Shown: positions 1 through 64,000 of the stretch, piece after piece
How positions within the stretch are numbered: position 1 is the first letter of the stretch
Layout: each line of letters opens with the position of its first letter
DNA from: Octopus vulgaris
Lineage: Eukaryota
Length of the DNA stretch: 64,000 nt
Direction: 5' to 3'
Assembly: GCA_951406725.2 (NCBI GenBank)
Contig: OX597824.1
Coordinates: 58,714,001-58,778,000 of the forward strand
Position numbers and translations under genes: made by a program
Notes under the pieces: generated by a model
What the model was told of the DNA's origin: nothing
Seen by the model: only the letters and a program-made list of their open reading frames with translations
Databases searched by the model: none

Positions 1-38
1 TCACTTGTGCCACTGATGCTAATAATAATAATTGTAAC

Positions 39-117
39 GAAGAAGAAGAAGAAGAAGAAGAAGAAGAAGAAGAAGAAGAAGAAGAAGAAGAAGAAGAAGA
101 AGAAAAGAAGATAAGAA

Positions 118-148
<31 letters not shown>

Positions 149-260
149 AAGAAGAAGAAGAAGAAGAAGAAGAAGAAGAAGAAGAAGAAGAAGAAGAAGA
201 AGAAGAAGAAGAAGAAGAAGAAGAAGAAGAAGAAGAAGGAAGAAGAAGAAGAAGAAGAAG

Positions 261-290
<30 letters not shown>
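39..290. repeat. (GAA)n microsatellite
   Basis: ~250 bp of near-perfect GAA repeats. Confidence 0.98.
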
Positions 291-291
<1 letters not shown>

Positions 292-649
292 GTGTTATGA
301 CGGTGTTTCTCGAGGAGTCGTTTACAAATGGGGGCCACTGAAATGTAGGTAATTGTAATGTGGCGGAGTGAAATTTTATAATGCTTAATTGCACATAAAT
401 GAACGTGAAATTGAAACGCTTCAACAAAAGGTAATGCAAATTAACGACCCTTCACCCTTCACACACACACACACGCACATGCACGCATGCACACACTCTC
501 TTATTTGTACTCTTATAGTCTGTGTAAATATGCACAGATAGAAGAGAACCATCTCTTAGACTCAAAATAAGGTTGTGAAACACTGTCTACGGTAATGACA
601 GAGAGAGGAACGGAAGAATGCAAATTGTGTGCGAACGTAAGTCAATGCG

Positions 650-675
650 CGTATGTATGTATGTATTTATGTATT

Positions 676-710
<35 letters not shown>

Positions 711-934
711 TTGCATACAAACATACATATACATATATATATGAACATGTATATGTATATATATATGTATATGTGTGTGTGTGTATGTGTGTGTATGGAT
801 GTATGCATATATATATACACACATATATATTATATGGGTACGTTTGTATGTATAAATATATAAATTTCGTACATATATATTATATACATTGTAAATATAT
901 ATAGTTTTCTCTGTGTTCATGTTTGATTAACTAT

Positions 935-1011
<77 letters not shown>

Positions 1012-1034
1012 CATACAGATATATATATATATGT

Positions 1035-1071
<37 letters not shown>

Positions 1072-1125
1072 TATGTGTGTGAGTATATATGAATGCATAA
1101 GTATATGCATGTATGTATGTATATA
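650..1125. repeat. compound (TA)n/(CA)n/(TATG)n microsatellite
   Basis: Direct reading; source of the spurious YIYI/THTH ORFs. Confidence 0.95.
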
Positions 1126-1585
1126 GACATACTGTGAAGAAGATTCAACTAGTATGACAGATATGACAGTGTAAAAACAAACATAATTGATGGTCTACGT
1201 TTGAATGGGAAAGAGAAAGAAAATGTGTGTGTGTGTGTGTTTGTGATTGAGGGGAGATAGAAGAAAAGGACGTGTATGATAAAACGTGTAAACTAAAAGT
1301 GATTGAAAGGGAAATAATAAACATAATGATGAGTATAAAATAAAAGTATTTGAGAGTGGTGTCAGAGAGAGGAACGTGCTGCGGACAATATGAATTGTCC
1401 GGAGAGAAGATGACAAGAGGCTCAAGTAGGGAAGTGTCAAGAAATACGGTAACCTTATACCACCACACCCTTGTATAAAGATGACCATAGTGACACTATC
1501 CACAGTGATGATAGAGTTGTTCTATTTTGGTGATACTACACCTTGTTATGTTGCGACCATCATATTATTCCAAGTTGTGACCATT

Positions 1586-1670
1586 CTGGAACTATTATAC
1601 CCTGTTATTCTGTGACTATTCTGGAGCTATTAAACCTTGCTATGGAGTGACTATTCGGGAGTTACAATAC
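1586..1670. repeat. degenerate ~35-bp minisatellite
   Basis: ctggaactattataccctgttattctgtgactatt / ctggagctattaaaccttgctatggagtgactatt / cgggagttacaatac. Confidence 0.6.
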
Positions 1671-1927
1671 GACTACAATCTGTTATGCGAGGACACAGTG
1701 TAACCCCATATATGAGGGGATCATGTTGTTACAGTCTGCTATTTAAGACCTTGGTGCCACCCATTGTAGTCTAAGAGCTCTTATGTCATGAAACAAAAAG
1801 AAACGCCTAATAACCGAGCAGAAGTCAGTTAGTGCGTTTAATTAAACCTTGAAAGCCCAGTCTTTCTAGAAATAATTCTCACATTTCACTCAATTCATGT
1901 CCAACCGTTTTTAGACTAGATATTATA

Positions 1928-2283
1928 GGCACAAAAGTGGCTGTGTGGTAAGAAGCTTGCTTCCCAACCACAGGGTTCTGGGTTCAGTCCCAGTGCATGG
2001 CACCATGGGTAAGTGCCTTCTACCTTAACCTCGTTCCGACCAAAGCCTTGTGAGTGGATTTGATAAACGGAAATTGAAAGAAGTCCATCGTATATATATG
2101 CGTGTGCGTGCGTGTGTGAGTGTATTTGTCTCCTGCCATCGCTCGACAACCACTTTTGGTGTGTTTACGTACCTGTAACTTAGGAGGTCGGCAAAAGAGA
2201 TCGAAAGAATAACTACCAGGCTTAAAAAATAAAAAAAAGTACTTGGGTTAATTCCTTCAAGTAAAATCCTCAAGGTGGTGCCG
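1928..2283 (+). mobile_element. tRNA-derived SINE, family A
   Basis: A-box TGGCTGTGTGG, B-box GGTTCAGTCCC, internal (TA/TG)n and body shared with copies at 4580-4845, 6425-6545, 17043-17205, 19190-19692, 21333-21765, 33780-33885 (+) and 17810-18205, 43093-43320, 44003-44492 (-). Confidence 0.9.
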
Positions 2284-2554
2284 GAAGAAATCACTTATTA
2301 TCTAGATCACCGCTCAACGTAAACATAACGTTTTAAGAAATTTGAAAAGCTGAACGCGAAACCGGTCATTTCTTCTATACTATGTCATTGTATGAAAAAA
2401 ATTTATAACATTCTTCAGACATATTGACTCAAATATATATTTTTTAACCTTTTAAAACAAGCCTTCTGTAGTTTTTTCACTTTTTACTATTTTCTATATA
2501 TATATATATATATGCGTGCATATGTAGAAGAAAACACAGAATGCTCCACCTCTC

Positions 2555-2630
2555 GTCCGGCTGCAATCATCAGCTGAGCGCCGTGCTTCGACAAGATTTC
2601 TGCCCATCAAGGTCAGTATCTCTCCACACA
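2555..2630 (-). ncRNA. putative non-circularly permuted hammerhead ribozyme
   Basis: Minus strand: GAGAT-A^CTGACC ttgat GGGCA-GAA-ATCTT ... GCTCAG-CTGATGA-TTGCA-GCC. Confidence 0.6.
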
Positions 2631-3050
2631 TTGAACAGGTCGCGGTCTCAAAGCTACGAAAATATTTTGGTAAATTAAATTTAAATGTTGAAGTGAATCT
2701 AACGGGTTTTGTGTGTGTTTTTAAATGGCATATAAAAAAACCTTCCACGCTACAATTTCTTTTGTTTCAGCATACGATCTCAGCTCAGGTCACTTGCTAT
2801 GCAAGTACATGTGTGTGCGTGTGTTTGTATAAAGGTTGAATTATATTTCGTCCTTTAATTTGGAGAATCCCAAAATGATTTCTAATATACATTCTTCAGA
2901 TTTTGCTGGTAGCACACTAGCGTAAGTTTGCGAATATGAAAATAATAGTTGCATATGGTGTGTTATGTAAATTTATGGAAAGGAATCCCATAAAACTCAA
3001 AAAAATTATCGAGAATGGAGAAGAGATGTTAAAATGTAAAAGAATTTTCA

Positions 3051-3167
3051 TTCATGCAGACGATCGTTTCGAACAGCAATATTAAAATCATGGAAATTCA
3101 TGGTTGGACAGAAATAATTAAATTAAATTAAATTAATTATATATCACTGTTCTCTTCAGTGCAAGAA
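3051..3167 (-). ncRNA. type I hammerhead ribozyme, long stem II
   Basis: TGCA-CTGAAGA-GAACAGTGATAT(58-nt loop)ATATTGCTGTTC-GAAAC-GATC-GTC^TGCA; intact core, 12-bp stem II, palindromic stem III. Confidence 0.85.
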
Positions 3168-3789
3168 GTATAAGCAAAAAATTATTACAAAGGACTTGAT
3201 AAAGGAAATAGCAGAGTATAGGTATTCATATTTATCCTTATGAGAAAGAAAGAAGAAATATGAGTTTAGTTAGGTATACACTATAACTAAGGCAACTAAC
3301 GGTTATTTGAAAAATATAAGTGGAAAAGGTTTTATGAGACGTTCATTCTATAGAAGATTAAGGAGATAAGTAATTCTAACTCCAAGTCGTATATGTAAAG
3401 AAAGTTGTATAGAAATGTCCAATGGAAAAGCATAGTTTTATTTGAATTAGGATATGCCCTGACTGTTAGAAACAATACTAAGTGTGGTGTGTATTTTAAA
3501 AAAATGTGTACTTGAGTAGAGGATATAGTGCATAAAGGGCTGCTGGAAATGTAACGTAAACAAGTTTTAAAGGGGTAGAAATGCTTAAAGAGAGAAAAAA
3601 TGTTGTGTTAGTGTAAGAACTAATATTTGTTTGTATGTATTAAATATAACGTAAAAAATAATAAAAACAGAAAGGTTGTTAATATTACAGATTTAGATAG
3701 TAAATACTTTCTGTGGGTATAAATATGAAAAAGAACGGTCAGGTATTATTATTGGATGTAGTGAAATGAAAATAACAATATAGGAGAGG

Positions 3790-3839
<50 letters not shown>

Positions 3840-3948
3840 ATAATAATATAATATAATATAATATATAGATAGATAGATAGATAGATAGATAGACAGATAG
3901 TTAGATAAATAGATATATAGATATATAGACAGACAGACAGATAGGCAG

Positions 3949-4020
<72 letters not shown>

Positions 4021-4962
4021 ACAAGAAGGAAAGGGAGGGGATCCAGAGGTGGACCCCTGTTAGAAATTATATTGTGTCTATTTATTTTAAACAATTATGG
4101 GAATATATGTGCACTAAAGCTTTTTAAACACTCTTCTAAACTCTGTGATGAAGCCTAGAGGTACACCCAAGTACCCTAATTTTATCTACCGATCACTATA
4201 GTACAGTGAAAAGATGGAAATAACATGTGGGGTACTGTGACCTCTATATATCTACCCTCTTTGTAATGTTGGCAAATGGAATAAGTATAAAAATGAACAT
4301 AGTCAATTTAATTTTAAAAATTCCATATGTGGCTTAAGAGTGCTCTACACTTTAAAACTGATGTAATACTTACATTGTTTTATTAAATGAAGTAGCAGGA
4401 AACGATTGTACTACACTACCTTTGGATATCCTTGCTGCTTATTTTGATTATAATCACCCCATTTGATTTATATGGATAATACCATACCAAATTCTGGTGC
4501 CTTTAACTTAAGTACCATATTCATCTGAATCTAAATTTTTGCTGAATATATCAATACGGATATGGATATGGATATATTTTAGCCTTGTGGATGGATTTCG
4601 TACACGGAAACTGTAAGAAGACTGTCGTATATATTTGTATGTGTGTGTCTGCATTTGTACCCCCACCATTGCTTGACAACCGATGTTGCTGTGTTTACGT
4701 TCCCATAATTTAGTGGTTCGGTAAAAAGCATTGATAGAATAAGTACTAGGCTTACAAAGAATAAAACCTGTGGTCGATTTTTTCCACGAACGGTGGTGCC
4801 CCAGCATGGCTGCAGCTACATGACTGAAACATAGAAAACTATAAAAAAACTATGCCATCTTAATTTCGAGCAAGTCCGGATATCTCTGTTAGTATATATA
4901 CATACATGCGTACATACAAATATGTGTATATGTGTGTGTGTATATATATATATATATATACA

Positions 4963-5185
4963 TGTTTCTTTATTACCCACAAATATATAGAGGGGACAAA
5001 CAAGGACAGACAAACGGATTAAGTCGATTACATCGACCCCAGTGCGTAACTGGTACTTAATTTATCGACCCCGAAAGGATGAAAGGCAAAGTCGACCTCG
5101 GCGGAATTTGAACTCAGAACGTAGCAGCAGACAAAATACGACTACGCATTTCGCCCGGCGTGCTAACGTTTCTGTCAGCTCGCCG
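4963..5185 (-). mobile_element. tRNA-derived SINE, family B
   Basis: Reverse complement of GGCGAGCTGGCAGAAACGTTAGCAC...GAGTTCAAATTCCGCCGAGGTCGACTTTGCCTTTCATCCTTTCGGGGTCGATAAATTAAGTACCAG; more degenerate minus copies near 23700-23895, 49140-49340 and 50915-51100. Confidence 0.9.
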
Positions 5186-5440
5186 ACTTGGTAAACAAGC
5201 TACTTACCACACAGTCACTCCTGCGCCTATGTATATATATATATATATATATATGTTCCATGTTTTTACATATTTGTGTACACTTATTCGTGTTATCATT
5301 ATTTTTTTTACGTATTTTTGTAATTTTATTTGTGTAATATCGTCCGGTTTTCCGTCCTTGTTTTGTATACATTCGAGGCTTTCTTCCAAGGAATCTAATG
5401 CGCTTGGCTTAAATTTTCCTTTATGGCTGGCCAGATCGGA

Positions 5441-5506
5441 GCAATCTCAAGATTAATCAGCCGAAATTGCGAGGATGATCCGGTTCTTGACTGAAGATTG
5501 AAGGCT
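5441..5506 (+). ncRNA. putative non-circularly permuted hammerhead ribozyme
   Basis: GCAAT-C^TCAAGA ttaatc AGCC-GAA-ATTGC ... TCTTGA-CTGAAGA-TTGAA-GGCT; stems I and III covary with the 58 kb copies. Confidence 0.75.
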
Positions 5507-5585
5507 TCGAATGTCCCGTCCGTGTTTTTAGTATCGTCTCCTAAATGTTTTACGTTCTTGTCCCAGTTTGTATTTTTTTACATTT

Positions 5586-5638
<53 letters not shown>

Positions 5639-6226
5639 TGACGTTCGTACCCTTTTGGGTCTTATACGCAAGTATATATTTCTTTAACACATGGTACGAC
5701 TCTACAACACTATCTCTCTCCATCCTCTCCTACATTTCTCTGCCTTTCACACTTTGCACTCCATTTTGATCTGTCTCTTTCTCTCTCTCTCTCTCTTCTC
5801 CTCCTCCTTTGTTCCTTGTTCCCCTTCTTTTTCTCGTCATCTGTCCCTCTTTCCTCTCTCTTCTCCTCACACGTGACTAGCCGACCTATTGCTGGCCTTT
5901 TCGTGGCCAGTAGCCGTCGCGGCAAGACACGTTTTTCTCTCTCTCGCCCTAAGGCATATTTCTAACGCCAGCTCAAAATTTATTCGTCCTGTCAAAAAGA
6001 CGCTTGTCTGTGACGTCCTGTTCTTGTTATTATTATTATCATTATTGTTTTTACGTAGTTTTGTACACTTATTCGTGTTATCATTATTTTTTTTTACGTA
6101 TTTTTGTAATTTTATTTGTGTAATATCGTCCGGTTTTCCGTCCTTGTTTTGTATACATTCGAGGCTTTCTTCCAAGGAATCTAATGCGCTTGGCTTAGAT
6201 TTTCCTTTGGGGCTGGCCAGATCGGA

Positions 6227-6292
6227 GCAATCTCAAGATTAATCAGCCGAAATTGCGAGGATGATCCGGTTCTTGACTGAAGATTGAAGGCT
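6227..6292 (+). ncRNA. putative non-circularly permuted hammerhead ribozyme (second copy)
   Basis: Identical to 5441-5506. Confidence 0.75.
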
Positions 6293-6371
6293 TCGAATGT
6301 CCCGTCCGTATTTTTAGTATCGTCTCCTAAATGTTTTACGTTCTTGTACTAGTTTGCATTTTTTTACATTT

Positions 6372-6428
<57 letters not shown>

Positions 6429-6545
6429 TCCGGGTTCAGTCCCACTGCGTGGCAACTTGGGCGAATGTCTTCCACTATATCCACGGGCCGACCAAAGCCT
6501 TGTGAGTGGATTTGGTAGACGGGAATTGAAAGAAGCCTGTCGTTC

Positions 6546-6597
<52 letters not shown>

Positions 6598-6777
6598 GAT
6601 GAGTGTATTTTACCTTGTTAACAATTAACACGGATAAATGAATGAATAGTTACCAGGGCAGCAAAAATCTCACAAGTAAAGATGTTGTAACTCCTTGTTT
6701 ATAAAGGTTGAAACATATGTAGAAAGTAAAAATACTTGTTTAAACCTGCGTTAACTCCATTTTTTATTCATATACAC

Positions 6778-7148
6778 ACACACACACACACACACAAATA
6801 CACACAGATACGTATACACGTACACACATTTGTATGTATGCATATATATATGTATGTATGTATGTATGTATATGTATACATACATACAAATATGTATATA
6901 TATTATTTTATTCTTTTATTTGTTTCAGTCATTTGACTGCGGCCATGCTGGAGGACCGGCTTTAATCGAGGAAATCGACCCCAGGACTTATGCTGGTGTG
7001 TTGACGCCCCCGTCACCTAGCGATTCAGCAAGAGAGCCCTATAGAATAAGTCCTGGGGTCGATTTCCTCGATTAAAGCCGCAGTCAAATGACTGAAACAA
7101 ATAAAAGAATAAAATAATATATATACATATTTGTATGTATGTATACAT

Positions 7149-7181
<33 letters not shown>

Positions 7182-7242
7182 TGCATACATACAAATGTGT
7201 GTACGTGTATACGTATCTGTGTGTATTTGTGTGTGTGTGTGT
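6778..7242. repeat. inverted duplication (~200-bp arms) of a SINE-A tail plus flank
   Basis: 6778-6991 is the reverse complement of 7046-7242, apart from a ~17-nt gap and microsatellite length; 54-nt SINE-derived spacer. Confidence 0.9.
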
Positions 7243-7701
7243 ATTATATTGTCTCGTGATCACACGCACACATGTCGAAAGTGAAATAACTTTTGTATAG
7301 TTGTCCTGACAGATGAGATTTCTGTTTCTTGTACTCTCTAGAAGAGAACGTGCTGGTGAAATTCAAAGGTTTTTGACTCTGAGCAGTAATGAATAGACCA
7401 AGTGTTTACTGCGGTAACTGGAAGAGTGTGAGGTATAGTAGATATGAAGGGATTTCGAGAGAGAGAGAGAGGTGGGGAGAGATTTTATGAGTAGCAAAGT
7501 GGCTTTTGAAGTTTGTTAATTACTGTGGTATCTAGAAGTGAGAGTGATACAGTAGAAGTGTCAGAAGTTGGAGGGAGATCCTGTCTGGCGAAGTTATGGT
7601 TAAGTCATTCATTAATTAAACTAGGAATGAGACAAATGCATTAAATATTGGCAGAAGTTGGAAAGCGAGAGAGAGAGAGAGAAAGCGAGAAAGAGAGAGA
7701 A

Positions 7702-7753
<52 letters not shown>

Positions 7754-8255
7754 TTGAGTTAGTTAGTTTTAAGTACAGATACTGAGAGATTGTTTTTACT
7801 TGGAATGGAGTGTCACAGTGAAGAAATATCATCCTCGTGACCCTTCTTTAGGATTTAGTGTATTCAGCTAAAACTTATTTCCAGTAACGTTGTGGCTCGG
7901 TTGAACAACTGATCAGGCTAAAGTATTCCTTGGCTCTCAAAGGCTAATCTTATAAACAGATAATTAGAGTTTGTACAAGCTAGCATTAATGGATTTTAGA
8001 TCAATGCTCTTATACGCAGCAATGGTGTCACATGGTGTGCAAAGACACATTTTGTGTTTTTATGTCTTGAATAATACTACCACATGTCGTTATCTTATCT
8101 GTACGTTGTGGGACAATACTACTAACTATAATCCATGAAAGGAATTAATGAATAAGCACATATTCTGTTATGTAAATTAAAGTGTGAGTCCTCGTCTACA
8201 AAACGTAAGTAGCTATAAGCTATTAATTCTTTTGTGGACTAATGTTGAACATGTA

Positions 8256-8300
8256 TTCACTGCTGAAGGTCAAAGAAGACTAGGAACTGTTCAGGATGAT
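8256..8300 (+). ncRNA. degenerate type I hammerhead remnant
   Basis: TCA-CTGCTGA-A-GGTC..GACT-A-GGAAC-TGTTCA-GGA-TGA; three core mismatches. Confidence 0.3.
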
Positions 8301-9654
8301 CTCACGTTTTCTGTCTATTGATGGTATAACGCCTGTGACTTAAACTTATATTTGAAATTATCGCCAAATTACTAGCAATATGGGGGAGGGGTTAGCTGAC
8401 CTGACCACAAGAAATTACTATCCTTAAAAGGAAACGCGTATATAACAAAATATTCTAGTGCTTTTGAATAATTGAATAATGAAGATTTTTTTCCAGAATT
8501 TCTTTGACAAAACAATGTTTCACCATCGGATATACATGCCACGAAAACAGAATAAATGCTTTAACACTTGACAGAACACTCTTTTCATTCCTCAATGTCG
8601 CTATGTACATCAACAGAATTAGAATTAAAAAAAAAAAAAATTGACCTATAGAAACAAAATTACTGATGAATCAACCAAAAAAGGCACAACCTTTTTAACA
8701 AATAAGCTAATGGATACTATGTTCAATCTAGAGAAACCCAGATATAATAACAAAATGGAACAAAAAGGACAAAGCAACTGAAAAAATAACTAAGGAAAAG
8801 TGAGCGTACGACAACAATTAATACAAATAACATTACAAATGAAAACGATAGCCACACACATAAAACTAGGATGAAACACGGAAAAGTTATTCAACTGAAA
8901 GATTGCTGTGGCGTGAAACTCGAGTCACAAGGAAACAAATTGATTCTTATCTAAACAATACACTCTTCATCATGAATTGTATTCTCCATTCCTCTTTCAT
9001 TTACAAGCTGTAACATTTAGACATAAACACACATACTCACAGATACACGCATACACACACACACATACACACACTCTCTCACCTATGCACATACCCACGC
9101 ACACATTTACGTAGAAGAAAAAAACATTAAAGTTATAAATAAAAAGCAGTATCTTCACTATACTTGGTTAACCAAGCGTAAAGGCAGATTTACGATCGCC
9201 ATTTAATGCTTCAAGATGTCTTAAGAATGTCATACCCCACCCCATTCACCTCCCCAACTTATACTAATCCGCTACATCTAGATTTATTTTTATTTAGTAA
9301 TTCTCAATAAGATGGGTTTTGAAATAAAAATAATTAACATTGAAATAATGTCATAGGAACCCATAGGAAAGGGTTGTTAGTCGTATCGATACTGTTACGA
9401 TTTCGTTACGATTTGAAAAGTGAAACCAAAGCGAGCGATATTTGAACTGGAACCTTGAAGCGTCCTGAATATCTCTAATCTGAATTCACGTAGAGTTGTG
9501 TGCTCCAGAAATCCTCATCATAACTACGGGTTTCCGAGTTTAGTCCCACTACGCGGTACCTTGGACAGGTACCAAATAAAAACCACTGGCAAAAAGGAAA
9601 CTCATGTATGTCTTCGTATTTGCATGTATCTATAATATGCAGATATGTGTTTAT

Positions 9655-9688
<34 letters not shown>

Positions 9689-9719
9689 GCACACACACAC
9701 ACACACTCAGACCTTGTCT

Positions 9720-9770
9720 AGAGCTTGATAAGTGCCAACGCACGAAACTCTCTGACCTTGAGTCATCCGG
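9720..9770 (+). ncRNA. hammerhead-like motif with U3-A8 core variant (degenerate second copy 10024-10070)
   Basis: TTGATAA-GTGC(CAAC)GCAC-GAA-ACTC(9 nt)GAGT-C^; stem I is poor in each copy. Confidence 0.55.
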
Positions 9771-9912
9771 TTGTTTCTGCTAAATATTAATAAAAAATAT
9801 ACATGTACTCATATTCTGAGTTCAGTTTTCCTGTTTGCACTAACATACTTATATGTGTGTGTGTGTGTATATATATATATAAGAACTTGCTGTGGATATA
9901 TATCTATATCTA

Positions 9913-9961
<49 letters not shown>

Positions 9962-10099
9962 CATGTACTGCTCTGAGTTTCGTCAATAACTGTTCACTTT
10001 CTTTATGCATTCGTGGAGGCATGGCTTATCAAGTACCAACGCACGAAACTCTCAGACCTCGAGTCACTCTGTCACTTTTGTTAAATATTAAGATATATG

Positions 10100-12193
10100 T
10101 ATGCATGGGCGAGTTCTACCAGTATGCCTCGGGAGTGGCCATGGGAACGAGAACGGGCCCCAACTATGCGAACCTGTTCGTTGGCTATGTTGAGGGCCAA
10201 ATATTCTCCAGCTTCACTGGTGCCACTCTCGAACTATAAGGCCGTTATATTGACGACTTTATCGGAGCCACCTCACTCTCCCTCGAACATCTAGACTCCT
10301 TCCTCTCATTCGTCAAATCTTTCCATCCTGCCCGCCACTACCCCTGCACTATCTCTGATACCTCCTTTCTTGACATTTCAGTCAGCATTCATCACACCAC
10401 TCTTACCATCTCCATCCACTACAAACACAGATACTCACACTCATACCTCAACTTCTCCTCCTCCCACCCCAAACACACCAAGCTTTCCATCCCCTATTCC
10501 CAATTCTTCCGTCTACGCAGGCTCTGTAGTGACGACCATGACTTTGAGACTCAGTCTCAACTCATGACTCGCCACTTCATCCTACGTGGATATCCCCTCA
10601 CCACTATCCACACCACCCTTGCCAGAGAACGTTCCGTGGATCGTGCATCTGCTCTCTCCCCCCGAACCCGCCCTGCAGTCCCCCGCCTCCCTTTTCCCCT
10701 CACATACCACCCCACCACCCTTCCTCTCCAACGCAACATTCTCTAAGCCTTCCGGCATCTCCAGTCCGACCCGTCCACTTCACACATCTTCCCTAACCAA
10801 CCCCTCCCCTCCTTCAAACGAGCCCACAACCTACGAGACCTCTTGGTCCACAGCTTCTTCCTCAACCCTACCTCCAAACCTGGTTCGTTCCCCTGCTTCC
10901 ACCCACGCTGTCACACTTGCCCTTACCTCTCTAACACTACCCTCCTCACCGGCACCCATCATCGACCCTATCGCATCACCGACTCCTTCACCTGCACCTC
11001 CAACAATATCATCTATTGCAACTCCTGCTCTCTCTGCCATTCCATGAACATCGGACAAACGGGACACCGCTTGGCTGACCTGTTCGCGGAACATCTCTGA
11101 GACATTCGACTCGACAATGACACCCCGGTCTCACGCCATTTCCGCTCCACCGGTCACTCCTTGCAACACCTGTCTGTGTTCGGATTGTCCTTGCACAGAG
11201 GCCATCCGGGCTCTCGTTTGCACTCTCTTCGCTCTCTTACGCCATTTGAGCTCAACACTCCTCCCCTCTTCATCTAACCTCCTCCCCGACTCCCACTTCT
11301 CTTCACTCCTACATCTCTTCACCCCTAGTCTCTTTCCCTCTTCTCTCTTACTCTATGTCCCTCTTCTGTCTTACCCTCTTTCTCTCTTCTCTCTTACTCT
11401 CTGTCTCTCTTCTCTCTTTCTCTCTTCTCTCTTACTCTCTTCTCTCTTACTCTCTTTCTCTCTTCACTCTTACTCCCTTCTCTCTTCTCTCTTGCTCTCT
11501 TTCTCTCTTCTCTCCTCCTCTCTCCTCACATATCCACCTTCCCCTCCCCCATAAGCCCACCCACCTCTACACATTCCTACTCCACCTTCCCTATCCTTCT
11601 CACCCCCATCCCATCACCCCATCGTATCCCACACGCCCTCTCCCACATACCCCACCCTACCCCCACCCTCTGCCTACTTACAAAACCCCAACTCTACCCC
11701 AACCCTCAGCCGAGCCCACACCCCACCTATGCTTTCCCCACTCTCGCCTCCCTCACCTCCCAACAACATTACACCATACAACATTACACCATACAACATT
11801 ACACATCACATCACAACACACCACCCACACACCCATCCCCACATTTTCACACCTACACATACATACATGCACACGTCCAGACCACCAGCCCTCTTTCACA
11901 CGCACATACATACTCACTTATACACACAACCACCTTCGTGTTGGGGGTCATCTTTACTTTGTTATCTCCCCTACTTTCCTACTCGTGTGTGACCCTTCTG
12001 TCCGAGTCAGTCGCCATGATAGATCGTTAGCCACTACACACATTTTTTCTCTCCTTGTTTTTTCTGTGTCCCTTTCTGTAGACGAGCGTAGGCTCGAAAC
12101 GTAAAGGACTTTTTCTATTCCTGAGCGTTATACTAATACATCTGTTTGTTTTTTACACCACCTGTCTTCGTCTTTTGTTTTTTCGTAAACTCT

Positions 12194-12196
<3 letters not shown>
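10100..12196 (+). mobile_element. Penelope-like retroelement (Neptune-like), 5'-truncated, degenerate RT + GIY-YIG
   Basis: GVAMGTRTGPNYANLFVG, RYIDD, YLNFSSSHP, CFHPRCHTC, NIIYCNSCSLCHSMNIGQTG...FAEHL; stops and frameshifts; pyrimidine-rich tail ends at (TA)n. Confidence 0.93.
12068..12110 (+). ncRNA. minimal hammerhead-like motif in the PLE 3' pLTR
   Basis: GTCCCTT-TCTGTAGACGA-GCGTAGGCTC-GAAAC-GTA^AAGGAC; atypical 5' core; homologous motifs near 30695-30735 (+) and 34060-34100 (-). Confidence 0.45.
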
Positions 12197-12246
<50 letters not shown>

Positions 12247-13173
12247 TTATGAGAGTTAATGGTGTCAAGAAGAGTAAGTGATATGTACAGACTATAGCTA
12301 AGCTCCAGGTTCGGTGATTATGCGAATGAGAAGTCCAACTTAGGTCATATATCAGCATGCGTATATATAAAAAATAATTAACAGAATGAGATAAAAAGCC
12401 AAGGCTGCAAAGATTTCAGAACATTTATAAATAGAAGGTCTTACAGCTGTTTCCGGGATATTTTATATCTACAGCCATATACAAATAGATTTGCATATGG
12501 CTCTAAGTTAATCCTCCAAATTCACCTAATTGTTACTGCCGTCCTGGAACCATGTGCCCGTTACAAATCCATTGCAGAAGATATAATGTAATTTACAAAC
12601 GTACTGTCCTTAATCTATTACACAACTCTACAGCCATATACATAGAATCAACCATAAATTTTAAGCAACGACATGCTGCTCACCTCCACTCTTTTAGATA
12701 CGATAAACATAGTAAATCTACAACACTCGCCAACCACATAAATCATTTCAAAAATACAAATATACCCTATACTTTGTCATGGTCCATACCGGATTCAGGG
12801 CTTCCCTACCGAGGTCAACGCTCAACCTGCAAGTTTTGCCTGAAGGAAGCGCTTCACATATTAAAGCACAATTCTCCAACACTGCTAAATAAACATAATG
12901 AGGCACTAAGCACATGCAACCACCGCTTTTTTCACTCATTCAAATACTACCACAAATCTAAATGCCTAAATGACCATACAGTATATTTACATAATACCCC
13001 TTAGGTAATCCCAATAACCTTATAAATTTACATTTTAACTCCTAATCCCTATCTAATTCCTCTTTCACACTTGAATATCACAATCATTTAATTGCATTTG
13101 TATGTATATGCGTGCGTACGCATGTACGTGTGTGTGTGTGTATGTCTGTGTACATGTGTGTGTTTATGTGTGT

Positions 13174-13520
13174 GTATATATGCAAGCTATATATACCTGC
13201 GTGTGCAGGGGTGATAATACATACATATGCACGTATATATGAGCGTGCGTATATACATATACATATGAGTACGTGTTGTACTGTATATATATAGTATATA
13301 TGCAAGCTATATATACCTGCGTGTGCAGGGGTGATAGTACATACATATGTACGTATATATGAGCGTGCGTATATACATATACATATGAGTACGTGTTGTA
13401 CTGTATATATATAGTATATATGCAAGCTATATATACCTGCGTGTGCAGGGGTGATAATACATACATATGCACGTATATATGGCCGTGCGTATATAATTAT
13501 ACATATGAGTACGTGTTGTA
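13174..13520. repeat. 120-bp tandem repeat, ~2.9 copies
   Basis: Units start at 13174, 13294 and 13414 (gtatatatgcaagctatatatacctgcgtgtgcaggggtg...). Confidence 0.92.
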
Positions 13521-13584
13521 TGTGTAGATGTTGATGTGTATAAATATCTATATACATGTTTAATATATGCATGTGTATACATCT

Positions 13585-13660
<76 letters not shown>

Positions 13661-14340
13661 TCCTACTATTAAGCACTGACCTCTAAGTAACCTAACCTAT
13701 ATTCCCAAATTCTTCATTCCACCATTTTAATACCTCTACTCTGCCCCTCACTTAGGCTCTATCGCTACATACCCGACACTCATTACTACTCACCTTCTCA
13801 TTTTTTTATACGCTCATATATTTCTCTCTCTAGAATCCTCAGCTCCCCATTCCTTCTACCTGACACTCCTTTACTCTTTACAGTCTCATCTCTTTACACA
13901 TTCATATCTTTCTCTCTCTATTACCCTCACCTCCACATTCCTTCTATCAATTTATCCTGATTGACCACTAACCTGTACACATTCCCTCTCTTCATTTCTC
14001 TATTATCTCTCTCTCTCTGCCTTTCTTTTTTTCCTTTCTATTTTCCTCTCTTCCTGTTTTTGGTGTGACCTTGCAAACACATTCCCAACTTTTAAGTCAC
14101 TTCAAAAACCCTCAATTCACTAACACCGTTTAAAAGCTCTATGCTTGGAATGGCCAATTTTAAATACCATTGGAACTTAATCACAAGGTACATGAATATT
14201 ATATGTATACCATTCTGCCTAAATAATGGAACTGAAGATGCAATATCCCTGCATATCTCACGTCTATTTTCATTCCTCCACTTCTCTCCCTATTTCATAT
14301 CTTATCTAGAATAACTATTGCTTAACCATCTTCTCACACC

Positions 14341-14388
14341 GTCTCCGATGAAGGGATATATAAAGTATCCCGGAAACAGCTGTAAGAC
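14341..14388 (+). ncRNA. type I hammerhead ribozyme of the Naiad-like pLTR (U4C variant)
   Basis: GTCT-CCGATGA-A-GGGATA(7)TATCCC-G-GAAAC-AGCT-GTA^AGAC. Confidence 0.75.
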
Positions 14389-14470
14389 CTTCTATTTATA
14401 AATGTTCTGAAATCTCTACAGCCTTGGCTTTTTGTCTCATTCTGTTAAGTGATATATATATATATATTTA

Positions 14471-14525
<55 letters not shown>

Positions 14526-14531
<6 letters not shown>

Positions 14532-15490
14532 ATTAGAGATAAAACCACTATTAGGCAAATCATACAATGAAAAACTTAAGCCAATACATAAGATTATTTA
14601 ATTTATATTATTTAAATATATAACAAAATTATTAAAAAAATATAATTAATATAACACTACGATCGTTTCATGGCTGTTAATTTCTTTAAATTTTCGAGTT
14701 ACAGTCATTCATCAGGTGGTTTAAATATCTAAAATATAATCAATATTTTTAAGATATAAATAATATATATAATATAATCATTTTACTTATAATAAACTCT
14801 ATTATCAAATATGATTATATCCAAATCGACTTTAATGTTAAATATTAATTTTAATTTATAAGGTAGGAAACCCATAATCTAATATCAATATTAGTCTATA
14901 TCTAATTACATAAATATTTAAAATGACTAATATATATAAATTATCAATGAAAATATATATATAAATATTATAATCAAGATCTAAAATAATCTCTATAAAT
15001 AATTGTATATAATAAAAACCTAATAAATTTAATTTTTCATATTTAAAGATGAAATAGCTAATTTCAAAATACAAATAAACTAACTTAAACGGACTTTCAG
15101 AAATCTTATGTAAAATACTTTTAGAAATAATCAATTCTTAATAATATAGTATCGAATAAATACTATAAGTACTATAGATATAATTATGATTGTAAGACCT
15201 TCTATAATTATCTAATATAAATTTAAAGAAATAACTAAGTTATGCTATTAAATTAGACATGGCCTAGACCAATCTTTAGTCGAAACATATCTAAGTTTAT
15301 CAAAGTTTATCTAATTTAATTATAAATTTAAAACTACAATTAATACTATTAAAACATGTATATACAAAGCCTAACTTAATACACCTAGTATGCTTGCTAT
15401 CAAATAATAAATCTATCACTAAAAAGTATCTTACGAATAAACTTAAATTTAATATCTAATAATATAGTGGTTTTATCTCTAATTTAATAT
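14526..15490 (-). mobile_element. AT-rich non-autonomous element with ~27-bp inverted ends, carrying a hammerhead
   Basis: atattaaattagagataaaaccactat at 14526 and its reverse complement ending at 15490; the same terminus recurs at ~55581. Confidence 0.65.
14653..14720 (-). ncRNA. type I hammerhead ribozyme
   Basis: CAC-CTGATGA-ATGACTGT...ACAGCCAT-GAAAC-GATC-GTA^GTG; intact core. Confidence 0.82.
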
Positions 15491-15504
15491 AATATAATTT
15501 TTTA

Positions 15505-16208
15505 CTATAAAATTGGATTCAATCCAAAATCTGATTTTTCCCTGTAATATATATTCTTCATGGTCTCCTCGCACCATTCCCCTTCTTCTCTCTCTTCCTC
15601 TTGCTCCTCCTCCCCCATTCCCGTCGTCCATCTGCGACGTACTTCCGTCGTAACTGCTATCCCGTCCTTTCTCACCTGCCTTCTAAGGCCACTGGTCGAC
15701 ATCTTCCTCTCTCGTCGTCCACTATAATCCAGCGTTTGCAATACTTTTTTCGTCTGGCGTTAACAGCCCTTCTTATCTTGCTCTCCTTGTCCTGTCTCTC
15801 ACTGTTATATATTTATTTTTCCACTGTTTATATATATATTTTTTACTGTTTATATGTTTGTACTGTCGTTACCGTCTTGCTTTTTTACCCCTCTGCGACA
15901 AGATCTCAGAATTTTAATTGATTTGCTTTTCGCAGGAAGGAATTTTTCATTCGAAGTATACGTCTCGCTTTTATCCTTCGAAACGTTTAGTAGATGAAAC
16001 TTTAGCGACTGAAGAAGGGGATTTTTCGTTGTGCTTATTGTCCTGTATCTCCTTTTTTTGCTTGTCTTGTTCCTTGGTTTGTGTCTATGTTTTTCGTCTC
16101 TCTATGTGTTCGACGTCCTTTTGGTGTCCTGTACACATATATGCGTGTATATGTACATGTAGAGGTAGGTACGTACATATATGTTTATATATATGCATAT
16201 ATTTTATT

Positions 16209-16212
<4 letters not shown>
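15505..16212 (+). mobile_element. non-coding repeat carrying a permuted hammerhead
   Basis: Pyrimidine-rich 5' part, structured core, ends in (TA)n; architecture like family C. Confidence 0.55.
15945..16022 (+). ncRNA. putative non-circularly permuted hammerhead ribozyme
   Basis: TATACGT-C^TCGCT ttt ATCCTT-C-GAA-ACGTTTA ... AGCGA-CTGAAGA-A-GGGGAT; extra helix TTTCAT/ATGAAA. Confidence 0.75.
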
Positions 16213-16244
<32 letters not shown>

Positions 16245-16319
16245 TTGACAGAATGAGATAAAAATCGAAGGCTGTAAAGATTTCAGAATATTTCTAGATA
16301 GAATGTCTTACGCGACACA

Positions 16320-16970
16320 GTACGCGACCGTTACTTTATATCACCTCGCCCAGATCAACCAGGTCCCTCTGACAGGACCCTTCTCTTTAAGAGAAGTGTG
16401 GAGGATAATCCTCCTTGCAAGGCCTCTGACATAACAGAACAAGTTGATGCCAGTGCCAGAACAGCTGTCAGGTACCTCCACAAACTTCGTTACTATAGCA
16501 GAACAGCAAGAAGGAAGCCACTTCTTCGACCAGCCAAAATCAAGCGGAGAAAAGATTGGGTAAGTGAGATGGTGGAGAGACCACTAGCATTTGGGGACAC
16601 TGTCATATTCTCTGATGAGTCCAAATTTGCTGTATTTCCTGACGGTAGTCGTGTGTGGGTCTGGAGATTCTGTAGTCAAGAATTGATGTGAAAAGATTGC
16701 AACCATCAATGAAATATGGCAGCTTTTCTGTGATGGCCTAGGGAGAAATAGTAGCCGTCGTCAGTCAAGCCAGTCACCAGATATGAACCCTAATGAACAC
16801 TTCTTGGACATGAGGGACAGGGCACTATCTTCAAAGCCAGACTTTTTGAGATTATTGCATGAAGCTTGGCAATAAATTCCCCAAAAGAATATTCATCTCA
16901 CCAGGAACATGCCTAATAGGGTCCTTGCATTGAAAAATACACAGGGTATGTCTACTAAATATCAAATATC
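16320..16970 (+). pseudogene. Tc1-like DD34E transposase remnant
   Basis: ARRKPLL, VIFSDESKF, VWVWR, QSPDMNPNEH, MPNRVLAL; frameshifted and internally deleted. Confidence 0.88.
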
Positions 16971-16981
16971 TATATTATAAC

Positions 16982-17032
<51 letters not shown>

Positions 17033-17200
17033 TATAAACGAAGGTGTGGCTGTGTGGTATAAAAAACTTGCTTCCCAACCACGTGGTTCCAGGTTCAGTC
17101 CCACTGCATTGCACCTTGAGCATGTGTCCTCTACTTCAGCCTCGTGCCGACAAAAGCACAGTGAGTGAATTTGACAAACAGAAACTGAAAAAAGCCCGTC

Positions 17201-17234
<34 letters not shown>

Positions 17235-17238
<4 letters not shown>

Positions 17239-17552
17239 GAAATGAAGAAAATGCTGACAAAATAATTTAAGTAAGGGAGAGTGTATTTAATTAGGTGAAA
17301 GTTCTTTTTACCGGTTGCGCATTTGTTATGCTTATCAAAAGATATTTTTTAAGAGAGATAGAGTTCCTTTCTGATATATTTTTTCTCTTATCTGATAAGA
17401 GAAAAAAATCTATCAGAAAGGAACTCTATCTCTCTTTAAAAATATCTTTTGATAAGCATAACAAATGCGCAACCGGTAAAAAGAACTTTCACCTAATTAA
17501 ATACACTCTCCCTTACTTAAATTATTTTGTCAGCATTTTCTTCATTTCCTTT
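17235..17552. repeat. near-perfect palindrome, ~158-bp arms, 1-nt spacer at 17393
   Basis: Centre tctcttatc-t-gataagaga; the arms differ by only a few bases. Confidence 0.97.
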
Positions 17553-17809
17553 TTTTATATATCACAACTCGTGTTCCACATCTTTTTTAAATATATATAT
17601 ATATATACATTTTGATAAATTATTTAGATACGGATATGTATGTGCATGTGTGCGTGTGTGTGAATTATTGTGCTTGTGTTTACTTCCATGTTACCGGTGT
17701 TTGTGTGTTTATGTACCCGTAATTTATGCGCTCCGGTCAATTTCGGAAATAACCGAAATAGCCGACCGGTGTTTCCGGGTGATTACAGTCTCTTTTAGTA
17801 TATATTACT

Positions 17810-18205
17810 CTTTTTTTTTACTTGTTTTAGTCATTTGACTGCGGCCATGCTGGAACACCGCCTTTAATCGAGCAACTCGACCCCGGGACTTATTCTTTTG
17901 TAAGCCCAGTACTTATCCTATCGGTCTCTTTTACCGAACCGCTAAGTAACGGGGACATAAGCACACCAGCATCAGTTGTCAAGCAATGCTCGGCGGACAA
18001 ACATAGACACACAAACACACACACGCATATATATATATTCATATATACGACGGGCTTCTTTCAGTTTCCGTATACCAAATCCACTCACAAGGCTTTGGTC
18101 GGCCCGAGGCTATAGTAGATGACACGTGCCCAAGGTGCCACGCAGTGGGACTGAACCCGGAACAATGTGGTTGGTAAACAAGCTACTTACCACACAGCCA
18201 CTCCT
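17810..18205 (-). mobile_element. SINE family A, essentially full length
   Basis: Head aggagtggctgtgtggtaag through tail ggcggtgttccagcatggccgcagtcaaatgact. Confidence 0.92.
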
Positions 18206-18696
18206 ATGTATACAAATATATGCTTAAACTACATTAGAGCATCTTTGCTCTTATTTCTGGAATGTAGATGCTCTAACACCCTTAGTCACATTTAGTGACA
18301 AGTATAGTGTATATATATGTGTGTGTGTGTATGTGTGTGTGTGTGTGTGTGTGTACATATATACTTGTGTATTAGGGAGTTAGAATATAAATATATACAT
18401 AATATACACATATTTTTATATCATGTTCAAAGTTAGACACACAAAGTTTATACATACGTGTATGTGGGGATGTGTGTTGAATATTCACAATATGTAAGTG
18501 ACGTGTAGAGAGCTGTGCTCCAAGTTGTTGTGTAAAATCCCAGAGGATGTTTGATTGAACACGATTTCTTGGCAGCCATTTTAACGTTGGCTGAGGTGGT
18601 GTTGGGGAATAGACTCAACAGATACAGATAGAGAGACATGTATAGACCGAGAGAGAAAGGGGGTGGAAGACAGAAAGTGAAAGTAGGTGAATTAGT

Positions 18697-18727
<31 letters not shown>

Positions 18728-19695
18728 AGAGGGAGAGAGTAGGAGAATATATTTGGGGAATGAAATTAAAAACCGTAGAATGTGATTTTTATCATTGATT
18801 GTCTGAAGAGAGAGAGAGAGAGAGAGAAAGTGAGACTGACAGACAGGCAGACAGATGGAGACCACATGACAAAAAAAATTGTTTTAGTTATCTTGTGACC
18901 AGAGAAGTCAAGACATTCATAAGAAAATGTTACGAAAGAAAGGATGATAAATAAATAAATAAATAGTAATATCATTAAACGATAAAAATAGGAAAAAGAA
19001 AAAATGTGACAGAAATGAACAGGGCAGGAAAATTTATAGAAAAATTTGCAAATACTAAAAAGACACAATGAAAAAAATTAATGTAATAAGTACAGCCATC
19101 TGTTTATAGAGGGTCACATAAGAATAAAGGAGTCATAAGTATTGTAAAGACCACCAACACAGAATAAGTTAGGATCACCATATAAAATACAACTGTGTGG
19201 CTTTGTAGTAAAAAGTTTGATTCCCAACCACATAGTTCTGTGTTTGGATCCTCTGTGTTAAACCTTGGGCATGTGTCTTCTGCAAAAGTCCCGGTTCCAC
19301 CAAAGTGTTGTTACTGGACAGCAGACAGAAACTGAAAGATGTCTGTCAGATATAGATGTGTGTGTGTGTGTGTTTATGTGTATGTGAATGTGTTTGTGTA
19401 TTTGTGCGTGTGCTTGTGAAAGTGTGTGTGTGTATGTATTTGTGTGTGTGTATCTATGTGTGTATGAGTTTGTGTGTGTATCTGTGTGTGTGTCTTTGTG
19501 TTTGTACTTGCACGCCACCGCTTTTTGATATCCGGTGATATTTGTTTGCGTCCTAGTAGCATAGCAGTTGGCAAACGAACCCGATAGAATAAGTACCATG
19601 TTTTAAAACAGAATAAGTAATGGGATAGATTTGTTCGACTAAATCCTTCAAGGTGGTACCCTAGCATGCTCGCAGTTCTACGGCTGAAACAAGTT

Positions 19696-20138
19696 GGACA
19701 GCCACATTATGTTGGCAAATAGCCTTTACTTTAATGAATTGTTACCGAATATCTCTTTGAGATATTTAGAAATAATAATATTTCTATTTTTAGATCAGTA
19801 ACTGTGTATCAATTTGAAAACTATATATTCGAACGGTGAAATCAGCCATTTGGCAAAGTAGCTACTCCGTGTTGATAAAGAGCAATGACCCAGAAACTAG
19901 TCCACAGATGTTGTTTTGCGCTAGGTAGGAGTGCTTAACTCCCTGTTTGAAACTATAAGGACACAATAGTGTGTAGTATAGCCAGCTAGAAACGATGTTT
20001 TTTGAGGCTAAAAGAACAGTAACATTGTCCCTTTCAGGACAGCAACATTATGTTGGCAAATAGCCTTTACTTTAAAGAACAATTACTGAATGTCTCTCTT
20101 TGGGAGATTTAGAAATAATAATATTTCTATTTATAGAT
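19696..20138 (+). repeat. ~341-bp unit with ~100-bp direct terminal redundancy (retrozyme/pLTR-like)
   Basis: ggacag.cacattatgttggcaaatagcctttac... at 19696 and 20037; a hammerhead lies between. Confidence 0.75.
19867..19907 (+). ncRNA. minimal type I hammerhead, U3-A8 variant
   Basis: GTG-TTGATAA-A-GAG(CAATGA)CCC-A-GAAAC-TA-GTC^CAC; palindromic ACTAGT stem III. Confidence 0.65.
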
Positions 20139-20364
20139 ATATAGATATAATAGAAATGAACTGGTGATCCATTACTCCACCTCTCATCTATGACAGACGA
20201 AGTTTATCAAATCAAAACTTGAATTAAGCATGCGGGGAGCCGGTAAGATTACTGGCTAACATTTTATACACATTCTAACAAACCTGTCAATTCGGTGTCG
20301 GTATACCAAGGTAGGCAGAAAGATAGGACGTTGATTTCGTTATCACATACATATGAATATACAG

Positions 20365-20701
20365 CAGGAGTTCTCAACCATTTTTTATCTATGGGACCCT
20401 TTGATTATTATTTCATTCTGGTGGACCTCCATAGCAATTCGATGTTTAAAAACTAATTTTATAGAAATTTCTTTCAAGATTCCTATTTGTTTTCGCACGT
20501 TAACTTGTGTAGGTTGAACTATGTATAGTGTTAGGGAAAGAAATCTAGCTGTTTCTTGCAATACATACATCTAAAGCAAAATTTTTTCAGAGGCCCTTAA
20601 AATAGTATTTCGGATTTCCAACTTACTATTTCGATGTGTGGAACCTCAAATATCTTATATGGATTCTCAGGGGCCATATGGATCCCGGTTGAGAACCACT
20701 G
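20365..20701. mobile_element. hAT-type MITE
   Basis: TIRs CAGGAGTTCTCAACC / GGTTGAGAACCACTG; exact 8-bp TSD ATATACAG (20357-20364, 20702-20709). Confidence 0.92.
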
Positions 20702-21142
20702 ATATACAGGGTGCGGCAGAAAAATCACCCCTCAGTTTTTTATCCTGCACCCATACTGCTAGTAACGTTAGGCATGTAGCAAATGTTTTACTGTTTTTTA
20801 TTAATCTTTATTTTTTTCAGATATCGTTTCTTTCTGTCAGGTCACTTGCACACTTTACCAAAATCAAAGAAAAAAATTAAAACGAAAGAAAAGAAAAAAA
20901 ACATTCAGAACGCTGGACGATGTCGAAATGACACTCTAGACACGTTTATCTTCAAAAGAATCTGATTTTTTGGCCTGCGGAAACACAAAACTCATTCCGA
21001 GATGATGAAAATGGTATTGTTGACGATGGCGACTATATTTTGAATGAATGAATATCTTTTCGATGTTTTATGCTGATTCGAACTCATTGTATGGAATACA
21101 TTTCCCTTCGATACCCCTACTATCTCTCATTCTCTCCCCCTC

Positions 21143-21197
<55 letters not shown>

Positions 21198-22627
21198 ATC
21201 TATTTATCTATATGTGTGTGCGTTCGCACACACATATACATATAGATAGATAGACAGATTGATTGATTGATAGATAGATAGATATATATATAGATAGATA
21301 GATAGATATGTAGGTGTCCGTGTGCGTGTGTGTCGGGTTCAGTTCCAATGCGTGACACCTTGGGCAAGTATCTTCCATATAGACTCGGCCCGACCAATGA
21401 CTTGTGAGTGGATTTGGTAGACGGAAACTAAAGGGAGCCCGTCGTGTGTGTATATATATATAATACAAAATGGGACAAGAAAGCAAAACATCCAGACAGG
21501 TGATACAAGAAAGGGATAAATGTATGTGTGTGTGTTTATATGTTTGTGTCTGTGTTTGCTCCCCACCACCAACATCGCTTGACAACAGATGCTAATGTGT
21601 TTACGTTCCGTAATCTAACGGTTCATCAAAAGAGACCGATAGAATAGGTACTAGGCTTGCAAACAATAAGTCCTGTTGGCAATTTGCTCGACTAAGGGCG
21701 ATGCTCTAGCATGGTCGCAGCCAAATGGCTGAAACAAATAACGGAATAAAAGAAGAGAAGAAAAGAATATTATATATATATATGCGCGAGCACCCGTATG
21801 TCTGTGTTTGTCACCCACCACTGCTTAATATCTGATTCTGCTTTGTTTATGTCCCAATAACTTTGTGATTCGGCAAAAGAGAAGGAGGAAATAAGTACCA
21901 GACTTTATAAAAATGTACTGGAGTCGATACGCTCTACTAATATATATATATATATACACACATACACACTGGTATAGTGTAAATGCTATTATGGTGCACT
22001 TTTTATCCTAACAGATCTCTTGAGATAGATTAATTGTGACATGTGACATGTGAGAAACCACCAACTGCGCATCCAGTGTCAGCATGGGATGAAAGCAATC
22101 GCTATGTCACTATTATCAGCAATTACCATCATTGAAATATTTAATTAACAAATTGGGGAAAATGAGAGGCGTATCTATCTGCATGGTCCCACGATCTGCT
22201 AAAAATAATAACTAAAGGCAGTTCAAATTATACTCTAGTGTCTTAACAAAAGAATTAGAGCTAAATACAATGTGACAGAAATATAATGTCGGGGTGGTCA
22301 CGTGGAATATCATCGAAAATAGGCCTGGTCGGCCATAAATGACACAGTGTTAGACATAAATGATAAAAGCAGCACAAATGTAGCCGCTAGCACCAACACC
22401 ACCGTTACAATAATCACCTCCATTACCAATACCACTACCAATACTAACACCACAACAAACACCTCAAAAGCAAACATTACCAACACCTTGCTACCGCCAC
22501 CAGCATCAGAATCATACTCGATTCAATCACTACCAACACCACAACCAACAGCTCCATCACCATCTCTAGAAATAACACTATAATCACAACGCCAACCTAT
22601 ATATTACAGAATAGAGACGTATATGAA

Positions 22628-22717
<90 letters not shown>

Positions 22718-22738
22718 CCTGCCTGTCTATATACATAT

Positions 22739-22802
<64 letters not shown>

Positions 22803-22825
22803 GTATATGTATATGTATGTGTGTG
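22628..22825. repeat. (CTAT)n/(TA)n microsatellite
   Basis: Direct reading. Confidence 0.95.
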
Positions 22826-23061
22826 AGTGAATGCGTGTCAACATATGCATACATAATATATAACATGTACAGGTTTCATTTCAAAGTTTAAGTAAAGAAT
22901 TAATAAAACTCACTAATAACAACACGACCCACCCATACGTCAATAGACACGGACATATTTCAAAGCACAAGCAAATATCCCCTATCTACCCACCCACACA
23001 CACGCACATAAATATATACCCGTGCAAACATGCATGAGCATACATACATGCATATATATAT

Positions 23062-23124
23062 ATCTGTCTGTCCGTGTGCGCATGACATGTTAATTTCTCG
23101 GGTATATAATTGCACGCATATATG

Positions 23125-23157
<33 letters not shown>

Positions 23158-23168
23158 GTATATATATG

Positions 23169-23208
<40 letters not shown>

Positions 23209-23261
23209 TGCAATTATATACCCGAGAAATTAACATGTCATGCGCACACGGACAGACAGAT
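23062..23261. repeat. perfect ~60-bp inverted repeat around a (TA)n spacer
   Basis: atctgtctgtccgtgtgcgcatgacatgttaatttctcgggtatataattgcacgcatat and its exact reverse complement. Confidence 0.95.
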
Positions 23262-25563
23262 TCTTGTACACAGACGAAAACATACACAGACTTGCACGCG
23301 CCTGTTACACATATTCCACATACCATATATTTCTGTTTGGGTCAGACCCACTTAGAAATTGGACAACACCCCATATAATGATGTTTGGAAAAGGGTGTGT
23401 GTAAGAAAGAACAACTCTTTTAACTATATTTAAAATGCCAAAATATAACACTTTCTTTATCAAAACCATTGTTTCTAAACGAAATGGGAGATTTTAGGCA
23501 TTTAAAAAATATTACAAATAAATAATTATTTATAGAATTGGGTACCAAATCAGTGAGGCAAGTTATCTAAAGAATCGAAACTACGACACAGTTTCAAGCT
23601 TTAGTCGTGTCTCATAATAAGACATGTTTGACGACTGTACAAATTCTAGCCATCGAAGTTTTACCAATTTTGTGAAATATTGTTTTCAAATTTTTGCACA
23701 AGGCCAGTAATTTTGATGAAGCGGATAAGTCAATTACATCGACCCCAGTTCCTAAGTCGTACTTCTTTTATCGACTCCAAAAGGATAAAAGGCAAAGTTG
23801 ACTTTGACGGAATTTGAACTCAGTATGCAAAGATGGATAAAATGCCGCTAAGCATTTTGCCAGATGTGCTAACTATTCTGTCAGCTCACCGTCCTAATTT
23901 TGTGAAATATTAAATGAAATTAAAGTATTTGGTAAGTAATGTATCGCTATAATTTCTCTCAACTTTTGCTCATAAGACTGAGTCCATGCAGGGGCACAGA
24001 CTTGAAGTGTCAATAATATCAACTAGAGTACTTCTTTCAGTCTGGTATTCTTTTTATTGATCTCAAACGAAGGTTTAAGTCTTATTGTTTTTGGTGAGAT
24101 GGGTTGTATTTCAACGCACCATTGTACACCGGAATACAGAAACAGGGTCTAGTTTTTTTCATTCGCATAATATACACTTTTTAAAAGAAAGTAAAAAATC
24201 TGAAAATCGGCTATAATAATGTAGCCTTCCAGTCTAATTGCTTTGAAGATATGATGTGGAGAACACAAATTGGAGAAAAAAGTTACAGAGTTTTAAAAAT
24301 CGAAGAATAAACTGGGTATTTTTAGCCAATAGCGAGACAGAAAATTTCTGCGTTTAGTGGAGCGATGTCAACTTTCTAAATAAACAGAAATACCTAACAA
24401 AATCAACACGTATCATCTAACTGTTTCTTTTGTCTCTTCATTGATTGTAGTTTTTTTTTTTATCGTTTTTTAAAATTTGTTATATTAATATATTTGTCTG
24501 CACGTGTTTACTCTATGCGTATTTCAATATTATGTATACCAGTCATGTATTTGTGTAGATCATTAATATATAAGTGCATGTGTGTGTGTATCTGTATATG
24601 TGTGAAGGGGACGCAGACTCCGAAACTCCAAAATTGAGTAACGCTTTCTTGCTTGGGTCTGTAAGCTACGATAAGAATAACACTGGTCAACAAAGAATTT
24701 GTCCCAAGGAAAAGGATACCTGTATCTAATATGTTTTTACACAGAGGATTCAAAAATAATGTCAGATTATCTGTATTACTTACAGTTTCATCCTTACTCC
24801 TAATTTAAATTTTTATGAATAGAATTAACCTAGAGAAATCATAAATCCAGCTGAGTCAATGAGTCCCAAAATATATGAAATGAAAAATATGTAAAAATAC
24901 TAACACACAGAAAAAGCACAGAGAAATACTAATACAGAGAAGCACGGAAAATATGTAATATACTAACACATAGAAAGGTTAAAACAAAACACGCAGGTGA
25001 AAAGAATCTCGTGGTGTGCAGCATCAAGTGAGAAACATCAACATAGACAACAGCGGCACAGACAACAGTGAACCACAACACAGCATGCGGTTGTCATGGT
25101 AACAAGATTCTAATGCCACGCTGTCTGTTGATCGGCAAAAATTACCCAAATTTCTCAACTTTAATTCTAAATAACAGCAGATTCGTTAATTTACGAGATA
25201 AAGTAATTGGTTGATCGTAATGAAAATTCAGGGTTGCATCAATGCACCAAAATTGAAAGCAATTTTGTAAAGTAAAGTTAAGTGGGGCTCATTTTGCGAA
25301 TGAGAAAGACTAAACCCCAGAAACATAGTCAAACGTGAACATATTTACTCTTTTTTCTAGTTTCAACCATTAGACTCAAACCATGCTGTAGCACCACTTC
25401 AAAGGGTTCTTGTCAGTCCCCGCTATTTATTTCGACATGGTACTTATTTTATCCATCTCTGACTATCAAACAATTAAATAACATTTCTGGTATAAAGAGA
25501 CACACTCAGAAATAGCAGTTATCAATGGGTATTGAAAATTATCAACACTATCGTCGTCACCAT

Positions 25564-25596
<33 letters not shown>

Positions 25597-27083
25597 CATG
25601 ATCATCATTCTCCCTATATCACTCTTAATCCTCTTCTTTGTCAAAAACATCATTTTATCATCATGATCATGTCGTCGTCATCATCGTTGTCAACATCATC
25701 ATCATCAATAACTGCATAATTATCAACATCATCATTAGCAACAACATCATTGACATCGGCATTATCATTAATCCTTGCAGAGAGAATCGACAAAAGTTGA
25801 ACAAGGCTAGAAAAAAATTCATAAAATAACATAAATTGAAATTAAAAGAAATTGTTTAGAAAACACAAACGCGAATAAATAAATAAATAAATAAATAAAT
25901 TGATAAACTGAAACGAAAATGGCGGTCATCCTTTTTCGTAGTGAAACCACTATGTTTGTGATTATTTTGATTGATTGTATACAGATGGTGGTATGTTGAG
26001 AAAAAGCATTGGTAGGAGGGGTAGTAATAGACATCGATTGTTATTGTGTCTGTTTGAATGAATAGAAATGACTTACAGGACAACGGAGGGGAAACACAAC
26101 TAGAAAGAAATAAAACAAATATATAGAGACACGTCTATAATTAAATTTGAGTAATTATTGGTAGAGAGACGCATGACAGGGAGTGAAGATTATGTCGTGA
26201 TGTATCTAGGGGGAAGTAACCATGTGAATCCCATCCTTTACTAAACTACGTCTGTGCAATCATTCTGACTTGGTACTCAATTTTGAAGAAGCATTTTTCT
26301 AACATTTGTTAATATCTCTGTTATTAAGAATCACCAACAAAACCTGTGTGTGGTGGCTTGACCAAATAGAAACTGCAGTTGAATCATCCCTGCAAAGGAC
26401 ACATTTGATAATTTAGTTCTAGATACACAATGAGCGAAAACGAGGTGAGGTGTGGTTATGCCTTCAGCCATAGGTCTATTCAGCCTAATCGAAGTTAAAC
26501 AAGAACACCAAAATAATAATAACTGCAGTGTTATTAAACAGTACCGTTATTCAGTAATGTTGCTTAGTGTTGCAATACAGACTTAAATATGTACCTCAAA
26601 CATACTACATTTAATATTTCATCCAACAACAAGAACAAAAACTATAATGATTAAAATCAGAAACAGCAACAAATTTTGCAATCTCAAATAAATATTGTAA
26701 AGTCATGGATTATAAATCCAGCGCTGAAGAGGATTGACTACTTCATGGTTGTTATTTACGGCTAAATGGAATGTGCCAAACCATAGAAGTAATGTGTAAA
26801 CTGGTGGGGGAAGGTTTATCACTGAAGAAGCCAGAGATATTGGATATATTTTAACCTCCCTCCAGACTAGATCCACCTAAACATTTCAATGCAGTCCTCA
26901 GATGTAATGAAACGTTCTTGTACCACGCAGTACTTCAGCTGCTTGCAATGCTAAGTTATTACACTTCACTCCATCGGATTACGACCGTCAATATTGAGCT
27001 AAAGTCAGGATCTAATGTCTTGGCTGTTAACAAAAACAGGTGACAATATTTGAACCAGCAATATTTCTATTGATTGTGTCTCT

Positions 27084-27155
<72 letters not shown>

Positions 27156-27354
27156 TTTGCCTCTTTTTGCGTTTCTATTTTCATTTTTTCCTTTTTCTGA
27201 ATTTCTTCCCCCTTTTCCTATATCTCATGTCTTTGTAAATCTAGTGTGTTTATTTTAATTGCCTATCAATGTATACAGGGCTTTTCTCTGCCCTAGGTGT
27301 CAGGAAGGCACTCGGCAAGAAATGGAAACAAAATTGAAAGAAAATGATAATGAA

Positions 27355-27424
<70 letters not shown>

Positions 27425-28300
27425 TTTTGTTTGTTAACCTCTGAAGGCTTACAAAAACACTGGGAACGGTTTAGGGTGATACAATAAGGGATTACATAAG
27501 GGAACGTGCAAAAAAGAACAGTAGTAAACATACATTTCAACAATGAATGCTTTCTTAAACGAGATAGGCTTCTTGGGGGGATACCACTCGTGGAAACACC
27601 ACAAAACACGTTTTTCTGTCCACTAACGTAAGCGCCATTCACTCGAACCATGCTCGCTACTCTCATCTAACTTATCAACAAATTTGCTGTGAGGTCGAAC
27701 CTCCCTCTCTACTCTCACTTTCCTTTTCAAATGAAACTTGAAAAAGTTGATGAGTACTTGGCTAATGACGAAAGTGTCTGTCATCAGCTCTTTCAAATCT
27801 GGCTCACCACACCCCATGTTTCGTTAAGGTAACCAAATAGAGAAATACTACCTGTCCTTCTCAGGCCAATGAAGGAAGTGGGATGATCTTCACAAAGGGC
27901 TTAGTTGATAGCCGGATCCGTTTTACACGTGACAGCATGTGTTTGAAATGACTCCATAGGTCAGCACTACTCGGGCTCTGGACGAGTGTGTGGAGAACAG
28001 GAATTTAATGCCTATAGAGTTTATCTTGAACGGGCAATTCCTGGGAATTATTCGTGCGCTTTGGCCAGAAAGTCCTCGGGAACAGACCACGCAGTTGATT
28101 CTCGTCGACGTCCATTGTCTCCCCGAGAACGTCATCGCTTTTGTAAGCCACTAGCTTACTATAGGCTGTCATGGTCTATCATCCACTGAGCGCACTACCC
28201 GACTGACAGAAGGTTGTGAGTGCTTAATGATGCTCTAGATACTAAGCACCAAGTCTTGGTTTTTACTTGATCAAGCCAAGTGCAATTATGCAGCCAGTTC
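27425..28300 (-). mobile_element. degenerate L1/Tx1-clade LINE, 3' end of ORF2
   Basis: Minus frames ELPVQDKLYRH, VLHTLVQSPSSADLWS, LINFFKFHLKRKVRVERE; 3' end abuts an (ATT)n run; 5' boundary uncertain. Confidence 0.6.
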
Positions 28301-29147
28301 TTAGCGAGACATTGTTAAACAGTGAGAAAAAGGAGAGAGCTACTTATACTTTTGTTGGGGAAAACGACTGGTGTTCCGCCCCTTATAAAGTCTTTTCTTG
28401 TCCCCTCTGAACTTTCCTACGCCATCGAGGTGTTTTTTCTTTTACGGTGTTGGATATTTTGTGTTTGGATGGTTGTATATGTGTTGGTGTGGTATTTGTT
28501 TGTGTAACGAAGTTGCTCTGGTTGATGTCTGCATATTCGGGTATGCGTTCCGTTAGTCATTTGTCGTTCGTGTTTATAGCACTGAAGTTTATGTTCCTTT
28601 GCTGCTTTTAGTTTGTAAGCATGAGGGGATTTGTTGCTGGTTGTGCCTGTGGTCATAGTGGTTGTGATGGTGTTAGTATCAGTTATTCCTGGATGATTCT
28701 CTATATTTACTTCAGAGCAGACTTTTTTGTTTTTGATTGTATATTGTTTTAGTGACAATCGAGAGATAGTAACCTGATGATATATTTGCGACGTTTCAAA
28801 TCAGAGATGTAATGAATTCCATAGGGAAGTGACATAATCAACATTTTCGATTGCATGCTGGGGTCTCGAAGGATTCACTGTCACTTTTGTTTATTAGATA
28901 TTTTGTGGTACACTGTTGCTCTTGGATTGTAAACACTGTTGCTATTGGATTGTAAACAAAAACCCTTCGAAATGTGATGTGATATAGCGATCGTGCATCC
29001 CAAAAGGGCTGCAGTTCGTGTTGATATATATGTGCATGTATGTATGTATGTATATATGTATCTATCTATCTATTTCATTAACTATCTTTAACTATCTACA
29101 TGTCTATCTGTCTCTCTCTGTCTATCTATCCATCTATCTATCTATCC

Positions 29148-29218
<71 letters not shown>

Positions 29219-29320
29219 AGTCTGTCTGTCTGTCTGTCAGAATTGTATGTATGTATGCCTATATATCTATCAATCTATCGATCCATCTGTCTATCTATTT
29301 ATCATCTATCTACCTGTATA

Positions 29321-30808
29321 TGAGACTCAGTCTCAACTCATGGCTCGCCACTTCATCCTATGTGGATATTCTCTCACCACTATCCACACTGCCCTTGACA
29401 GAGCACGTTCCGTGGACCGTGCATCTGCTCTCCCCTACGCACTCGCCCTGCCGTCTCCCGTCTCCCGTTTCCCTTAACATACGACCCCACCACCCTACCT
29501 CTACAACGCACCATTCTCTGAGCCTTCCAGAGACTCTAATCCGACCCCTCCATTTCGCAAATATTCCCTAACCGACCCCTCACTTCCTTCAAACGAGCCC
29601 ACAACGTACGAGACCTCTTGGTCCACAGCTTCTTCCCTAACCCAACCTCCCAACCCAGCTCGTTCCCCTGCTCCCGCCCTCACTGCCGCACTTGCCCTTA
29701 CCTCTCCAACACCACTCCCCTCACCGGCACCCATCATTGACCCTATCACATCACCGACTCCTATACCGGCATTTCTAACGATGTCATTTACTGTATCTCC
29801 TGCTCTCTCTGCCCCTCTCTATACATCGGGCAAACGGGACACCGCTTGGCTGACTGGTTCGCAGAACATCTCCGAGACATTCGACTCGGCAATGGCACCC
29901 TGGTCTCACTCCATTTCCGCTCTGCCGGTCACTCTTTGCAACACCTGTCTGTGTTCGGATTGTTCTTGCACAGGATCCATCCGGACTCCCGTTTGCACCG
30001 TGAACTGGGATTAATCTTCTCTCTTCGCTCCTTCGCACTATATGGGATCAACTCCCCTCTTAATCTAACCTCCTCCCCTCTCCTCTCTCCCCTCACACCT
30101 ACTTCCTCCCACCCACCTCTTCTCTCTTGCTCCGACTCCTACTTCTCGTTACTCCTACCCACCTTCTCCCTTCCTCCTCCATCATCACTCCTCCCTCGTA
30201 ACCCTACATCCACCCCTACACAATCCAACGCCACCTTCCCTATCCATCCCACCCCACCCCATCTCTTAGACCCACTCCCACAAATCCCACCTCTACCCCA
30301 AACCTCAGCCTAACCCACACCCCACCCTTGCTTTCCCCACTTTCGCCTACCCGCCTCCCAACACCACACCACGCACCACTACACCATACACCACCATTCC
30401 TCACAACACCACATCACATCACACCACTACGCACACACTAGCACTGACCACTTCCCAACCCCATATCTACAGACCTACACATACACATACACACAGGTCA
30501 AGGTCACCAGCCCTCTTCCCCACGTACATACATACTCTCTTATACACACGCACGCGCACCTTGGTTTTGGGATCACCACTACTTTATTATCTCCTCTTCT
30601 TCCTAGATCTCCTGTGTGATCCCTCTGTCCATAATTCGCCAAGATAGATCGCTAGCCACTACACATGCTTTATTTTCCCCTTGTTTCTCTGTTTCATCCT
30701 GTGGGAAAGCGTAGGCTCGAAACGTTAAAGACTTCTTCACTTCCCGAGCATTAAACTAATACATCTGTTTGTTGTCTCTGTCTTTGTCTTTTTTTAATGG
30801 ATTCTCCC
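29321..30808 (+). mobile_element. Penelope-like retroelement (Neptune-like), second 5'-truncated copy
   Basis: Homologous to 10545-12196; CSRPHCRTC, VIYCISCSLCPSLYIGQTG...FAEHLRDIR; ends at (TA)n. Confidence 0.93.
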
Positions 30809-31179
30809 TATATATATGTGTGTGTCTGTGCGTGTGTGTGTATGTGTGTGTATGTGTGTGTCTGTGTGTGTGTGTGAGTGTGTGTGTGTATAAACCGGAA
30901 AATGTGTGTCTGCCTGTCTGTGTGCATCATTAAAACTAGAGAACTACCCTATCGATTTCATTCAAATTTTACATATGTCATACTTGGTGTCCAAGCAGTC
31001 TCATGAGCCAAAACAATTTCAACTTCTTGCATAATGCGAGCCCGGAGAAACATCTTATGTCTTATACTATTTCAGTAGGACATGTCAAAAGTAAAACAAT
31101 AACATCTTCATTGTAATGTGAGATAATATTTTCACAATGAATACAGAAACTATTAAGAGTGAAAATATTATCTCCAAGC

Positions 31180-31743
31180 ATGCATACATATGTATATATT
31201 ATGTATATACATATGTACATATATATATATCTGTGTGTGTAGATATACATCTAAACATATATATACATGTATATATGTATATACCTATATGTATATACCT
31301 ATATGTATATATACATATATATATTCCTGTTTATATATATATATATATTCATGTATATATATAAATTTATGTGTATGTATATACATATATATATGTGTGT
31401 GTGTGTGTGTGGATGCATGTGTATATATATGCGTATATATATGTATATATATGTATATATATAGATGTATGTATAGACTTATATAGATATATATATGCAT
31501 ACATATAGATTTACATGCATATATATATATATATATATCTGTATATATATACGAATATATATGTATATATGCATGTGTATACGTATATATATGTATACAC
31601 ACTTATATATATACATATATATGTATATATTTATGCATATCTATGTATATTTGTATGTATATACGTATATATATATATATATATATATATAAATGTGTAC
31701 ATATATATATATGTATATATTTATGTATGTATATATATACATG

Positions 31744-31808
<65 letters not shown>

Positions 31809-31821
31809 TTATCAGTATGCT

Positions 31822-31869
<48 letters not shown>

Positions 31870-31870
31870 A
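31180..31870. repeat. degenerate (TA)n/(TATG)n low-complexity tract
   Basis: Direct reading. Confidence 0.95.
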
Positions 31871-32351
31871 TATAATTGATATAGGATAAATTTTTTTCGT
31901 GAAAAAAATTTTATCAATGGCCATCATATCAAAAAATGCCTTTAAAGGTAAAATTTATACATAATTTACAAGATAAGGGCAGAAGAAAAACTCTAATGCC
32001 AGATACGCCGAAACAAAAAATTGTCGATAACCATTAAATTTAAGCGTCTCGAAACAAAACGATAGAAATCTCTAAAAACTTCGTTTTTACCGTATTGGTC
32101 CAATTTCGGGGTTAATTCACAAGAAAGTTTCCCCTCTTCAGCGGCAAGTACGCGAGATATAAATGAAATACTTACTCATACCCATGGAAGAAGCAAACAC
32201 CAAGTCCCGAGCTACTTAAGTACCCCAAATATATCCAAAATAGAAAAATCGTCGGCGCACCTCGAGACACGTGTGATTCGAACTAGAAGCTTTCACAGAG
32301 TGATGGAATCCGGAAGTGAACACTAATCTATTTATAATTGATATAGGATAA
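31871..32351 (-). mobile_element. ~461-bp terminally redundant non-coding unit with hammerhead (retrozyme/pLTR-like)
   Basis: tataattgatataggataaa at 31871 and 32332. Confidence 0.65.
32089..32145 (-). ncRNA. type I hammerhead ribozyme
   Basis: GCCG-CTGAAGA-GGGG(19)CCCC-GAA-ATTGG-A-CCAAT-A^CGGT; intact core. Confidence 0.85.
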
Positions 32352-32384
32352 AAAATTTCTTTTCACATATGATCAGGTAAAAGT

Positions 32385-33350
32385 AATTAATATTCCTTAA
32401 AATGACAGATTTATCGATCTTTCTAAGAGGTTAAATTGTTATTTCTCGTATGGGAGGCGTAACAGCCGAAATATTAAGAGAATCAAGAAGTACTGTCTCG
32501 AAAGTAATTAATAAGTCTTTGAGAAAGAGGGAAAATCCTCCTCGTCGAAACAAAACCCCGGTAGAAATCCAAAACTTTAAGATAGTAACCGTCGGACCCT
32601 TACGCGAATTGTTACAGACAATCACAAAAGTACAGCTCCCAAAATTACTGCAGAGCTTAATGACCACCTTGAGAACCCAGCTTCCACAGAAACTGTTCTC
32701 CGGGAGCTGCACAAAGCCAGATTCCACGGAAGGGCTGCAATCAGAAAGCCACTGCAAAGCATTTAGAGTGGAGTATAAACCTACAGAATTGGTCCCCAAA
32801 GCAATGAAAGAATGTTATTTTCTCGGACGAGTCATACTTTGCCTTATTTCCTACCACCGGCCGTGTATACGTGTGGAGCCAGCCAAAAGAGGCATTTGAC
32901 CCGGACTGCCTTCTTACAACTGTTAAACACAGAGGGTTCTGTGATGATTTGTTGGGGTCTAAATCTTGGAAATCTGTCGGCCCAATGGTTTCCCTTCATG
33001 CCAGAATTAATAGCCAAGACTATTTAAGCATTTTTATCTGATCAAATTCATCCTATGTTTGCGGAATTGTGTCTGGGAGAAAAGGCACTCTTTCAGGATG
33101 ACAATGCACCGATTCATGCAGCCAAAATTGTTACTGAATGGCACGAGGAACATTCTAGTGAAGTTGAACATCTTATCTGGCAACCACAGTCCCCTAGATC
33201 TCAATATTATTGAACATTTATGGTGCATTTTAGAAAAACAAGAAAGGAGTCGATATCTCCCACCATCATCTCTACAAGAACTCGAGACAGTTTAAGCTGA
33301 AGAATGGACAATTTTCCTTTGTAAACAATTTAAACTTTGAACAAGTCTAT
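32385..33350 (+). pseudogene. Tc1-like DD34E transposase remnant
   Basis: HGRAAIRKPL, FSDES, FQDDNAPIHAAK, DLNIIEHLW; multiple frameshifts. Confidence 0.9.
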
Positions 33351-33724
33351 ACCTATATTGTATCTATATACCTATATATGTATATATACATATGACCACC
33401 TTCAGAAACTGTTCGCCGGGGGCTGCAGACAGCCGGATTCGCTATGAGCACCGAGATAGGTAAAGATATTTGAGAAATTTGAAAAGAAAATACGAAACCG
33501 GTTATTTATCCAAAAACAATGTTACTATACGCAAACTTTTATAACAGTTTTCTAGCATAGCGATTTAAATATATGCTTTAACCATATGATACAAGCTTTC
33601 TGTATTTTTATATATGCAACCACGTGCTTTCACATACCAACCCTTTCACCTATATATGTATATATATTTATATATGTATCTATCTATATATATATATATA
33701 TATACATATGTATGTATGCAATTA

Positions 33725-33761
<37 letters not shown>

Positions 33762-33915
33762 TATGTATGTATGTATGTGTGTCTGTCTGTGTTTGTAACC
33801 CCATCGCTTGACAACCGATGTTGCTGTGTTTACGTCCCCGGAACTTAGCTGTTTGGCAAAACAATCCAATAGAGTCAGTACAAAGCTTTCAATCCCGAGC
33901 AACGCCGGGTATCTT

Positions 33916-33958
<43 letters not shown>

Positions 33959-33971
33959 TACATATATATAT

Positions 33972-34395
33972 ATTGAAATTTACAGAAAAAAAACAGAAGA
34001 CGAAGACAAGTGTATGAACAACAAGCAGTTGTATTAGTTTGTCGCTCGGGAGAGTGAGAAAGTCTTTTACGTTTGTAGCCTACGCTCTTCAACTGAGAGG
34101 AATACGAGGAGAATAAACAGAGAAAATGAAAAAAAAAAAAAGAAACTTGAGGATTCAGCGATGAAGCTTGGCGACTGGTTGGGAAAAAAGAGTTTGATGG
34201 GAGAGGTTGGAAGAAGGGGAGACAATAAAGTATTGGTGATCCCAAAACGAAGGTGCGCGTGCGTTGTCTGTACATAAGAATGTGTAAGCGTGTGTGAATA
34301 TGGGCTAGTAACTTTCACGTGTGTGGATGATGGTGTGTGGCGTGGGTGCTGGAATGTGGTCAGTGCTAGTGTATGTGGAGTGGTTTGGTGGTGAG
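33972..34395 (-). mobile_element. 3' tail/pLTR of the Neptune-like PLE family
   Basis: Reverse complement matches ~11800-12196 and ~30400-30808. Confidence 0.8.
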
Positions 34396-34480
34396 GTGCT
34401 GTTTATATATACATATATTTACATATAGATATGTATATATATGTATATATATATATATATACATACATACACACACACAA

Positions 34481-34521
<41 letters not shown>

Positions 34522-34659
34522 GATAGATAGAATTATAGATAGAAAGATAGATAGATAGATAAATAGATCAAAGGTTAGAGAAGGGGTGAAATAAACAAAA
34601 AGTGGGCGAAAACATAACGAACAGAAAAAGGGGATAAAAACGATAAAAAGAACCTCCGC

Positions 34660-34740
34660 AGCTGATTCTCTCATCAGTTGGTTTCCGAGACGTCTTAGTG
34701 GTTTCACGTTATGTAAAACCAAGATCACCGATATCATCGG
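34660..34740 (-). ncRNA. putative non-circularly permuted hammerhead ribozyme (within repeat ~34570-35260)
   Basis: GTGAT-C^TTGGTTT ... GAA-ACCAC ... AAACCAA-CTGATGA-GAGAA; 7-bp stem I; stem II unresolved. Confidence 0.6.
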
Positions 34741-35479
34741 GAGCGCCAGAGCATAGAGCTACAGGAAAAAGCTGACGAACGTGTGTGAGGACAGGACAAA
34801 TAATATTGCGTATGCAATAAGAAATAATAACAAGATATAACACACGAGAAATATGCAATAGAAAACGCCTTACTGCGGTACAATAGGCTGGTGGGGTAAT
34901 TATACGTATACAGTAATAAAACAATACAATACAAAGAGACAAAGCCTTCTCGGCGATCAAGACAGACGTAGTGAGGTAGCGCAATGAAACCGAAAAAGTC
35001 CTTGACGGACAGAACACAAAACATATCAAGTTTGGTCAACAGTAGGGTGGAAAAAAAACGACGCGCTTTACCTGGACAACAGTTACGTGGTAGGAGATGG
35101 GAAGAGTGTGGGGTGGGGGACTAAGGAATGAGACAGAGAAAGAGAGAGGCAGAAGAGAGAAGGAAGGGAGAGAACAGGGCTCAAGGGAGGCAATTAAGGA
35201 GGGGAGGGAAAGATAAATGAGAGAGAAGAGGAAGAGAAGGAAGAGAGGTAGAAAGATAGATAGATAAATAGATAAATACAAACGCACACACACACAAACA
35301 TTATATACCGGTGAGAGGACAAATGAAAGACGGCGACACTGAATACAATTGGAAAGAGCTATATTTATGATTCAATAAAAGTTTGATTCAGCACAATGCA
35401 ACATAATGTTTCGTGGGCTCGTTAAAACAGACCTAGCTCTTCAACTTAGGTAACGAATTCGGTTATATCATATTATATG

Positions 35480-35524
<45 letters not shown>

Positions 35525-35716
35525 GTATATATGTCTGTGCGTATGTTTGTGTATGTATATGTATTTATGCACGTGTGTGTGTTTGTGTGCATAATTCCTG
35601 TCAAATATAATACACATACATATATGCATACATAATGTACGTGTATTTGTGTATGTATGTGCATGCATCTTTGTATGTATGTATGCACACATACACACAC
35701 ACACACACAGACACAC

Positions 35717-35797
<81 letters not shown>

Positions 35798-36401
35798 AAG
35801 AAATTGAAGTAATCTTCTAATCTTCTGTCTCATTACATAGTTGATATCAGACTCACTTTCTTCTTTCTTTCTTTTCCTCATACATTCCTTTCATTCTTTC
35901 TCTATTTTTATCTTTCTTTTATTCTTTCCTTTTTCTTTTTCTGCTCCGTTCTTCATCTGCCTGTCTGTTTTTATTTAATACGCTTTTTCTTTCTTCCTAT
36001 TCTTTAATTTTCTTCATCTCTTTCTTTCTTTCTTATCCCCCCCCTCTTTATCTCTCTCTCTCTTATTCTTTTCATTTCTATTTATCTATACTCCTATCTA
36101 CATTTTCGTATATCTTTGCTTGCTTCCTTCTTTCCCCACCCCAATCTCATATTTGTTTGTCTGTCTCTCTGTCCTTTCCCTCATTCAGTCTGGTTTATTA
36201 CTAGTTATATATCTAAGTCGGTGAAATTGGTTTTCCTTTAGCACGCCATCTTGCAATCACTAACGGATTCTATTTAATTTTTTTTTATTTCCACCCCGAA
36301 CTGTTCTTAGGTGTCGTTTGTCGTGAAAGGAAATATTAAATTTTAGGAGGTAGCGAGAAAGATAGATACATAGACAGACAAACAGACTTGTGTGTGCGCG
36401 C

Positions 36402-36444
<43 letters not shown>

Positions 36445-36609
36445 TATATTTATTCATATACATATATATACATATATATATATGTGTAAACATATATCTA
36501 TCTATATATACATAGACAGGCACATACATGTACACTCACTCATCCATATACATACACACATACATGTACACGCACATATACATATGCATACATATATATA
36601 CACATATAA

Positions 36610-36694
<85 letters not shown>

Positions 36695-36990
36695 AGTGTG
36701 TGTGTGTGTGTGTGTGTAGAACCCGAACAATAAATAAATTGAAAGTAAGGAAAATAATAAAAATAATAGTATCAATAGGCAAGTCAAATCGCTGAACAGT
36801 AATTACTTCCTCCGAACAAGTTATCTGACATTGAACAGAGTTACAATTTAAGACTCTATATTTCAGGCGAACAAGTAATATAAAACAACATTAGCAGAAA
36901 AACGCAAATCGAACGAATAGTGAAGCCAATAAGAAAAAGAAAAGGGAGAGGCGCTTTAAGACATAAGCATGCAAGACAAATCATACATAC

Positions 36991-36992
<2 letters not shown>

Positions 36993-37086
<94 letters not shown>

Positions 37087-37151
37087 GGATGGATGGATGG
37101 ATGGATGGATGGATGGATGGATGGATCGATGGATAGATGGATGGATGGATG

Positions 37152-37214
<63 letters not shown>

Positions 37215-37269
37215 GATAGATGAATAGATGGATGGATGGAGTGGATTGATAGATAGATATATAGATAGG

Positions 37270-37346
<77 letters not shown>

Positions 37347-37359
37347 GGATAGATAGATT

Positions 37360-37450
<91 letters not shown>

Positions 37451-37482
37451 GTGTGTGTGTGTGTGTGTGTGTTTGTGTGTGT
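36993..37482. repeat. (CA)n-(GATA/GATG)n-(GT)n compound microsatellite
   Basis: Direct reading. Confidence 0.97.
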
Positions 37483-37799
37483 GTTCTATACAGTGTCCGG
37501 ACTCGAGTGTGTTCTTAATGTCAAGAATTTGTAAACATGCATGGACACATGCGGCACCATAAGCGGCGTATCGATATCTGAAGGGTAACTTCACTTTTCA
37601 TATACTACATAATATAAAAATATATGGAAATCATATAGGAAATCATATAGGAAATCTTAGAACATTAATATGCACATAATTCCTGTTTAAAATATTTTAT
37701 GAAGAAGCCCCTAATTATCTTACTTTACATTAAAAGTAGAATTTATGCAGTTTCTAGTCTGAAGGAACTATAGTATATGTGTGGTTCTTTCAACATACA

Positions 37800-37833
<34 letters not shown>

Positions 37834-37894
37834 CATATATACATACATACATACATACATACATACATACATACATACATACATACATACATAC

Positions 37895-38232
37895 AAAGAG
37901 GGCATCTACGGAACATTGATGAGGAGTTTGCAAATCCTGTACCCAAGATTCACTTTCAGCTTTACACCTATTATTATTGGATCAACAAGATATTCCAATC
38001 CGCCTGAAGCAAAAGTATGGCTGAACCTGGGGTCTTGGAGAGAGAATATAAATCCTTAACACATTTGCAACATATGATCACGATATATGGGACTATAAAA
38101 GTCATCAAGACCTTAAAAGTTAAAGGATGATGATTAAAAAGGAGTTACTTCCCTTCACAACCTTGCTACCAAGTAGGTGGCTAATCGAAATTAACTCTCA
38201 GATTTAAAGAGAAAGAGAACATGCATACATAA
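37895..38232 (+). mobile_element. 3' fragment of an R4/Dong-like (REL-endonuclease) non-LTR element
   Basis: KEGIYGTLMRSLQILYPRFTFSFTPIIIGS and later GTIKVIKT resemble REL C-termini; bounded by (ACAT)n. Confidence 0.55.
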
Positions 38233-39184
38233 TGGCTATTCACCCACGACTTAGGAAAACTATCATTAACATTTAAGAACATTGTGCTTTCGAACAAACT
38301 TATGCTTTACTTGTGGCTCCGCTGGTGACTAATGAACCCAGATCTTGATAATCATACATGTCTGCAGATATTGCGGACCAAGATTTTCCCATTTACTATA
38401 CTGGAGGTGCGTTTTCGAGCAGTTCGCATTCCTCATAATAAAATGAGTATTTTTTTTTTTCTTGAAAATATTCACTCTTTACTTGTTTTCTCCATTGGTG
38501 ACGATGACGAGCAATGCTTCCCCAATCTAAGACTTTCAGTACTGTCACCCCAACTACTAACATGCTATTAAAATCTATCTATCTATATACACACACAAAC
38601 GCGCCCCCCCACACACACTCCCCCCACACACACACTCATATTTATTCAGACATTGACATGCATATCGGTAGTAGATACCAACAGCCAGCACGCAGTAGAA
38701 GAAAATGTTTTTCACTTGTAGGGAGGGTGGTCTATCGGAAGTAACCCAACTGAACATTCTATGGAATTTCAATCTCAGCATTGTTGACATATTATTCTTG
38801 TCATTGTAGATGTCTTTTTCTTACAATTGTTAGCCATTATTCCCCGAAAAAGGCACCAGTTATCTCATACCAACATCTGTGTTTTCCATTATTTACATAA
38901 ATACATATATGTAGCATTTATTTCTTTCATTTTGTTTTTTAAGACATTAATTATATATTATGAAAACAGAATTGTGAAAAACTGTCAAATAATTTGGATT
39001 TGATTTAAGATCGAAGCAATTTTACTTCTGCCTTTAGGAAATACATGAGCATCAAAGTGTTCTCTTCAGTAGAATGTAGGATTTTGTTTAGACTTTTAAA
39101 TGATAAGTGCAATTAAATTGACAAAACCGGATCTCACTTTGGTCTCTACGAACGATGGTTCCATTTATTCAGTCCTCAACACTA

Positions 39185-39898
39185 TCAGGTCATCCCATAA
39201 GTTCTGTCTGATTTTACCTTTTTTAAAATTGAAGGAAATTTAATAGTAGTCTAATGGAATTAAATGTCTAATGGAATTAAAAATTATTTTTATGCATTTG
39301 TGTACACTTAAACTAATTAAACATTATTTTACAGAATAATAGAATTAAAATTTCTTTGATTAAAACCATTTCTAACATGGAAGTAGCCAAAGAGCATTTG
39401 AAGGACGTCCAGTTGAGTTTGATGATAAGCTCCTTGAGGCATTACTTGAAGAAAATCCTGCATTATCAGTTGAAGAATTGGCAATAAAGCTTAGTTAAAA
39501 CCATACAGCTGTTCATCATCATTTTCAACAACTTGGAAATGTTCCTAAACTTGGAAAATAGTGCCTCATGAATTGTCCGAAAACAACTGCATATCCCGAG
39601 TTGACATCTTCTCTTCTCTCCATTCTCGCGAACTCATTTCACTCTTTTTGGATAGACTTGTGACTGGTGACGAAAAAGGGATCTTCTATCGAAATGTTAA
39701 ACGTCGTAAACAGTGGCTTGGTAAAAGGGAAAAAGCTCAACCACAACCGAGAAGGGAACTTCATGGGAAAAAGTTGTAAGTAGATGGAAGGAAGTCATAG
39801 ATAATCAGGGAAAGTACATTCATGATTAAATTTCAATTAAAATTTGATCATTTGTTTCCTTTATTCAAAATTCGGACAGAACTTATGGGATGACCTGA
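39185..39898 (+). mobile_element. internally deleted mariner element
   Basis: ~30-bp TIRs tcaggtcatcccataagttctgtc / gacagaacttatgggatgacctga, TA on the left; VPHELS and FLDRLVTGDEKGIFY motifs. Confidence 0.93.
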
Positions 39899-40184
39899 GA
39901 TATTGTATAGCGCCGACTAGTATAGTGGTTTGCACATTAGTATGTATAGTGTATAATGTATCATAGTGTAACTGATTAAGGGTGGTGGAGTATAGGCAGA
40001 ATAGGTATTCTACCTGGCCAATTTTTTCCGTAGTATTTACTTAAGCCGTTTATGTTCTGATTACAAATGCTGCTGAAGTCCTCTCAACGTTTCAGAGTCT
40101 ATAATTACTAGCCAAGTCATAGAGACGGTTATCAACCACACTACTCTTTAAAAAGTTTCTCCCCGACTTACGACCTATGCGACT

Positions 40185-42634
40185 TACGAACATCCACAAA
40201 ATAATGGATAATGTGAAAGTGACACCGACACTACTCTCGGATCACAACATGGTAGAGCTGACCATGTACGGGCCAAAGGAAAGCATGGACATGCAGCCTA
40301 CAAGAAACCCTCAGAATCTTTCCAGCTTGAACTTCCATAAGGCAAACTGGAAACAAATTGAGAAAGAGATCCTCAAACAAAACTGGCCTGAATGTCTCCC
40401 CTCGCCTGACATCGACGTGAAACTTCAACAATTCATGTCTGTAATGCAAGCCATATGCTACAAATGTGTCCCAGAGAGAAAAGCCACTGTACACAAGAAC
40501 AAAATCCCCAGAGAGAGGAACATTTTAATGAGACGGCGTACAAAAATTTCAAATCGCCTAAACAAACAAATTGAAAGCAGTGAAAAGTCCCGCCTGAAAA
40601 TAAAACTGTTGTAAATTGAAAATTGTCTGCAACTCTCCCATGAAAAGGTAAGAGCAGACAAAGAAGCCTGGGCTATAGACAACATAAAATCTAACCCCAG
40701 AGCTTTCTACAGGTATGCCAAAGAAACAGCTACGGTGCACTTTAGGATAGGGCCACTCCTTGAAAAGGATGGCACACTCACAGGAAAACCAATAAGGGTA
40801 AGTGAAATACTGAATGAGCAATTCAAGAGTGTTTTCACTCCACCCCTTGGGCATTTCAAAATCACCAATCCAACTGACTTCTTTACCACTGCAGATATAG
40901 AATCAGAGGCGGCGACGATAAATTACATCGATATAAAGGAAGACGATGTAATAAAGGCTATAGATGAAATGAAAACAGACTCAGCTACTGGCCCCGATGG
41001 ATTCCCGGCAATCCTCCTAAAAGTATGTAAGAGAGTCCTAGCAAGACCACTGCAGTTCCTCTTTCAGAGCTTCCTTGCAGCTGGCAAACTTCCAAAAAAA
41101 CTGAAGGAAGGTAAAATATGCCCTATTCATAAAGGAGGTAGCAGAGCGGAGGCCAAGAACTACAGACCTATCTCTCTGACCTCACACATCAGCAAGGTCA
41201 TGGAACGAATAGTCAGAAGGAAACTGATCACCTTCCTTGAAGAAAATGACCTGCTGCCCGACACCCAACATGGTTTCCGACCAGGGAGAAGCTGCTTAAC
41301 TCAGCTCCTACAACACTATGACTGGGTGCTGAAACGACTGCTCAACCACTCAAATGTGGAAGTGATATATCTCGACTTTGCAAAGGCCTTTGATAAAGTC
41401 GATCATGGAATGACATGTCACAAACTGCGTGATCTCAACATAGCTGGAAAACTACTGGGAGAATGGCTTCATGACTTTCTGAAAGATAGAAGGCAGGTGG
41501 TAGTAGCCAATGGGGCCACTTCCATTAACATGCAAATAGTGAGCGGTGTTCCGCAGGGCACTGTTCTGGGACCACTACTGTTCATAATGGCCCTCTCAGA
41601 CATGCCCTCAGCCACGCAGAGAGCCACGATCACAAGTTATGCAGATGATACAAAAGTTTCACAGGCAATACAGAACCCTGAGGACACTAAACGCCTGCAA
41701 TGTGAGCTGGACAAAATATACAAGTGGGCTGAAAAGAATAGCATGCAGTTCAATGCTGAACAATTTCAAGCTTTATACTATCAGCATGCAAAACTAAATG
41801 CAATACCCAATGAATACACTGGACCCGGAGAAATTGCAATCCCAGAGGCACAATCAGTGCGTGACCTGGGTATTTACATGAGTGATGACGCAACCTTTCG
41901 TGTACATGTTGCTAAATTGGCAATGAAATGTAGACGACTGGCCGGATGGATTCTCAGAACCTTTAGAACAAGAGAACAAGAAACCATGATGGTCCTCTGG
42001 AGGACACTTGTCCTAAGCCATTTTGACTATTGCTCTCAGTTATGGTCACCATCCAGTGTCAAGTTGATCACATAACTTGAGGCGATCCAACGTAGCTACA
42101 CGAAGATAGCCTCTATGCAGAATATAAGCTACTGGCAAAGACTCAAGAGATTAAAGCTATATGCCTTGGAGCGTAGGCGGGAAAGATATGCCATAATATA
42201 CATCTGGAAGATCCTGGAGGGACTTGTCCCAAACTTTGGCATCGAGAGTTACACAAATGCCAGAACTGGGCCCCACTGCGTGGTGCCTAGGACTCCAAAT
42301 TTGCCATCAAGATGTAGGACAAGATACTGTGATAGCCTGGGCTTCCGAGGCCCACAGCTCTTCAATATCCTCTCGAAGAACCTAAGAGACCTGCATGGGG
42401 TGGATGCAGATGTCTTTAAAATGAAACTGGATCTCTTCCTGTCAGGTATCCTAGATGAACCAACTTCACGGCAGGAGGTGCAGATGAGGGCAGCTGCATC
42501 GAACTCTCTCATGCACCAAATGGCAGTTGCTAAAAAGCTTTCGTGAAGTAAAACCATGTAGCAACACCAAATGGCGGTGCCCCAGCATGTCCACAGCTCA
42601 TAAGCTGAAACTAGAATCAATCAATTAATCAATT
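40185..42634 (+). mobile_element. 5'-truncated CR1-group LINE ORF2 (APE end + RT) with intact 3' end
   Basis: SDHNMV; GPDG, NYRPISLTS, QHGFRPGRSC, YLDFAKAFDKVDH, SGVPQGTVLGPLLF, YADDTK; stops at ~40612 and ~42073; short 3'UTR plus (TCAA)n-like tail. Confidence 0.93.
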
Positions 42635-43343
42635 AAAAGACCAATGAATAAATAAAACAGAGTCGATTTTCGGACGCTGGGCAGCAGCGCGATTGATAAC
42701 TATGGCAGCATCTGGCAAAGCAGGCCTCCCTCAGATCCAGGCATCCACTGTCTGCCATTATCTCTCAGTCATTTTCAAGTATCAGTTGCGTTTGAATAAA
42801 AATAGTGGTGAAAAACATAAATCCTGTCAGTCGGAACGGAATTCGGTCGTAAGTCGAAGAGAAGGTGTAAGAATCACACCGGAAAGGGAAAAGATGGACC
42901 TGTTTCACGTTTTCCCTGAAATTTCGCTGTAGAGTTACTGTCCTCCTCTCTTTACGACTACATATATATACATATATATATATATTGTTATAAATCATTA
43001 CACACTACCGGACCAATTATCCGGTAAGTCTGGGACCGGAAGTGTCCTAGATTACTAGATTTTTCCGGTTTTCCGGAAACTGTCGAAATATATTCTTTTA
43101 TGCTTTTACATATTTCAATCATTTGACTGTGGCTATACTGGAGCACCGCATTAAAGGGTTTTAGTCGAACAAATCGGCCCCATTCTTTGTAAGCTTAGTA
43201 CTTATTCTATCGGTCGCTTTTGGTGAACCGGTAATTTACGGGGACATAGACGCACCAAAATCGGTTGTCAAGTGATGGTGGGGACACACACAAACACAGA
43301 CACAAAGACACACACGCATAAATATATGTATACATATACATAT

Positions 43344-43379
<36 letters not shown>

Positions 43380-43995
43380 CACATTTCTTGGCAAACATTT
43401 TCTTTAATCTCTCTACTTTCCTTCGTTATCTCCTTTATACCTGTCCCCCCTCTCTCTCTCAGTCTCTTTCCCTCTCTCTCGCTCTCTAGTTCCTTTCCTA
43501 ATTCATCAATCCTCCTGTCCCCTACCTCTTTCTGTTCCTTCCACGTGACCGGTGTTCAGCCAAGCAAGATCTTTCTTGGCCTGGCCGCCACCCGTACAGC
43601 ACCTTATTTTCCTATCTCCTGACTCCTATGTTTTTCGCAAGGTTTTCACTCCACACGCCAGCTCAACTTGACTTGTCCTTATTAGTCAAAAGACACCTGT
43701 TGTTATTCTCGTGCTGTTTGTATTGTAATCGTGTAACATTTTCTCCGTCTTCTCGTTTTTCTGTCAGTGTTGTCGTACACGTTTGCTTGTTGTCTTCCAA
43801 AATTTATATGCTCTTAGCTTAGATTCTGAAGTGTCTTAAGTGTAACAGGCCGAAACTGTAATGATAATTGAACACTAGACTGATGAACAGAAGGCCACGA
43901 TGGATCAGTCCTGGTTTTTCCTGTCCGTCTTTGTATCGTCTATCTGTCCGTATGTTTTTATTGTCGTCCGTTACGTTCTTATTCCGTTTTTGGAT
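43380..43995 (+). mobile_element. non-coding repeat related to family C
   Basis: Shares cacgtgac, acgccagctcaa, gtcaaaagacacctgt and tgctcttagc blocks. Confidence 0.65.
43829..43896 (+). ncRNA. putative non-circularly permuted hammerhead ribozyme
   Basis: GT-C^TTAAGTGT aaca GGCC-GAA-AC ... ACACTAGA-CTGATGA-ACAGAA-GGCC; stem III eroded to 2 bp. Confidence 0.6.
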
Positions 43996-44228
43996 ATATA
44001 TTTACTCTTTTACTTGTTTCAGTCATTTGACTGCGGCCATGCTGGAGCACTGCCTTTAGTCGAGCAAGTCGACCCCCGGACTTATTCTTTGTAAACCTAG
44101 TACTTATTCTATCGGACTCTTTTGCCGAACCGCTAAGTTACAGGGACGTAAACACTCCAGCATCGGTTGTCAAGCGATGCTGGGGGAACAAAGACACACA
44201 AACATATACACACACATACATATATGTG

Positions 44229-44275
<47 letters not shown>

Positions 44276-45050
44276 GGCCCGAGGCTATAGTAGAAGACAC
44301 TTGTCCAACGTGCCACGCAGTGGGACTGAACCCAGAACCATGTGGTTGGTAAGCAAGCTACTTACCACACATCCACTCATGGACTTCTTGAGAAGACTTC
44401 TTTCAGTTACCGTCTACCAAATCCATAGAACCGAACCCAGAAGGATGTGGTTGGAAAGTAAGCTTCTTAACACACAGTCACGCCTGCGCCTATACATTTT
44501 TTAAAAATATAAACTGATCTATGAAAAGTGCAGAGCTAAATTGTATTTAGCAATTTCAAACTAATACACTTCAAAAGTAGGGTCTGCTTGATATTATTAA
44601 TCCACTTAAAATTCTTAAAATATATCGTACTCTACCTTGTATAATGTTTATAGGATGAAAATTAATGATGAAAAATAAAAACATGACTTTTTTCTACAGG
44701 TAGAGTTTAAGACAATTCTAAAGCAGAGTATGTTTAATCTTTAACAATCTATTTTGACGGGTAAAGAACAATACTATTTATAACACAGTGTGTGCAAATT
44801 AACCAACTTCAAAACCGATGTTTACTCTATACATGGTACAATATACTGCACGGTATTCCATAGTATTACCTGGTTTCTTTCGGCAAGCTTGAGAATAGAT
44901 CCACTTTCTCTATAATATATGTTATGATACTTATCGCCAATATTGTTTGAAGCAAGTTATTTTTCGTCACTTATTATTATTATTTTTTTTTTTTACCATA
45001 ATGAGATTCTTTAAAAATTACTATTTTGTAAAATACGGTGAGATCTGGGA

Positions 45051-45091
45051 CTCACTGACGATGTTATCATAAGATCGAAAGATATCTGAAG
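45051..45091 (+). ncRNA. possible minimal type I hammerhead
   Basis: TCA-CTGACGA-TGTTATCATAAGATC-GAAA-GAT-ATC^TGA; stems short. Confidence 0.4.
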
Positions 45092-45631
45092 TTGTCTTCT
45101 TCATTTACTGAAGAAAATTAAAAGAATATCATTCATTGACTAATAGTGTTGCTTTTCTCACAGCGTATTTATTTGTAAGTCCGAGAGCGGTAGCATTCAG
45201 TATTCATTAACATTAAACTGAAATGCTAAGTTATATTGTTAATGTACTGCGCTGCTCATTCTGATAGATCCTTTAACAAATGTACAACACAGTGTTTCCT
45301 TACCCTTGTCCTCTGCATACAAACACACAGAAACCAGAAGAAAAGATGACGGTTGCCTTTTTCACAAGATCACAATGCTGTAAAGACAGATGAAGTACTT
45401 TATTTATATTTGTTTAATTCTCTAATACAGTTTTTATGAACTAGCATATCACCAAACAACGAGAAAGCTTACAAATTTCACATCATGAAATCCTCGACAA
45501 CAGCTGCTATCTTTATTCATTTATTTATTTAATGTCCAAAGGATAGACCCAGCAACATTAGAATCACACTCTGCTGTGATTTTTGCCCTATGTTTCTGGA
45601 AGTTGTCTGCACCCCCTTTTACTTTTCACAG

Positions 45632-45687
<56 letters not shown>

Positions 45688-46437
45688 AATAAAACAGTCG
45701 CTATCGTCGACTGCATCATCCTAGGCCGCCATGACGTTGTACAATAAAACACTTTAGTTATCACAATAACCATAAAAAAAAAATACGGCCTAAACAGTGG
45801 CATTACAACGGCTTTCTACTTCCCACTGCGGCCAACACCGACCACGAGAGCTATGTGGTGGTTGTGGAGGTAGAGGTTGGCGTCATTATCTTCAACTAAG
45901 AAGCGTGGATTTTGAAGGAGTTCATTGTAGCCACTCAAAATAATCCAGCTCTTTACTCTATTGTTAACCGATTTGCAACAACAAGCATGAAATTATCACC
46001 CCGACCACTCTCACTACTACCCATTCTTCTATGACTGTTCCCCTCCCGGTCACCTTTTCTATCAAAATGTCAGTGATTAAGAAGGCACAGCGTGTAACAC
46101 ACAAACAACAACACACTCTCTCCCTTTCTGTCTCTCTCTTCCCCCATCTTTCTCTCCATCTCTCTAACTATTTACCTCTTTGTTTCTCTCCATATTATTT
46201 TCCTTCTCGTCCAATCACTCTATTATAGTCTTCTCTCTGATACCCTATATTCACATCTGTCTTTCACCGTTTTAGTCATCCTCATCTCTTTTTCTTCTTT
46301 TTTGTCACTCTCATACTTTTTCTTGCACCACTTTATCTCTCTCTCTCTCTCTGTACCTATCTATCTATTTGTCTGTCTTTCTGTGTGCATGTGTGTGTCT
46401 GAGTCTCTTTCTAAAAAGCGAGAAAAGAAGTGTGAGA

Positions 46438-46479
<42 letters not shown>

Positions 46480-47176
46480 TTTCTCACACCTCTCTTTTTC
46501 TCGATTTCTCAATCCCCCTCTCTCCTTATCTTTTCTCTTAATCTTTCTTTCCCTCACTCTTTTCCACATATTGGTTCTCCATTTCTCCCTTCCACTCTCT
46601 CTCCTTTCTCTCTAACGGAAATCTCGACTCTATCCATTGTGCCCTCTCATTATGTCTTCGTCTCCACCACCATATACTTCTTTTCTCTTTTATTCTTTCC
46701 TCTCCCTCTCCCTCTCTTTCGCACACCTACAATACATTCGTCTCTTGTTTACTTTTATTATATCACTTACTTCCCACTATCATCTCCTTCCTTCTTTGTT
46801 ACCCCTCTTTTTCTCAAGCAAACTTTCTGTTTCTCTGACTCTGCCTTTTCTCCCGCTCTCTCACTCACTGTGTTTCCTAAATGCATTCTCCTCTTTATCG
46901 GGCCTTTCTTTTAATCACTTTCTTCAACCCTTCATGTCCGTGGTGATATTTCTCTCTCTTACTCACTCGCTTGCGCGCTGTGTGTCTCTCCTCAGTTACA
47001 TACTTACCTCCTCCTCCACCACGTCCTCTCTTCTTTCATTGAGGAATAAAGAAATAAACATAATGAAGACTGGCAGCAAAGCCTTGAAAAACTTGAATGA
47101 AACAATTCAAACGCATACACGCATTCACACACGAGTACGTATACATACATAAACGCACATATGTATATCTATATAC

Positions 47177-47213
<37 letters not shown>

Positions 47214-47364
47214 TGTGTGTCTGTGTGTGTGTGTATACACGTAGTCACACATATGCGTGCATATGTTCATATATATAAATTTATATATATACACGCCTAT
47301 ATTTGCACATACATACGCGCGCACACACACACACACACACACATGTATATAACTAACTATTAGA

Positions 47365-47595
47365 CAGTCGTTTACAACGACGAGGATTCCAGTTGATCTG
47401 AAGAACAGAACAGCCTGCTCGTAAAATTAACTTGCAAATGGCTGACCACTCTACAGACACGTGTACCTTTAACGTAGTTCGCAGGGAGACAAAATTTGAA
47501 TTATAGGTGCAACTCGTTTTTACAAGCTGGGTGCACTGGAGCAACATGAAATAAAGTGTACCCGGAAATACAGCTCACGACCTTACGATCGTATT
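47365..47595 (-). mobile_element. degenerate SINE with a CORE-like segment
   Basis: actcgtttttacaagctgggtgcactggagcaacatgaaataaagtg resembles the reverse complement of a CORE domain. Confidence 0.45.
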
Positions 47596-48049
47596 CGTCC
47601 AATTTCTTTGGTCTGATTTTTATTCTTTAAGCATGCTATCTGTCCAAGATAGTTATATTGGTTTACATGTCCAAATATTTCATCATCTACTACATTTCCA
47701 ACTGTGATTCGATGGTTGAAGATTATCTTCGTTTTATTACCTCCACCTTCGCTAAGGTGGGGGAATGTTTCAGTCGAACCGCTCGATGGATTCGGATGAA
47801 ACTTTCAGGGCCGTTTGGCCTCGTGAAGTGCACGAAATGATTATATTTTGGGATCGACCTGGTACTGAACAAGGATTCTGGATTATTATTCCTGTTGTTT
47901 ACTTAATATTTGAGGGCGGTCGGGTGCGTTTTTAGTATTCTCGTTTGTGAGAGCAGATATTATCATTTTAAAAATCATCTCTGGATAATCGTTGAGAGGT
48001 CGTTGTTATTGCCTTGGCAATATATATATATATATATATAATATATATG

Positions 48050-48090
<41 letters not shown>

Positions 48091-51000
48091 ACACACAAAT
48101 GCATACACGTTATATTAAAGATGGCATATTTGCCATCAGCATTGACTTTAACATATGCTGCTCTTATTTTTAATACGGAAAAATGTCTGATATGAAAGAA
48201 ATTTAGTTGGGTAATGTTACCTTGGTGATACCTAAGAAAGCTTTCAATCGCCCTTAGTGTGTATCAGGTACTATATCCTTTGGTTTTGAAGAAGACAGGA
48301 TGCGAAACGTTGCAGTTCGGACTGCTATTTTTGCTATGGTCGACAAACCTCACATCATAACATTACCCTTAGTTAATGTTGCTTAACAATTCTTTGTTTT
48401 AACTGCGATTGACACTGTTCAAAACGCCACCCTCTTATCTTTTTGTACAGTAAGGACTATATTATCAAATGTGTCCTTCCTTTTATGAGTTTCTAGGGTG
48501 TGACTTGAGATTTTTTTTTATTCCTAGCGACCATTCAGAAATTACCACGTTGAGAACACCCATGATTTAAAGTGTCCTGTTTATGTTCTAATAGTTGTAT
48601 TATTTTTAGGCCCCTAAATTTCTTGTAATATTTTCAGGTTCTTATGTTTTGTGTTGCTATTACTATTGTAGTAGTTTTCAAAGCAGTCACTTGTTTCTGT
48701 TGTGGATTTCGCTGTTATTGTAGCTGCAGCTCTGTTCTCGTGCTTTCTTTTTGCTTATATGTATATATATATTTAGATTATATAGGACCACAGATGTAAC
48801 ATCTATGGTATTCAATTAACCCATCATTCTCACATCCAGCAACAGCAGCAGCAACAACACCAACACCTAGTGAACTCCACTAACACGTTTAAGTATGTCT
48901 CCCATATGGCCTCGTGGGATTATCAATAGACACAATCTAAATTACATTCTCAGGCCATTTTAGAAGCCCTGTCGAAGAGTATAGCACCCAATAATCACTC
49001 ATCCTCACCCTATGACAGCGAAATAACATTAACCAAAATGTATTCAGGCTAGAGTCCTAGTGTCTGTCATTTTAGTCTCTGATTTAAAACCAATTCCAAG
49101 TCTGATATTATTTTCATGAAGTAATGGAAATATTGGTTTTAAATTTCAGCACAAGGTTCGTGGGAGGAGCTGGATCGACTAAATCGATCTCAGTGTTCAA
49201 CTGGTACTCATTTTATCGACCTCGATTGGATGAAAAGCAAAGTTGACCCCGGTGGAATCTGAACACAGAACGTAAATATGGAAGAAAGGCTGCTAAGCAT
49301 TTTGCCCAGCACGCTATCGATTTTGCGAACTCACCGCCTTAACTGATGGAAATATTGATGTAAATATTAGTGCCTTTATCTCTCAGACATACATTAGTTT
49401 TAACCATTCTTTTTATGAAATACTGCAGTGTTTGCTCGACCTCTCTTTTGATCCAGCACTTGGCCTCACCCTAGTTTGACGCGTTTTGTTCAAAAGTTGG
49501 TATATGTTCTACGTTGTTTATTGTTGTTGATGTTTTACTACTGGTCAGCACTCTTTGAGCAGAATTAGGATTGCATACATTAAACCAATGACACATAACG
49601 TTTTGGGGCTTTGTAGCGCTAAATGTTCCTTTAAGACGGTAGGATGTTATGTGTACATTATCAATTCTGTAACTCTCCCAATTCTGTTTCTACCAGTTTT
49701 GTACTCGTTCAATTTTGCACTCTATCAGTTCTGCTTCATGAAAAGCGATTGCTTTATATTTCCTCAAGAGAAAAGACATAGATACCATTACAATATAGTG
49801 GATTCTAATTCAGATAGGCCAACAATTTAGAAGGGAAGAGGATTTCTCTACGCAATCGACTCCATTACTTGACTCCGGAGCGATGAAAGGCAAAGCAAAG
49901 TAGGCAGGATTTGAACTCAGAATATATAGTGCCGTAACTAAATACCGCAAAACATTATGTTTGATGCTCTACCAAACCATGAATAGTCATTCACTCAACA
50001 ATCAATGGAGAGAAAGAAAACAAACTTAAACTAACCTATATTTGCTTGCGCGCGCACACACACACACACACAGTTGCAGTCTCAAATAAGCACGAACATA
50101 TACAAATAGCCATACAGCATATATGAATGCATAGAGGCATACATAAACAGCCTTGTAGGCATAAATAAACACATTCACAAAGGTATATATAAGCATATAC
50201 ACAATTAGCGGTCATATATAAACACCTACACACAATTGCTTGTGAGCATACAGAATCACAGAGGCTCAAACAAGCATACGATCACATAGGCATATATAAA
50301 TACACACACGCACAAACAAACGCATATATACGCACGCAGTTTCGCATTCATATATCAAAGTATACAAGCACCGAGGCACACATCTATACACACAGTCACA
50401 CGGCACTTAACACGTGAAAAACAAATATATACACAACACTCGCAAACGTATAAAACACACGTCCAACCAACATTGACTGTGTACAAAACACACAGCGATT
50501 ATTTAGTGTACGTAACACATACACATAGGGAATTATATGTGCACACATATAAACACATACACACATATATGACAGTTAACCCGCACCACATATAAAAATA
50601 CACACAGACGTGCGCGCGACAAATTTAAAGCCCGAGTCAGTACAATGTCGGTAAAACCACCATGCTGTTTCAATTCCCTGTTGGAATTACATTACTTGAC
50701 GTTTATCGCAAACGTTCTCTGTTAACACTCGATCTGCTAGAAATAGTAACCAAATCGCAACACTTCAGTAATTCCACGGGAAACAGAAAAATAAGGCAAG
50801 TTTTCGGAGAATCGTACAGATGATGCGATTTCAATTCCTATTTGATGTAATTGCACTAAGTATGAAACTTATAACCTCGTTTTCTATCTTTGGTAATAAT
50901 GGAGTTTGAATCAGACACAAGGCCCGTAATTCTAAAGATAAAGATAATCGATATCATTCACCGCAATACCTGACTGGAACGCCGAAGTGAGGAATAGCAA

Positions 51001-51128
51001 CGCTAACATCAGCGGAATTTGAACTCTGAGCGAGAAGAGTCAGAACAAATATTGCAACACACTTCGACGATCTAACAATTCTGCCAACTCGCCGCCTTTC
51101 TGACTTTAGTATAATGTCCACACCCGAA

Positions 51129-51520
51129 GGCGGCGAGCTGGCAGAAACGTTAGCACGCCGGGCGAAATGCATAGCCGCATTTCGTCTGCCGTTACATTCT
51201 GAGTTCAAATTCCACCGAGGTCGACTTTGCCTTCCATCCTTTTGGGGTCGATTAAATAAGTACCAGTTACGCACTGGGATCGATATAATCGACTTAATCT
51301 GTTTTTCTGTCCTTGTTTGTCCCCTCTATGTTTAGCCCCTTGTGGGCAATAAAGAAATAAGAATCATTAGCACGCCGGGGAAAATGCTTAGCGACATTTT
51401 GTCCGTCTTTACGTTGAGTTCAAATTCCGCCGATAAAATAACTACCAATTGAGCAGAGGTCGATGTAATTTTTTTCTAACTCCCTCCACCGAAATTGCTG
51501 GCCTTTTTTTCAAAAACTTG
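51129..51520 (+). mobile_element. SINE family B plus a partial tandem copy
   Basis: A-box TGGCAGAAACG, B-box GAGTTCAAATTCC; restarts at ~51361. Confidence 0.9.
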
Positions 51521-51538
51521 AAAGCAATATAATGCCTG

Positions 51539-51680
<142 letters not shown>

Positions 51681-52090
51681 TAAGTAGATTGTCCATTTTT
51701 GTTATAATAAACATAACTATCCTTTCTACCCAACGTACTGAATTTTTATGTTAGGCAATATTTGACCGCGTAAAAATTCTTAATATATTTGACAGCTCTT
51801 ATATTACAATACATACAAGAATCATTTTGTGGTAGCCACCGATGTATGGAAGTTAAAAGTGCTGAAAAATCTTTTTGTGAGTTCGAAAACGTTACTTAAA
51901 GCCGTTACAATGGATTTCTTCTGAGCTGAACATTTTATCGTACATTGCTTCCATTGACTTGGACGTCGGTAAATAGCGGCCAGATTATTGTGGAACGTGA
52001 CCTGCAATATAAAGGTAATAGAAGAAAGGGAGGATTTATCATTTAACACAAATAGTCCTACAAATTGTTTGGTAATAAATTTGTTACAAA

Positions 52091-52700
52091 AGGCAGTGAG
52101 CTGGCAGAAACATTACAAGTCGGGCGAAATGCTCAGCAGTATTTCGTCTACCGCTAAGTTCTGAGTTCAAATTCCGCCGAGGTCGACTTTGCCTTTCATC
52201 CTTCCGGGGTCGATTAAATAAGTACCAGTGACGCACTGGGGTCGATATAATCGACTTAATCCGTTTGTCCCCTCTATGTTTAGCCCCTTGTAGGTAGTAA
52301 AGAAATAGGTATTTTGTCTGCTGCTACATTCTGAGTTCAAATTCCGCCTAGGTCAACTTTGCCTTTCATCCTTTCGGGGTCGATAAATTAAGTACCAGTT
52401 ACGCACTCGGGTCGATATAATCGACTTAATCCGTTTGCCTGTCCTTGTTTCTCCTCTCGGTATTTAGCCCCTTGTGGGTAGTAAAGAAATAGGTATTTCG
52501 TTTGGCAGAAACATTACAAGTCGGGCGAAATGCTCAGCAGTATTTCGTCTACCGTTAAGTTACGAGTTCAAATTCTGCCGAGGTCGACTTCGCCTTACAT
52601 CCTTCCGGGGTCGATAAATTAAGTACCAGTTGCGTACTGGAGTCGGTCTAATCGACTGACCCCCTCCCCAAAATTTCTGGCCTTGTGCCTAGTGTAAAAA
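52091..52700 (+). mobile_element. SINE family B tandem trimer
   Basis: Three B-box/body units near 52160, 52330 and 52562. Confidence 0.9.
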
Positions 52701-53113
52701 AAAATATTTTAGGCTTGCTGAAAGAATATAAAAGGCTGGAACAAAGGCCAAGGCATCTTTCCCGACCCCTTTAACAGTTCCGCCAATTCATTGCTCTAGT
52801 TTGGAATATCTTTATCTATCTCAAAAGGATGAAAGACAAAGTTGACTCCAGCGGGATTTGAACTCAAATCATAGGCAGGCAGAAGAAATTAGTAATATTG
52901 TACTGACTTTAAATGAAACCATCTTTTCGGAAGAGTTCCTTTTGAGCATGGTGTATGTAAAATTTGTAGGCATATGAAGACTGGCTCCGAGTTGACATAA
53001 AATATTATTATTTTACATAACAATCGTAACAAAATTTTCAACTTCTTATCTTTTATTCTATAAACCTCAACGCATTATTTGGTTTATAGAAACAATAGCA
53101 TCAGAACTTCATT

Positions 53114-54140
53114 GGATCTTTTCCTTTTGAACAGCAGTTTTCAACACAATTTCTAGTTAACTAAACACTTTTAAACTTCGCATACTGGTAGAATGTGTTT
53201 ATAAAGCATCATTTTTTTCTTGGCTTTATTGAGAAAATTCTATATGTTGTAACATATTTCGACTTTAATTTCGAGCATTTCGGCAATTTTAACCAATCGC
53301 TGACCTCCATTTGGAGTGAAAACATTCCGTGCTGTATAAATATGTCCCTCGTTTAAGAAACAGATTGGGTTTATTTACATTTGCAAAGAAAAAAGATGCC
53401 CTTCCCCCACCCCTAACCCTAACCATTCCCCTAACCCTAACCCTAACCCTAACCATAACTCTAAACCTAACCCTAAAATAGATTGAAATGCAATAGATCG
53501 ATACTAGGGTTATAATTATGGGTGACAATTTCATACGACACCGCTACGGAAAATGGGATTTTTTTCTAGCGGTGTCAAATGAAATTGTCACCCATAATTA
53601 TAACCCTAGCATCGATCTATTGCATTTCAATCTATTTTAGGGTTAGGTTTAGAGCTATGGTTAGGGTTAGGGTTAGGGTTAGGGGTGGGGGAAGGGTACC
53701 TTTTTTTATTCGCAAATGTAAATAAACCCAATCTGTTTCTTAAACGAGGGACATATTCATACAGCACGGAATGTTGTTTACGTCAATGGAGATCAGCGAT
53801 TGGTTAAATTTGCCGAAATGCTCGAAATTAAAGTCGAAATATGTTACAATATATAGAATTTTCTCAATAAAGCCAAGAGAAAAAATGATGATACATAGAA
53901 TTTCCTTGTATGGGTTTGTGTGTATATATGTGTGTTTACGTTTATTTTACATGTGATTTTGAATCTTTATTCCATGGGTTCTTCTCTTCTAAAATTATGG
54001 AATCCCATAGTTCCATATAACTAAGCATGTTCAACATTTGCATCAAAGGCAATAAACACATTCTACCAATATACGAAGTTTAAAAGTGTTTAGTTAACTA
54101 GAAATTGTGTTGAAAACTGCCGTTCAAAAGGAAAATATCC
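53114..54140. mobile_element. fold-back derivative of a Merlin-like MITE (two arms in inverted orientation)
   Basis: Termini GGATCTTTTCC / GGAAAATATCC; 8-bp TSD ACTTCATT (53106-53113, 54141-54148); ~440-bp inverted arms with (CCCTAA)n/(TTAGGG)n. Confidence 0.88.
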
Positions 54141-54972
54141 ACTTCATTACTAGACTGGACTACAGCGTGGAAGTCACCATTGAATTCTGTTTTCAAATTA
54201 GATCTATTCTAAAGTTGGGATTTCAAGAATTTCTTTTAATTTGATTGAACCTCTAAACAGCTATCAACGAACTGCTAGTCTCTAAGCAATTTAGGTATGC
54301 TCCAGTATATTAAGTTATTGCCTTTGATGCAAATGTTGAACATGCTTAGTTATATGGAACTGATGGGATTCCATACTTTTAGAAGAGAAGAACCCATGGA
54401 ATAAAGATTCAAAATCACATGTAAAATAAACGTAAACACACATATATACACACAAACCCATACAAGGAAATTCTATGTATTGTCAAACAAGCGAAAATGT
54501 TAGAGTTCAAAATATTAAATCCTTCCTTGTTGCAATAACATTTACACTTAATGTGGAGAGGCGATGGCTTCGAACTGCATGAAATGACAACTTTTGTAAG
54601 GTTTCGAAACTTTGAGGGGGAACAAATGAAATAACAAAAAAAAAAAGCAAAGCGGCGAGCAAGAAATAAAGAAATGCAACGTTTTGACTTGAATGTGCAG
54701 ATTTTCAATTCACTAGGGAATTTTTAAATTTCTACGAAGCTTATTAGGTTCGAAAGAATGGATTTGTAGGATAATTCTTAATTAATCAAAGTATTTAAAA
54801 TACTTGTCTGTGGAATAGTTCTGCAATAAATGAGCTTCGACCTAAAAGGATATATGAGAAATACATTTAAAGAAGTCTTACAGCATAAAATTTGTGCTGC
54901 AAATTATGTGACTAAATAACTACGAATACATAATTATTTATATCTTATACATGCTTATATTATATATATATA

Positions 54973-56123
54973 CTAGCTGAAGGTGACCCGCTCTACGCGC
55001 GGGTAAGAGTGTGGTAGTTACTTTCTGTTGCTTCCTTTCACGTAAAAAGCACGTAAAAAGCACCATCCGAACGTGGCCGATTGCAGCGCCACCTTGACTG
55101 GCTTCTGTGCCAGTGGCACGTAAAAAGCACCAACCGATCGTTGCCGCTGCGAGCCCCCCTGGCACCTGTGCCGGCGGCACGAAAAAAGCACCCACTACAC
55201 TCACAGAGTGGTTGGCGTTAGGAAGGTCATCCACCTGTAGAAACACTGCCAGATCAGACTGGAGGCTGACGGCGAAAAAAGAGAGAGCTCGAGAAAGAGA
55301 AGGTGATATATGAAAGAGAGGACGGAAAATGAAATATTTTGCTATGTAAACATGATTTTTATGAGAAAGATTGTCATGATTGTCTGTTGGTGGTCGTGGT
55401 GGTGGCGATGATAATTATCATTAGGAAAAAGAGTGAGTGAGTGAGGAAGACATATACATAAGTTGTGGCGATGATAATTCTAGACCCCTTTTCACATTTT
55501 GATGAATAGAACCCGATTACATTCGGGTCTACTGGGGCCACATATAGGTGTGTGTGTGTGCGTGTGTGTGCACGCTGTAGAAATTAAATTAGAGATAAAA
55601 CCACTAATAGGCAAATGAAACAGTAAAAAACCAAAAACAAAAACATACAAATAAAAATATAATATTAGATATATGTATATATGTGTGTGTGTGGGTGTGT
55701 GTGTATGTGCGTGTGTTGACAGGTAGACAATAGACTGCGATGCGATGGAATATTTGTTTCTGTCTATGAACGCATACAGATACATGAGTAAAATGTATGG
55801 GAAGCTAAGAGATAGAGTGAGTGAAAATGTTCTTGGAAGAGAGGAAATAGCGAGAGAGTGATTTGAGGAAGACTTTACATTAAATAACGGGAGTGGACTT
55901 GTCAAATGAAGTGGAGTGAGAGGGTGAATGGAGGAAATAGCGCGAGTGAGGAAGATGGCCCCTAGCAACCACACCTTTTAAGCTAGGGATTTGTAAGGTA
56001 GCCCACGGGCATCGTCACTTCATTCTACATGTCCCTGTAAATTTTGGAGCGAATCGGACGGGACGTAGTGGCGTTGAAAGCGAACCAAGCGGTAAAAACG
56101 CATTTCAGTTTTATATATAGAGA
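54973..56123 (-). mobile_element. non-autonomous Helitron with nested insertions
   Basis: Minus strand A|TCTCTATATATAAAA ... CCCGCGCGTAGAGCGGG hairpin, 10 nt, CTAG|T; nested SINE-like 55035-55265 and pLTR end ~55581. Confidence 0.7.
55035..55265 (+). mobile_element. SINE-like repeat with reiterated GCACGTAAAAAGCACC and RTE-like GGTTGGCGTTAGGAAGG.CATCC segment
   Basis: Internal repeats seen directly; family assignment is from recall. Confidence 0.55.
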
Positions 56124-56212
56124 TATATATATACATGCATCTATTAATCTTTCTCTTTCCTTCCCCACCTCTCTCTTTCTTTCTCGCTTTCTTCTCTCTT
56201 CATGTACATAAA

Positions 56213-56251
<39 letters not shown>

Positions 56252-56472
56252 AAAAATTAGAAATCATGGGTTATATAGATTTATGTATTTATTATAGGCT
56301 TACAACTGTTTCAGATATAGATTTTGATGCGGTAGCCCTTTAGCAATTAAACTGGCCATATCAGGTCCAAATATTCGGTGTTCTATGTTCAAACTGACCA
56401 AATTTAATCGTTCACACCTACTATAAGATGTTATTCTAAAAATAAATAATCATATCATTAAAATCTAATGAA

Positions 56473-56703
56473 GGCGGCGAGCTGGCAGAAACGTTAGCAC
56501 GCCGGGCGAAATGCGTAGCCGTATTTCGTCTGCCGTTACGTTCTGAGTTCAAATTCCGCCGAGATCGACTTTGCTTTTCATCCTTTCGGGGTCGATTAAA
56601 TAAGTACCAGTTATGCACTGGGGTCGATGTAATCGATTTAGTCCCTTTGTCTGTCCTTGTTTGTCCCCTCTATGTTTAGCCCCTTGTGGGCAATAAAGAA
56701 TTA
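56473..56703 (+). mobile_element. SINE family B, full length
   Basis: Near-identical to 51129-51360; a further degenerate copy at 61221-61430. Confidence 0.92.
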
Positions 56704-57547
56704 ATATCATTAAAATCTAAAAGCAGTGAAATAATGCATGATTAATTGATACCAATTTGAATAAATAAGCATTATGTTTGACAGAATAATCTGATTGTTA
56801 AAGGGTTAAGAATATAGCGGTAAATGCCAAAAGCCTGTCATTGACCAGAAAGAGGCTGTTGAGTATCAAATTTCTTTAGTAGATGGCAATTTTATTCGAC
56901 CGTGGTAAAGGAGAACAATCGCTTAAAGTTGATTGTTCTGCCCACATGCTACACTGACCAAAATTCATCCTCTTTCTTTTCTTCTGTTCTATTTCTTTAG
57001 CACTTGATTTGTTTTTCTCTGACGAAGATATCATTATGAGGGTCGTTCCCTATATTTTCAGTCGACCAATCGATCGACTGATAAAACTGAGTCATGGATG
57101 CATCCAAATAGATATGTAGAACTGCTCAATAACTATATTTAAATAGTTTTATCCTTGATGTTACAGGAAAAAGTAAAAATGTTTCATTTTAAAAAAGAGG
57201 AGAAAACGAGATTAAGAAAAATAAATGAGATAATAGAACGATTGTAAATAGTTTATATAAACGTTCAAATGGTACTGCATGGGAGTGTGGCCCATGCAGC
57301 CATTTCATTTCTCAATTTTATATAACATCTCATTTTCATTCGTTTTATGTTTTTGTCCCCACTGTGGTTTTGTGTCTGTTTTTATAGTGTCCCCTTTGTG
57401 TTGTGGCCGTAGTGCCAAAATAAAGAAACATTGGCGGAGGTTTGCGAGCTCTGAGTGCTTTTCTTTCAGTCTATTTTATGTATCACTCTCTAAAAGCCTG
57501 TCATCTTAATTGGGTAATACAACGATGGATTTACAAATTTGACTCGT

Positions 57548-57625
57548 GATCGACTTTGACTTCGGGTTTCGTCTTCGGATTACCCGAAGAACACTAACCA
57601 TCAAAAGACTTCTTCATTAGCCTTG
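57548..57625 (-). ncRNA. degenerate type I hammerhead
   Basis: ATGAAGA-A-GTCTTTTGAT...ATCCGAAGAC-GAAAC-CCGAA-GTC^; C3 lost, stem I weak. Confidence 0.4.
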
Positions 57626-57828
57626 TGTATTCTTTTCTGCAAAAAGGCTTAAGAAGTGTTTCGCTTGGATTTATATCCCTTATTAACCCCTCTTTGTTTA
57701 TATATACATATATATATAAAGCAAATGATCATTATAAGAATTAATTCATTAAACGAAGTTCAATAAATGTCATCAAATAAAATAAATAAAGCAGATTTTA
57801 TGTTAATGATGGACTTTTCATACACACA

Positions 57829-57919
<91 letters not shown>

Positions 57920-58019
57920 AAAACAAAAAATTGAACAAGAACGTAACAGGCGACAACAAAACATTTGGACAATAGGTGATATAAAAAAGGACAGGAATAA
58001 ACAAGGACGGGACATTCGA

Positions 58020-58084
58020 AGCTTTCAATCTTCAGTCGATAGCAGATCGTCTTTGCAGTTTCGGCGTGTTAATTTCGAGACTGC
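58020..58084 (-). ncRNA. putative non-circularly permuted hammerhead ribozyme
   Basis: GCAGT-C^TCGAAA ttaaca CGCC-GAA-ACTGC ... TCGA-CTGAAGA-TTGAA-AGCT. Confidence 0.65.
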
Positions 58085-58624
58085 TCTAATCTGACCGGCC
58101 CCAAGGAAATCTATGCTAAGAGCACTAGATTCTTTGGAAGAAAGCAAGCAAATGTATGCTAAAACAAGGACGAAAAAGAAAAAAAAATGGACAAAATTGT
58201 ACACAATTGCAAATACAAACAGCAGGACATTAACAACAGGTGTCTTTTAACTAAGGTCGAATTAAATTAAACTGGCGGTGGTGGAAGTGAAAGCCTTACG
58301 ACAGGAACATAGAACATGAAAGTCATAGGAAGAAATACGCGAGATGCTGCACGGATGGTAATCGAACCAAGAAAGAAAGATCAGGCTTGGTCGAAGGTCG
58401 GTTACGTGGAAGGAGAGGAGAGAGGTAGTGGATAGAGAGATTTAAGAATTAGGGAAGGATGAGAAAGAGAGAAAATAGGAAAGTTACAGACTGAAGTAAA
58501 GGAGGGAAAGTGATGAGAATGAAGGGAGTGCCAAGAAATGTGGGAGAGCGTGGGAGCGAGAAAAAGAAAAGTGGAACGAAGAAAGTGTGAAAGAGGCTAA
58601 ATGAAAGAGTAAGAGTCGTACAGA

Positions 58625-58688
<64 letters not shown>

Positions 58689-58844
58689 TTACATACAGGA
58701 GACCAAAAGTGTACGTACGCCGCTATATGTATATATAAAAATCAAAACAAAAAAAGGAACAAGAACGTAACAAGCGACAACAAAACATTCGGACAGTAGG
58801 TGATATAAAAAAAGGACAGGAATAAACAAGGACGGGACATTCGA

Positions 58845-58910
58845 AGCTTTCAATCTTCAGTCGAGAAGCAGATCGCTTTTGCAGTTTCGGCGTGTTAATC
58901 TCGAGACTGC
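58845..58910 (-). ncRNA. putative non-circularly permuted hammerhead ribozyme
   Basis: GCAGT-C^TCGAGA ttaaca CGCC-GAA-ACTGC ... TCTCGA-CTGAAGA-TTGAA-AGCT. Confidence 0.72.
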
Positions 58911-58961
58911 TCTAATCTGGCCGGCCCCAAGGAAATATATGCTAAGAGCACTAGATTCTTT

Positions 58962-59415
58962 GGATCTTTTCGGTTTGAAAGGCAGTGTTTAACATAATTT
59001 CTAGGTAACTAAAAAATTTCAAACTTCGTATACTGGTAGAATGTGTTTATAAAACATCTTTTTCTCTTGGCTTTATTGAGAAAATTCTATAGTTTGTAAG
59101 ATATTTGTTGTTTTTTTCTTCAATTTCTGCAATTTCAATCATTCACTGACGTCCATTAAGGTAAACAACATTCTGTGCCGTATGAATATGTCCCTCTTTT
59201 AAGAAACAGATTGGGTTTATTTACATTTGTGAAGAAAAAAAGATACCCTTTCCTCCACCCCTAACCCTAATCCTAACCCTAACCTTAACTAATCCTAACT
59301 AACCCGAACCCTAAAATAGATTGAAATACAATAGATCGATACTAGGGTCATAATTATGGGTGACAATTTCATATGACACCGCTAGAAAAAACTGTCAATC
59401 GAACCGAAAAGATCC
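58962..59415. mobile_element. Merlin-like MITE carrying telomere-like repeats
   Basis: TIRs GGATCTTTTCGGTTTGA / TCGAACCGAAAAGATCC; 8-bp TSD GATTCTTT; empty site in the paralog at ~58128; degenerate (CCCTAA)n at 59258-59314. Confidence 0.9.
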
Positions 59416-60486
59416 GATTCTTTCGAAGAAAGCAAGCGAATGTATACGAAAACAAGGACGAAAAGAAAACAACGGAGAAATGGTACACATTTACAAATAC
59501 AAACAACAGGACATTAACAACAGATGTCTTTCGACTAAGGACGAATTAAATTAAGCTGGCGTATATATATATATATAAGCCATGCACGAGCCATTACATC
59601 CTACCTTTGTTACCATCATACTCTGCAGTGTCACTGTACATACCAAATCCTAATACTCAAATCTTTATTATGTTTATGCAATATAATCTTGAAATTAAAA
59701 AATAAAAATATTATTGTTACAACAACAACTGCTACTACTACTACTACTACTACTACTACAATTTTTCAAATTCTTGCATTTTTGTATTAACAGAAGAAAT
59801 AACATAAAATTCTCTATCCTTTGTTTCATTCCTCCCTCTATATCATTACCTACTTTACCCCCTACTCCTCTCTACCCTCTACTCCATCCTCAACCTCATC
59901 CTCTACCCAATTATTTATCTTATCCTCAACTCCACTCTAGACTTCCTCATTAAATTCCTATATTTTCACTTAAATTCCTATATTTAGCCTTCTTTAAAAT
60001 TTGCTTTGTCTTCCTCACTCTCTGTCACTTTACTCCCCTCTGTTTTTATGTCAGTAATATTTTTTAGTGTCAAAGGATGGTTTGAAAAAAATGGAGCTTC
60101 GTAGATATATGTGTGTGTGAGTATGGGTGTGTGTGTGTGTGATTCTCTTATCTATCCCTTTCGCTCTCTTGTCTCTGTTTTTTTTTCATATTTACTCTCC
60201 GTTCAAATCATCACCGACGTTTATGGCTCATTACAGGCTAAGTAGAGAAGGCATAAGTAGATATATATGTATGTATGCATGCATGTATGTATGTATATTT
60301 ACATACATGCATACATATATGCACATAGCAATCAACATGTATATAAGCTTGTGTGTGAGAGAGACAGCAAGTATTCACTCGCATATTCACATAGCTTTCC
60401 AAATATGTATATACACACATTATTCTCTCTATTTACACACACATGTTTATATATATATATGTATATATGTATACACACACACACAC

Positions 60487-60562
<76 letters not shown>

Positions 60563-61043
60563 CATCACTATGAAGCCCCATTTTTTCAAACCATCCTTTG
60601 ACACAAAATTATTATTGACCTTTCTCTCCTGTTCCTTCGTTTTTCCTCATTCTTTTAATTCTTATATTTTTATTTTTTCTCCTTTCTTCTCGTTCTTCCC
60701 CATTTGTATATTCTCCTTACTATATCTGTCTTTATTGTCTCGTATTCTTTAAGTCACTCTGAGCTCCCCCACCACCATCACCACTACCAACAAATAGCAA
60801 AAATCACTTTGATCTCTAATCATATTTTAACTAGACTTATGTTTATTCCATATCACAGCTGGGAATTGAGAATTGCTCAAAATACAAAAGTTTACCAATA
60901 TAAAGGAACAAAGTAATTTGACATTTTATATTTTCTTTCTTTATATTTTTCTCCAGCTTCTACTGCTTCTTCTCCATGTCCTCCTATTAGTATTATTATT
61001 ACTTCATATACGCTCAACAGATTAGACTGTTGGAAAAGAAAAA

Positions 61044-61044
61044 A

Positions 61045-61075
<31 letters not shown>

Positions 61076-61082
61076 GTTATTG

Positions 61083-61144
<62 letters not shown>

Positions 61145-61145
61145 G

Positions 61146-61188
<43 letters not shown>

Positions 61189-61435
61189 CATCATCATATT
61201 GTTATTAATATCATCATCAAGGCGGTGGGCTGGCAGAATCGTTAGCACACCAGACAAAGTGCTTATTGGTATTTCGTTCTTCTATACTTTGCGATTTCAA
61301 ATTCCACTGAGGTCGGTTTTGCCTCTTATTCTTCGGGGTGGATGAAATCCGTGCAAGTCGAGCACTGGGAGTGATGTAATCAAGTATACCTCTCCTCCAA
61401 AAGTTCGGGCCTTGTGCCTTTAGTAGAAAAGCTTA

Positions 61436-61533
<98 letters not shown>
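61044..61533. repeat. (ATT)n and (ATT)n-(AGT)n microsatellites flanking a degenerate SINE B
   Basis: Direct reading. Confidence 0.92.
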
Positions 61534-61534
<1 letters not shown>

Positions 61535-62290
61535 AGGATGTGAACTGGTAGAATACTTAACACAGCGGCATTGTCACTTTCAGGTTAGTGTTTTAACGCC
61601 ACGCAGCTCCTTTTATCATAGAACTGACCACACAAGGAATTTTGGAATTTTGCTCTTGCTGATTTTGGTGAGATGACCAATCTATCTTAATTTGGACTGC
61701 AAAAGAAGGGATTCCTTTCGACCAATTTTATATTTAGAGAATAAGTCAGTATTTGAAATTGTCTTTCAGGCTGGATCCACAGATGTCCAAAGATATCGCT
61801 TATGAAAGACATCATACATGTAAACATCCATTCACTTACACACGCCCACGAAAACACACACACGCGCGCGCACACACACACATATGATATAGAAACATTA
61901 TCATAGGCATCAGCTCAAGAGTATCAAGTATATCCTTTTTACAATACGCACCACCAATATATCCTTTTTGCAATAGGTACCATGTGTGAAAATTTGGGGT
62001 ACAGAGAATAAGTGCATAACTGCTATTTATTTCATCGATATCGAAAGGATGAAACTTAGAACGTAATCAATTTTCCCCGTGTGCTACAGATTCTGCCATC
62101 GGCAAACAGAAACATATTCAACAAAGTCGCTCACTAGTATAAAGAGAAAGTAGTGAGGTGTGTTTTACTGGCCAGTTAGTGTCTTCTCCCTATCCTCAAA
62201 CCCGAAAAGAGTTAGAGAAAGAAAGGTATTCTGGTTCAATCCCCCATGTTACTTTACCTGTTTGTCTCTTTGTATGTATGTATGAACGTA

Positions 62291-62344
<54 letters not shown>

Positions 62345-62444
62345 TAAAAGGCTTCCAAATAAAGAAGCGACTGCTAGATATACAAAAAAGGGGATAAATT
62401 TATGAAGTGGAATGAAATTCAAAAACGTTTACCAACTCAGCTAA

Positions 62445-62519
62445 TCTTGTACCGCGGTTTCATCTTTTTTTTAGCAAATGAATATAATTTATCTACCAAG
62501 GCCAGAACCATCAGCAAGA
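62445..62519 (-). ncRNA. type I hammerhead (A9G) in a ~438-bp terminally redundant unit (62343-62805)
   Basis: TCTTG-CTGATGG-...-GAAAC-CGCG-GTA^CAAGA; ttaaaaggcttccaaataaaga repeated at ~62343 and ~62781. Confidence 0.7.
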
Positions 62520-62884
62520 AGCCTTTGTAATCCGAGATGTACATATCATTAGAAGCACGTGCAAATCTAACGATCTGTATACCCTAACTTTTCAGACCAG
62601 TGCACAGACGCAAATCATACCCGGCGACAGAGAGGATGCCGGTAAAAAATCTACGAGCAAATCTATCGAGCAATATTTAAACATAGTAAATAGGGTAATA
62701 AAAATAAATTATTATTACCAGTGACCTAGCACAAAAGACAAATTAGTCATTAGACTATATGTTATTCATATATAAGTACATTAAAAGGCTTCCAAATAAA
62801 GATGCCTTTTAATGTAAACTCATAAACTCATTTTAACAGATATATTTACCAAATTTACATTAAAATATCTTGAAATAAAGAGTA

Positions 62885-63400
62885 AATTTATTCAATAAAA
62901 TTGTCATTGGTTTCCATCATGTCCTCCGGACGACTTCGGAATCTTCTACAGCTCTTCTGGATGCTGCCATACTCCTCGCCTTCAGTTCATCTTTGGTATT
63001 ACAAGGAGTTTTGTTGGTCTATTGCTCAACTGCGCCCCACGCATAATAATCAAGGAAGTTGCAGTGTGGGGAGTCAGGTACCAGATGTTAGGAGTGATGT
63101 GGTCGCAGAAACTGACTGACAGCCATGACTGGGTTCTCCTGCTTGTGTGACATGATACAGAGTTCTGTTGTTAGACATAAGGTCTTTCAGCATCCACCCT
63201 CATCACGCAGGCAGCACTACGTCCTCCAGTTACTTGATGTAGGCCTCCGTATTAAACGTGAGGCCATTTGGTAAGATGAATGGAGGCATAACGTCGCCAT
63301 CACTAGTGATCACCATGATGTTGACTGGATGTTGGATTTTTATCACTCTCAATACATGTTTTGGGGACACGGCAAGCCAACTGCTGTTCTGTGTCCACCA
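62885..63400 (-). pseudogene. Tc1/mariner-superfamily (DD37D/maT-like) transposase remnant
   Basis: Minus frames QQNSVSCHTSRRTQSWL, ITPNIW, CNFLDYYAWGAVE, TKDELK, CRRFRSR. Confidence 0.82.
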
Positions 63401-63599
63401 TTTGTTCATGCTGGAGATTCCGGTGCGAATACAAAGCAGTATCTCATGTCGTTTCCAAATTTCTTGCAGTGTGAATTGCTCCTAGATGCTGTTTTCTCAC
63501 AGCAGTACTTAACTGACCCTACTAATATATTTAGTTGGTTTGTTAGTGCATTTTGTTTCCTCTGCTTCTACTACTTTATTATCATCATTTCTATTGGCT

Positions 63600-64000
63600 T
63601 TTAATTATGCCTTTTTTTCTACCTTTGCCTGCAGTGTCATGGATTCTCTATATATATGTATCCTTTTTATATTTACAGTTCTTCTGGGTTCTGGTATTCT
63701 GCGGTTATTTATATGATTATCTCCACTATTAATAATGCTCTCTGGGTATTGTGCCTTCTGTGTCTTGATCTATATATATATATATATACTATTTTACCCT
63801 TATATCCCGCTCTAGCTAGTGCTGAGATGTAATATTCGGTGTGCATATCGAATATCTGCAGATAGTTTGGATGTTCTATTATACATGCTTCTTGGGTTGC
63901 ATCGCAGTATATGTTCCGGAAGTTTGGATCCTCTGCTGACATATTTTAAGTTTACATTTGGCTTATGGAACGGTTCAAACTTTCCATCGATGAGGCTAAG
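63600..64000 (-). pseudogene. Naiad-like Penelope RT thumb fragment running off the window
   Basis: LSLIDGKFEPFHKPNVNLKYVSRGSKLP...YNRTSKLS then YYISALARAGYKGKIVY. Confidence 0.7.

Follow-up and report, generated by a model that had tools for sequence, protein, structure and literature searches.

We consider it probable that a Naiad-derived non-coding repeat in the window (the whole 64-kb stretch of octopus DNA analysed here) carries, near its 3' end, a hammerhead-type fold whose strands follow the order IIa, cut site, GAAA, CUGANGA, with the core open between A9 and G10.1. Four helices covary, namely stem I, stem II formed with an upstream strand, stem III and a joining helix, and the permuted order is backed by compensatory change, not by drift. 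From its sequence, the fold is predicted to self-cleave after C5446 and C6232.

Both sites lie in a family A insertion (5261-6376, + strand), predicted to be a non-autonomous Penelope-like element or retrozyme. In this partial tandem a 5'-truncated copy is joined to a complete unit of 786 bp, segments 5261-5636 and 6046-6422 sharing 95% identity; the insertion has no ORF, includes a (CA)n(TA)n tract in its interior and is flanked by (TA)n. In its first ribozyme the 5' strand of stem II, whose first base is G10.1, occupies 5425-5430 and pairs with 5457-5462 through five Watson-Crick pairs and one G-U. Next, at 5431-5437, comes the 5' strand of the joining helix, which connects stem I with stem II; this strand makes six of seven pairs with 5477-5483. 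The cleavage block (5441-5452) is made of the stem III 5' strand, U16.1-C17 (AUC) and the stem I 5' strand, with the predicted cut between 5446 and 5447. It is followed by the GAAA block (5457-5470), which holds the stem II 3' strand, G12-A15.1 (5463-5466) and the stem III 3' strand, and by a last block (5477-5497) with the 3' strand of the joining helix (5477-5483), the stem I 3' strand (5485-5490) and CUGAAGA (5491-5497), all on the + strand. The second family A ribozyme (6211-6283, +) has an identical fold and a predicted cut at 6232/6233. A descriptor allowing all strand orders returned the copies at 5441 and 6227 in the order cut site, GAAA, CUGANGA, which is reversed relative to the circular order of hammerhead types I-III. 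A strict descriptor matched the window five times, against a mean of 0.01 (maximum 1) in 100 dinucleotide shuffles, while an Rfam scan of the window, hammerhead types I-III included, gave no match at the gathering score. A separate candidate of canonical type I order, also below the Rfam gathering score, lies at 32087-32147 (-), with a near-identical relative in loci L242/L262.

The window contains eight ribozyme copies from six families. A family B ribozyme with a GUC site (58854-58926, -) has a predicted cut after 58905 and two weakening substitutions in stem II; another copy of this family lies 825 bp away (58029-58100, -) and has a decayed stem I. Family D is represented at 15936-16015 (+), in a tandem unit of 832-839 bp with a predicted cut after 15964. 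A decayed family C copy (43830-43896, +) has lost its upstream stem II strand by deletion and has a broken stem III. Two copies belong to other families, one partly decayed (34671-34746, -) and one with a GUA-type site that keeps the four-strand fold (2567-2637, -). The layout of the family B pair and of family D is that of family A. The family B element is itself broken by a MITE-like insertion (58962-59415) that has 14-bp terminal inverted repeats, contains (CCCTAA)n and seems to be bounded by an 8-bp target duplication; tracts of a similar kind, (CCCTAA)n/(TTAGGG)n, occur at 53402-53697. The window also holds copies of an abundant SINE-like repeat (4987-5189, 51127-51329 and 56471-56673; 91-93% identical), which we take to be the tRNA-derived octopus SINE.

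The hammerhead core is complete in this fold, with CUGANGA, GAAA and an NUH site, stems I, II and III being in register. AUC sites such as those of family A are described, in the excerpts of the literature consulted, as active though rare among natural hammerheads. We searched the genome (2.8 Gb, 227 contigs) with a core-only pattern, defined by core letters and spacings with no pairing requirement, and obtained 5,104 matches versus 213 for the reversed control; this number is not a copy number, since some loci match twice and the family with AUC falls outside the pattern. One other repeat family (loci L328-L333; G000:C1, e.g. at 20295816) matches the pattern as GAAAC ... CTGATGA and is absent from the well-paired clusters. 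Three samples were used to assess pairing. The first consists of the first 30 pattern loci, chosen blind to pairing, of which 27 are distinct (three are duplicates). The second, alignment A1, gathers 71-72 natural copies related to family A (the A/B/C group), after omission of 7 of 77 candidate fragments (same-place duplicates or aberrant length) and addition of 2 window copies. The third is a lineage test on 12 family majorities, with exact permutation over seven lineages; the seed family M was excluded from it, its majority being that of family A, and the single-copy families H-K had been picked because stems I and III could be recognised in them by eye, a choice that biases the test for these stems and not for stem II or the joining helix.

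Across the 12 families, whose stems differ, the catalytic positions, the NUH site (GUC, GUA, GUU or AUC) and the G10.1-C11.1 pair are all kept, which is what selection on catalysis predicts. The claim that core nucleotides are invariant while linkers vary stands for the core and is half right for the linkers, two of which form a covarying helix. This conservation also bears on an alternative that we regard as unlikely, in which the fold derives from a hammerhead and cleaves poorly by itself, acting as a recognition or priming structure for a Penelope reverse transcriptase (RT) or needing help from a fourth helix, from dimerisation or from a protein. Such a reading would accommodate insertions that read through intact cut sites and 5' ends that do not fall clearly at the cut; the A9-G10.1 break has no tested precedent, and dimers are needed by some retrozyme hammerheads according to the sections consulted of PMC7229834. 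The retention of catalytic positions, NUH site and G10.1-C11.1 pair in families of divergent stems argues against it.

The main departure from the sequence-only reading concerns stem II, which had been drawn as AGCC/GGCT in family A and GGCC/GGCC near 43.8 kb, that is, with a strand downstream of CUGANGA. In A1 this pairing was found in 76.6% of cases versus 75.5% in shuffles (66 of 500 reach it), its covariation score was matched by 104 of 500 shuffles and its lineage p was 0.20-0.87, which is the level of chance; the 10.1-11.1 pair formed with the downstream strand was unpaired in 37 of 69 cells. Instead, the stem II strand that precedes GAAA has its partner 20-27 nt upstream of U16.1 and the cut site. 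In the first family A copy this partner strand (5425-5430) sits directly 5' of the segment that had been drawn, which started at 5431. Of the 12 family majorities, 11 form the upstream stem II with 5/5 Watson-Crick pairs and all 12 have G10.1-C11.1, and among the larger groups this stem takes four different sequences; family K, a single copy, is without an upstream partner. None of 500 shuffles reached its score in A1, two-sided changes occur at all six pairs, slid controls collapse, and the lineage permutation gives p=0.0002. Among the 27 unselected loci the upstream partner wins in 20 and loses in three.

These data also weigh on the possibility that the fold is a plain type-SGC hammerhead, with stem II formed with the strand after CUGANGA across an insertion of 4-6 nt. 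We had started from this reading and discarded it on the upstream-versus-downstream pairing, the shuffles and the lineage test, and now deem it very improbable. It would leave block C intact, as in the validated type-SGC (in the portions covered of PMC10085705), families A and C can make four Watson-Crick pairs downstream, and in these two families an alternative conformer is conceivable. Yet downstream covariation does not rise above shuffles or lineage permutation, five Watson-Crick pairs are formed upstream in 8 of 22 cluster representatives and downstream in 0 of 22, and in family A the upstream duplex is the more stable (-8.3 versus -5.0 kcal/mol). As for the individual examples, GGCC is indeed present at 43848-43851 and 43893-43896, in a decayed copy with a broken stem III and a deleted upstream strand, which makes it a poor illustration of stem II. 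The caveat that stem II is weak in the copies near 58 kb was right: both carry two substitutions that weaken it under either pairing model, the family B majority having six Watson-Crick pairs in the upstream stem II. The GGCT at 5503-5506 (+), unsupported as a stem II strand, may pair further upstream, in a possible stem IV. We considered such a stem IV as a helix closing the A9/G10.1 gap; it is 83.8% paired within the A/B/C group, where it is plausible, and was rejected as a general feature with a lineage p of 0.66-1.0.

Stems I and III fared as had been proposed. The letters cited for them are correct: stem III is GCAAT/ATTGC with an AUC site at 5441-5506 and 6227-6292 (+) and GCAGT/ACTGC with GUC in 58845-58910 (minus strand), and stem I is TCAAGA/TCTTGA in the two former copies and TCGAGA/TCTCGA in the latter. 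In A1, stems I and III together are 91.2% paired versus 81.0% in shuffles (0 of 500 reach it), with 96 two-sided cells versus 38.7, and slid controls drop to 20-36% paired. At least seven of eight pairs are formed in 23 of 27 unselected loci against 82 of 590 cross-family swaps, and in the lineage permutation stem I reaches p=0.0002 and stem III p<=0.0032. The joining helix pairs the strand after IIa with the strand before Ib (lineage p<=0.006); scored together with stem IV in A1 it was reached by 0 of 500 shuffles, in a test that under-counts family C because its joining helix is one column out of register. Hence, of the proposal that compensatory changes support the permuted fold, the part on stems I and III is upheld and the part on the drawn stem II is not, and the covariation across an alignment that had been suggested as a check shows correlated changes in stems I and III between families, not uncorrelated subfamily drift.

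The swaps first offered as examples are the weakest part of the case. The stem I swap (A-U versus G-C) coincides on both strands with a CpG, and among 34 family B copies 10 carry only half of it (A-C in eight, G-U in two); the stem III swap is a single event, confined to the family of the 5441 and 6227 copies. Changes within families are mostly one-sided (89 single versus 5 double in family B, 50 versus 1 in family C), so that pairwise comparison of individual copies is weak evidence. Compensation arises between families, that is, between master lineages, and inside families copies mainly decay on one side. That the paired changes are nothing but subfamily drift (CpG decay, shared ancestry) or chance complementarity in a repeat is scarcely credible, for although the CpG swap, the common half-changes and the one-sided changes within families speak for it, the pairing of four helices persists over seven lineages of different sequence, slid controls collapse, and Naiads of other phyla carry the same fold in the published consensi consulted.

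The anatomy of the insertions includes the traits of non-autonomous Naiads and Penelope-like elements (PLEs): partial tandems, a fixed 3' end, (TA)n flanks and 5' truncation. The 3' ends are fixed relative to the cut in 23 of 27 family A and 40 of 42 family D insertions. The 5' ends are scattered: among the top-scoring matches, which are no census, 0 of 22 family D ends lie within 5 nt of the cut, and in family A five ends, at four loci, fall near the cut among about 20 true truncations, at most a weak hint of a start there. At one locus (L432) two family A copies stand head to head on opposite strands, both starting no more than 5 nt from the predicted cut. Of 22 family D insertions, 10 carry two ribozymes. 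The best matches of this family are 100% identical in 28 of 40 cases, from which we conclude that family D has moved recently. Copies of this family (window 15560-16210; loci L061-L090 and L346-L375) look very young and form arrays of up to three units. Families A and D were also matched in assembled contigs of runs that we guess to be RNA, contigs that carry no information on ends, strand or level.

The short non-coding repeat probably descends, as a non-autonomous form, from Penelope-like retrotransposons of the Naiad kind. In 14 of 30 loci with a Naiad RT (20 of the 30 were extended) the motif lies 0.8-2.4 kb downstream on the same strand, the RTs being broken; four of the loci with a downstream fold pass the strict descriptor. 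A single locus (L313) unites the motif with remnants of an N-terminal GIY-YIG and of an RT; L308 shares its N-terminal GIY-YIG order, and Pfam matches of Naiad RT remnants to RVT_1 are weak. In a second Naiad lineage, about 36% identical, a similar tail is present in 7 of 20 extended loci. By eye, Naiad copies of this genome agree with the published Octopus consensi. Among the published Naiad consensi that we consulted in the supplement of PMC8557442, we recognised four helices by eye in Naiad_Obim, Naiad_Ovul, three Acropora, one Morbakka and one arthropod consensus, and in Naiad_Bfor (Beroe), where stem I has only 2 bp; stem II reads GGCUCC/GGAGCC in Acropora, and the hosts include octopus, corals, a jellyfish and a ctenophore. 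In the same set the fold was not seen by eye in two Darwinula consensi, two nematode consensi have the circular order by eye, Naiad_Esco shows no clear stem II, and Naiad_Adux and Naiad-1_Skow show no core.

The window families and the Naiads described in the parts consulted of Craig et al. 2021 (PMC8557442) are alike in targeting (TA)n, in inserting as partial tandems and in carrying the fold at the consensus 3' end, and differ in that Naiads have an ORF. The autonomous layout of N-terminal GIY-YIG and C-terminal RT was seen only as broken copies elsewhere, the window units having no ORF, and none of 140 matches (134 of 752 candidates scored) had an intact Naiad frame, the longest reaching 325 aa. 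Downstream of Naiad ORFs, and of ORFs with a C-terminal GIY-YIG, none of the tails of families A-D was found in register, even though family D is very young. Families A-D share with Naiads the fold only, no sequence link to the Naiad ORF or body having been found, and with no intact Naiad ORF at hand the helper is inferred. Elements with a C-terminal GIY-YIG were considered as partners and rejected, as by eye they carry minimal hammerhead variants of circular order and not the window fold. A Penelope-like element of this kind, present in many copies (L261:905-4587, L263:580-4281), has a 781-aa frame for RT and C-terminal GIY-YIG, preceded by an overlapping frame of 330-480 aa (a possible frameshift); it is apparently active, and its pLTR bears, by eye, a minimal hammerhead variant with a changed core.

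How could a core opened between A9 and G10.1 work? In the hammerhead structure A9 forms a pair with G12 and is stacked on G10.1-C11.1; if the chain is nicked on the A9 side, the strand facing it therefore stays unbroken. We suggest that the helix II stack would tolerate the nick, with C11.1-G12 continuous on the opposite strand and the joining helix docking stem I to stem II, as it does in type-SGC. Cleavage would turn a tandem transcript into monomers of roughly 0.8 kb, and both ends, held after the cut by three helices (II, the joining helix and III), would be favourably placed for ligation into a circle. A Penelope-type RT/GIY-YIG protein acting in trans would start at a fixed point of the RNA, copy it into (TA)n and could pass round its template more than once, giving insertions of 1.4-2 units as observed; multi-unit insertions with a fixed 3' end would fit copying from circular or from uncut multimeric RNA. 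Two observations speak against this scheme: the 5' ends show no clear enrichment where the RNA would be cut, and cleavage rates respond to single extra bases at A9/G10.1.

A broader proposal, towards which we lean with less assurance than towards the fold itself, is that this is a seventh natural wiring of the hammerhead and the missing ribozyme of Naiads from ctenophores to cephalopods, that three helices hold its ends together and that it drives a large family of circular-RNA retrozymes still moving in the octopus. If true, the A9-G10.1 link is dispensable for assembling the hammerhead core, a possibility that the current permutation scheme excludes, and this would be the first non-circularly permuted ribozyme found inside animal genomes, as far as we searched the literature. 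It would also bear on the open question of why Naiads appeared to be without the hammerhead of other PLEs, and would mean that standard descriptors and Rfam overlook thousands of candidate ribozymes in one genome. In the sections consulted of Craig et al. 2021 (PMC8557442), Naiads are reported to be without canonical hammerheads, some being flagged only as HHR_core or HHR_half_core, the latter for Naiad_Ovul. In the literature covered, mostly outside subscription journals, we found no description of a hammerhead opened between A9 and G10.1; term searches of texts from 2026 (a retrozyme preprint, an annotation of Octopus repeats and a ribozyme paper) gave no mention of the fold, and the parts consulted of Forgia 2023 (PMC10162972) hold no opened-core precedent.

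Among known elements, the closest in organisation are the non-LTR retrozymes (Cervera and de la Pena 2020, PMC7229834), which, in the sections consulted, are likewise non-coding tandem repeats with one hammerhead per unit, and whose animal members have been proposed to derive from PLEs (PMC7229834; Li et al. bioRxiv 10.64898/2026.07.22.740005, in part). According to the same sources they carry type I hammerheads of circular order and give RNAs of about 170-400 nt, whereas the octopus units, known here from DNA, measure about 790-835 bp and bear the opened, reversed fold and no type I hammerhead per unit.

Among known ribozymes, the nearest are type-SGC (HRIMA-1 and variants) and type-CSG, described in Eckert 2023 (PMC10085705), whose relevant passages build the six hammerhead permutations from three unbreakable blocks and assume at most 1-2 inserted nucleotides at A9/G10.1, a place where single extra bases change the cleavage rate (PMC1636495 and PMC3705267, in excerpt). 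The octopus fold has the same core nucleotides and shares with type-SGC the reversed order of cut site, GAAA and CUGANGA, a short linker that separates the strands of stems I and II, and a connecting helix between the far ends of these stems, which in Eckert's description is required in type-SGC. It departs from it in block C, intact in type-SGC and here divided: the stem II strand precedes the cut site, on its 5' side, instead of following CUGANGA by 0-2 nt, CUGANGA comes last, and A9 and G10.1 are not adjacent, which places the fold outside the six permutations as described. Type-SGC is reported there from metatranscriptomes only, with none in genomes of known organisms, while the octopus fold occurs at thousands of places in an animal genome. 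With the SGC order and a broken block C, it would work much as a type-SGC does and yet fails membership in that type. We propose that the fold is a novel form within an established ribozyme class; its conservation as a structure is well supported, and it is predicted to be catalytic.

Follow-up and report, generated by a model that had tools for sequence, protein, structure and literature searches.

Rearranged hammerhead ribozymes were described in 2023 from 583 SGC and 2 CSG sequences, all of them from metatranscriptomes (Eckert, Friedrich, Weinberg, Weinberg, PMC10085705). As that account presents it, type SGC typically has a 3-nt linker between stems I and II and a fourth helix, and the core is assumed to be inseparable from the stem II strand next to it (PMC10085705). 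The published description of the Naiads, a group of Penelope-like elements, reports them as lacking canonical hammerheads, flags 8 with a 'half core' and calls the cephalopod Naiads long inactive (Craig et al. 2021, PMC8557442). Metazoan non-LTR retrozymes (Cervera and de la Pena 2020, PMC7229834; Li et al. 2026 preprint) lack coding capacity, repeat in tandem with a hammerhead in each unit and are presumed to owe their movement to Penelope-like elements; they are defined by type I hammerheads, and their units are mostly 170–400 nt long, reaching 972 bp in the preprint. In the anole Penelope element, hammerhead cleavage was reported to be protein-assisted and dispensable in vitro (PMC11167929).

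Here we analyze a motif in a 64-kb stretch of the Octopus vulgaris genome (hereafter the window). With type SGC (HRIMA-1 and variants, as described) it shares the order site - GAAA - core, a short linker, a bridging fourth helix and an intact core; in type SGC the stem II 5' and fourth-helix strands come after the core, whereas in the octopus copies both come before the site, an order we write X-S-G-C. The type SGC examples published with covariation are from metatranscriptomes, whereas the octopus ones lie in an animal genome, within a retroelement, in tens of thousands of copies. The octopus element resembles Naiads as described in its (TA)n targeting, 5' truncation, partial tandems (PMC8557442) and X-S-G-C 3' ends, but it is non-coding, its copies are near-identical where cephalopod Naiads are called long inactive, and the likeness traced in its sequence is that of the fold. 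Compared with retrozymes, the octopus elements have a permuted hammerhead, units of 750–900 nt and short partial tandems, and are known from DNA. With the anole element they would share internal priming at AT-rich targets (PMC11167929, as reported there). A literature search in which subscription journals were thinly covered found no X-S-G-C wiring, no animal SGC or CSG hammerheads and no Naiad hammerheads.

The motif at position 15964 and its relatives

The features discussed below are as follows (positions in the window).

15554–16213 (+): solo copy, truncated at its 5' end to monomer positions 173–833, of a non-coding Penelope-type element of 833 nt; identity to the monomer of locus L007 is 99.5%
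15936–15941 (+): X1, proposed stem II 5' strand, starting with G10.1; six Watson-Crick pairs with 15974–15979; covariation
15945–15952 (+): X2, 5' strand of the fourth helix, the one that bridges stems I and II; pairs with 15993–15999; score 5.4 vs 3.6; covariation
15953–15959 (+): 5' side of the internal loop that separates the fourth helix from stem III (the GAA of AGUA/GAA), from loop comparison
15960–15969 (+): block S, comprising the stem III 5' strand, GUC site and stem I 5' strand; from sequence and covariation, with 8/48 listed 5' junctions starting at the 15965-equivalent
15970–15973 (+): linker from stem I to stem II, 4 nt (3 nt in the register of an earlier note on this DNA); from sequence
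15974–15986 (+): block G, comprising the stem II 3' strand ending in C11.1, GAAA and the stem III 3' strand; from sequence and covariation
15987–15999 (+): 3' side of the internal loop (AGUA), followed by the fourth helix's 3' strand, from loop comparison
16004–16015 (+): stem I 3' strand and catalytic core CUGAAGA, ending at A9; from sequence and covariation
16016–16030 (+): strand after A9, previously proposed as stem II partner; by pairing tests no more than a G-U-rich helix of 4 pairs, or else a local hairpin
16214–16241 (no strand): (TA)n run abutting the copy's 3' end, the sequence into which the family usually inserts; from sequence and family loci

Read from the sequence, the motif consists of a GUC site with its C at 15964, GAAA at 15980–15983 and the core CTGAAGA at 16009–16015. 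Stem I is formed by TCGCT (15965–15969) and AGCGA (16004–16008), and stem III by ACGT (15960–15963) and ACGT (15983–15986). The letters are as the earlier note gave them, and the blocks stand in the order site - GAAA - core. Stem III, which the note called extendable, cannot be extended directly, since the next pair would be T15959/T15987. The elements CUGANGA, GAAA and NUH adjoin three stems, as in hammerheads, and stems I, II and III all covary, stem II in the upstream register described below. The copy does not have the cyclic order core - GAAA - site of types I, II and III, but has the S, G, C block order and short stem I-II linker of type SGC. This order makes it a non-circular arrangement of type SGC and no circular permutation of hammerhead types I–III.

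A descriptor of the site-GAAA-core order matched the window 4 times, whereas 60 dinucleotide shuffles averaged 0.1 matches; the shuffles together yielded 6 matches, 2 of them scoring as high as the 15964 copy. Rfam returned 0 matches at the gathering score across the whole 64-kb window. Judged from its sequence, the motif at 15964 is a non-circularly permuted hammerhead with cleavage predicted after C15964, as was claimed previously.

The window holds further copies.

5425–5497 (+): sister-family copy with the same wiring, an AUC site at 5446 and a kink-turn-like internal loop; from the descriptor and the core collection
6211–6283 (+): second copy in the same partial tandem, site at 6232; from the descriptor and the four-helix alignment
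58854–58926 (−): related copy, GUC site at 58905, with just 3 contiguous pairs in the upstream stem II; from the core collection
58029–58100 (−): second copy of the 58-kb partial tandem, site at 58079; from the core collection
43830–43886 (+): decayed copy, 69% like the 58-kb family, its upstream strand apparently deleted; read by eye

The site - GAAA - core order also occurs in another family, now decayed, at 34677–34760 (−) and at locus L096. Genome-wide, the sister family of the 6232 copy has 2,252 candidates, the pattern GAAAY-N23,24-CTGAWG occurs 42,000 times against 7,494 for a reversed control, and CGAAAC-N16-22-CTGAWGA occurs 1,996 times against 515. Twenty arbitrary 10-kb stretches contained no family member and 1 weak core, which fits about 1 copy per 80 kb and adds no support.

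The stem II partner and the overall fold

In the standard numbering of hammerhead pairs, the 10.1-11.1 pair at the start of stem II is of particular importance. Hammerhead ribozymes cut down to this single pair have been described (PMC544870, as reported there). The stem II proposed earlier, ATCCTT/GGGGAT, uses the strand downstream of the core. It can be drawn with 6 pairs, 2 of them G-U, only by setting A16016 opposite C15979; what had been described as a core without an insert therefore carries a mismatch at the conserved 10.1-11.1 pair. Upstream of the site, GAAGGA (15936–15941) forms six Watson-Crick pairs with TCCTTC (15974–15979), the first of which is G10.1-C11.1. The computed duplex energy is −8.9 kcal/mol for this upstream partner and −5.1 kcal/mol for the downstream one. 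The 3-nt linker between stems I and II holds in the downstream register and becomes 4 nt (15970–15973) in the upstream one, and the limits previously set for the motif, 15945..16022, leave out the upstream strand, which does lie inside the transcript proposed for it (15935–16030).

To compare the two partners we used a collection of 70 distinct cores out of 193 records, from which 3 truncated rows were dropped and the rest collapsed to 30 non-redundant cores, with probable chance matches kept. In these 30 unselected cores the upstream partner scored at least 5 in 20/30, against 4.3% of cross-family pairs, and the downstream partner in 1/30, against 7.8%. In a 26-row alignment of the upstream register, 82.7% of 156 cells are paired, with 50 double changes (0/500 shuffles), the rows having been picked after inspection and being related, so that cells are not independent events. 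Registers slid from the upstream one pair 22–47% of cells in the same 26 rows. Across families, the downstream register pairs at chance (43.7% vs 43.4% shuffled), with 10.1-11.1 paired in 2/24, and the next register pairs 61.8% of cells; among 18 close relatives the downstream register falls below the shuffles (56.5% vs 59.2%). Rows in which an insertion removed the upstream strand are uninformative for stem II, a pairing scan over all columns was swamped by G-U noise, and one alignment that set the Naiad rows out of register was left out of the counts.

With the upstream strand as stem II, the four-helix fold is 94.9% paired in 13 sister-family rows, with double changes at 15/24 pairs, and 88.9% paired in 18 rows that include the 15964 copy, with double changes at 17/21 pairs. 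The first stem II pair is G-C in 13/13 sister-family and 17/18 15964-like rows, while the helix takes such varied forms as GAAGG/CCTTC, GGCTG/CAGCC, GGGCA/TGCCC, GAGCA/TGCTC and GACAC/GTGTC. The downstream stem II, with its 10.1-11.1 mismatch and chance-level pairing, is probably wrong, as far as sequence comparison can tell. If stem II is formed by the upstream strand, the copy lacks the stem II 5' strand directly after CUGANGA that completes block C in type SGC, and the ribozyme would be opened between A9 and G10.1, a break that none of the six published permutations has. In many 15964-like copies the strand after A9 (the equivalents of 16016–16030) forms a small hairpin, and in many it resembles a decayed duplicate of the upstream strand.

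The alternative that survives best is that an ordinary SGC ribozyme is active, with G16017-C15979 opening a 4-pair stem II after a one-nucleotide insertion, A16016, and with the upstream strand serving as a switch or brake until a protein or later sequence remodels it. In the 18 15964-like rows this 4-pair helix is 97.2% paired, mostly by G-U, against 87.0% in shuffles (0/500), which would allow a normally connected conformer for the 15964 copy; G16017 and G16019 are invariant there, and in many rows of the sister family four downstream pairs can form beyond an insert of 5 nt. An often-silent ribozyme would also suit the weak +1 signal in the 15964 family (see below), and the anole Penelope hammerhead is reported to have cleaved only with protein present (PMC11167929). 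The downstream helix is nevertheless the weaker one (−5.1 vs −8.9 kcal/mol), is mostly G-U and has double changes at 1/4 pairs. It is absent in Naiad-type rows and several sister subfamilies in which the upstream partner persists, and it is the upstream strand that places a G opposite C11.1 and continues into the fourth helix exactly like the stem II strand of type SGC. We regard an active ordinary SGC as unlikely.

The fourth helix (15945–15952 with 15993–15999), absent from the earlier note, has its 5' strand upstream of the cut site. With this strand it scored 5.4 within families and 3.6 across families in 22 cores. It bridges stems I and II as in type SGC, but its partner strand lies upstream. 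A helix pairing the strand after A9 with the strand 5' of X1 was unsupported, and in the comparison of cores no helix that would hold A9 beside G10.1 found support (4.2 vs 4.0). Folding the 15964 copy as a single strand recovers a rod of the fourth helix and stem III. The z-scores of such folding were favourable in 0/5 sequences, as pseudoknots would lead one to expect, and are uninformative.

A kink-turn has a 3-nt bulge followed by tandem G-A and A-G pairs between two helices. Matched to this consensus, the internal loop between the fourth helix and stem III fits in 24/28 sister-family and 6/8 Naiad-type cores, but in only 2/31 15964-like cores and not in the 15964 copy itself, so that a bend in cis is less clear for this copy. 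Its AGUA/GAA loop, which we take to be a loop-E-like motif, is present in 10/31 15964-like cores, this copy included.

We are fairly confident, from the sequence comparisons above, in reading the motif as a hammerhead of a young non-coding Penelope-type element, in the order X-S-G-C and likely opened between A9 and G10.1. The chain would run X1, X2, stem III 5' strand, site, stem I 5' strand, stem II 3' strand, GAAA, stem III 3' strand, X2', stem I 3' strand and CUGANGA, which amounts to type SGC with its ends joined and then reopened between A9 and G10.1. The fourth helix, internal loop and stem III would form a nested rod, bent at the internal loop in a kink-turn-like manner in the sister and Naiad families. 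The end loop of the bent rod would dock on the two tails, forming stems I and II as pseudoknots, and the ribozyme would cut after C15964.

The same helices could instead be completed between molecules, the end loop of one copy docking on the tails of a second; the active unit would be a dimer, and a solo copy would cut poorly. Such a head-to-tail dimer would tolerate both the lack of a kink-turn in most 15964-like cores and their differing rod lengths, and it fits the partial tandems at 16/26 sites; dimeric cleavage has been reported for amphibian retrozyme hammerheads (PMC7229834, as described there). Covariation is blind to cis versus trans. The kink-turn pattern in 24/28 sister and 6/8 Naiad cores, on the other hand, suggests a built-in bend for folding in cis, and the type-SGC RNAs of the published account cleave during transcription (PMC10085705). 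A dimer seems to us rather improbable.

The host element and the 5' ends of its insertions

Searching the genome (2.8 Gb, 227 contigs) with a 201-nt query gave 1,330 candidates, of which 40 were scored, all 100% identical after rounding. The monomer was defined from 30 fetched loci representing 26 distinct sites. At 26/26 sites the copy ends at monomer position 833 or at most 11 nt from it while 5' ends vary, and 16/26 sites have partial tandems. A non-coding unit whose 3' end is fixed, whose 5' end is truncated and which forms partial tandems is what is expected of Penelope-type non-autonomous elements or non-LTR retrozymes, except that a permuted hammerhead takes the place of the retrozymes' type I hammerhead. 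The 833-nt unit has low-complexity open frames only and is without the ORF of a Naiad, which has GIY-YIG at its N-terminus and RT at its C-terminus. The joint between monomer end and start is present in DNA tandems as well as in 4 public runs, which are contigs of guessed RNA status with no ends visible. Some 833-nt insertions are flanked by an inverted duplication of 150–300 nt of neighbouring DNA (locus L007 1300–1490 and 2700–2860; L023).

In the mechanism we propose, tandem transcripts would be cut into 833-nt monomers, and a Penelope-type RT/endonuclease would prime at (TA)n close to the fixed 3' end. Copies made from linear, cut RNA would begin at the cut site, and 1.x-fold tandems would come from templates that are uncut or circular.

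The window contains three fragments that we take to be Penelope-like, none of them named by Pfam. Those at 10240–12244 (+) and 29321–30817 belong to an abundant family (11,357 candidates) with RT and a C-terminal endonuclease, and 12507–13001 (+) to a second endonuclease family (16,000 candidates). By eye, both families have minimal hammerhead-like motifs in the ordinary order: at the 3' ends of the first, with a core starting UYGAAGA, and about 1 kb after the ORF of the second, type I-like with the core CYGAUGA. As autonomous partner of the 833-nt unit either family was rejected, with 0 S-G-C cores in 30 loci each; 20 longer stretches of these families contained no more than 1 core, in antisense, and 1 truncated copy, each of which had inserted separately. 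Other elements in the window are a decayed transposase remnant, presumably Tc1/mariner-like from a motif, at 16242–16900 (+), with related ends at 12362–12468 and 14358–14520; a LINE-type endonuclease/RT element at 40123–42543 (+) (RVT_1, E 3.8e-29); and palindromic elements that have long inverted repeats and contain runs of CCCTAA/TTAGGG, at 53108–54055 and 58956–59561, one of which interrupts the 58-kb hammerhead-bearing element.

If cut RNA serves as template, new copies should begin at +1. We searched for 5' junctions with a (TA)5-gap-anchor pattern. In the sister family, 866+241 matches fell in a 14-nt window spanning the site (plus and minus strand; overlapping rows on the plus strand, one row per locus on the minus strand), with a control of 0, compared with 135+51 in a control window about 25 nt downstream and 93+33 in one about 30 nt upstream; the three anchors are about equally common in fetched loci (35, 34, 29 and 6, 6, 15). 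Counted by hand, the 41 loci among the 100 rows listed start 21 times at +1, 8 at +3, 7 at +4 and 1 at +5, with 4 at −3/−4, where microhomology is longer, and none elsewhere upstream. The 15964 family was searched with the site window only; in 48 loci from the 100 listed of 107 rows, 8 start at +1, 2 at +3 and 24 in a T run from +5 to +7, while 12 start upstream and 2 are ambiguous. Naiad-type junctions fall at +1 in 3/11, being few and confounded by TA microhomology.

The pile-up of starts at the predicted cut in the sister family is indirect evidence of cleavage in vivo, and the signal is weaker in the 15964 family. The 15964 copy, once singled out as the best candidate for biochemistry, is on this account a doubtful choice, since it is truncated, stands alone and has two strands competing for stem II, while the stronger sign of cleavage in vivo belongs to the 5446/6232 sister family. 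That the fold was kept as an RT recognition or stalling structure, with cleavage lost and the pile-up caused by enzyme stalling, finds precedent in the 8/9 predicted Xenopus retrozyme dimers reported not to cleave in vitro (bioRxiv 10.64898/2026.07.22.740005) and in the anole Penelope protein, whose insertion in vitro was described as unaffected by hammerhead mutants (PMC11167929), but is very improbable given that GAAA spacing, U16.1-A15.1, non-G at 17 and G10.1-C11.1 stay constant while all helices change sequence (CUGANGA being required by the search), that the pile-up sits on a single nucleotide at the scissile bond, by which point all 3' pairing partners would already have been copied, and that +1 beats the position with longer microhomology by 21 to 4 in the listed sister-family loci.

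Probable rearranged hammerheads in Naiad elements

We read by eye 16/54 published Naiad consensus 3' ends (PMC8557442, supplement S5; four records named by file order). X-S-G-C wiring was apparent in two octopus Naiads and one bobtail-squid Naiad, whose 3' ends are flagged 'HHR_half_core' in that supplement, and the octopus Naiad consensus has the upstream wiring with no downstream stem II partner. Among nematode Naiads, 5/5 appeared as clean type CSG, with stems that differ between species and a fourth helix of 9–16 pairs. Two spider Naiads read as SGC with a long insert between stems I and II, and one spider core has a compensatory U3-A8 swap. Three ostracod Naiads have S, G and C in order across a several-hundred-nucleotide insert, without a clear stem II, and in 3 of the 16 3' ends no hammerhead blocks were seen. 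In the octopus genome, a 21-nt motif of the octopus Naiad has 200 exact matches (control 0), and a Naiad RT-like peptide lies 1.5–1.7 kb upstream in 2/20 fetched genomic copies of the Naiad-type motif. Naiad was the only protein-coding element found with X-S-G-C wiring.

From these consensus sequences, rearranged hammerheads are a likely explanation for the apparent lack of a normal one in Naiads. On balance we lean towards a broader view: that X-S-G-C is the seventh hammerhead topology found in nature, opened within the catalytic core between A9 and G10.1, hinged by a kink-turn or something similar and cleaving in vivo in cephalopod retroelement copies that number tens of thousands; that one reverse-order cycle, opened as CSG in nematodes, SGC in spiders and X-S-G-C in cephalopods, is the overlooked ribozyme of many Naiads; and that non-circularly permuted hammerheads are common in animal genomes.

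If the fold is active, the assumption of an inseparable block would fail and the A9-G10.1 link would be dispensable, and two pseudoknots on a hinged rod would offer a new architecture for structure work and RNA engineering. The nematode CSG Naiads would add 5 examples of a type published, in the account cited above, from only two sequences. Starts piled at the scissile bond would connect cleavage by the ribozyme with Penelope-type retrotransposition in vivo; the in vitro study of the anole element, as published, found no such connection (PMC11167929). For the Naiads, an active fold would provide a testable answer to their apparent lack of hammerheads.
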